This document shows, piece after piece, positions 1 to 45,815 of a stretch of 45,815 nucleotides of DNA. Within the stretch, counting starts at the first letter, position 1, and the number at the start of each line of letters is the position of its first letter. Both the position numbers and the translations under genes were made by a program. The notes beneath the pieces are model-generated. The model saw only the letters and a program-made list of their open reading frames with translations. It ran no database searches and had not been told where the DNA came from. This DNA is from Folioceros fuciformis (lineage: Eukaryota), in the NCBI GenBank assembly GCA_049999805.1, contig JBNGIO010006249.1, positions 408,981 to 454,795 of the forward strand, given 5' to 3'.

Positions 1-81
1 TTTGGAGAGAGGATGTATGGTAGTGGAGAGAGGATGTAGGGTGGTGCGGACACATGAATAGCCAAGCCACAAGGCGGGTGT

Positions 82-121
<40 letters not shown>
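82..121. repeat. (AGCC)n tetranucleotide microsatellite, ~10 units
   Basis: agccagccagcc... read directly at 82-121. Confidence 0.95.
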
Positions 122-122
<1 letters not shown>

Positions 123-351
123 CTCGTGCCGGGGAGGGGATGCGGGCTGTTGGATGGCGGCCTCCAAAAGGAGGTACAGTACAGGATTAGTGTCGCTCCG
201 GTCTAGTCTAGGGTGAAGACCCGGGGTCGCAGCCCTACGGCATGCGCCGCGTCGGGACAGTCAAGGGCTGGGCTGAGCGGGAAGTTAGCCGGCCCGGTTG
301 GGTAGTTTCCGGGCTCAGGACGGGGAAGGGACGTTGCGCCACGGCGGGCGT

Positions 352-370
352 ATGCATGCATGCATGCATG
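352..370. promoter_or_regulatory. (ATGC)n / tandem RY (CATGCATG) motif ~1 kb upstream of the MYB gene
   Basis: atgcatgcatgcatgcatg is seen directly. CATGCATG is the B3-domain (ABI3/FUS3) RY element. Function here is inferred only. Confidence 0.35.
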
Positions 371-914
371 ATCTGCACATGGGCTGCTTGGATCAGATTG
401 GGGGAGACGGGTGACAGTGGAGTGGAGTGCAGTGGAGTGGAGTGGAGACCTTGGGGCCTTTTGGTTGATGCAGCCAGCCGTGGACGGGGGCGGGGGGAGG
501 AATCCGGGAATGACGCTTACACAGGGCAGGGAGTGAGTGAAGGGACGGGACAGGACAGGACAGGACGACACTGGACGAGGGATTTGTCTAGACTTGATCT
601 GTTGTGACGGAGAGTTGGACAATGGCTTCTTTCCTTCTGTACCCCCCATCTCCCCCCCCCACCCCGGTTACGTAGTCGTGTGTTTGCCAAGAGAAAGGGA
701 AGGGGGGAAGGGGGGAAGGAGCGAACGAAGGCAGCGAGCAAGGAAGGAATGCAGGAAGGAGGGAACCCATTTTGATTCCAGGAGAACCGAGAGAATGTTA
801 CCAAGAGAGATGCAGGTCGGGTTAAGAGAAGGGGTGCCTTTCTTGGAGCCTACCGAGAAACGAGAAGGAAACGGTAGGGAGGACGACAAGAGTGCGAGGT
901 GTCTGCGGGAGTAC

Positions 915-985
915 GGGCCCGGGCGGGCCACGCCGGGCCGGGCCGGGCCACGCCGGGCCGGGCCGGGCCACGCCGGGCCGGGCCG
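915..985. repeat. GC-rich 20-bp tandem repeat (GGCCACGCCGGGCCGGGCCG) x3
   Basis: Three consecutive copies at ~926-985, upstream of the MYB start. Confidence 0.85.
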
Positions 986-1415
986 ACCCAGGCGAGCTCA
1001 GGGAGTAGAGTTGGCCTTTGGCTGGATTCGCGAGCGCGCTCTTGGTATTCGTAGACCTGGTCCACCTCGGCACGACGGACCGGGAACTTTCACCCCCTCC
1101 TCCTGTGCCCGTCCCCGCATCTCGCATCTGCGTTCCAACGTCCTGGCCCGCCCCTCCCCCTGGCCCTTGGTTTTCTACTCTTATACATTTGCTTGCAGCA
1201 GTAAGCTCACTTTCAAGGCAGTTGCTCCCAGCGATAGCGCCCAGAGCTCCTCTGCTCTGTCCTTCCTTCCTGAAACCCAAGAGCTCTGTATTGCACACCC
1301 ATAGCGACTGCTTGGTTCTCACAATTGCAAGCCTCTTCTTCTTCTTCTCCTTCTCCTTCTTCTTCTGCTGCTTGGTCTCGGCCTCCGCCTCCGCCTCCGC
1401 CTCAGCTGGGCTGAC

Positions 1416-3891
1416 ATGACTAAATCGTCAGGACCCACGTCCTCAGGCGAGGAGGATGTGCGCAAGGGCGCTTGGACCGCCGAGGAGGACGAGAAGCTCC
1501 GGGCTTACATCGAAAAAAACGGCACTGGCCATTGGCGCAGTGTTGGGCGCAAAGCAGGTGGGTGGCCAGGGTCACACAATTGCAACTTTCCTTTCTTGTG
1601 TAGTGTGTAGCCCAGGGGATGCTGCACTTTCGATTCTCTTCAAAACAACAATCCTCCACCGCACGATCATGTTCTGCTGGTGTGAAGAAGGAAGGAGGAA
1701 TTGGAGGCAGATTTTAACTGGTTGCGCACTCCTGTTGTTGGCTTACAGGATTGCAAAGATGCGGGAAGAGCTGCCGCCTGCGCTGGACCAACTACCTCCG
1801 CCCTGACATCAAGCACGGAAGCTTCACTCCGGAGGAAGAGAAGCTCATCATCGAGCAGCACCTCACCATGGGCAGCAGGTGATTGCGCGCTTTCTCAGAA
1901 TTGAGACCGGCGTGCATGACACTTGTTTGCACTGTCGAGCAATTTCCGTGTTGGGTCTTCCGCATTTGAAAATTCCTGCTGAGCGTTTGGCCGCCAGCCA
2001 GAGTGGAAGACACGAGTGTTGGAGTTGCTGTTGCTTGTTTGTCTGCGTGAGTGAGCGTCAAACATGGTGGCTGGAAATGCTTGTTTTCCTGTGGTNNNNN
2101 NNNNNNNNNNNNNNNNNNNNNNNNNNNNNNNNNNNNNNNNNNNNNNNNNNNNNNNNNNNNNNNNNNNNNNNNNNNNNNNNNNNNNNNNNNNNNNNGCGGG
2201 CGCCTGATCTTTCTTCCTTGCTGTCTTCCAGATGGTCGCAGATCGCAAGCAAGCTCCCGGGCCGAACGGACAACGACATCAAGAACCATTGGAACACTCG
2301 GCTCCGGAAGAAGCTGGTGGATATGGGCATCGACCCGGTGACCCACAAGCCCATCTCGGAGATCCTCAGGAATATGGCGGGGAACATGGCGAACTGCAAG
2401 AGCGGGCCGGTACCCAAGCTCATGGCCGAAGCCAGGCGCTGCTTCGGCGACGCCACCATCAACAAGGCACTGCAGGACTACATGCTCCCACAAAGTGGAA
2501 GCAGCAACGCCACCGCCGTCGCCGCCGGTCAAGAAATGGAGGCCAAGATGGAGCGGGCAGACATCCAGGGGCCCCTCCACGCTCTGCCCACTCAGGCTGC
2601 TGACAACCTGGTCACCTTCGCTAGGATGCCCGACATGGCCACCTTCTGCCCCGGTATCAATACCGCCCTCTCCTCCAACTCCGACAGCTTCAGCGACGGC
2701 AGCGATGTCGACACGCAGTCCTCGGGCGGGGTGACCTCGCAACCGGGCGCGGCGGCGGGCTCGAGCTTATCCTCCCGGAGGAGACACAGTGGCAACGGTG
2801 GGCAGCAATTGTCAATTTTCGCGAGGCGCGGGCTGGCGGCTCACTCTATTGTTATCGACTCGGATGACGAGATCGAGTCCCCGAGGAGGGCAGTGCCGTC
2901 TGGTCTGGAGCCGTCGGTGCTGAACAGGAAGATGAGGCTGGTGCTCCGCGAGGCCATGACGCAGGGGGTCGGGTTGAGGAAGAGGACGGCTGAGACCTGC
3001 AGCACCAGCGAAGCTTCCCAGGCCGGGAGCAACAAGAGGCACCACAGAGACCTGGTGCAGTGCCAGGATTTCCAATCCCAGCATCACCAACAACTGCAAC
3101 AACAACAACAACAACAACAACAACAGCATCTGCACCAGCATCACACCTTAAGTTTTATGGGTTCCTCTCCCATGTCTTCCTGTGCCATGGTATCCGGCTA
3201 TGGTGGGTTCCAGTCGGAGGCCATGACAGTGGCTGCCCCGGCTCCTCTCCCGGCCGCTGAGGCTGGTTTTGGGATGGGAGAGGAGCAGGGGATGAGCTTC
3301 TCTGCCCCCGACTTCGCGTCTTCGCATCTGGTGCGGAGCTCGGGGCAGGAGGGCTACGCGATGCCGGCTGCCAGCTCTAGCGACTGGTCGGAGGAGAGTT
3401 TGAGGCAGCTGCTGGAGCCGAGCAGTGGGTTCTGGAATGTGGAGCAGCAACACCAAGGGAGGGGGTCTGGGTCTTCCCAGGCCAGAACTTCGTCCGGGAA
3501 TGCGAGCATGCCAATAAACGATACCTGCTCCTTGTGGTTCATTCCCAGAGGAGGAGATGGGTCTGCTCCTGCCGGGGCTCAAAGCACGTCCTTGCCGCTG
3601 GATTCGCCGATGGGGGCTGCCAGATGTGTGGCGAATGTGGTGGATGATATCTATGAGATTTCGCCCCTGGCGACGCCACGAAGCTGGGCGGGGAGCTTCC
3701 CGACCAATGTTGCATCCGAGACACACAATTCGCGGTTGCAGCAGCAACAAGCCAGCCTGTCCAGCACGCCCGACATTCCGGCTTGCTGGCAGGATGGGTT
3801 TCTGAGCACGCCCAAGAGCATGGGGCCCGACATGGCGCACTTCGACTTGCCCAGCCCCAAGCTTGTCCCTATCTGGGCCTTCCACGACTGA
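1416..3891 (+). CDS. R2R3-MYB transcription factor, MYB80/MYB35 (MS188/TDF1)-like; exons 1416-1557, 1749-1878, 2232-3891
   Basis: Spliced translation gives [12 protein letters not shown]...GHW...[32 protein letters not shown]...[31 protein letters not shown]. Both introns are GT-AG at the canonical R2R3 positions, and exon 2 has the canonical 130-nt length. [10 protein letters not shown] motif follows R3. Intron 2 contains a 100-N gap. Confidence 0.95.
3088..3126 (+). repeat. (CAA)n tract encoding poly-Gln in the MYB C-terminal region
   Basis: caacaacaa... translates to [13 protein letters not shown]. Confidence 0.9.
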
Positions 3892-4239
3892 GCTCAAGTT
3901 TCATCCAAGGCTCCAGGAGCCTGTGGTGGGCATGGCAGATTCCTTTCTTCGGTGGATGATTGGAATGGAATGGTCTGCCTGCATCAAGCCTACAATTTTC
4001 TTCCCCAACATTCTGTGGCAGCATTGTCAGATTCTGCAGGGACAGATCATGGTGCCTCCAATCCGTGTAACATATCCGTCCTAGTAGCGATCTTCCTCAC
4101 GAGTGCTGCTCTCCTTTCAGACAGAGTCTGGCGGCTACATCTTCTAGACAGTTGCAGTGAGCCCACTCACTGCTCGGGACCTGGCCAAATGGGCCTGTGT
4201 AAATATCCATTTCGAAGAGTCTAGCCTTAAATTTGTTCA

Positions 4240-4800
4240 CACCTTCTTCTTGACCAGTATGTCGGAGGTGGACCAAGGACGAGCTCGCAAAGACGAGGTG
4301 TTTCCTGTTGCACTCTTCAGTCAGTTCATGGGAATCACATGAAGAACAGTACAAGCTCGGTCCAGAACTCCATCTTCGACCGGCAAGATGAAGCTGTCCC
4401 TACCACCATCCTACTCCCTGGAGAAGATTTAGTGGATATATTAAATATACGAATATGTTGTTGATTTGAATATTGCGTCTTACTATTCTTGTACTCTTGG
4501 ACACTACTTGGAGAGTACGTAGTCGTTGAAGGTGAGGATTCAGTGGTAGGATCTCTGACCCTTTGGTGCATGGGCTTTGGTCTTCCAGCTATGTATGCAC
4601 ATGTATGTCTGCCGCCAGGGTTTTGGTCTTCTTTGAAATGCCTATCTTTTTACATGGAAGTCAATGGTCATATGTGGCTCACAAACTTCACTATCCCTCT
4701 GAGTTCCCCTTCCAGTGGCGTACAGTACAAAATACTATGGCATAGGCTTCGGGTTGTGTTATTCCCTGATAAGAGCTATACCAAGTCTGTTCTTGGAATC
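4240..4800 (+). pseudogene. Decayed partitivirus-like (Durnavirales) RNA-dependent RNA polymerase fragment (endogenous viral element)
   Basis: Motif remnants occur in RdRp order across frameshifts: FFLTSMSEVDQGRA (~4244-4285, motif A-like), TTILLPG then FSGYIKYTNMLLI*ILRLTI (~4401-4490, motif B-like), YVVVEGEDSVVG (~4516-4551, GDDS-like), and RLRVVLFPD (4744-4770, cf. deltapartitivirus LRLLIFPE). The comparison is from memory and the sequence is heavily degraded. Confidence 0.5.
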
Positions 4801-4807
4801 GAAAGCT

Positions 4808-5650
4808 ATGGAGGATGGTGCATCAACCACTTCAAATGTCGGCATTGTCACAAATAAGCTGTATGTGGACACGGACTTCAAGAAAAAAATTCCTTCGACT
4901 TGCCTGACTACTAGTCAATTTGAGGCGCGAATGCGGCCTCTTGCCCAGGCGATCACCTCAGGGAAGGCTAATGTAGTCTTAGGAGACGCCTTGTGCCGAG
5001 GGATCATTGTCTACCAAGAAGCTATTGATCCTGAAAACGCATTGAGGATCGCTGATTCCTTGGAACAACCACCTTCTTTTACAAGGCTAATGGTCTTTGC
5101 CCAGAAGCAGAAGAAATTCGCCTGTAGACAGCAGAAAATTGCTCGCAAAGACAGCAAACGAGAAGACACCTTGGTTGCCGCCCTTGCAAAGACATTGCAC
5201 AGCAATCGAAGACTACTCCAGGAATGTCTCGAGGATTACTTCTAGCTCCGAGAAGCGAATGAAATATCTTCGGGAACGTTGGCAAGAGGAGCGAGACCGT
5301 CTGAAGCGCAGGCTCAGAGCCACTGGTAAGGAGTACCCTATGGTGTCGATGTACAGGCCACTCGACAAGGCAAAGCTGATCAAGTGCGCCCTCGACAAGT
5401 TAAACGCTCGACTGGTGGCTGCTGGTGAGCAACCCAAGAGCCCTGGGGATGATGCCATTACGCAAGCTGTTGATGTGTATGGAGAGGAGGTGGAAGAGGA
5501 GTACCTCATGAATTATGTCCAGCGGGACGATGTGAGGAATGATCTCCTAGCCTATGGAGACAAAGGGAATCATTAAGTTGCTGCGGGATGAGAGAAACAG
5601 GTTTCGTGCCAGGCATTTTCGTGACGTTGTGGACATCGTTCAGGGAGAGC
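4808..5650 (+). pseudogene. Amalgavirus ORF1-like endogenous viral element with two +1 frameshifts (~5242, ~5563) and retained UUU_CGU motifs
   Basis: Joined ORFs 4715-5245 and 5097-5576 give VVLGDALCRGII, RDRLKRRLRATGKEYPMVSMYRPL and AVDVYGEEVEEEYLMNYVQRDDVRNDLLAY. These match recalled Southern tomato virus ORF1 blocks LALGAAVAHGVL, REKLEEDLIATKSNYEPVSRYVGL and AFDMYAEFVAKTNRLEFLKHGNVKDELQAF in order and spacing. In-frame TTT CGT occurs at 5602-5607 and 5617-5622. No introns. Confidence 0.75.
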
Positions 5651-6747
5651 GTGCTTTTTGGTAAGCCAAGCTTAGGAAGGACCCCTCTAGACGGAGTAAA
5701 TGGAAGGGGCCTCTATGTAGCTCGAGTTAGAGTGTTTGCTTGTTTCTCATCCTGGAACCAGTTTTTCAGCCTTGCTTGAAACCTATTTCTCCCCCTTTTT
5801 CATTCTGGAAGAGCGTGAATTCCCACGACTTGCGACGCTGTAACATGCCTCTTTCACCTTTCTCATTCTGGAACAAGGAACATGTCCCATGGTCCTCATC
5901 CTGGAACCATACTTGCCTTCCACACGTTTCTCAGTATCCTCTTCTAGGATATGATAACCCTTGCTTGCAACATGGGTTTTGGTCCTCATCCACATCCTGA
6001 GACATTTTTCCCACCCTGGAAACCTCCTTGCCTACGGTTGTGTACCGAGAGAGGAACCAGCCACAGAAACATCGTTCTCGATTCTATCACGGTCTCCAAC
6101 GACCCGTCAACTGCTTGCAATAGTAAATCATGAACAGTCCACTACTCCTGTGCATAACCAGGTGTGGAGAACAGAGTGTCGGATCTTTGTCGTCTCATTG
6201 CGCACATAAGACGAATCTGTACATAAAAATTATGCGGCAAGTGGCAGACTTCACCGCCGGTTACGGCTCGTAATGCCAACGAGCAGGGAGCGGACTGCAG
6301 CACGTCGGACCACTCATGTTTCTGTGGGAGCACGCAAAAAATTCTGAACCGCTGGCCTGTTCTAGACCTTTCTTGCACAGAAATGGTATGATGTAAAGTT
6401 CACAGCAACACTGTCTAGTCAAATCTAAGCAGGCTTCAGCAGAGTCGATCATAAGTATTGCGTGGATGGCAAAGTTTAGAGACGAAGTGCCGCCTGCCTC
6501 AGCCAGCTGCAGGGCAACACTGTCATGTGGAAGGGATCCTGGGCAAACAAGTTTCCATTACGGCAGGAAAAGCTGCTCCTCTCAGCAGCTTCTGCATGAC
6601 CCCACCGGATAACTGAGTCAAGAACGTGATTCACAGCACGTCCTTGGCTTGCATCACCACGCCCGGGGCCTTCTGCATAGTTACCATCTTCCTGGAGCTT
6701 GACTTTAGGAACCCATTATTCTACTGAGCAGTGCACTGAGGGATGAG
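5650..6747 (+). repeat. Non-coding module, copy 1 (diverged direct repeat of 9961-11230)
   Basis: Collinear shared blocks: aaggacccctctagacggagta (5677), atgtagctcgag, CTCATCCTGGAAC sub-repeats, tctccaacg, gacgaatctgt (6210), cctgttct, aagttcaca, aagggatcctgg, gaccccacc, ggccttctgca, and terminal gatgag. Confidence 0.85.
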
Positions 6748-6749
6748 AT

Positions 6750-9700
6750 GAGACGTTGCATTGGCATATATTCTGATGAGTTGCATGCGTCACCACGTTC
6801 TCCTTACGGTGGTGTGCACATAATCAGAGGACTGCCTCTGGGAGGTCTTTTATTACATGAATATTCCTTTGTCTCAACGGTTTCCTCCAGCTCTATATCG
6901 CATGTAGATCGATGTTGTGGACTGTTAGCATGTGGGGCTCATACAGTCTCCGTTACAGCTTGCGATTCGAGCAACCCTTTGTTGCTCGGATTGCACAGAC
7001 TGCCGAAGTAAACAAAGGTGTTCCTTTGCCTCACAAGTGAACCCAGATTTGAGCACGGAGCTCGAAACCCCAAGGCCGGCCAAGGCCGTACCGAACAGAA
7101 GTTTGAGCTACATTGTTTGACAACGGTCGTGTGCATCGCCTCTTTCAAAATAGGAGATGTTTGTGTGTTGACGACCTTTTGATCGCCTGTCATGTGTGTG
7201 AGGCATGTCAGGTGCAGGAGCATCGGGTTGATGTGATAACTAGATGACGACTCTCCCACAGCCAGAGAAGGAAACTTCAAGGTCTTCCTAGTATTATCGA
7301 CCACTGTGGTTCCAAGAGGTACATGTGCTTCCAGCTCATATGTTCAGAAAGGTCTTCAGCCTCACCAAATACCACTGCAAGTTGGGCGATCATGACCCAG
7401 ACCGAGCTCCACATCCTAGGACTCTCTCTGGTCGTCGAAGAAAACAAACGCAAAGAAGACTCGCGATTGACTTACCGAATGCAAGATGCCTTTAGATGCC
7501 TTAGAACCCGAGAGAAGATGCCGTGTGTCGTCATGTTCTGCCCCGTACCCGGGACAAACAAACAACTTTATTGAAGCTCACCGATCAAATAGATATCGCA
7601 ACAAGGAAACTCGGGCTCCGTGCACATGCTTCTATGGACTGAATTACACAAATGTACGTCACCATCAATCCACACATCTCTCGCTCTTAGGGTGGTCGGT
7701 ACTGTTCTAGCCTCCCAGTTATTTCTCTCTCTAAACGTTAAAATTCACCTGCATCCGCCAGGGCTCCCTTCTATTGAATTTGATGAGAGAATAGCATCAT
7801 GCGAAAAGCACTAAAACATGGCATCCTTGCCCACGGAGAGATCATTCATCCGGAAACAGCAGATGTTGTGTGTTGTGTCCCCGTGTGGGAGCTGTGAACT
7901 TGTATCCGCTGTGCCCAAGTGTCGAAGCTTTCTTGGGCTCCATCTCAACGACATTTCAACCTCAGTTTCTAACTCATGTCCGCTTTGCTACTTTGATTCG
8001 CTGCTGTACATTCTCGTGACACTGCTCATGTGATGACCATTCAGAGAAGGTAAAATAGTTCTTTTAAGACTCTATCATGTGTGCAATTCTCGTCTAGCCC
8101 GTTTCTCCTTCTTGCCGTTGCCTTTCTCCTCTTTCCCTTTCCTTGACCCAGCTCCCACTCCTCGTTTTACAATACGTGCTCCCTAACAAGAACGTCCCTT
8201 TCGAAGAAGAGTGTGCTTCCTTTCTTCTCACCGTTGGCCTCAGTCTCCTTCGTGGAACTCGTAGGCACTTACGGCCCGTTGATGCAATGGACAAGTATCA
8301 GAGACGGTTCAAACAGGGCTCTGAAAAGCTGTCACGGACTGCACATCACAAAAAGGTGCCTTGTTCACATCCAGCATCCCTGTATCGTGGCGAGAAATGA
8401 CTTTATCGAGCACACTCCGCATTTGGAACTTCCCTTGACCTCCATTTCCTCGTGCTGGTGCTACTGTAAGGAACTGCAACCCCCAACACACACGCTGCTC
8501 AAAACGGACTGAAACTAAGACACAAGCATCAACGTTGACAGAAACCAGGCTCTTTGGGACCTAAACCCTCCAATGTTTCCCCGGGAAGCTTTTTGACAAT
8601 TTAACAATACACGCCGTAGCAGCGGCAGCATGACCTATTTGATCCTTACTGAGTCTCTTCAAAGGCTCCTTAAACACCTGTGATTGGTACTTGAGTTGCC
8701 GCTAGCTGCAAAGTGCTGCCACAAAGACGGCACGACGGACGAGTCAATCCCTCGCGCAACCTTCCACAACACACTGTTGAAGTTGGCCTTAAAAGGAAAA
8801 CCTTGGTAGTGTTCCCTTCCCACAAGCCTTGGCTGCCTTCTTCAGATTTTGCAACCTATAGGCTTCATTCTTTGCCACACGTTGTTTCCTGGCAGCTCTT
8901 TTCTTTGCGAGTGGATCCTCATTCAGATCTGATGACGATCAGCAGGCAAGTTCAAATGAGGGCAGAAACGGGAGACAGCATTTTGAAATCACACAACGAA
9001 ACTGGCCCTTCAATAGTTCTGAACAGCGAGGGGCACCAGATTCTGAGCAGAGACGTTCTCGACTCAGCAGAAGCAGAAAGAACAGTACCGTCAATTGGGT
9101 TAGCCTCACGAATGGATATTTCGTTTTCATCTGGAACCCTCTTGTACGCCCACCTCTTTCTCCTTTCTTGAGAACTATCATCAAATTCTAGCTTGCTCCT
9201 CTTCCGCTTTTGAATGCCTGTCCTTGCCGGCAATGAGCTACGAATCTCAGATGTCCACTTCCTACGACCGTGGAAATATGAAACCTACCCTTCGTTTGGG
9301 CAAAGAGCTCCCACTTCGTCGGAGGCTTGGCTTGGGCAACTGCAACCACAAACAAATCCTCCAACCCTCAGAAATCTGTAATCAAGGTCGGCTCAGGCAG
9401 GGCGGTCACTTCTGTCAAACGTGCAGGAGAGACTGAACAGGCTGTTGGCTAGTGCCTGTACCACCGACGTAGCACCCTCCAGGCACACAAGTTCGCACTC
9501 CTCTCTACCCTTTCCCAAATCATGAACAGCGGCCAACAGTTGGTCACGTTGCACCAGAAGTCAGCCCTGTCTTCAGCTCCACAACCGGAATCGTCACTCA
9601 AATCACTGTTAGCCCAATTTACCGGGTGGAGCTGGACGGAATTTCCTCGTCTCTTAGCTGGAAGATCAGTAGGTTGCCAGAGTCTATCTGACAGAAATCT

Positions 9701-9960
9701 GAAACTGACTGCGCGGTAGCATCTGCGGCCACTGTTTCCATGTCCCTCAGCTCTTTCTCCATTCGCCAAGGATCCAACTCGCAGCACCCTCCACTCCTCG
9801 GCCTCAGACGGCTCAAATTTGCATTTCAGGTGGTCAGCCTACTTGATATCTATGCTGGATCCCTGCACCAACGGATCGCTGGTGAAGGAAGGCCAGTGTC
9901 CCGTGTGAAATCTCTTCCAAGCCTTGTATGCATTGCCAAGAGACCCCGTGCGCAATTGCA
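6750..9960 (-). other. Unassigned decayed coding-like sequence between the two module copies
   Basis: Intronless protein-like frames broken by stops and frameshifts, e.g. DPLAKKRAARKQRVAKNEAYRLQNLKKAAK (~8920-8825), QSQVFKEPLKRLSKDQIGHAAAATACIVKL (~8690-8595) and KFPSLAVGESSSSYHINPMLLHLTCLTHMTG (~7280-7185). No family recognised. Confidence 0.3.
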
Positions 9961-11230
9961 GCGTGCTCAGCGGGAAAGCCATTTAAGGACCTTCCTAGAC
10001 GGAGTACATGTAGCTCGAGGTAGAGTGCAAGATACTTGTATACCGCATCAAGTTTCTAACCCTGAACGAACTCTTGCCTGCAAGATGTTGCTTCATCTTG
10101 CACATAACGGAAGAAAGCTCGCCCCCACAACTTGCCTGCAAACTGTTGCTTAGTCTTGCTCATCCCGGAAGAATGCTCACCCACAGCTAGCCTGAAACAT
10201 GTTTCTGTTTATTTTTTGTGCTTTCCTGGAACTCAACATGATTCTGTTGTTCTCCGACTGGGACAATACGCGCCTAGGACTTGCTTGCAACATGCTTTGT
10301 ATCTTGCTCATCCTGGAACAATAACAATGCTCGGCTACAACATATTCCTCACCCTGGAACAATACCGGGTGTCTGTAACACATTTTTCCTCATGGAACAC
10401 CGCTTGCTTGCATAGTGTTCCTCTACCTTCGTCATCCCGGAAGGACGCTTATCAGCCCCTTCTTAGCAAGACGGCAACCAGTCAGCATGAACAGCCTTGT
10501 TTGATACAGTCGCCCGCTCGGGTCTACTGACGATGCAAACGTGCACGACGATGCCAGCCTAGATTTGTCGCGATCTCCAACGGATCGTGAAGAAGTTGCA
10601 ACTCGAATGGACAAAAGACTACCGTGCACAACCAGGAGAAGGAAACAGATTCTCACATCGGTATTGGGCTATTGACGAATCTGTGGATGACCATGATGAT
10701 GGACGTGGTAGACAACAGCACAGGTCGCATAGGCTACGGGCACGCTAACGGGATCCAGCATGCCGAGCCGCTCGCATCCTTGTAAGAGCATGCAAAAATT
10801 CCCTGAAACAGCCTGTTCTGGACCTACCTTCAACAATATAGCATGATGTGAAGTTCACACCGGCAAGAGTCATACAGTTGCAGTCAATCTAGGCAGGCCT
10901 CAACAGAGCCCTCCATAAGGACTGTGTGGACGGCACCAGGGCCCCGCGTCCCTCATTTACCTCCAGGGCAAGAACTTCAGGTGCAAGGGATCCTGGACAA
11001 AACAAGTTCCTATTAGGATAGAAAACGCCCTCGTAGAAAATGAGCCACCCATTCAAGCATCTTCTGCGTGACCCCACCAGATAAGCAGGGCAGAGTCAAG
11101 CCCATCACTGGACGTTCTGGAATGCATCACGAGGGCGCTGGCCTTCTGCACAATTGAAATACAGTTTACCGTCAGGCAAGAGCTTTGCTTGAGAAACCTG
11201 CCTTCCTACCGCGCAGTATCATCAGATGAG
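9961..11230 (+). repeat. Non-coding module, copy 2 (diverged direct repeat of 5650-6747)
   Basis: Same blocks in the same order: aaggaccttcctagacggagta (9985), atgtagctcgag, CTCATCCTGGAAC-like sub-repeats, gacgaatctgt (10675), aagggatcctgg, gaccccacc, ggccttctgca, gatgag (11225-11230). Confidence 0.85.
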
Positions 11231-11263
11231 GTCTTACAGTGGCGTGTTTTCATGCGACCGGCG

Positions 11264-13451
11264 TCACCACTTTCCTCTTATCGTTTGCACAGAGTGGATC
11301 CAGTTTCTTTCGGGGGCAGTTGCATCATTAACAGATCCCTTCCCTGCAGATCCTTCTCCATCAAGCTCTCCGTTTCCGCTTCCCCCTCCTCCAGCAGGCA
11401 GCAGGTCCATGGAGTATACTCTTTGCATATCGGGCTTAAACAGTCCGAAATTCCTCTCCGATGTGGGTCCCGGTTTCTGGTCCTCATTGAACAGAGCGAA
11501 GATGTAGGCGGTGATGGGAGATCCGGGCCTCATGGGAGTGCCGTTCCCGGAGACGACGTGGCGGATGAGGTTGTTATTGTACACAGCAGCATTGGAGACG
11601 GAGGCAGCGGCTTCGTTTGCGTCGCCTTTGCTGGGCCATCCTGTTTCTGTAACTACAAGAGGAATGTCGGACTTGTGGCCCAGAGCTCCCATGGCCGAGA
11701 TCACGGCGTCCAGCTGGGCGTCGAACAGGTTGCTGTACTGAAGGCCTGTTTGTGAGTCCTGGACCCCTGCGTTCGGTCCAAAGGTGGCGTACTCGAAGGA
11801 GATGACCCCCAGGTTAGCCCTGTAGAAGCAAATCCTCGTCATGTGATGTTCGGGAACTGTTTGGGATGAGAGCAGAAGGCAGGATTTCATGCAGCTGAGC
11901 CCACTTACATGTACGCAAAGTAGGGGTAGACGTTGAGCATGAAGACGGAATTCGTCTCAACCAGGAAATCGAGAAAGTCGCTCATGAGCCCAACAAAATC
12001 AGGCTGGAAAGTCCCAGCTGACGGTGGATACGAATTGGAAAGCACACTCACAGCCATCGTGCTCGAAACCTTGATCTTGGAATCCAGTTTCAGCGAGACC
12101 TGGAAAAGACAGATTGGTCTCAACAGCTCACAAACATCATTTTGCCTTGACGAGGAAAGCTTCATTCAAACCCAATGCATACCAAGCCGTTGTGCACATT
12201 CCTCGTAGCTGCCACCAGATCGCTGCTCATCTCTGGGTTGGCAGTCAGGACCTCGTTCCCAACAGACAAGGCAATGATGTCTGTGCTGCGGAACTTCACA
12301 ATGTTATTCTGGAGCCAGTTCCGTGCCACCCTGCTGCTTTTAGCAAACTTGGGGATCTTGGAATGCACGCGCAACGGAGCACAAGATATGTCAGTACTTG
12401 GAGATCCAGAAACAGCTTTGAACCGGAACTCATGGACTTGCGTATACCTGATCGTTGGGCACCCCTGCAATGACCTTGATCCCCGAGTTGGCCAGGGCTT
12501 GGAGCACTGTTGGGTCAGAATCGAATATCCTCACCAGCCCGAGTCCTTGGGACCGGATCAAGGCCACCGCTTGCGCAGGAGCAGGCAGATTATCAGCTAC
12601 CCGGCCATAGCACACCCCAAGCTTGCTGTAACTGTAGTTGTTCTCGATGCCGGAACCTCCTGGACTCCCTGTTCCACCTCCACTTCCTGTCCCACTCCCT
12701 GTCCCGCTCCCTGTCCCCCCCCCCCCTCCCCCCCCCCCCGGCCCGCTCCTCGCGAGCGAAGGCGCATCCCCAGACACTGCAACCACACTTCGTCAGAGGC
12801 GATCACATTTGCAACCCAGCAATCTCTCTGCCTCATGCAACCATTTCCACACACCATCCAAGAACCAACCCGTGATCCTCACAGAAGTGGATGGAAACAG
12901 CACCATCATGATGAATCACAGAGAGATGCAAACATCCAGCAAAGCAATTGAGACAGCCAGCTGACACTCTGCACCACAACCAACAGCTCCAACACAACCC
13001 AATGCGGTCACTCACGTTCGACGAGGGAGACGACGGAGACGAGCACGCCCACCAGAACGAGCACCGCGACCGAAATCGCCGTCTTATTCACATACCCAGG
13101 GCAACATTTGTAGGAGGCGCAGCAGGAAGCAGTCCGGCAGCACCCGTAGGCATCGAACCAGTCCTGCGGGGCGTCGCCCGGAGGCGAGCTCTTGTCCTCC
13201 TCCACCTCGGGCCTCACCAGGTCGTTGAGCAGGCGGGTGAAGGAGCTCACAGACTGCACCGTGGGCTGCAGCCGCAGCTTCACTGCCTCCACGGCCGGCT
13301 GTAACCTGGCTCGCGCAGCCTGCAGCTTCGGCTGCAGGCTCCACTTGGCACCCGCCATCGGCACCACCGTGGGCTCAGCCTCAGCCTCAGCCACCCGCTC
13401 GGGCTCGGGGACGCGCTCTGCCTGTGCATGCTCCACCACATTCGGATTCAT
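11264..13451 (-). CDS. Glucan endo-1,3-beta-glucosidase (GH17) with N-terminal Cys-rich segment and membrane anchor; exons 13451-13016, 12776-12448, 12356-12183, 12099-11909, 11819-11264
   Basis: GH17 motifs LGVCYGRVADNLP, VRIFDSD, VGNEV (acid/base Glu), NVYPYFAY, YSNLFDAQLDA, VVTETGWPSKG (nucleophile Glu) and YIFALFNEDQKPGPTSERNFGLF. All four introns are GT-AG and phase-compatible. Linkage of exon 1 is a splice prediction. Confidence 0.9.
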
Positions 13452-13912
13452 GGCCCTCCCCCCCCCCAAGCTCAGCCCAGTGGCAGAAGCAAGCAACCCG
13501 CTCCAGCAGCTGCAACAAGACGNNNNNNNNNNNNNNNNNNNNNNNNNNNNNNNNNNNNNNNNNNNNNNNNNNNNNNNNNNNNNNNNNNNNNNNNNNNNNN
13601 NNNNNNNNNNNNNNNNNNNNNNGCTGTCCGGATGCACGATGCCCAGTCACCCGCAGAGTAAATATTCTTCCTCCCCGCGTCCCACAACACGCAACGCGCA
13701 AAGCGCAAAGCGCAACGCGCCCGTAAATGCCACACCTACCGTCCACCAGAGAACTGAGATGTTAGCAGCTCTTCCTGGGGGAATGCTCCCGTTCGAGCGG
13801 CTCCCGCGGGCGGAGACGCCGTCTGCAGGCGTCTCAGTCTCTTTCTTCTGGCAGAGGCTGAAGTCGGTGGCGTGGATGGATCTAGGTGCGGAGACGGGGG
13901 CTGGGACCTGGC

Positions 13913-13969
13913 CCGGGGCCTGAGCCTGAGCCGGAGCCTGGAGCCTGGAGCCTGGAGCCTGAGCCTGAG
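13913..13969. repeat. (GAGCCTG/GAGCCT)n 6-7 bp simple repeat
   Basis: cctgagcctgagccggagcctggagcctggagcctggagcctgagcctgag read directly. Confidence 0.85.
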
Positions 13970-14879
13970 AACAGGCAGGCCTCCACTGTAGATGCAGAGC
14001 TCCACCAGCTTCTGGATTTAAAGCACAGGCGCCTGTACAACACCCTTTGAAAGCGAGCAGCAGCTGACAGCCCACATCCCGCGGCCATGTGACCTCGGTC
14101 TGCACCTGTGCTTTGCTTTGCTTTTCTTTGCCTTGCCTTGCCTTGCCATTGCACGCCATGCCTTTCCCCCATTGTTTGTTACTTCTTATGTTACTTGTGT
14201 GTACAAACAACGGTCCTCTACCCTGCTCTCATACCAGGCCACCATGGACGCACCTTCCCGAGGATCCCGTAACAGACGATAAGTCGATAACCCATCTGCT
14301 GTCGCTTCCGGAATCGCATTGCTTATGTAACAGCAGGCCAAGTACGCGTATTCCAGGTGACAGAGTGCTGCTGTGAGCACGCCAGGATGATGACTCCCCT
14401 CGCGCTCGTGATTATTTCTAACAGCCTTGGTGGGGACTCCATCACGCGCGTCGTGGTCAGTTACGGGCACTCCGGTAACGGAAATGCCATCTTCATCACG
14501 CCCAGACACGACATGACAAGCGCAACGGAAAAGCACGACAGAAACGGGCATTCTGGCTCAGACGCGCCCCAAGTGTCCACTTTAATTGGACAATAATACA
14601 TAAACAGAAGAGGCAGAAGAACAATAAGCGTACGACACGGGACGGGACAGGACGGAACGGAATGCAACGGGACGGGATGAGAACGATATGCGGAGTCGAT
14701 TCTAATGGAAGACGGCTCTTGCTAAAACACAGCACTTACAACACAGCTCCGACGCATCTTTCTACGCAGCGACCAGGAGTCGGTGGCCAACAGGTTCCAG
14801 CTGCTGACCACAAGGTAATGAGGAGCTGGGATCACTCCTGTTAAAGATCGGTGTACTTGAAGCCGCAATGCTTGTCGCA

Positions 14880-17386
14880 TCAATACGGCCGGTAGCGGCG
14901 CCCGCCGCTTGCGCTGGCAGCACCTCCGCCGCTGCCGCCTCCCTGCCTATTCGGGAGAATGCCGTGTCCTCCCATTCTACCACCACCACCGCCCCCGCCT
15001 CCGCCTCCGCCTCCGCCTCCCTGTCTGTATGGGGCAGACCCGCCTTGGGCGCCAGGTTGTTGCCTGCATCAGACATCCATCCGTGGTATTCGGGGTAAGT
15101 AAGGCCAACAGACTACGTGGCCCTAAGAGATATCTACAGACCGCAAACAACTCAAAACGACAACGGCTGGAGAAAATAGGCGAAATAGGGGTTACAAGAC
15201 ATAGCCGATTCGACCGTCTGGAAGCATCATCGGCACCATTGTCATGCCCGCTGGAGGTGGACCTCTGCCATATATAACAGGCTGCAGAGACCCAAAAAAC
15301 AAACAGAGCATGAAAAACCAGCACCGACAATTAAAGATATGTAACCCATCCACACATGGATTCAGCGTTCGGAGAAAAACGAACCTGGGTGTAGCCCCTG
15401 GCTTGACCATATCCAGCTGCCACAGCACCGTACATGTCGGCAGCATAGCCGAAGTTTACCCTCGTTTGATACTGAGGTAGAAGACCAGCTCTTTGAGGAG
15501 GATAGGCAGGCTCCAGGCCTGCAGGCCGCTTCTCAGCAGGAGGTTTAGCCAAGGACGTCTCCAACCATCGCCCTGCAAGTGCACTCACCGTCAAACGCCA
15601 CTCTGGTGTCTTCTACGTCTTGTGCCCACAATGCCAACGCAGAACTTAAAAGCCACATACCTTCCAGCTCGTATCTCTCTGACTTCTCGATAGCTTTAAG
15701 AGCACTGCTGCGCTCAGCAAAGTGGACAAAACCAAAATCACGCTTGGCTTGCCCAGGTTTCGGTGCCGGCAACACCACCTTTGTGACTTCTCCGTGGTGC
15801 TCGAACAATTTTTGCAACTGCTCCTCAGTTACTGTGTCCGGAAGATTCCGTACGTAGACAACCTTCACCTGCTACAGGCACGAACATATGTCAGTGTCTT
15901 CGCACCCATCCACATTCATCATGAACCGCGCTTACAACTACTACCTGCGACATAGCACTTGAATCTGAGCTACTCCGGGGGTCCGCCCAGCTAATCGTTG
16001 GAGCATTGCTTCCGAGCCTGAAACTGGAGTTTGACATAACTCTTCTGGCATGATCAGCACAGGCATGATTATAGTACTCCACAAACGCAAAACCTCTATT
16101 CCTACTTGGATTCTTCGGATCCTGCCAACACCAGCAGACCATCACCTGTCAGCGCTAAAGAATGGCCCGGAAGAAGAGAATCCCACAACAGCCCACACTG
16201 TGATTAGCAGTTTACCTTCCAAGCACTTAAAGAGCAGAATAGCAGCACACATGGCACGGATTGATAATGCACAAACAACACTTATCAAACTGCACTCTAG
16301 AAGACAACGAAGGGCACCAATAAAAAGAGCTGATTACCTTCAGAAGCTCAACACTTTGAATTCCGGGCCCTTGCTCAGCAAGCACTTTCTCAAGCTCGTC
16401 TTTGTCCCACGCTTTCGGGATGTTGCCCACAAAGAGTCGGTGCTTAGATAGCGACTGTGAGAACCGCAACGTCTTACCCTGCAGTCAGCAATGTCCATAC
16501 ATTTGCCCCTGCCAAGTCAGAACTAAAATAAGTATTCATGCACCCAACAGACAAGGGCAGGATAAGACTGTCACCAACCTTCAACTCAGAAGCGCTCAAA
16601 CTCTCAATTGCTTTCTCCGCACTCTCTTTATTGGTGAAGGTCACAAAAGCATACCCCTTGTTTTGTCCTGTGTCTTTATCCTTCAAAAGGCGAACCTGAA
16701 TAGCACAAGGGAATGTAAAACAAGTATAACTTCCGCACCAGGGACTTGGGCCAAACAACTAACTCTCGTAATCTTCGGAAAAAAAACAGTTCTATTCTTT
16801 TTGTTTTTCGGTGCAGGGGGGGGGGTGCAGGGGGCATCTAGTCATAGGAAGGAAAAGGAAATACCTCGTAAATGTCTCCACAAGGCGAGCAGAGTGAACG
16901 AAGATCCTCCTCTGTGGTGTCACGAGTGATCCCACCCACAAAAACCTCTGATCCATGGGGAGGCCGAGTGAGGAGCTCCTTGCTCTTCTCTCCATCGTCC
17001 TTTGACGGTTGTTTTTCTTCCTCGGCATGGACAACATCCTCAGCATCGATGGCATCGGCTTCCTCCTCTACTGCTTTCACTTCCTGTGCTCCATTCCCAG
17101 CACCAGCTTCATGGTCCGTCTCATGCTCATCCTGGTAGCCACCGCCTTCCTCCTCGGCCATGTCAAGATCAAGCCCCTCTTGAGCATCGTGTTTGTCCTC
17201 ATCTTCCTCCTCTTCTTCCTCCTCCTCTACGTCACCATCGCCATCCCCATCACCATCTACATCCACCTCATCATCATCCACAAGCTCTTCCGCTTCCACA
17301 TCCCCTTCGATATCAACCTGCTCTTCGTCATGGTCCTGCTCGTGGTCGTCATGCAGCACCTCCGGGGATGCTTCGGGATCGGACAT
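14880..17386 (-). CDS. hnRNP Q/R (SYNCRIP/LIF2-like) three-RRM RNA-binding protein; exons 17386-16865, 16695-16579, 16478-16338, 16121-15945, 15868-15661, 15572-15385, 15281-15196, 15063-14880
   Basis: Acidic N-terminus, then PPHGSEVFVGGI, KGYAFVTF, RLFVGNIPK, NRGFAFVEYYNHACAD, VKVVYVRNLP, RDFGFVHF and MVPMMLPDGRIGYVLQQPG. A Gly-rich tail ends GRRYRPY (PY-NLS). Introns are GT-AG and in phase. Confidence 0.93.
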
Positions 17387-18777
17387 TGCCCTCTTCTTGC
17401 CACACGCAGATGCAAGCACCACCACCTGAGAAGTTCGTGTGCAGCTGTGGAGGAATAGGAGACAGGAGCATTTGCAGAGAGGGAGTGACAAGAGGAAAAG
17501 AATGAGGACATATGAGAGGGCTGCTGAGTGAGAATCTTGAAGGCAATGCTGAGAGGGCCATGAGAAAAGTGAGGATATAGCAAATATGTGACTCTGTGTA
17601 TATGTGAAGGACTGAGGAAAAAGACTACACTGCGAGAGGAGTCAGCTGACAGAGGCCCTCAATCAGCAAGAGAAGTACAGTATATAAGCCTTGTGAAAGT
17701 GATATCAATGAGGACGTCCCACATGTGCACAGAAGAACACACGCATTTCTCAGAGTTAAGCTGCTGCGCGAAAAATCGATGCTCCATGTCTTACCATGGT
17801 CTTTCAGTGTGGAAAAGAAGAAAGTAGGCATAATACCTCAGAAGCTACCAGTCACACAGAATACGTCACAAGCTACTACTCAAACAAACAGCAGAGCGGT
17901 GCAAATGTCCACGAACGGTGCACACCGCCGTGGGAAGCCAGGAGGCGAGCTACTGCTTACCGCGAAACCTAGCGTCGGAATTGGCGGACGGCACTTCCAG
18001 TCAGGCAGGCAAACCGAACTCAGTCAGCCTCAGCCAGGCAAGCACAGCCAATTCCAGCACACAACTGGGAGAGCCGTGAGATCGGGCAAGCCCGGTATCA
18101 GAGCAGGATGGAAACGATGCATCCCGTCCCCCAAGAGCATGCCACTACAGAGGCGCCCCCGTTTCAAGATCCCAGCGAACCCCCACGACTGGGCAACCCC
18201 TGCAATGCTCATACATCCACGACGCATATCAAACGGTGCAGCAAAGGGAGAGGACGAAGACGTGATACCTGACGCTGTGTGCCGCGGCCGGCAGTTGCAA
18301 GCACGGTGGCAGCCCACCCGGGGTCCCAGGCGACCGCGTCCAGCTTTCTCTGCTTCTCTCTTCTCCTCTTGCTTCGCTACTGCAGCAACGGCTGCACGAC
18401 TTGGGGCAGGCGGATGGCGCAATTCCTCCCCTCGTGAGTTTCGCCTCTTCAATTTGGGCTTTTGTTTTTCTTTTTTCCCTCAGCCCCCGTCCCGCTGATA
18501 TATATACACTGTAAGTTCTCCCGAACCCTCCTCCCCTCCACACTACCTTCCTCTTTCCCACCCAGCTACATACCTACTGCGAGCAGAATAATATATACAT
18601 ACATACATACCTATCACCTCTTCACACTCCTTCAACTTAAGTGCATATGTAGTAGGTATATATAGTAGCAGTTCTATAATCCTTATTAAGGACTTTCGGT
18701 TATAATGCAAGACTAAAAGTGTAATCAGCACAACCCTTGTGCCAAACTTAGGGCATGAGAATGAATTGTCTAACACT

Positions 18778-18849
18778 CTCGTAGAGAGGATTCGAACCCA
18801 CACCCCCAAGTTGAAAATCGAGAGCACTAAACATTTAGATTGCAAAGGA
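18778..18849 (-). pseudogene. Degenerate tRNA-Glu(TTC)-derived sequence (pseudo-tRNA or SINE head)
   Basis: Minus strand reads TCCTTTG CA ATCTAAATGTTTAGTGC T CTCGA TTTTCAA CTTGG GGGT GTGGG TTCGAAT CCTCT CTACGAG (72 nt), collinear with plant cytosolic tRNA-Glu. It has a perfect B-box GGTTCGAATCC (18798-18788), but the stems no longer pair well. Confidence 0.6.
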
Positions 18850-19680
18850 TAAACACTCATTATTGTATTAGTTCTTACTGCTTATCAATTGTACAAAGAT
18901 GATTGCAGATTTCATGGATTTATAACAACACTTTCTAGACACTCATATCTCACAATATGACATTGATTTGATGCGCAGGCAACTCTAACATTCAGCTCTA
19001 GAGCGTGTAAGAACACTACTGATAATTGAGAGGCTCTCAAGCAGAGAACTATGCCCTTTCAACACGGATAGTGTTTCACCCAGGTTTTGATGTGCTCAAT
19101 GGACTTGTGTTGTATGTTCCAACTCATTCGATGTTGGCTGCGTTCTTCACTCAGATTCGACTCTCCTTCGTAATCAGAAGTCCAGACCCAGCATCACTGA
19201 ATCAGGATTACCCAAGAATACTTCTTTTAGTTTTCACTAACGAAGAACTCGGAAGAGAAGGCAAGTTTCTCACTCGGACTCAGAACCAGCAGCATCATCA
19301 GACGGGCCATTGCCAGATGGCAAGGCTCAAAGTCCAGCCGCGAAGGCAGCAGTGCTGAACCTCTAGGATATGTTCTCAGTGAGGGCTGCCAAGGTTGCCG
19401 TGATGCGATCAGGTTTGAAGGAGCTTTCGGCTTTGCCACCGATGGCACGAGGTTGCAAACATTGTTGATCTCACTTCCCAGCTTCAGAGTTGGGCGTCTG
19501 TAGAGGACAAAGTGTTTGGATGTATTAACACCTGCAAGATCAGATCTGTGGGGAGAGTGCCAAGCTGAGAACAGGCAAGGAATGTCTCACATACCTGGAT
19601 TCCACTGTTCTGGATGTAACAAGAAGTAGGATGTACAGACGAGCGTCCTTCACGCATCGGGACCAGAGTCCGTAGGGAGC

Positions 19681-22600
19681 TCAATGGTGATCACCACACG
19701 AACACGTCCCTCCCTTGAAATGGTGCACACGGTGTGCATCCCTGACTACTATCTCCCGCTGTTCTAACTTGGAGAGAATCTTACTGACGCTGTGACAGTC
19801 GTTGCACATCTTCAAGTTTTTGGTGACTAAGAGAGGGGTTCCTCGGGGAGTGTGGAGGAGACCAAAAGCGATGGCAAGTTTCTCAGCATGTCCACAGAGG
19901 GTGTCTTCTTTTTGCGTTGCAGATATGCGCTTCAAAACCAGGTTAGAGGCAGGAAGATGTCCCTCGCCCTTAAGTTGTGTAATCAAAGTCTTCAGCCTGA
20001 GAGAGATGTCGTCCGACTTCTCTCCCACGAGAAACTCGTGTACCTTGTTGTCTACTTCGATCAAGGCCCTGGCTGGCATCTTGCAGGCACCTGCACTTCT
20101 TCTCAGCTTTTCTATCTCCTCTGCATCCCTCCACCTGCCAGCACCCGCATACATGCTAGACATGAGGACATAAGCACCGGCTTGGTGAGGCTCCAGCTGC
20201 ACGATGCGGTTGAAGTAAGTTCTTCCCCTCTCCACATTGCCGTAGCACTTGCAGGCATTCAGCAAAGACATCCACCCGACGACGTCGGGCTCCCATGGCA
20301 TAAGTTCGAGCAGGCGTTCAGCGTCATCCAAACATCCTGCCCTGCCAAGAAGATCAACCATGCATGTGTAGTGCTCCAGTGTAGGCACAATGCCAAACAA
20401 TTCTTCCATCATTGTGAAGTAGTGCTGACCTTCTTCCACCCAGGCCACATGACCGCATGCAACAAGAAGTGCTGTGAGTGTGGCTTCGTTAGGTTCGACT
20501 CCCTCTGCTTGCATAGCTTGAAAACATTCGATGGCTCTCTCACAGTCGTTGTGCTGCCCATAACCGTTTATGAGCGCAGTCCATGTCACAACATTCCTAC
20601 AAGACAGTCTGTCGAACACTTCCTGAGCCTCCTCAAGCCTTCCGCATTTGGCATACATGTCGACAAGAGTGTTTCCAACACTGATATCTGCTTCGCACCC
20701 AGTTTTGAAGAGCTGGATATGGATCCGCTTGCCCTCACCGATGGCTCCCATGCTCGCACAAACTTTCAGAATGCACGCGAAGGTTACTCCGTTTGGAGCC
20801 ACGTCCATGCTCTGAAACAACGCCAGTGCTTCTTGACCCAGTCCATGCTGGGCGTATAACGCTATTATGGAAGTCCAGACCACAACATCCTTGTCGGAGA
20901 TCCTGTTGAACGCTGTGCGAGCATCATTCAAGTTCCCCCACACCCCGTACATGTGAATAAGAGCGGTCCCCACAGAAACATCTGTTTCAAGCCCCAATTT
21001 GAGGATCTGCTCATGAATCCTCTTGCCTTCCGTCATGGCCCCACTGCTTCCACAAAGTTGTAACACAGTCACAAATGTGGACTTTTCAGGGGTCACGAGG
21101 CTGTCCAGCTCCATTGCTCTGTAGAGTTCTATGCCTTCTTGGGCATGGACGTTCAGGGCATATCCTGCGATCATGGCATTCCATGTTACCACGTTCCTGA
21201 CGGGCAGACAATCAAACACTCTCCTTGATTCCTCTACACTTCCACACTTTGCAAACATGTCCACCAGTGCACTCCCAACAAACAAATCTGTATCTAGCCC
21301 TCTGTCTACTATCTCAGCATGCATGCGCCTGCCCTCACATAGAGATCCCATCGTTCCACAAGCTTTGAGGATACTACAAACCGTCACAGCCGTCGACATC
21401 ACACCTGCTTCTTGCATCCTGGCATACAGGTTCAGCACTTCTTCAGCAAACCCGTACTTCGCATATCCACCTATCATAATGTTCCATGTCACCACATCTT
21501 TGTTCAGCAATCTCTCAAACACCGTTCGGGCATCAAGCAAGCTACCAGACCCAGCATACATGTCCACCAGAGCGTTCCCCACACATACATCTGATCCAAT
21601 TCCTGCTTCGAGGATCCGACCATGAATTCTCCTCCCTTCCTGCAACATGTTCTCCCCTAAACCACTGCATGCTTTCAAGACAGTCACATACGTTGCACTG
21701 TCTGGCTCCACGCCATCCTGTTCCATCCTGGTGTACAGAGTGAGGGCCTGTGCATTCAACCCCTTATGAAGGTACGCAGAAGCAATGACATTCCACGTAA
21801 TAACATCCTTGATTGGAAGCCTGTCAAAGACACTGCGGGCCTCCTCCAGGCTCCCACACTTTGCAAACATGTCAACTAATGCACACCCCACAAACTTATC
21901 CGATTCCACACCTCGCTTCAGTATTTGATCGTGAACCTGTTTACCAGCCTGAAGGGCCCCTAAGCCACTACAAACTTTCAAGATTGTGGCAAAGGTAAGA
22001 TTGTTGGGAGCTGTCTTGCCATCCTCTTCCATGTGCCAGAACAACCGTAGAGCCTCGTGCCCAAGTCCATGTTGGCCATATCCGCCTATCATAGTGGTCC
22101 ATGCAACAACATCTCTGCTCGGACACCTGTCAAAAATCTTACGAGCATCATCCAACCTCCCGCATTTTACGTACATATCCAGCAAACTGTTCCCTACTAC
22201 AGCATCCAACTCAAGCCCCTTCTCCACAATCTGCGAGTGAACACTCATCCCCTCTTTCAAATCTCGCATACTGCCACACACCTTCAGGACGCAGGCATAC
22301 GTTACATTATCAGGACTCACTTCGCTGCGCACCATATCCATGAACAGTTGCAGAGCTTCCTTCGCAAGCCCATTCTGTGCATACCCTGCAATCATAGCAC
22401 TCCATGTCACCACATTCCGTACAGAAATTCTGTCAAACACTTGCTGAGCTTCATTCACAGCACTGCACTTGGCATACATATCCACCAGTGCACTGCCCAC
22501 AAACACGTTCGACTCCATTCCAGCGCCCATCACATCGCCATGGACCTCCTTGCCTGAATCCACATCACCTGAACTCGCACAAGCCTTAAGCACAGCCACA

Positions 22601-23151
22601 AAAACATAGTCATTCGGTCTGACACGCGACCCTCGTAGCTCCTTGTATACCCTGACACCCTCGTGAGCCTGCCCGTACTCAACATAGGCTGCGATCATGG
22701 AAGCCCAAACAAACGTGTCAGGCGCTGCCACTTGCTGGAACACCAACCTCGCTTCCTGCAAGCTTCCTTGAGCAGCATACATCCGGATGAGGTGGTTGGC
22801 CAGAAACGTGTCGGACTCTAACCCACATTTCACAATAAGAGCATGAGCACATCGGCCCACCACCCAATCTTTCTTCTCAGTAAAGCCTTTCACCAACCGG
22901 TACAACATGGGTGCAGACCACGAGCTTCCATGTTGACTCGGTTCTCGTGATGCCTGCTCACGTAACCCATTCCATGCTCCACGATCCAAGCTGCGTGGGC
23001 GAATTTGCGTTTCTTGCCTGGCAACCGCGGAGACAGAGTTCGCTCCAAGATCCCAGCAAAAAGCGCATGCTCGCTGTGCGCTGCCGGTAAGGAAGCTCGG
23101 ATAGATGAACGAAAAGCCCTTGACACCATCGCACCTCCGGATACGCCTCAT
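19681..23151 (-). CDS. PLS-class pentatricopeptide repeat RNA-editing factor, 26 PPR motifs + E1/E2 + variant DYW (DYW:KP type, ends DHH)
   Basis: Single long ORF with L-S-(P-L-S)x7-P2-L2-S2 repeats and E1/E2. It then reads KMPARALIEV, HAEKLAIAFGL, KNLKMCNDCH and RDAHRVHHFKGGTCSCGDHH. The first in-frame ATG at 23151 gives an Arg-rich putative transit peptide; an alternative ATG lies at 22908. Confidence 0.95.
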   Translation of the reverse strand: MRRIRRCDGVKGFSFIYPSFLTGSAQRACAFCWDLGANSVSAVARQETQIRPRSLDRGAWNGLREQASREPSQHGSSWSAPMLYRLVKGFTEKKDWVVGRCAHALIVKCGLESDTFLANHLIRMYAAQGSLQEARLVFQQVAAPDTFVWASMIAAYVEYGQAHEGVRVYKELRGSRVRPNDYVFVAVLKACASSGDVDSGKEVHGDVMGAGMESNVFVGSALVDMYAKCSAVNEAQQVFDRISVRNVVTWSAMIAGYAQNGLAKEALQLFMDMVRSEVSPDNVTYACVLKVCGSMRDLKEGMSVHSQIVEKGLELDAVVGNSLLDMYVKCGRLDDARKIFDRCPSRDVVAWTTMIGGYGQHGLGHEALRLFWHMEEDGKTAPNNLTFATILKVCSGLGALQAGKQVHDQILKRGVESDKFVGCALVDMFAKCGSLEEARSVFDRLPIKDVITWNVIASAYLHKGLNAQALTLYTRMEQDGVEPDSATYVTVLKACSGLGENMLQEGRRIHGRILEAGIGSDVCVGNALVDMYAGSGSLLDARTVFERLLNKDVVTWNIMIGGYAKYGFAEEVLNLYARMQEAGVMSTAVTVCSILKACGTMGSLCEGRRMHAEIVDRGLDTDLFVGSALVDMFAKCGSVEESRRVFDCLPVRNVVTWNAMIAGYALNVHAQEGIELYRAMELDSLVTPEKSTFVTVLQLCGSSGAMTEGKRIHEQILKLGLETDVSVGTALIHMYGVWGNLNDARTAFNRISDKDVVVWTSIIALYAQHGLGQEALALFQSMDVAPNGVTFACILKVCASMGAIGEGKRIHIQLFKTGCEADISVGNTLVDMYAKCGRLEEAQEVFDRLSCRNVVTWTALINGYGQHNDCERAIECFQAMQAEGVEPNEATLTALLVACGHVAWVEEGQHYFTMMEELFGIVPTLEHYTCMVDLLGRAGCLDDAERLLELMPWEPDVVGWMSLLNACKCYGNVERGRTYFNRIVQLEPHQAGAYVLMSSMYAGAGRWRDAEEIEKLRRSAGACKMPARALIEVDNKVHEFLVGEKSDDISLRLKTLITQLKGEGHLPASNLVLKRISATQKEDTLCGHAEKLAIAFGLLHTPRGTPLLVTKNLKMCNDCHSVSKILSKLEQREIVVRDAHRVHHFKGGTCSCGDHH

Positions 23152-25153
23152 CTTCCTCTGCAGCCCTGCAGGACAAGCCACCAGATCCCTGCAGCCTTGA
23201 GACGAGCCTGTGCGGCCTGCACCACCTCTCCATAGGACATTTCGCTACGACACTCGCAGAGCAATTCAAGTCCCAAGCTCAGGTTTGCGTTCCATCCTTC
23301 AAGCCTGCACACGGCTGAACCAAGCTGATTTCACATTCCAACAGTGCAACACCCTCCATTCTTCGTCCTGAAATCCGGAACACGAGTCCATTTGTGTGCC
23401 TGGATACCTAGTAAAAATGCAGTGGCTTGGCAGGCTTCGTGTGCATCCTTCCTCGTGCAAATCCTTGAGGAGCAATGGCTCGTTCCATGCACAAGGATCA
23501 GTCTCCATGGGCTTCATCCCTTCCTTCCCGATGCACTTCCTTGGGATGGATTGTTCCCATCTCTTGCAAGCACATACATACATGCATCGATGAGTGTGTC
23601 GTCTCCTACGTGCTGTACACACAAGTGCTCCGTTCTCCAGTTTAAAATACAATCTCGAAGATTTTCAAATTTTACAAAAAGACCCAGAGAAGTGGGCGAG
23701 GACGTGTGGACGTTATCTGCAGCCTGTCCTACATAAACTGATGAGAGATTCAAAATCCGAGTCCGTCTTATCGACACAATCATTCCGACCTTGAGATGTG
23801 TCACAGGAAAAGACAAGCTTTTTGGTGCGGGGCCGAGGGGAAGCGAGTGCAACTCATGACGAGGCCCGTTTTATAGAAAAGAAGATGGCGGTGCGGTGGC
23901 GACGATTGTGGCGACTCATTAATGCTGTCTGACGCTGATATTTGAGACCGGAAATAAAATCCCATTCGCCTTCACACGCCCCCGCCATTTCGTGGACGGT
24001 GGGGCCTGCGACTGTCCTTTGACTTAATTCTGCCGTTAACTGCGCATTAAAACTGCAGGGCCGGCTTCCGCCTTCGCGCAGCCCTAGAGGTTCCCAAATT
24101 CCTCATCGGGAACTCGGCCTCGCCTGGGAAGCGCTAGCCCCGGTGCGTGGAGCCCGGTGCCGCATCTCGTTTCCCGCCGCAGCCGCAGGGCTATACTGGA
24201 TCGCCATCTGCGTTGCAGTGGCGCCCCCTGTGGGGCACGGCAAGGCCAGTTGCTCGGTCCCAACGCGCACTGGGCCTCCTTCCTTGTACTGGAGCGCCTG
24301 TTGCAGAGCAACAGCCAGAGGTGGCGGATGGCGGATTGGAGGAGACTGTTGCTTCACACGGCCGCTGGCTATGGCGATTGGGCCCCGCGCGTATGTGGGC
24401 ACGCCTGGTTGGTTGCCGCAGGAGATTGTGGAGGTGTGAAGTCGTTGGAGGTGGTGTGCTGAGGGGACAAAGGCAGGCTGCCGGTGGCCCTCTCGACGGA
24501 GTGTCGGACGAGCGCAGTCGTCGGGAGGCAGGGAAGGGGAGNNNNNNNNNNNNNNNNNNNNNNNNNNNNNNNNNNNNNNNNNNNNNNNNNNNNNNNNNNN
24601 NNNNNNNNNNNNNNNNNNNNNNNNNNNNNNNNNNNNNNNNNGGCAGGCTGCCGGTGGCCCTCTCGACGGAGTGTCGGACGAGCGCAGTCGTCGGGAGGCA
24701 GGGAAGGGGAGGGGAGGGGAGGGGAGGGAAGGGAAGGGACGCGTTTTGCGGAAGGGAAGGAAGGGATGTTAACTATGGTGTGTGGAATGGCCCGGAGCTG
24801 TGATTTGTATGCGTTTGAGAAGAATTTGGCAATTCTGAGCTCGTTCGAGGGGGTGATGAGAGAGTGAGCGCCTCCCTGATGCCAGAGTAGATGGAGATGC
24901 GGTGGAAGGAGGCGGGGAGGTGATTTGGTTTTGCCTGGCCTGGGATGTTGCATGGATCTGGAAGAATGGGAGAAGCGAGCAGAGGAGGGAGGAAATTGGT
25001 GGACGACAGGGTGCTGGCGGTTGAGCGTTTTCTCGCTTCCGGCCTCCGAGTTTCAGGGGAGGGAACGGGAGCGGGGAGTTGGTGATTTGGGACTGCCGAT
25101 CACTTGCATGCGGTTGAAAGTAGCGGTGGGAGATCGTGGTAGAGGGTAGGAGA

Positions 25154-26950
25154 ATGGGAGGACATGTCAGCTCCATTAAAGGGAAGCTTAGAGATTCTAA
25201 TAGGAGAGGCAGCAGAGCTCCGAAGTTGAAGATCGGAATTCTGGCTTTCGAGGTGGCGAATGTCATGTCTAAGGCTATGCAGCTGTGGCAATCCTTGAGT
25301 GAGCTGGAGATTCTCCGGCTTCGGACGGAGGTGATTAAGGCGGAAGGCGTGTTGAATCTGGTGTCGGATAACGAAGCGCTGCTTCTCAGCCTCGCTTGTG
25401 AGGAGAAGTTGCAGGATTTGACTGCCGTGGCCGCCGCGGTTGCGCGGCTCGGGGGACGCTGCCAGGATGCCGTGCTGCGGGGCTTTGAGCATATATTTAA
25501 TGACATGATGACGCAGACGATCGATGTGAGGTCGTGGGAGTTTTCCGGGAAGGAGATGGATTCGAAGATGAAGAAAATGGAGCGGTGCGTCATCTCTACC
25601 ACGTCCTTGTATCAGGAGCTGGAAGCTATGGCAAATTTGGAGCAGACGCTGAAGCGGATGCTAGACGACGAGGCCAACACGCCGAAGGATGTGCTCGCGG
25701 GCATGCAGCAGAAGTCTGGGTGGCAGCGGCAGGAGGTGAAGTACCTGAGGGACTTGTCGCTCTGGAACCGCACCTATGACAAGGTTGTGCGGCTTTTGGC
25801 CAGGACAGTGTGTACTATACATGGACGGATTGTGACGGTGTTTGGCTCACCTATGCTCGGCTTGCCTCAATTCCCCCCGCGACCGGTCAGCAATGGGGAT
25901 TTGAGGCATGGCTTGTTCCCCCAGCCTTCCTATCTCAGTTCTGACGGCACTCACCTGTCTGGCCGAGACGTCCATCTCTCCGACTCTCGTTCCACCTCTC
26001 CCACCCCAAACAGCTCCCGCTCTTATGGAATGGCTATTGAGCTGTCGAGCTCCCCACCCCCTTTCTGTTCCATGCAGGAGAGGGACAGTGGTTCTCTGGC
26101 TGCTAGGGTTTCCACGGAAGTCCGGCCTACCTTTTACCAAAATGAACTTAGTTCAGGCCCTCAAATCACTCAGCATAGGAACTCCATCTCTTCCTCTCCC
26201 AGTTATCAAAATTCCCTTCTCTCCCACTCTCTTGTCTCCTCTGCAAATTCAAGGGTGCATGGAGAGATCTCTCGAGTTAGCGGCTTCTATCAAGGTATTT
26301 CCAGTCCAACAACTGCTCATTCTCATTCTCTTCATCCAGGTGCTCAGTACGGTGGTCGGCATTCTTCGGCTGGTCAGAACGTCCGCAATCATGGCATGAT
26401 GATGTTTCACCCGAAACATCGCATACGAAATGCTCCTTCATCGACGTTAGGAGGGTGTGCCCTTGCTCTCCACTATGCCAATGTGATCATCATCATCGAG
26501 AAGATGGTGCGTTTTCCGCACCTGATTGTACAGGATGCCAGGGATGACTTATATCAGATGCTGCCCAACAGCGTGCGAACGGCTCTGAGGTCGAGGCTAA
26601 GGGCTATAATGAGGTGTTATGACTCAACGAGGTATGATACTGGAATTGCTACTGATTGGAAGAGTGCCCTGGAGACCATTCTGGCCTGGCTGGCGCCCCT
26701 TGCACACAACATGATTCGGTGGCAATCGGAGCACAATTTTGAGCAACAACAGATGGTTGCCAGGACAAACGTGTTGTTACTTCAGACCCTCTACTTCGCA
26801 GATCAGACGAAGGCCGAGGCAGCTATAACGGAGCTGCTTGTAGGGTTGAATTATGTATATGGCCATGAGCAGGAAACAAGGGCAGCTGCAGCTGTGTTGG
26901 AGTACTCCAACCACGAGGAATACGACGAGTATCTTGATTGGCGTTTTTAA
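25154..26950 (+). CDS. DUF3475/DUF668 family protein (intronless class, PSK SIMULATOR-related)
   Basis: KIGILAFEVANVMSK (DUF3475 start), STLGGCALALHYANVIIIIEK...ARDDLYQMLP (DUF668) and WLAPLAHNMIRWQSEHNFEQQ...LLLQTLYFAD. Single exon; ATG at 25154 (MGGHVSS). Confidence 0.93.
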   Translation: MGGHVSSIKGKLRDSNRRGSRAPKLKIGILAFEVANVMSKAMQLWQSLSELEILRLRTEVIKAEGVLNLVSDNEALLLSLACEEKLQDLTAVAAAVARLGGRCQDAVLRGFEHIFNDMMTQTIDVRSWEFSGKEMDSKMKKMERCVISTTSLYQELEAMANLEQTLKRMLDDEANTPKDVLAGMQQKSGWQRQEVKYLRDLSLWNRTYDKVVRLLARTVCTIHGRIVTVFGSPMLGLPQFPPRPVSNGDLRHGLFPQPSYLSSDGTHLSGRDVHLSDSRSTSPTPNSSRSYGMAIELSSSPPPFCSMQERDSGSLAARVSTEVRPTFYQNELSSGPQITQHRNSISSSPSYQNSLLSHSLVSSANSRVHGEISRVSGFYQGISSPTTAHSHSLHPGAQYGGRHSSAGQNVRNHGMMMFHPKHRIRNAPSSTLGGCALALHYANVIIIIEKMVRFPHLIVQDARDDLYQMLPNSVRTALRSRLRAIMRCYDSTRYDTGIATDWKSALETILAWLAPLAHNMIRWQSEHNFEQQQMVARTNVLLLQTLYFADQTKAEAAITELLVGLNYVYGHEQETRAAAAVLEYSNHEEYDEYLDWRF

Positions 26951-29039
26951 GTTGGCTCTCAAAATGGCCGGCTGTCTTATACTCGATCCGCATCTGTCAC
27001 GCACATCCAGTTGTTTGTGGCATCCGAGGGTATGCTTCCAGCTGTGTGTTGCGTTGTGGATGGCCTGCTCCCCAGGACCCTGATCCGACAAACTGTGCGA
27101 GGGGAACCTGAAATTCCCGACTGACGATCGGGGAATCGGTAATTTAATGAGTCAGGAGATTCCTGGTTTTGTAGATACCACGACAGAGCTCTCATTGGGC
27201 ATGAGTCTCTTTGCGGCATGGCAAGGAGAACGTCATGATAACCAGGCCATCGCCGCCAACTCTGACATTCTTTCAGGAACTATTCTTCCGCTGCAAGATA
27301 GAGATGACAAGCAGACAACGCCTTTGTCTAACTTATTCGATGAGTACTTCATTCTCGGCTTTCGCACACATTGGATCTGGTAACTTGTAAAGTAAGTCGT
27401 TGTTGTAATCCTCAATTGTTTGTCCACTGTGTGCTTTCGTGAGGACAGAAAATAAAGTAATTGTATTCCAAGGACGGCAGCTTTGTCCTCGTCTCCCGAG
27501 ACAAAGTGGTTGTGGGTTCCAATACCGGAGGGGGAGCCTCCTTCGTCCGTAAGACCTTCGTTGCATGCGTACTGGACTTCCCACATCCAACTGTTTCCTT
27601 GGTTCTGTTTCACAGGTGTGTCAGCTGTCTTTCTCTTGCGTCACTTGCATGTACATACATACATCTGTGTATTGTTCCCATCGTCGCGTCCTTTACCTAC
27701 CCGTGTACTGTATATTGTTCTTCTGTCGTCCACACGATCTCTGAGAAGTGCGCGCTCCCGGACAAACAGCCGTGTCCCTTGTCAGGTCTCTCTGTCAGCT
27801 GTCTCGCACTGGTTTCTCATTATTTGAAGGTTCCGTGGTCGACGCTCTCGGTGGCAACAGCATCAACAATTTTATTTATGGCACATGGTTTTGTTCGCCG
27901 TTACCTATGACTTGATGAGCCCGTTTCTCTTTTGTTAAAAGTGAAAAATAACCACTTGAACTTTTCCCCCTTTGCCTTTAGTTTCTCTCCAGTAAAAATC
28001 GTCACAAATGGGCGAAAACATGCATTGCACGAACGAAAATCAAGCATCTCACCAACAGAGGTACGCAACCTCCTCCCACTCGTTGCGGGATCGTGGACGA
28101 CCTATCTGGCGTGCACGCCATGTCGCAAGGCTCGTCGGAACGGCTGAGGGCCACACCCAGCTGGCGTTGCCGGTGCGCAATATTCAATGGCAACTTTTCC
28201 AAGAGTAGTCTAAAAAAGTTTACAAGTTGCCGCAGGCGACTGGAGCTCTCTTGTGTGGAAGGATTGGAGCAGAGGGCACAACTTGAGCAACTCACTGCTG
28301 CAAAACTACTCTGTACATCAAGTCGTCCAAGGCTGTGTCTGGAACAACCATAGGTCTGAACAAACATAACTTGGATTCCAGAAGGTTCTTAGGACACGAG
28401 AAGGCAAACCTAGACTGCGAAAAAACATCTAGGGAAATGGCATCTCAGACTTCACAAGGTCCGATCAACACTAATGTCCACAAGCAGCAGTCGTAGATGA
28501 ATCAAGACATAGGAGGGGTCACATCATGCCGTACGTGCCTCAGCTCTGCACCAAGCACTGCACACATCGGACATAAGCTTGTGCTTCCTCTCTGCCCTCG
28601 CCTCACATTTACCCGGCCCGAGCTCTCTGTCTTTTTGCCAAGAACACCTCATTCTGCTCAAGAAAGCGATGGCACGCATCCGTTGATGCCCCTTTCTCCG
28701 ATCACGTATCCCAACCTCTGACATCTGACGAGGAGCAGGCATACATGGATCATGCCTCACGAGGGGCCACATCCTGCTCTACGGGCCTCTGCACCAAGCG
28801 TTGCAGATCGGACATAGTCTTGTGCTCCCTCTTGGCCTTCTCTTCGTAATGTACACGGCCAGGGCTCGCTTGTCTTTTGCACGGTGAACCTAACTGGTTG
28901 TGTCGATTTCTCAAAACAAACCCTCCTCTCAGTGAAATTAGGTTTACATACCGTAGGTAGGTAGGCACTGAAAAACGAGCGTCTCCGGAAGCTAGAAGAA
29001 CTAAGCAAGGCAATAACAGGGCCACTCTGGTGTGTTGTG

Positions 29040-30081
29040 ATGGCGCGTTATGACAGAGCCATCACGGTATTTTCTCCAGATGGCCATCTCTTCCAGGTGG
29101 AGTACGCTCTGGAGGCAGTGCGAAAGGGAAACGCGGCTGTGGGAGTGCGGGGCACTGACATAATCGTTCTAGGGGTGGAAAAGAAGTCCACTGCCAAGCT
29201 GCAGGATGCCAGGTTATGGCTGCTTGTGTGATCGGTTCCATAGCTTGCGTTACGAACTGCCGTCTTTGAGGGCTACCTTGGAGCGTTGTTGAGCTGAGCT
29301 GACGTGATTTGCAGGGCAACGGCGTGCGCTCATGAGCTGGTCTCTGATGACCTAATTGTTGCTGATCTTCAGGACTGTTCGGAAAATTCTGAGACTTGAT
29401 GAGCACATTTCACTAGCATTTGCTGGATTGACAGCAGACGCTCGTGTTCTGGTAAATAGGGCTCGTGTTGAGTGCCAAAGCCACAGACTGACAGTTGAAG
29501 ACCCGGTGACAGTGGAGTATATCACTCGCTTCATTGCAGGTTTGCAGCAGAAGTACACTCAGAGCGGAGGTGTGCGGCCTTTTGGAATTTCCACCTTGAT
29601 TGTTGGATTTGACCCATACACCAAAGTGCCCTCCCTCTACCAGACAGATCCGTCTGGGACGTTTTCCGCATGGAAGGCTAATGCCACGGGTAGGAACTCT
29701 AACTCGGTGCGGGAATTTCTGGAGAAGAACTACACAGAGACATCAGGGGCTGAAACTGTGAAACTGGCTGTTCGAGCTCTTCTCGAGGTAATGTAGGGCA
29801 AGTGTGTGGAGGAGTGATCTGTTTGCAAGTGTTGATAACGTGGGTCGGTAAGGGTACTCTGCACAGGGCAGTACACATCATCATGTTCCTCATGCTTAAC
29901 CGTTATGCGCTCTATACAGGTCGTGGAAAGTGGCGGGAAGAACATAGAGATTGCCGTGATGACCAAGGAGACAGGTTTGCGGCTGCTTGAAGAGTCTGAG
30001 ATCGAAGAGATAGTCGCTGGAATAGAGGCAGAGAAAGCAGCTGCTGAGGCTGCAAAGAAGGGTCCACCTAAAGATACTTAA
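29040..30081 (+). CDS. PAD1: 20S proteasome subunit alpha-4 (alpha type-7); exons 29040-29212, 29373-29787, 29920-30081
   Basis: [30 protein letters not shown]..., [21 protein letters not shown] and [14 protein letters not shown]...[13 protein letters not shown]. Introns are GT-AG and in phase. Confidence 0.97.
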
Positions 30082-30399
30082 CTCCTTCCTTGTCCCTCTA
30101 GCCTACCACTCAAGCTTGCTCCTGATGGACATCCCAGATTTGGAAGTCTCTCTTTAGTTAATCGAGGACCCTTTCTCAAATCCAGATTCAGGCCCAAGCT
30201 ACTCAGATGCAGATGGGGATTCAAGCTACTGTACTCTGTCTCTCACTGCGAAGCTATGTCATGCAGGTCCAACCCTGTAGAGTAGAGTGCAAGGGCATGT
30301 TTATCCTCGCACTCAAACCACAACTCGCCCGTCACAAACGTCATGCGCTGCTGAGCATCTGTGCCTCGGTCGCGTAATAGTGATACTTAAGGGATGGCG

Positions 30400-32130
30400 G
30401 GAAACTTGGAACTCAAGCTTCAATAGTTTTCATATTCGGTGTCCAAACTTCTTTTCTAGTTTTTTATTTACAAAAGAAAATCAATGTCCGTATCGACCCT
30501 AACAAATCAAGTGGACCTTATGACTGTGCACTAAGAAATACCGATACCGACACTTCCGTATAGCATACGGTCCTATATTTTTAATTAGCATACAGTCTCG
30601 TTTTTGAACCCAATGGACATAGCTTATCCGCAGGTTATCACTCGAACATAGACTTTTTGGTATGTCCATCATAGCATTCCGATCTAGCCAATCACTCCAT
30701 AAAAGACCTTTTTTTTACCTTTGCCTTCTTAACACACCGCCCAACACATTACACTTTTTTTCAAAAAGATCTGGTTATGGTTTTTAGGGTTTGAGGTACA
30801 AGGTGGACCGAAGTTCATTCTCCTTCCAAGCAAAGTTCGTAGCTAGCCAAGTCATCTCCTTTGAGGCACAAGGTGGAACCAAGTTCATTCTCCAACCAGG
30901 CAAAGTTCGTAGCTAGCCAAGTCATCTCCTTTGAGGCACAAGTTGGAACCAAGTTCATTCTTCTTTAAGGCAAGGTTCGTAACTAGCCAAGTCATCTCCT
31001 TTGAGACACAAGGTGGAACCAAGTCCATTCTTCTTTAAAGCAAGGTTCGTAGGTGGAACCAAGTCCATTCTTCTTTAAAGCAAGGTTCGTAGCTAGCCAA
31101 TTCATCTCCTTCGACGCAACTATTGTGTTGCAACACCTTCAGCTATAGAGAGGTAGGGCGAACGAAACCATATAGTATGGCTAATAGAACCATATATTCT
31201 AAGTCACAGAGCAACATGACCCCAGAACAGTTTGTGAACAACATCACAGACTCTACATGACTTTACAAAGAGCACAAATGTCATTCCATGGCCATGGAGT
31301 GGCCTCCTCCTCCGTTAATGGCTGCAAGGACACCTCCAATGGCCCCATTTTGCTCCTACACTACAATATATCTAGTCATGTGCACTGCAATGTCCAAACA
31401 ATTCCAGAAAGCCTGTACCAAGGGAATCCGCACCCTAAACCTAAAGGGCTACGTGCATCCTGAAATCTACAATGCAAATAGTAAGGCAACTTGCATATGC
31501 AATCCTCACATATATGTTGCACTTGTTCTTTATAACTACACAGTGCAAGGCCATTTAACAATCTGGACTTGCCATCTGCAAGAAAATCCACAACTAGGGT
31601 CAGCACTTGCATACCACTTTTGCAACCTATAAGGCCATTTACAAGCTCAATTGCACAGCACCCTTAGTTGAAATCAAACCCTCCAATCCCTCCCTACAGC
31701 TGCTCACCCTAGGGTATGAGAGAGTGACACCCACAACAATTTATAATTTGCAAGGCAATATGAGGACAAGTTGCATGGCAAATTTGCAAGGACACTTTGC
31801 GAGACCCCTAGGCTGCATAGACACCTACAAGGCACTATCCATGGGCTATCTACAACATAGTGTACCTAGACAATCTCCAATCCATTGTGCAGAGACAATA
31901 TGCAAGGTCATCACATTCCACAGGAACAATCTACTCATTCAATGCAGTTTCTTGGGACAATCTGCACGTTCACTGCTCTCTATAGACTCAATCTACAAGG
32001 GCAAAGCAGTTCGCAACCTAGAACTGTTTACACGAAATTGAAAATACTGAATACATAAATAAATAAATAAATAAATAAAGTGTAAAATATTAAATATATA
32101 GAATTTCTTTAAAAAACAGAATTTAAAGTA
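30400..32130. mobile_element. Possible decayed transposon or repeat-derived AT-rich island
   Basis: Sharp drop in GC and CpG relative to flanking genes, internal minisatellite, many TGCAA/CTACAA words at 31250-32000, and (TAAA)n at ~32056-32079. No transposase ORF or termini identified. Confidence 0.35.
30791..31110. repeat. 70-bp minisatellite, 4 units plus an internal 40-bp duplication
   Basis: Units start at 30791, 30861, 30931 and 31001 (ttgagg(c/t)acaaggtggaaccaagttcattc...caaagttcgtagctagccaagtcatctcct). 31011-31050 is repeated at 31051-31090. Confidence 0.95.
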
Positions 32131-32473
32131 TAAGTGGGTGTGAATGGAATGGCATGGCTCGGAGGACGCGAACGGCGAAAGCAGGAATGAGAAGGGACGG
32201 AGGATAACGTCCGAGGCATGTACTGTACGTACAGTATGCTTCTAACGAGAGATTATACGGTTAACCCGAGTCCCGTGGAAGTCCATCGAGGAGTTGGTTA
32301 ATCCTGCTTGATTCGCGTTGAAGGGCTGAGAGACGTATCAACCAGATGTAGCAGCGTGTGCGAGGAGTAGACGAGACTGGATTGATGTGCGTCTCAAGCT
32401 CTTTGGGCATGTGACAGCGGTCGAGGTGTCCAGGAAGCGAAGATTCGGTCGATTCCACTTTCCTGTATATGTG

Positions 32474-35030
32474 ATGCCTTCAGCTGGTGATGCTTCTTTC
32501 TCCATGCGAGTACACGCTGTCTGCCCTTTCGCTGCTGCTTCTACTGGGTCTTGATGCATTGCTGGCTTTCACAGAGATTCCAGGTTACTACTTCGATCCA
32601 GTACGAAAGAAGTTCTTCAAAATACTGAAGAGTCAGCATGGAGCTGGCCAAATGTTTGGACGAGAGTCTCCTGAGGTATGTCCAGAGGGTACCAGGTTGG
32701 ATGGATCGCGTTCGGTTTGGAAAGGTTTGATTTAGGATTTCGGGTTGGCGATCGTCTCAGGTGCTGTCAGTGGCTTGGACTGACCACGGTAGGTGAATGT
32801 GCGGTTGGAATGTTAGGTTGCCGAGAAGAGCTTGCCTAACAGGACGCAAAAACGGAGTATCTCAGGTGTTGGTGCTGGTGTGCTTCAGCTTCTTGGTCAA
32901 AGGCAGGTATCTGGGCTTAGGAGCGCCTCGTTCCAGGAGCGATGGATGGAAGAACAATCACTTGAGCCACGGGTATGTTTGATTGCATGTCATTGTGGGT
33001 CTATGCCAGTAGCAGTGCCTGTTGAGCTTGTGAACTGTTTCAACCCTAGTCATGTATTGCACTTCGGGGCTCACTTTAATGTTTTCAGGTATACGAGTAC
33101 ACGAATTGGAGGACATGCGTGGGGTCAATTGCCGACTTCGAGCAATTTTGTGTCGATACCGTTTCGGATGAAGGAATTTTGCAAGCGAATGTGCTGGTCA
33201 CTGGGAATAAACAGGGGTTTACTCAGTAAGAAACGAGACACAAATAGCAAGTGCTGCGTTGATGATAAGTTCTTTGCAGATGTGCTGAGTATGAACTCTT
33301 TGTGCAGGTCGTTCGAAGTACTCCCCGCTTCGTTCACATTAGATGACTTCATCCTTAGGGAGAAAAAACTGCCGGTCCAACTATGGGAACCCCGACATTC
33401 AGAGCTGCCTATGATGGACCAGGAGGTGGCACCACAGCTGCTTGGTGGACCAAGCCAGTTGATGAGGTCGACGATCACATCAATCAGGAGGCTCCAAGGA
33501 GCTACCAACACCAACAAAGCAGTGTATGTCCTCCCCTATGTTCTGTGTCTGTGTAGCGTTGGGAAACTCTAATTTCTCATTGTTGGCTTCACTGTTAACA
33601 GAGTCTCTGGCCTAGGGTGGTCTGGACTGGGCCAGGACACTCATGGAACTGCAGGGCTGTCCGTAGCTGAGGTGTTGGGCACGTATAACGAATCTTGTTT
33701 TAAGCTCAGTAGGAGAGCGAGATACTGTACAGAGTTGGAAATCTTGACTTTGAAGAGCAACCCCACTGGGACAGAAGTGGCCGTTGGTACGTATCTTTAG
33801 TGGCGTTCGTTCAAACTGTCGTTGAAGTTCGTTCTCACAACTCTTTTCAAGTCTTATGACCTACTGTTGGTGACGTGTGTAGTTAACTTAATGATGTGCA
33901 AATTGACAGGCACCAGACGTGGTCCTGCTCTGATTTCTGTTGAAAATGGTACCTTGCAATGGCTCCGTAGAAAGAGCTATGCTACATCTACCTTTGCTGT
34001 GGAGTTTGACAGAACAGTAAGTTTGTCTCGTCATTTGATTTGAGACAGGGAAACCGTATCTGCTCAAGTTTGGCAGCGTAATATGCAGGCCACCTCAGTT
34101 TTTTCAGAGCAAAATCCTGGCTTTTGAATGGGGTTGCAATGCAGGGGGACATGATCTTCTGTGGATCTGCGGATGGGCTTATTGTCTGTTTAGACAGACG
34201 TGATCATTACCAGCCTGCATCGACGTTGGAAATGGATTCTTGTGTCTGCAGGTAGGCTGGAAATCCGCAGAGTACGTTTTGGTTCTTTGTGTCAGACGAG
34301 TTACATCGTGTTGGCTGTGTACAGCATTGCGGCACTGGAGTCCGACGTATTTTCCTTGCTGGCAAGTACTATGAAGGGACAGGTAAATTCAAATCTCCAA
34401 GCTGTTTGCAATCTGTGGGGTTGCGGACCGCTTTCCGTTGTGAAAAGAAGGTGCGCAGGTCATCTGTGAAGCTCAGGCTCTTGAGTAACCACACTTGCAT
34501 CATCGTTGTTGGGACAGATACAAAGATGGGACAGGCGCGTCAATAGGATGCCTGTTTGTTCCTATGAAGGCAATGTTAACAGCAGCTCCTTTCTCCAGCT
34601 TGGTGTGGATGATAGAGAGATACTGCTCCTATCTGGTGAGTGACACGATTGTGTTTCATTTTCCTACACAGACGTAACAGAGACAACGCTGTAACTTTGT
34701 CCACGTTTCAGGTGGCGAAGATAGAGCTGTTCGAATCTGGAGTCTGGCTTCTGGGAAATTATTGAATGTCAGGGAAAACTTTCCTGGCGTAGTCGTTTCC
34801 ATGCGGAGGCCTATGTTCACCGGTACTGTAATGCGTCATTTATCCTTGTGCAATTATATTACATCCTATATTTTTGTCACCCGGTTTTGACACATTGTGT
34901 ACCGTGTGCAGGATGGAGTGAAGATGTCGCCCATGGATGGCAGCACAAGAGGTTTGAAGTCAATCACAGCTGGGCGATGTGGATGGCCCCACAATCTGAG
35001 AAAGGGAGTTTCTTCTACATGCATGGTTAG
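32474..35030 (+). CDS. DCAF4/WDR21-like WD40 protein (putative CUL4-DDB1 substrate receptor), multi-exon
   Basis: MPSA|EIPGYYFDPVRKKFFKI N-terminal motif (exon 1 32474-32486, exon 2 from 32575), IQRWDRR...YEGNVN (WDxR motif, ~34518-34570), GGEDRAVRIWSLASGKLL (34711 onward), and C-terminal WM...FFYMHG*. Internal exon borders are only partly resolved. Confidence 0.8.
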
Positions 35031-35556
35031 CTGAGGTTACGTGGTGGATATGATTGGCGGTGAACGCTCAGCAACATTCTTAGCAATTTCTAGACTCTTC
35101 CAAGGTAATGCGGGACTTGATAGCTACATGTTTTCACTAGGTACTCACCCGCCCTTGTCTAATAGCCGTCATGTAAATGTGGTCGCAGGAGGCTGTTTTT
35201 TGCATTGTGCAGCGGATGGTCAGCAAACGTGCCCCGCATCCAACTTCACCGTCAGGTATTCATCTCTGCTGAAGTGACTTGATTTGAAAGAATTTTTTCT
35301 GTCCAGCATTACCTATACCTTCCTCGAAGCCATTCTCAATGTTATTCTTCAAAAAGCACTCTTGAAATTTCTTCCAGGGGACAAGGGAAACGAGGAACAG
35401 ATTTTGGGAAGGTTCATGATTGACATCTCTACATAGACGCTTGCACACCAGATATGGAAATGCTGAGTCGTGTAGGTGTGTGTAGAGAGCGAGGCTGAGA
35501 CAACATTTTGGAGAGATTGATGACTACTGTGCTTAAGTCCCTAGATCTCTTTCAGA

Positions 35557-38500
35557 TTAGATATGGAGATGCTGGGGTGTCCACTGGAGAGTCATGTGCA
35601 GTTTACCGGATCTGGCGCCAGAGAGCTTGAACTCGTCAGAATACTGTCCCTCTTCTATCACCCTTGTGAGCGTGAGGACAACCCGACCTAGAAAGTCCTG
35701 GTAGCAGACAGTGGATGGCCTGGTCAGACACGGAAACCTCTCGAATGCACAAAACGGTTTACTTGCTGATTCTGCGATAAGACTCACCCGGCCAAAAGTG
35801 TCGTGATCCCAAATCTCAACAATTAAGAGGTCATGGTTGGCATCCTCCACCAGAAAGTCGAATTCTTGATTCCAATTGGGGTTCAGATCCTGGAAAACAA
35901 TCTGTGATTGTCTTGGATTAGCTCCTTGTTGAGCCATGTCGTTCAGTAAAAACCATTGGAGCATCCAGGAGTTCTTACCTTGGTCTTCTTCTTTGTTGAG
36001 TCATTCTTCTTCATGCACAGCGAGGCGTAGGGGTCGCTCGTGCCCAAGTAATCTGCGGCTGTGAGTGCTTCAGCCCGTTCAACCCTGACAGTTAAAATGC
36101 CACGAACAATTTCCTTGTTCCTCATGATAGAAGACCGGCGCTCTCTTGTACGTGGAAGCAAGGCAGCGGAAGATCCTGCACCCATGTCGAGCGACGGAGC
36201 TCTCGTCGCGTTGTCTTGTGGGTTTGCCATGATTTGCTTACCCTTGACACTTGCGCGAGCATCAGGTGCTTGAGGGTGAAAGAGAAGCTCCACGTGAACC
36301 TGCATCTCGTGCTCATATTGAATGGCATTCTGGAAAGTACATCGGAACGGAGAAAAATTCTGCGATCCATGGGCACTGTGCTTGCGGGCTGTCAACGACA
36401 GTTTGAAAATGCTGTGGTGGGGACAATTTACCTTGCCTCTGTACTTGATGTTCGTCGTGTCCTCGAGATCCTTCATCAGGTTCAGCCATTTCTCGACTGA
36501 GACCCAGGGCTGCAAATCTTTCAGGAACACTTGTGCAACCCCTATCAGTTGACTCTCCTGCAGCCCTTCTTCATCAAGGACACGAATCACGAGCTTCTGT
36601 GCATCCAGATCCTCCACCTCCAGCTCAAAGTGTTCATCCCATACAGGATTGAGATCATTGCCCTGGCATTTTCCAGATATTCAAACACATGACACCGCGG
36701 TAATTTCGGAGCCAGATGCCATTACAGCACTTCCTTCAGAGATCGCAATTGAGGTGGCAGAGAGACATTATGAAAGTGAATCTCGAATGTGTCGGGCGTA
36801 CTTGACTCTTACTATTGTCCGGCTCCTCTTCATGTAGCTTGGTATAGGCCTGACGTACAGTAGGGCAAACGGGTCCGACTTGCCAACCAGATCTTTGTTT
36901 GGCAAATCCGTTGCCTGAACCAGTCGGACATTCAGCATACCAATCGGTTTTGTGGTCAAAGCCTCGGGGCTGTGAAACAAGATGTTGCGTCTCTTTGGCA
37001 GAAGATTTCGGGGAAGGCTGCACAACCACAAGGCAACACCAACAGGGGTATCACGGAAGGTGATAGGTACATTCCACATACGAATGGAGCATTTCACATT
37101 CCGCTTTGGTACAGGAAGATGTATCTGTCCATACTTGTCATATCCTGACAAGACAGGAACGACTTGTCTCATTGGCCATTCCACGGTATCCATAATGGCC
37201 GTTCTCAGCATTCCCTGCACAATTTCCCAAATCCAAGCTTCAACCCGCTAAAACAGCAGTGAACTACTCGTCAATCATACTTCAACCGTTGAAAGAGCGG
37301 AATGTGATTCTCGGTAAGATTAACAATCTGAAAATAGAAAGTCTTCTCACATACATCTAGCATACCGAATAGTCCGGGAACGATGCTCCTCTCCCCGCCA
37401 ACCACCTTAAGTGTGAAGTTCAACCTTTTCTGTCCACACGAATAGGATATGCATCTGAAAAACGAACGAACTCTCCCTTCCTTCATGTACATTTGACGTA
37501 GTGAAGAGTCAGATGAGTGAGCGGGATCGCGAGGTACCTTGTTGATCAAGGTGTACGTAAATGCTCCAAAACAGGGGAGCTGATCTACCAATGGCTTGAA
37601 GACCAGACGAAACACTCCATTGATGCCAAAATCCTTCACCTGGAAAGGATGCGTTTGTCACTTTTGGACAGGTCTGGCCTTAGGATGAGCAAGCATGCTT
37701 TACAAAATTCGGGACTGCCACCTGAATAGGAAGCGCAACGCCTAGCAAGGTCCCCACAGCAAGAATAATGCTTGGATTACCGTCCCACTGCACCTCCACA
37801 TCCATGGCAATTTCCCCCTCCGTTGGGCTTTCGACCATCTGTACTCCTGCGACAGCTCACCACCTTGAACCACAGAAGCAATTGCTGTAAAGCCCGACAG
37901 GCCGAAATTAGTGTTTTTCAAGCAAACCATACCTAGGAACTGAGGAGCGATTGTGCCCAGAGTAAACTTTTGAAATTTGAGCGACGCCAGAACAGTCGGT
38001 CGGTAGTACTCCAGAATCGGCTCCAGCGACTCCTTGCAGAGTTGAGATGCCGCCTGCTTGTGAAACAGTGCCTCAAAAGTCTGCACGACCACTTCTCGGA
38101 CTTTCGCACACCTACTGCAATTGTCTGTATGAATCCAATGTTTCCTCACGAATATTGCTCAGACCGTTAGCAGCCTGCAGAGGAAAGAAAGACACACCTG
38201 ATTCACAAGAGGCCAGACCTTCACCATCTTCTCGTTCAGCCACCCTACCTGCCAACCCACCATTCGGTTCTACGCGAATTCCGCTTGCCGCTGACAAAAG
38301 TTTGAATCTTGACACCGACAATCTTACCTTCTCAAGCTCTGCAAACACAATCCACCTTGGGTACACAGCTTGAGGGAACAGCTTTCTCAGGTCCTGCAAA
38401 TTCATCCTAGATAGCACCGCCGTATTTACCGCCTGCAAAATGCCTCCTTGAGTCAGCCACGAGGCATCAATATGCCGTCTGTAGCTCCCTGCCATAGCGT

Positions 38501-38775
38501 ACAACGTGACATGCTAAATTCGAAATAATCTATCCTGAAGTCTTCCGTAGGGTGCATTTGTTCAGAGTCTTCAGCAACATTCTGAGCATCCAGAGCTCCT
38601 TTGAAGCATGCAGCAGAAACGGAAGGCAAAGCAGCAGAAGAGTATTTACAATTCTTCGACGGTGCTTGGAGCGCCTTTTTGCAAGAAGGCTGAAAAACCA
38701 GATGATCAAGATGCCAATCGGAATTCCAGCCATCGTTCCGATGACGAAATTGGAGGTGAAGATGCTTCTTGGCAT
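35557..38775 (-). CDS. Synaptotagmin (SYT4/SYT5-like): N-terminal TM, SMP domain, two C2 domains; multi-exon
   Basis: TM GTMAGIPIGILIIWFFSLL. SMP motifs VGWLNEKMVKVWPLVNQ|AAS, LKFQKFTLGTIAPQF, QWDGNPSIIL and GVFRLVFKPLVDQLPCFGA. C2A DLVGKSDPF...DLNPVWDEHF. C2B GTSDPY...DLNPNWNQEFDFLVED...WDHDTFG. Confidence 0.93.
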
Positions 38776-39480
38776 GGCTGTGTGTAGCAGTAGCAGCTCT
38801 TCCAGGGCCAAGCAATCCAGGCAAGATTGAGATGGATGAGAGGATTCATTGGATTTCAACTTCCAATTGCCAATGGCTGCATGTAGCCAGGCGTGCTTGC
38901 CAGTAACTCGGATTCACACAAGGGCATGGCCAAGCCGAGATGCGCTCGTAGCGGACGGTCCGATGATGCCGCTCCAAGTGTTACAAGTTCCCGTGCTGGG
39001 AGCAGATTGGGAACAACGAAGAGCACGCTCGCAAGCTTTGCCAACAGTGTCATACCTGCATGAACCTTGGCCTCGTCGCCCGGACGGCAGAAGTAAAACG
39101 GGCAGCCGCCTGCCTGCTCCCGTTAGCCACAGCCGTTAGGTCGTCCTCTACCGTCAACCATATGGATAGATAGCCAGCCTTTCGACTTCTCGTGGACGGT
39201 GCACCGACAACGATAGACGCCTGACAGACGATGAGATGCATTGATCTAGAGTCCAGTGCGTAGCAAACGAAGCAAACTGGAGTAGCTCAAGTACATAGAA
39301 AGCTACTGCAGCCATGGCAGAGCGTGATGATAACACAGAGCGAGAAACAGCAAGAGAGACGAACAGTTGCCGACACTGGCATGGCGTGCCTCACCACACC
39401 GAAGTAAAATCCTAACCATCCTCGAGCTTCAAGCTTCCATCCTACTCCTTACTAGCCAAGGTGCAGCATGCGGTGCACGC

Positions 39481-39786
39481 TCAGGGGAAGTAGTCCGGCC
39501 AGATGTGGTAGTAAGTGTCCCGCTGCACCTTGTTCAGCGCCTTGTTCCACTTGAAATCATACGTCTTCTTCCCCTTCTTGCGCGCCGCCTTGAGCTGATG
39601 ATTCTCGCACACCATGGCCCAGTCGTGCCAGTTCCAGGCGTTGCAGTTCTGCTCCCAGTAGTACGGGCACACGAAGGAGTAGACGGAGAAGGCCACCGCG
39701 CCCCAAAAAATGCTGCTGAAGGCCTCCCGGTCGGAGTGCGGCACTCCGGGGTCGCCAGTGTACGCGGGCCCGAACATCTTCTCCAT
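39481..39786 (-). CDS. Mitochondrial complex I accessory subunit P1 (plant 11-kDa, SGDH/NDUFB5-equivalent)
   Basis: MEKMFGPAYTGDPGVPHSD...F.W.G...PYYW...NWHD...YDFKWNK...RDTYY..WPDYFP matches the recalled plant P1 consensus (MEKYFGNAYRGDPGVPH...WPVYFP). Confidence 0.9.
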   Translation of the reverse strand: MEKMFGPAYTGDPGVPHSDREAFSSIFWGAVAFSVYSFVCPYYWEQNCNAWNWHDWAMVCENHQLKAARKKGKKTYDFKWNKALNKVQRDTYYHIWPDYFP

Positions 39787-40129
39787 GGCGACCTGCTGCG
39801 CTCAGGACCACAGGACGGGGAAGCTCACTTTACGAAAGGGGCATGGAACCAAGGCAGGGTCTTCGAAAACGAGAATTGCTTCCTTCACTACCCTAAGGCC
39901 CTATAAAAACGGTGGGATGTCAAACTACTGAGACGGACAAGTTCTTCTCCAAGTCGGCACAAGAAGGTGAGCCGACGGCGGAACAGTAATAGACTTCAGC
40001 AGCATCAGGCAGTTCATAGCAGCTGGCCAAGGGAAACGAAGAGAAGGTGTGTTCACATCTTGACGCTGGGATCAGGTCGTGGGTCGCGGCGGATACAGCC
40101 ATCGATGTCCCATACCTTCGGTCAACAAC

Positions 40130-41477
40130 ATGGGGGAAAGCTCTGCCATATTGTCGCCAGCAAACAGGAGAGTGAACGCAAATCCGTTCGGATCTCTGCC
40201 ACCACCCAAGCCGTATGGATTGCCGGAGCGGAATGAGCCGGAGGTGGGATGGTCTGCCATGGCCCGCAGGCACCAGTTTCTGCTCTTGATGCTGGGCATC
40301 CTGACCTTCCTCTGCACCGTTTACCTCTACTTCGCCATCACCATGGGGGCTAGAGACTCGTGCGCGGGGCTGCAGGGGACGCAGAGGGCGGCCTGCCGGG
40401 TAGCGAAGGGCGGGCTGGGGCATCGCCGGCTGCTGGAGGAAGGGGATGGGAATGTGATGGAGCAGGCGTCGCCTTCTTGTGAGTTGGGGCAACTGGGGGA
40501 CGGAGCACTGGTGGTCTTCGATTGCGTGTAGGCCGAGGCTGAGTTCGCTAATTTTGTGCAGGTAGTGGGGTGTTGGAGGCGGACAGATCCGGTAGAGATC
40601 TCGGTGTGCGGAGGTTAGATGTGCTTTTCTTGAGGACTATGGGTGATGCGGTTTTGACGCTGGCATGGCATGGTAGCCTGACGTTATTTCTTGCTGTGGG
40701 ATGCTGGGCCTTGAAGGGATTCGCATGTTACGGATGACGATGAAGAGCCTTTCTTGTTCCTGCAGCTACAGCCACTGTCTGACAGGTTAGTTGCGAGCAT
40801 AACTTTCTGAGTTACAGGGACACGGGCATGTCCCCTTCATGCTGCTGCAGGAGGGCAAGCTGTTCTGGGCAAGCTGATTGTAGACTACCGTGGCCGTCTG
40901 CTTGTGGTTTTACAGTTTTTCCGCTCACGTGACGAACAAAGGTCCAGCAAACGTAGTGCCCTGCAGCTTGAGCAGGGGTCCGAATTGGTGAGTTGGAGTC
41001 CCTCCCAGACTCCCTTTACTTTCATACAGCCACTTTGATCCATACCTGATCCTGCACCCGTGCTCGTTTCAGGTGTCTCGCACCCAGGGCCAATGAGGAC
41101 AGATTCCACATGATCAATGCTATTCATCTACTGAGGCATCAACCGAGCAGGTGTGGAATTGGTGGCAAGGCCAAGTGCTCGTCGTTTGGATGTCTCATGT
41201 GCTGAGCTTTGTGATGTCATTGACCGGTGTTGTTTGGTTTTATGACAGACAAGAAGCTATTGCCATGCTCTCAGACCTAGATAGGGTACTCCGACCTGGT
41301 AGGACTGCATCGTTTCGAGACACGCGAGAAATGGAGGAGGTGGTCCGAGAGGCTGCTCCGTCCCTGAAATGGGAAGTGGTTGCGTTCCAAGATGGTGGCA
41401 ACGCCAGTCCATTTAATTATCTGAGTTTGAGGAAGGCGGAAGAAGATGTTGGACAGGCTGCCAGGTCATGTCTTTAA
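40130..41477 (+). CDS. Single-pass membrane protein predicted to be spliced to a degenerate Methyltransf_29 (PMT-like) C-terminal module; exons 40130-40478, 40562-40613, 40916-40987, 41073-41150, 41249-41477 (259 aa)
   Basis: Exon 1 encodes RRHQFLLLMLGILTFLCTVYLYFAITMGARDSCAGLQGTQRAAC, a conserved small plant membrane protein. Four GT-AG introns keep frame through FSAHVTNKGPANVVP, NW|CL, DRFHMINAIHLL and MLSDLDRVLRPG...FRDTREMEEVV...LKWEV. An unspliced form would stop at 40531. Confidence 0.7.
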
Positions 41478-41894
41478 CACCTGAACAATTTTGCTCAGGT
41501 CTGCATGTTTGCAGAACCTGGTGTCCTGGTTGATTTGTGTTTCATTTCGTTGCACAAATCTGCACATGTGACTGTCCGGCTTGGGTGCCAAAAGAATCAT
41601 CCACGCAGCTGGCGGAAGGGGTGTTCGCAATTTGGATGCCGATGCTATGTACCTAATAAGGGGTTGTGGACGTTTATATTATTTAAAAGTATACATCAAT
41701 GAGGGGATTACGTCTTTGTCTACATGTCCAGCTCGTAATCTTACCTGACGAAAAACCTTCATCCAAAGGGAATGATGATGGATCAACACCAAGCCGTCAT
41801 GGGGTCGAAAACTGGCAGTGCGTAGCAAACAGACCACTGAAAAGGGACAAAGGCAGGAAGCCGCATCCTGACTTCCCCAGCGAGTCCAGCATGA

Positions 41895-43367
41895 TCAAAC
41901 AGTTTGAAGCTGGTGTCGGTCGACGTTCAGGGATCCACGGGCATCAACACGGGGCAGGAAGGTGCCGAAGGAAAATTCTTGCCCACCAAAAGGCTCCTCT
42001 TTGCCAGGGTAAGAATGTTCGGGCACCTGTTCCCACTCGCTCGCTTCCGACCTCCACAAGAAGACAGACATCTTACACGGCTGACAAAAATCCAGAACGT
42101 AGAACATATCCAAACTCCCGGCAACTTGGAGATTGTCTGCCCTTAAGGAACGGTAACGGAAGAAGGACTCGGGCTCTTGGAGGAAGAACTTGGACTCCGG
42201 TATGGGCCTGGAATCATCGTCCACGGGCCCACGCTTGTCCTTCCAAAACCTGGTAACACGGACTTGCCACGACGGGCAGTATCCGAATTCAAGAAGCGCA
42301 GGGGCTGTGCGACGACAGTCCGCAGGAGCACTGTCCTCCACAAAGAGGCAAGGGCATTGCCACCATCCCTGCAATGCGGTTAGGGTAGCGGAAGAGCACT
42401 GCATGTATTCGAACCGATCCTGCTTCACCAGGTAGGAGACGATTCGCAGGCTCCTGGGGCTGGCGAAGTCGAATAAGTTGAAGAGCAAGTGGACGACATC
42501 CTTGGAGGTGGTGCACCCTGTTTGGTGGAGAAGGGTACAGCTAGTGCCCGTGGGAAGCCCCAAAGTGTCTCCCTGCCTCCACTGCTCCTCGCCGGAATCA
42601 TAAATGTCGACCGTCACTGTGGCACCTCGCCGTCGGAAGTGAAAGATTTTGAAACTCTTGGTGTTGTCGTCCACGATAAGCTCATGCGCGTACTCGCCAT
42701 GATCGTAGTACCCAGACTCATCCGCCACCCAGTAGTAATCACTTCTGGGAGGAGGGAAAGGCACCTCCTGCCAGGACCCGCGCAAGGGATTGCCCACCCA
42801 GTACCGGAATCCCTGACAAGCCCGCGTCCTGGGCCACCCGCCGCCAATGTAGCGCCAGTAGCGCCAACGCTCCCGCAGCAGCACCAGACCCGAGTCGCCT
42901 CCTGCGCCCCTGCCCACCTCCACCTCGCTGCATTCGTCTGTGGGCAGCCGGATGTTGTACCACCGGCATGAAGCCGGGTCGAAGGCGAGGCAGACGGTGT
43001 TGCGGCTGGTGCGGAAAGGCAGGCGGCTGACGCCGCGGTAGATTGTGATGCGGCGGTCGGGGGCCGGCATCGTGCTCGACTCGAAGCGAGGAATCGTGCG
43101 ACAGATCAACAACCAGGGCTCCTTCATCTGGGGACCCTCTAATGCGTGAGACGTGATGAATTGGTTCCACGCCCTGCTCACCGATCGCAGCTGTGCCAGG
43201 CTCACCGCCGGTAACCGAGCTAATATGTTCTCCACCACATCCTCCGGCAGCTCCTGCATCGGGCACCTGCTGGATGCCACTGCGGGAAGCTCATCGAGCA
43301 CTGTCTCCGGCACATCCTCCTTCTCCTGGGCCAGCGCTGCTGGAAGCTGACCGGACTTGGACGCCAT
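41895..43367 (-). CDS. F-box protein with divergent beta-propeller/FBA-like C-terminus (intronless)
   Basis: F-box LPEDVVENILARLPAVSLAQLRSVSRAWN, followed by LAFDP...W, YWVGNPLRGSWQEVP and VDIYDSGEEQW, typical of plant F-box/kelch-like proteins. 490-aa open frame. Confidence 0.88.
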   Translation of the reverse strand: MASKSGQLPAALAQEKEDVPETVLDELPAVASSRCPMQELPEDVVENILARLPAVSLAQLRSVSRAWNQFITSHALEGPQMKEPWLLICRTIPRFESSTMPAPDRRITIYRGVSRLPFRTSRNTVCLAFDPASCRWYNIRLPTDECSEVEVGRGAGGDSGLVLLRERWRYWRYIGGGWPRTRACQGFRYWVGNPLRGSWQEVPFPPPRSDYYWVADESGYYDHGEYAHELIVDDNTKSFKIFHFRRRGATVTVDIYDSGEEQWRQGDTLGLPTGTSCTLLHQTGCTTSKDVVHLLFNLFDFASPRSLRIVSYLVKQDRFEYMQCSSATLTALQGWWQCPCLFVEDSAPADCRRTAPALLEFGYCPSWQVRVTRFWKDKRGPVDDDSRPIPESKFFLQEPESFFRYRSLRADNLQVAGSLDMFYVLDFCQPCKMSVFLWRSEASEWEQVPEHSYPGKEEPFGGQEFSFGTFLPRVDARGSLNVDRHQLQTV

Positions 43368-43542
43368 CCAGCAGCTCCTCCTCTGGCCGACCTACCAGCC
43401 CTCCACGCCTTCCGCTCGTGATAGGGCAGGGCAACTAAGGGAGGGGGTTGGGGAGAGTTTTATAAGAGCTTAAGGCGACCCCTACTAACCCACGAATTCC
43501 CAGCCCTAAAGCCGAAGCAGGTGTTTCAGTTTACCTCTGGTC

Positions 43543-43762
43543 CTCTAGAGTTGAGGTACTTCATCTCTTCCACCTGTGACACACTTCATCTCTAGAGTTG
43601 ACGAACTTCGTCTTTGGAGTTAACACACTTCATCTATACAGCTGACAGACACACTTCATCCATAGAGGTGACACACTTATCTCTAGTGTTGACACACTCC
43701 ATCCATAGAGGTGGCACACGTATCTCTAGAGTTGACACACTTCATCTCTAGAGCTGACACGG
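43543..43762. repeat. ~22-bp degenerate tandem array (CTCTAGAGTTGACACACTTCAT), ~9-10 units
   Basis: Repeated ctctagagttgacacacttcat variants read directly upstream of the F-box gene. Confidence 0.9.
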
Positions 43763-44655
43763 AAGATGAGGGCAACATCGAAACCATTGCTGCCACCACA
43801 AGCTGTCGTGCCTTGACAGGAGAATCGGAAATCCTCGCCAAAGCTTCGACAGCAGTCCTCACGATCACCGCGACCTGCATAGCAATTGCAGCCCCGAGCC
43901 CGCGGCATCAGAATACATCCGAAGACTAGAAAACCTCAATGAAGACGTATAAGATTACCGCATAGATCTGAGGGCTACCGACGTACATCGGTAGTAAATT
44001 TCAACCACCTATACTATACAAAAACATCTTTCCCCACAAATTTCGACAGCGGGACAATAGGATGCCGACATCCTACTTCTCCTAGCAAGCTGTCACCTTG
44101 AAGCGATCAAGGTAAGTCTGCCCACCTGCCATGATGCAAACACTGGCTAAGTCTGAGGTCCTACAAAATGCGCCACGGTCACCTAAGCAAAGGACGCGGC
44201 TGTAGACTGTACAATAAGATCTGGTACTCCTGAGCGACCTAGAAACAAAGGATGCTATAAGCTCCAAGAGAAGAGAACTAGGTTACCCCCGCTACATCCA
44301 TGCAGGGACGGGACAACTACACTTGAAACATCTGCCGTCTTAAGATAAGGCCCATGTCGAAGGCCCTCCAGCCCGGCAGGTAAAACCAAAACAACTTCCT
44401 GCACCAAACCATTTGTAGCATGAGACCAGCAGAAGCTCACACTCAGCCAATCTCACCCTCCTCTTGAGCGGTTCTCTTGTCCTGATCACATCGTTTCGTG
44501 CCAAGGACACGAAACGATATCCTGTGGACAAGAAGGCATCGAGGCATCGGCACATCCATGGCTCAACTGCACTATCTGAACCACACTTGTCTCTGATCAC
44601 GACCCGAAGGAATACCACCACATTACAAGCTTATTGCACAGTAGGATCCATCGAC

Positions 44656-45815
44656 CTAGAAGGAGTTCATCTCCAGAAGGTAAGTCCGTCTCTTCACAAG
44701 AATGCTGGCAGCAGTGTTAAAGGGTTCTTCAAAAGCAGCAGCCACTGGCTCTTCAAACGCTCCAGACGAATACGAGGATGCGCAACCTTCAGCATCCCTC
44801 CGACATGGCTCTTGGATTTTGAGATACTCCCCAGCGAGACGCTCCTCCCTCTTCACCTGTGTCTCACTAGGTCTAATGGCTACCAAGGTAGCACCATTGA
44901 GTCTGGTACCACCGGGCAGCTCCAGTCGTGGAGCGTACCACAGTTTCATGTTCAATGCCGGGACCTGAGTACGGTTAGCAGATGCAGACGGAGCAAGAGG
45001 CTTGTCTCTAAACTCGTGCAACTGTTTATGATCCATGCAGAGCATTCCCTGGCCATCTGCGTCGGTGAGCACCAGCTTCTCCAGCGTGGGATGCTCTGCT
45101 ATGATTTGCTGCAGGAGATAATGCCTTGCTGATGCGGCGATAAGCGAAGATATAGTCCACACAACCCTGAGCTTCAACTCTCCATCTGTGTAAAAGGACT
45201 CGGGAATGCTCCCACTATCATCCTGCTGCACACCGGCAACTTCACCCCCCTCATCTCCCCCCAAGAGTAAATCCTCTCCCCTATCTTGCGCCAGGAGACC
45301 GTCTAACTTCTCCACCCTCCCGTCCTTGGCCACCTGAGCAGTAGAAGCCGCACCTAGAATGACGCAGCTCTCCAGACTGCTCCCAAACTCCGCCCGCCAC
45401 TTCAACAAGACTCCCTCGTCCACTCCCAGCTCTCCACCGGGAAGTTCAATCCTCAAGTTCCGGATTTCCTTGAAATTTTTCAGCACCTCCACGGGCGAGT
45501 GGTGCGAAACCTCCGCCACAATAGCCTTCTTGGGAGCCAGAAGATGCTGCAGCGCCTGCAACGGCTTCACGATGCTCCCTACCACAAACCGCATGAAATG
45601 GCTCAGCAGCCCCCGCCCCTTGCCGTGAATACTCCCGTCCTCCCCGGATATGACGCAGTCCACCTTCACTACAACGTTGTCCACAAGCGGCGCAAAATCA
45701 TGAAACCGCTTCGACACCGCACAGCACCTTCCGAGGGCCTTGATATCCCCGAGCCTGTTGAATATCAGCAGCAGCACCGAGTCGGGGAGCTGCTCAAAAT
45801 GATCTACTCCCGAAC
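44656..45815 (-). CDS. F-box protein, At5g46170/AUF1-like family; 5' end lies beyond the window
   Basis: DHFEQLPDSVLLLIFN...LGRCCAVSKRF, HHSPVEVLKNF, LLKWRAEFGSSLESCVILGA, LKLRVVWTISSLIAASARHYLL, DADGQGMLCM, ATLVAIRP and the C-terminal KRRTYLLEMNSF*. Confidence 0.93.
   Translation of the reverse strand, partial: SGVDHFEQLPDSVLLLIFNRLGDIKALGRCCAVSKRFHDFAPLVDNVVVKVDCVISGEDGSIHGKGRGLLSHFMRFVVGSIVKPLQALQHLLAPKKAIVAEVSHHSPVEVLKNFKEIRNLRIELPGGELGVDEGVLLKWRAEFGSSLESCVILGAASTAQVAKDGRVEKLDGLLAQDRGEDLLLGGDEGGEVAGVQQDDSGSIPESFYTDGELKLRVVWTISSLIAASARHYLLQQIIAEHPTLEKLVLTDADGQGMLCMDHKQLHEFRDKPLAPSASANRTQVPALNMKLWYAPRLELPGGTRLNGATLVAIRPSETQVKREERLAGEYLKIQEPCRRDAEGCASSYSSGAFEEPVAAAFEEPFNTAASILVKRRTYLLEMNSF

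What the first reader, a model, noticed from the sequence alone, without database searches (positions are those of the whole stretch)
4808..5650. Endogenised amalgavirus ORF1 relic
Seen: two overlapping ORFs join through a single +1 shift at ~5242 into an intronless, helical, coiled-coil-like protein. Recalled homology: three blocks (LGDALCRGII; RDRLKRRLRATGKEYPMVSMYRPL; AVDVYGEEV...VRNDLLAY) align in order with Southern tomato virus p42. Inference: a fossil of amalgavirus infection in what appears to be a non-seed plant, informative for the age and host range of Amalgaviridae.
Basis: partly seen in the sequence, partly recalled or inferred. Interest (0 to 1): 0.82.

Follow-up and report, generated by a model that had tools for sequence, protein, structure and literature searches.

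The report
Amalgavirus gene fossil in plant DNA
Just downstream of a plant MYB gene lies a broken DNA copy of the first gene of an amalgavirus (a persistent double-stranded RNA virus of plants), a molecular fossil of a past infection that still carries the virus family's tell-tale ribosome-slipping site.

Summary
Window 4808-5664 (+) holds three successive open frames (A 4808-5245, B 5091-5576, C 5551-5664), each +1 from the one before. General searches were blank: Pfam, phmmer against 1.84 billion proteins, word searches. I then fetched 20 natural amalgavirus genomes from IMG/VR and built an ORF1p profile from 18 of them. Against all 1142 six-frame ORFs of the window, frame B scores 67.7 bits, E 5e-20. 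Frames C and A rank 2nd and 3rd and are collinear. Read through with X at both breaks, the element aligns as one domain to profile columns 57-298 of 391, at 85 bits. The only two TTTCG in the element are in frame and sit where the viruses have their UUU_CGN +1 frameshift site. There is no RdRp. DNA contigs bridge both junctions with host DNA. It is a truncated, twice-frameshifted endogenous amalgavirus ORF1 relic, most likely inert. Corrections: there are two shifts, not one; the first lies near 5197-5211, not 5242. The host lineage ("non-seed plant") could not be tested. It is a new member of a known kind.

The parts
4808..5202 (+). Piece A: ORF1-like frame from ATG 4808. This frame stays open to TAG 5243-5245, but its homologous part probably ends near 5197-5211.
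   Evidence: Translation. Its ORF (4703-5242) ranks 3rd of 1142 window ORFs against the ORF1p profile (E 1.4; profile columns 55-107 = nt 4895-5053). Three of 1000 shuffles reach this score. With piece C it adds about 17 bits when read through with X.
5197..5211 (+). First break: a +1 change of frame (A to B). This is the best-fitting place; any place in 5091-5245 is formally possible.
   Evidence: Scan of break positions with X at the break: 77.0-77.7 bits at 5197-5211, 69.7-70.2 bits at 5089-5141, 63.9 bits at 5239-5241. The DNA is confirmed by X1 and X2 contigs with 0 differences.
5205..5573 (+). Piece B: the core of the homology, equivalent to ORF1p profile columns 151-269 (the central helical region and what follows it).
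   Evidence: hmmsearch 67.7 bits, E 5.3e-20, bias 0.7, best of 1142 ORFs. The maximum over 1000 shuffles is 4.9 bits. BLASTP to 18 ORF1p: 12 with E<0.1, all collinear.
5551..5573 (+). Second break: another +1 change of frame (B to C). It is bounded by TAG 5548-5550 in frame C and TAA 5574-5576 in frame B.
   Evidence: Frames. B aligns to profile columns up to 267-269 and C from column 272. X1 and X2 contigs cover the site with 0 differences.
5551..5664 (+). Piece C: 37 codons, equivalent to ORF1p profile columns 272-299, ending at TAA 5662-5664.
   Evidence: Ranks 2nd of 1142 ORFs (E 1, collinear). One of 1000 shuffles reaches its score. It has no match to the ORF2 profile.
5602..5622 (+). Fossil +1 ribosomal frameshift site: two in-frame TTT_CGT (5602-5607 and 5617-5622), at profile columns 282 and 287.
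   Evidence: These are the only two TTTCG in 4808-5664, and both are in frame C. Seventeen of 20 amalgavirus genomes have an in-frame TTT_CG in the ORF1/ORF2 overlap, at profile columns 275, 281 or 287 (one of them has a second at 334). TTTCGTGCC and TTTCGTGAC also occur in viral contexts. Chance expectation is 0.009 in-frame hits in that 13-codon span. The motif is described in PMC5052127.
1807..4681 (+). Context only: upstream host R2R3-type MYB gene (last exon ends at 3891) and its apparent transcript end.
   Evidence: Pfam Myb_DNA-binding, E 2.9e-8. A 1583-nt contig of run X3 (guessed to be RNA), depth 74, ends at 4681.

Best explanation
Window ~4808-5664 (+) is an endogenous viral element. 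It is a DNA copy of roughly the first quarter of an amalgavirus plus-strand RNA, running from near the start of ORF1 (the putative coat/nucleocapsid-like protein, p42 in Southern tomato virus) to just past the ORF1/ORF2 ribosomal frameshift site. It is inserted in nuclear DNA about 130 nt beyond the apparent 3' end of a MYB transcript.

Shown: homology to ORF1p over profile columns 57-298 of 391; retention of the family's UUU_CGN slippery motif at the homologous place; absence of any RdRp sequence; two +1 frame breaks; physical continuity with host genes in DNA contigs.

Inferred: the RNA was copied by a host retroelement's reverse transcriptase and joined in by illegitimate recombination, as is assumed for other non-retroviral RNA-virus insertions. 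No retroelement, poly(A) tail or target duplication was seen here. The copy was truncated at or after insertion. It now does nothing as a protein: it cannot replicate and cannot make full-length ORF1p. That it has only two disruptions and a still protein-like composition suggests a fairly young insertion or a past period of constraint (inference only).
For: Sequence homology:
- A profile of 18 natural ORF1p against all 1142 six-frame ORFs (>=25 aa) of the window gives frame B 67.7 bits, E 5.3e-20. Frames C and A are the next two best hits and are collinear.
- Shuffle controls: B 68.0 bits against a maximum of 4.9 in 1000 shuffles; the A score is reached by 3 of 1000 and the C score by 1 of 1000.
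- The read-through with X at both breaks aligns as one domain, columns 57-298, at 85.3 bits.
- BLASTP of B has 12 of 18 viruses at E<0.1, all at ORF1p ~153-283. The best is ORF1p of Camellia oleifera amalgavirus 1; STV p42 gives E 2e-4.
- Identity to the viruses (12-26% in B) equals the virus-to-virus range (median 21%).
- Five of the 9 columns shared by >=16 of 20 viruses are kept.

Family hallmark:
- There are two in-frame TTT_CGT at profile columns 282 and 287. Seventeen of 20 viruses have their site at columns 275, 281 or 287. Chance expectation is 0.009.

Independent hint:
- A Foldseek search of BFVD ranked an amalgavirus ORF1p first, with three more named ones in the top 41. None is significant alone (E 0.46-5.1) and the model was poor.

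Integration:
- X1 contig 3600-5637 (it continues 500 nt upstream), X2 contig 5185-5718 and X1 contig 5698-6255 all show 0 differences.
- A run from a second study (X3) holds 4672-4841, across the 5' junction, and 4937-5096.
- The flanks are plant nuclear genes: MYB, PPR-DYW, DUF668, GH17, F-box.

Relic status:
- There are two frame breaks.
- No window ORF matches the ORF2 (RdRp) profile; the best E is 0.67, elsewhere in the window.
- The +1 frame behind the slippery site shows no ORF2 similarity.
Against: - No single-sequence search found it. phmmer against 1.84e9 representatives gave 0 hits at E<=1e-3. The word search gave 1389 candidates, none at E<=10. The best pairwise scores (43-47 bits) are too low for libraries of that size, so the case rests on a targeted comparison chosen after a hypothesis.
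- Pieces A and C are individually insignificant (E about 1).
- Profile columns 108-151 show no detectable similarity, and the near-invariant Gly (column 115) and Trp (column 109) are not kept.
- The N-terminal ~55 and C-terminal ~90 profile columns are unmatched.
- The profile alignment around the slippery site is loose: presumably homologous viral sites fall in three different columns.
- No sign of the insertion mechanism was found: flanking ORFs have no Pfam or transposon hits, and no poly(A) tail or target duplication was seen by reading 5664-5700 or among the short direct repeats listed for 4000-7500.
- The two DNA runs are from one sample, possibly the one that was assembled, so they are not independent of the assembly.
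- 'Inert' is an inference. Run X3 has depth-3 contigs over 4672-5096 that could be low transcription or DNA carry-over.
Confidence: 0.85

Rival explanations
1. The element is amalgavirus-derived but not inert. It has been co-opted, either as a source of small RNAs that prime silencing of related amalgaviruses, or as a short expressed protein (ATG 4808 to TAG 5245, 145 aa, an N-terminal ORF1p-like fragment) that interferes with viral assembly or replication.
For: The composition is still protein-like, and the three pieces contain only two disruptions over about 285 codons. Run X3 (guessed to be RNA) has low-depth contigs over 4672-4841 and 4937-5096. Counterfeit viral proteins and EVE-derived small RNAs that confer immunity are documented for other integrated RNA-virus genes (abstract of PMC6166632, seen in the listing).
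Against: Two frameshifts cut the protein before its best-conserved part. The X3 depth is 3, against 74 for the neighbouring MYB transcript, and X3 is only guessed to be RNA. No promoter, orthologue or selection data were obtained. No RNA holder is on record, which is no evidence either way.
Confidence: 0.08
2. Assembly artefact or contamination: reads or cDNA of a replicating amalgavirus were wrongly joined to plant DNA, and the element is not in the chromosome.
For: Amalgaviruses are persistent, vertically transmitted and common in plant samples (PMC5052127; PMC12142844). The two DNA runs that bridge the junctions come from one sample, which may be the source of the assembly. The X1 contig ending at 5637 carries 25 unmatched letters at its end (table 7).
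Against: A dsRNA virus leaves no DNA. Contigs of runs labelled DNA (a guess by the tool) bridge both junctions with 0 differences. A third run from another study holds 4672-4841 across the 5' junction. A replicating virus would have an intact ORF1 and an RdRp; here there are two frame breaks and no RdRp. Similar unmatched contig ends occur at four other places away from the element.
Confidence: 0.03
3. The similarity is not virus-to-host. Either it is a cellular helical or coiled-coil gene fragment (or the host source from which amalgaviruses once took ORF1), or it is compositional chance between charged helical proteins.
For: Amalgavirus ORF1p is helical with a coiled-coil-prone centre (PMC5052127). 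Such proteins give spurious weak hits: individual ORF1p sequences hit Filament, Tup_N and Spectrin at E 0.002-0.7. Pairwise identity is only 12-26%.
Against: The HMMER bias term is 0.7 of 68 bits, and 1000 composition-preserving shuffles reach at most 4.9 bits. No cellular relative exists among 1.84e9 representative proteins or in Pfam. The in-frame UUU_CGN motif at the homologous place has no role in a cellular gene. The stretch is intronless, broken and single-copy in the window.
Confidence: 0.02

Closest known systems
Amalgavirus ORF1p (putative coat / nucleocapsid-like protein; p42 of Southern tomato virus), family Amalgaviridae
   Same: Significant collinear homology over profile columns 57-298 of 391. 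The prediction is all-helical (low confidence), as reported for ORF1p (PMC5052127). An in-frame UUU_CGN sits at the place of the viral +1 frameshift site. Divergence from each virus is as large as between the viruses themselves.
   Different: It is DNA in a plant chromosome, not dsRNA. It is broken by two +1 frame changes. It lacks the first ~55 and last ~90 profile columns, the near-invariant Gly, and the whole ORF2/RdRp. Its placement among the 20 viruses is unresolved, and it has the longest terminal branch.
Non-retroviral endogenous RNA-virus elements of plants (for example partitivirus coat-protein-like genes, and the 'amalgavirus, 3 species' entry in the table of the review PMC6908805, which cites Liu et al. 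2010)
   Same: It is a fragment of a single gene of a persistent dsRNA virus, integrated in nuclear DNA and disrupted by frameshifts. Nibert et al. describe exactly this state as typical of such insertions (PMC5052127 discussion).
   Different: I could not read Liu et al. 2010 (not held), so I cannot say which gene or hosts those three cases involve. In the papers I could search, I found no report of an amalgavirus-derived insertion that keeps the frameshift motif.
Exogenous amalgaviruses of non-seed plants: Physcomitrium patens amalgavirus and 'Lycopod associated amalgavirus'
   Same: If the host here is a non-seed plant, these would be the nearest ecological relatives. They show that the family already reaches bryophytes and lycophytes. 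The moss virus I saw only as a citation and one sentence in PMC12142844. The lycophyte virus I saw in a passage of preprint 10.1101/2022.02.07.479358.
   Different: Those are replicating RNA viruses; the lycophyte one is known only from a partial RdRp.

Membership tests
Amalgaviridae ORF1 (ORF1p / p42) homologue | Significant sequence similarity to ORF1p of recognised amalgaviruses, collinear over a large part of the protein | tested here: met
   Profile of 18 ORF1p: 67.7 bits, E 5.3e-20 for frame B; 85.3 bits for the X-bridged read-through over columns 57-298. Shuffles reach at most 4.9 bits. BLASTP gives 12 of 18 viruses at E<0.1. Virus identities come from source names.
Amalgaviridae ORF1 (ORF1p / p42) homologue | Predominantly alpha-helical protein with a central coiled-coil-prone span (PMC5052127) | tested here: inconclusive
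   The AlphaFold2 single-sequence model shows 10 helices and no strands, but mean pLDDT is 38. No coiled-coil predictor was available.
Amalgaviridae ORF1 (ORF1p / p42) homologue | The one (near-)invariant Gly of ORF1p alignments (PMC5052127: 1 wholly conserved position, a Gly) | tested here: not met
   At profile column 115 (Gly in 18 of 20 viruses) the element has Ser. Column 109 (Trp in 17 of 20) is also Ser. This region (columns 108-151) is the part with no detectable similarity and lies just upstream of the first break. It is compatible with decay or divergence of a relic.
Amalgavirus genome (replicating virus) | ORF2 encoding an RdRp, overlapping ORF1 in the +1 frame | tested here: not met
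   The ORF2 profile (18 viruses, 797 columns) against 1142 window ORFs gives a best E of 0.67, at an unrelated place. The +1 frame behind the slippery site (5606-5779) has no collinear ORF2 match. So the element is a fragment, not a genome.
Amalgavirus genome (replicating virus) | UUU_CGN +1 frameshift motif, in the ORF1 frame, at about ORF1 codon 265-300 | tested here: met
   TTT_CGT at 5602 and 5617, both in frame C, at profile columns 282 and 287. Seventeen of 20 viruses have theirs at columns 275, 281 or 287. It is present as a sequence relic only; function was not tested and none is expected.
Endogenous viral element (integrated in host chromosome) | Physical continuity of the virus-like sequence with host DNA on both sides, in DNA reads | tested here: met
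   X1 contig 3600-5637, X2 contig 5185-5718 and X1 contig 5698-6255, all with 0 differences; X3 contig 4672-4841 comes from another study. Caveats: these are Logan contigs, the run kinds are guessed, and X1 and X2 are one sample.
Endogenous viral element (integrated in host chromosome) | Orthologous presence in related species or fixation in the species (needed for dating) | not testable with these tools
   No genome is held for this window, and no plant genome collection is available. The runs found are all of one coded organism.

The most novel reading that the evidence does not exclude
The host is a non-seed land plant and the insertion is old and shared by related genera. It would then be the first datable fossil of the Amalgaviridae. 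Because it preserves the UUU_CGN slippery site in frame at the homologous place, it would also give a minimum age for this +1 programmed frameshift mechanism and for the ORF1-ORF2 fusion architecture in plant dsRNA viruses.
Probability: 0.2. Interest if true: 0.7.

Novelty: new member of a known kind. Interest (0 to 1): 0.45.

Why it matters
Endogenous copies are the only fossils that RNA viruses leave. Amalgaviruses are symptomless, seed-transmitted companions of many crops and wild plants. Their age and their history with their hosts are known only from trees of living viruses. This copy shows that the ORF1 gene and the family's unusual +1 ribosome-slipping motif existed in the source virus when it entered this plant's germ line. 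If related species carry the same insertion, it would give a calendar date for that.

The case also carries a practical lesson. The element was invisible to Pfam and to exhaustive single-sequence searches of billions of proteins. It appeared only in a targeted profile comparison, so such relics are probably under-counted in plant genomes. As a single broken fragment with no sign of function, its interest is moderate.

Tried and rejected
Protein and DNA searches that found nothing:
- Pfam on the three pieces gave nothing except a chance DUF6627 hit at E 0.11. In one search that family was matched by 1 of the 19 rows of A1, at E 0.12. I take that row to be the window's own piece B, though the call does not name it. 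None of the 18 viral ORF1p matched any Pfam family at E below about 0.002. Pfam therefore has no model for this protein, and its silence says nothing.
- phmmer of the X-bridged 255-aa read-through against 1.84e9 representatives: 0 hits.
- Word-indexed search, run twice (E<=0.01 and E<=10): 1389 candidates, none scored.
- Word-indexed search with the alignment A1 returned only 2 of the input viruses.
- The viral contigs and metagenome-contig scans with the peptide found no relative.
- The ESM Atlas on piece B gave a best score of 0.86, to phage and VanY-type clusters: noise.

Structure:
- The AlphaFold2 model has pLDDT 38. The structural scores in BFVD are therefore meaningless (TM 0.16). Only the ranking of amalgavirus ORF1p served as a lead.

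Fetching viruses by RdRp motif:
- The motif-B pattern in metagenome contigs gave 38 loci, none of them an amalgavirus: 0 hits to the ORF1 or ORF2 profiles.
- The motif-A pattern in viral contigs gave 0 loci.

Element boundaries and relationships:
- Nucleotide BLAST of 4500-5900 against the 20 viral genomes gave no collinear match.
- The FastTree placement is unresolved.
- Six flanking ORFs between 6939 and 10530, and three ORFs beside or overlapping the element (4465-4857, 5543-5779, 5731-6000), have no Pfam or transposon family.
- Rfam found nothing in the window.

Host, expression and prior work:
- Host lineage: an exact look-up of three window proteins found none in the collection, and no genome is held. 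Seed or non-seed remains open.
- No RNA holder is listed for the stretch.
- Earlier notes of this scan held nothing on this genome or sequence.
- Liu et al. 2010 is not held. Supplements of Nibert et al. 2016 (the ORF1p alignment and coiled-coil spans) could not be seen.

Rejected idea: I considered whether either frame break is the ancestral programmed frameshift. Both sides of each break align to ORF1p, not to ORF2.
Full report
WHAT IS IN THE SEQUENCE

On the + strand an ATG at 4808 opens a frame (A) that runs to TAG 5243-5245 (145 aa). A frame one base further on (B) is open from 5091 to TAA 5574-5576. A third frame, again one base further on (C), is open from 5551 to TAA 5662-5664 (37 codons). 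The finding's coordinates (4808-5650) therefore take in three frames and two +1 changes of frame, not one. The stretch occurs once in the window. It lies in a 5' to 3' series of plant nuclear genes:
- an R2R3-type MYB gene, whose last exon ends at 3891;
- a GH17 glucanase;
- a 1187-aa PPR-DYW protein;
- a DUF3475/DUF668 protein;
- a proteasome subunit;
- a C2-domain gene;
- F-box genes.

IS IT MORE THAN CHANCE?

ORF length alone is weak evidence. In 60 simulated windows with the local dinucleotide make-up, 1 had an A-to-(+1)-B path as long as the observed 874 nt. The window itself has 136 stop-free stretches of 100 codons or more.

The content, however, is protein-like. I scored amino-acid composition as a log-likelihood against the ORF's own base composition; the background frequencies were recalled Swiss-Prot values. 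A scores 0.060 and B 0.053 per codon, inside the range of the window's real genes (0.011-0.084). The median of all long ORFs is -0.118. Only 0.07% and 0.11% of 2776 null ORFs reach these values. All three pieces show purine-rich first positions, low T1 and A-rich second positions, each in its own frame.

Both break sites are present without a difference in DNA contigs of two runs (X1 3600-5637; X2 5185-5718). These two runs share a sample and may be the source of the assembly.

WHY GENERAL SEARCHES WERE BLANK

- Pfam gave nothing for the pieces. None of the 18 viral ORF1p in A1 matches a Pfam family at E below about 0.002, so Pfam simply lacks a model.
- phmmer of the X-bridged read-through (P0004) against 1.84 billion representatives gave no hit at E<=1e-3.
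- The word-indexed search gave 1389 candidates and no score.
- Amalgavirus ORF1p sequences are in that collection. They share no 5-residue words with the element, and their best pairwise scores (43-47 bits) are below what a library of that size requires.

THE TURN

A poor AlphaFold2 model (pLDDT 38, all-helical) was searched against BFVD. It had ORF1p of Secale cereale amalgavirus 1 at rank 1 and three more named amalgavirus ORF1p at ranks 28, 37 and 41. None is significant (E 0.46-5.1, TM about 0.16). I treated this as a lead only.

Nibert et al. 2016 (PMC5052127; Results, Discussion passages, legends and Table 1 read) print the conserved RdRp motifs. Back-translated patterns of motifs B and C retrieved 20 full-length amalgavirus genomes from IMG/VR (3316-3478 nt). 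Each has the two overlapping ORFs. Nine of them are named by their sources:
- Southern tomato virus p42 (L002);
- Camellia oleifera amalgavirus 1 (L007);
- Capsicum annuum amalgavirus 1 (L006);
- spinach amalgavirus 1;
- Salvia hispanica RNA virus 1;
- amalgaviruses of Cleome, Festuca, Allium and Anthoxanthum.

THE TEST

BLASTP of piece B against 18 ORF1p gave L007 43.5 bits, E 2.8e-9, at 29.6% identity over 81 residues. Twelve of 18 had E<0.1, all aligned to ORF1p residues about 153-283. STV p42 gave E 2e-4 at residues 163-283.

A profile of the 18 ORF1p (391 columns) was searched with all filters off against all 1142 six-frame ORFs of 25 aa or more in the window. The results were as follows:
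- Frame-B ORF: 67.7 bits, E 5.3e-20, bias 0.7, columns 151-269.
- Frame C, the second-best ORF: E 1, columns 272-298.
- Frame A, the third-best ORF: E 1.4, columns 55-107.
All three are in the right order.

In 1000 composition-preserving shuffles of each piece, B never exceeded 4.9 bits, A's score was reached 3 times and C's once. Read through with X at both breaks, the element aligns as a single domain to columns 57-298 at 85.3 bits. The score peaks (77.0-77.7 bits) when the first break is placed at 5197-5211 and falls to 63.9 at 5239-5241. The second break is confined to 5551-5573 by the stops.

Identity to individual viruses is 12-26% in B, 6-19% in A and 14-32% in C. That is the same as between the viruses themselves (medians 21, 15 and 25%). 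Of the 9 columns where at least 16 of 20 viruses agree, the element keeps 5. It does not keep the near-invariant Gly (column 115) or the Trp (column 109). Columns 108-151 carry no detectable similarity.

A FAMILY HALLMARK

Amalgaviruses make their RdRp as an ORF1+2 fusion by +1 ribosomal frameshifting on UUU_CGN (PMC5052127).
- In 17 of the 20 fetched genomes, an in-frame TTT_CG lies in the ORF1/ORF2 overlap at profile columns 275, 281 or 287. One of these genomes has a second such site at column 334.
- The element has exactly two TTTCG, at 5602 and 5617. Both are in frame C, at columns 282 and 287. Their contexts (TTTCGTGCC, TTTCGTGAC) also occur in the viruses.
- From the window-wide frequency of TTTCG, 0.009 in-frame occurrences are expected in that 13-codon span.

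A cellular gene has no use for this motif, so it also argues for the direction virus to host. Caveat: the profile alignment is loose here.

WHAT IS MISSING

- The ORF2/RdRp profile finds nothing in the window (best E 0.67, elsewhere).
- The +1 frame behind the slippery site (5606-5779) has no collinear ORF2 match.
- The first ~55 and last ~90 ORF1p columns are unmatched.
- There is no nucleotide-level similarity to the viruses.
- There is no retroelement or other recognisable ORF in the flanks.
- No poly(A) tail or target duplication was seen by reading the sequence after 5664 or among the direct repeats listed for 4000-7500.

The element is thus about 0.75-0.85 kb, the 5' quarter of a roughly 3.4-kb genome, ending just past the frameshift site.

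INTEGRATION AND EXPRESSION

Contigs of runs labelled DNA (the tool's guess) bridge MYB into the element (X1 3600-5637, continuing 500 nt upstream). Others bridge the element into the downstream spacer (X2 5185-5718; X1 5698-6255), all with 0 differences.

A run from another study (X3, guessed to be RNA) has a depth-74 contig that ends at 4681, the likely MYB transcript end. It also has depth-3 contigs at 4672-4841 and 4937-5096. These low-depth contigs could be DNA carry-over, read-through or weak transcription, so expression stays open.

MECHANISM, WITH SHOWN AND INFERRED STEPS MARKED

Shown:
- amalgavirus ORF1 origin;
- truncation;
- two frame breaks;
- no RdRp;
- chromosomal context.

Inferred from what is generally held for non-retroviral RNA-virus insertions (Chiba et al. 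2011, abstract seen in the listing; Nibert discussion):
- a viral plus-strand RNA was reverse-transcribed by a host retroelement enzyme;
- the copy was joined into a break 3' of the MYB gene in the germ line;
- it has since decayed.

It cannot replicate and cannot give full-length ORF1p. It has only two disruptions in about 285 codons and its composition is still protein-like. This suggests that it is not very old or was constrained for a time, but this is inference without orthologues.

RIVALS

Rivals are co-option (small RNAs or a 145-aa N-terminal fragment), assembly artefact, and cellular origin or chance. Each is set out with its evidence in the Rival explanations section. Together I give them about 0.13.

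COMPARISON WITH WHAT IS KNOWN

- Endogenous fragments of persistent dsRNA viruses in plant genomes are well known. A review table lists 'Amalgavirus, 3 species' among them, citing Liu et al. 2010 (PMC6908805, passages). I could not read Liu et al..
- Amalgaviruses already reach non-seed plants. One is a vertically transmitted virus of the moss Physcomitrium patens, which I saw only as a citation and one sentence in PMC12142844. The other is a partial RdRp from a lycophyte (preprint 10.1101/2022.02.07.479358, passage).
- Six full-text searches turned up no description of an amalgavirus-derived insertion that keeps the frameshift motif, nor one in a non-seed plant. The library misses most subscription journals, so this is not proof of absence.
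- The host lineage of this window could not be determined here. The PPR-DYW gene places it among land plants (established knowledge of that family; Pfam hit).

VERDICT

- Observation: partly confirmed. There are two shifts, and the first lies about 40 nt upstream of where it was put.
- Interpretation: supported.
- Novelty: a new member of a known kind.
- Interest: moderate (0.45). It would be higher if the host proves to be a non-seed plant and the insertion is shared among genera, because it would then date both the family and its +1 frameshift device.

Noticed in passing
window 5741-6024 (also 10008-10027, 10296-10319): Directly downstream of the element, a ~20-nt motif (TCATCCTGGAACC-like) recurs four to five times at irregular spacings of 33-116 nt. 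Weaker copies lie about 4.3 kb further on. It might be a small dispersed repeat or MITE-like sequence that marks the insertion site.
   Followed up: partly
window 19681-23244 (-): An intronless 1187-aa PPR protein with E motif and DYW deaminase domain (Pfam E 1e-33), ending ...CSCGDHH instead of the usual DYW tripeptide.
   Followed up: partly
window 3600-4681 (+): In run X3 (guessed to be RNA), a 1583-nt contig at depth 74 covers the MYB 3' part colinearly and stops at 4681. This implies a ~790-nt 3' UTR that ends ~130 nt before the viral relic.
   Followed up: no
window 5637, 6267, 6820, 4157, 6515: Several Logan contigs of runs X1 and X2 end with 25-29 letters that do not match the window. 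One of these ends (5637) is inside the relic, and X2 reads through that place. They look like generic contig-end artefacts but remain unexplained.
   Followed up: no
window ~2090-2190, ~13520-13620, ~24540-24640: Three runs of 100 N each (300 N in all) interrupt the MYB gene and two other GC-rich stretches. They are masked or withheld sequence, so the gene models there are incomplete.
   Followed up: no
L012 (IMG/VR contig, 3402 nt): A complete amalgavirus-like genome from a metagenome-derived record. Its ORF1p is named only 'hypothetical protein' by its source, and it lacks an in-frame TTT_CG in the ORF1/ORF2 overlap, as do the STV and Capsicum viruses.
   Followed up: partly
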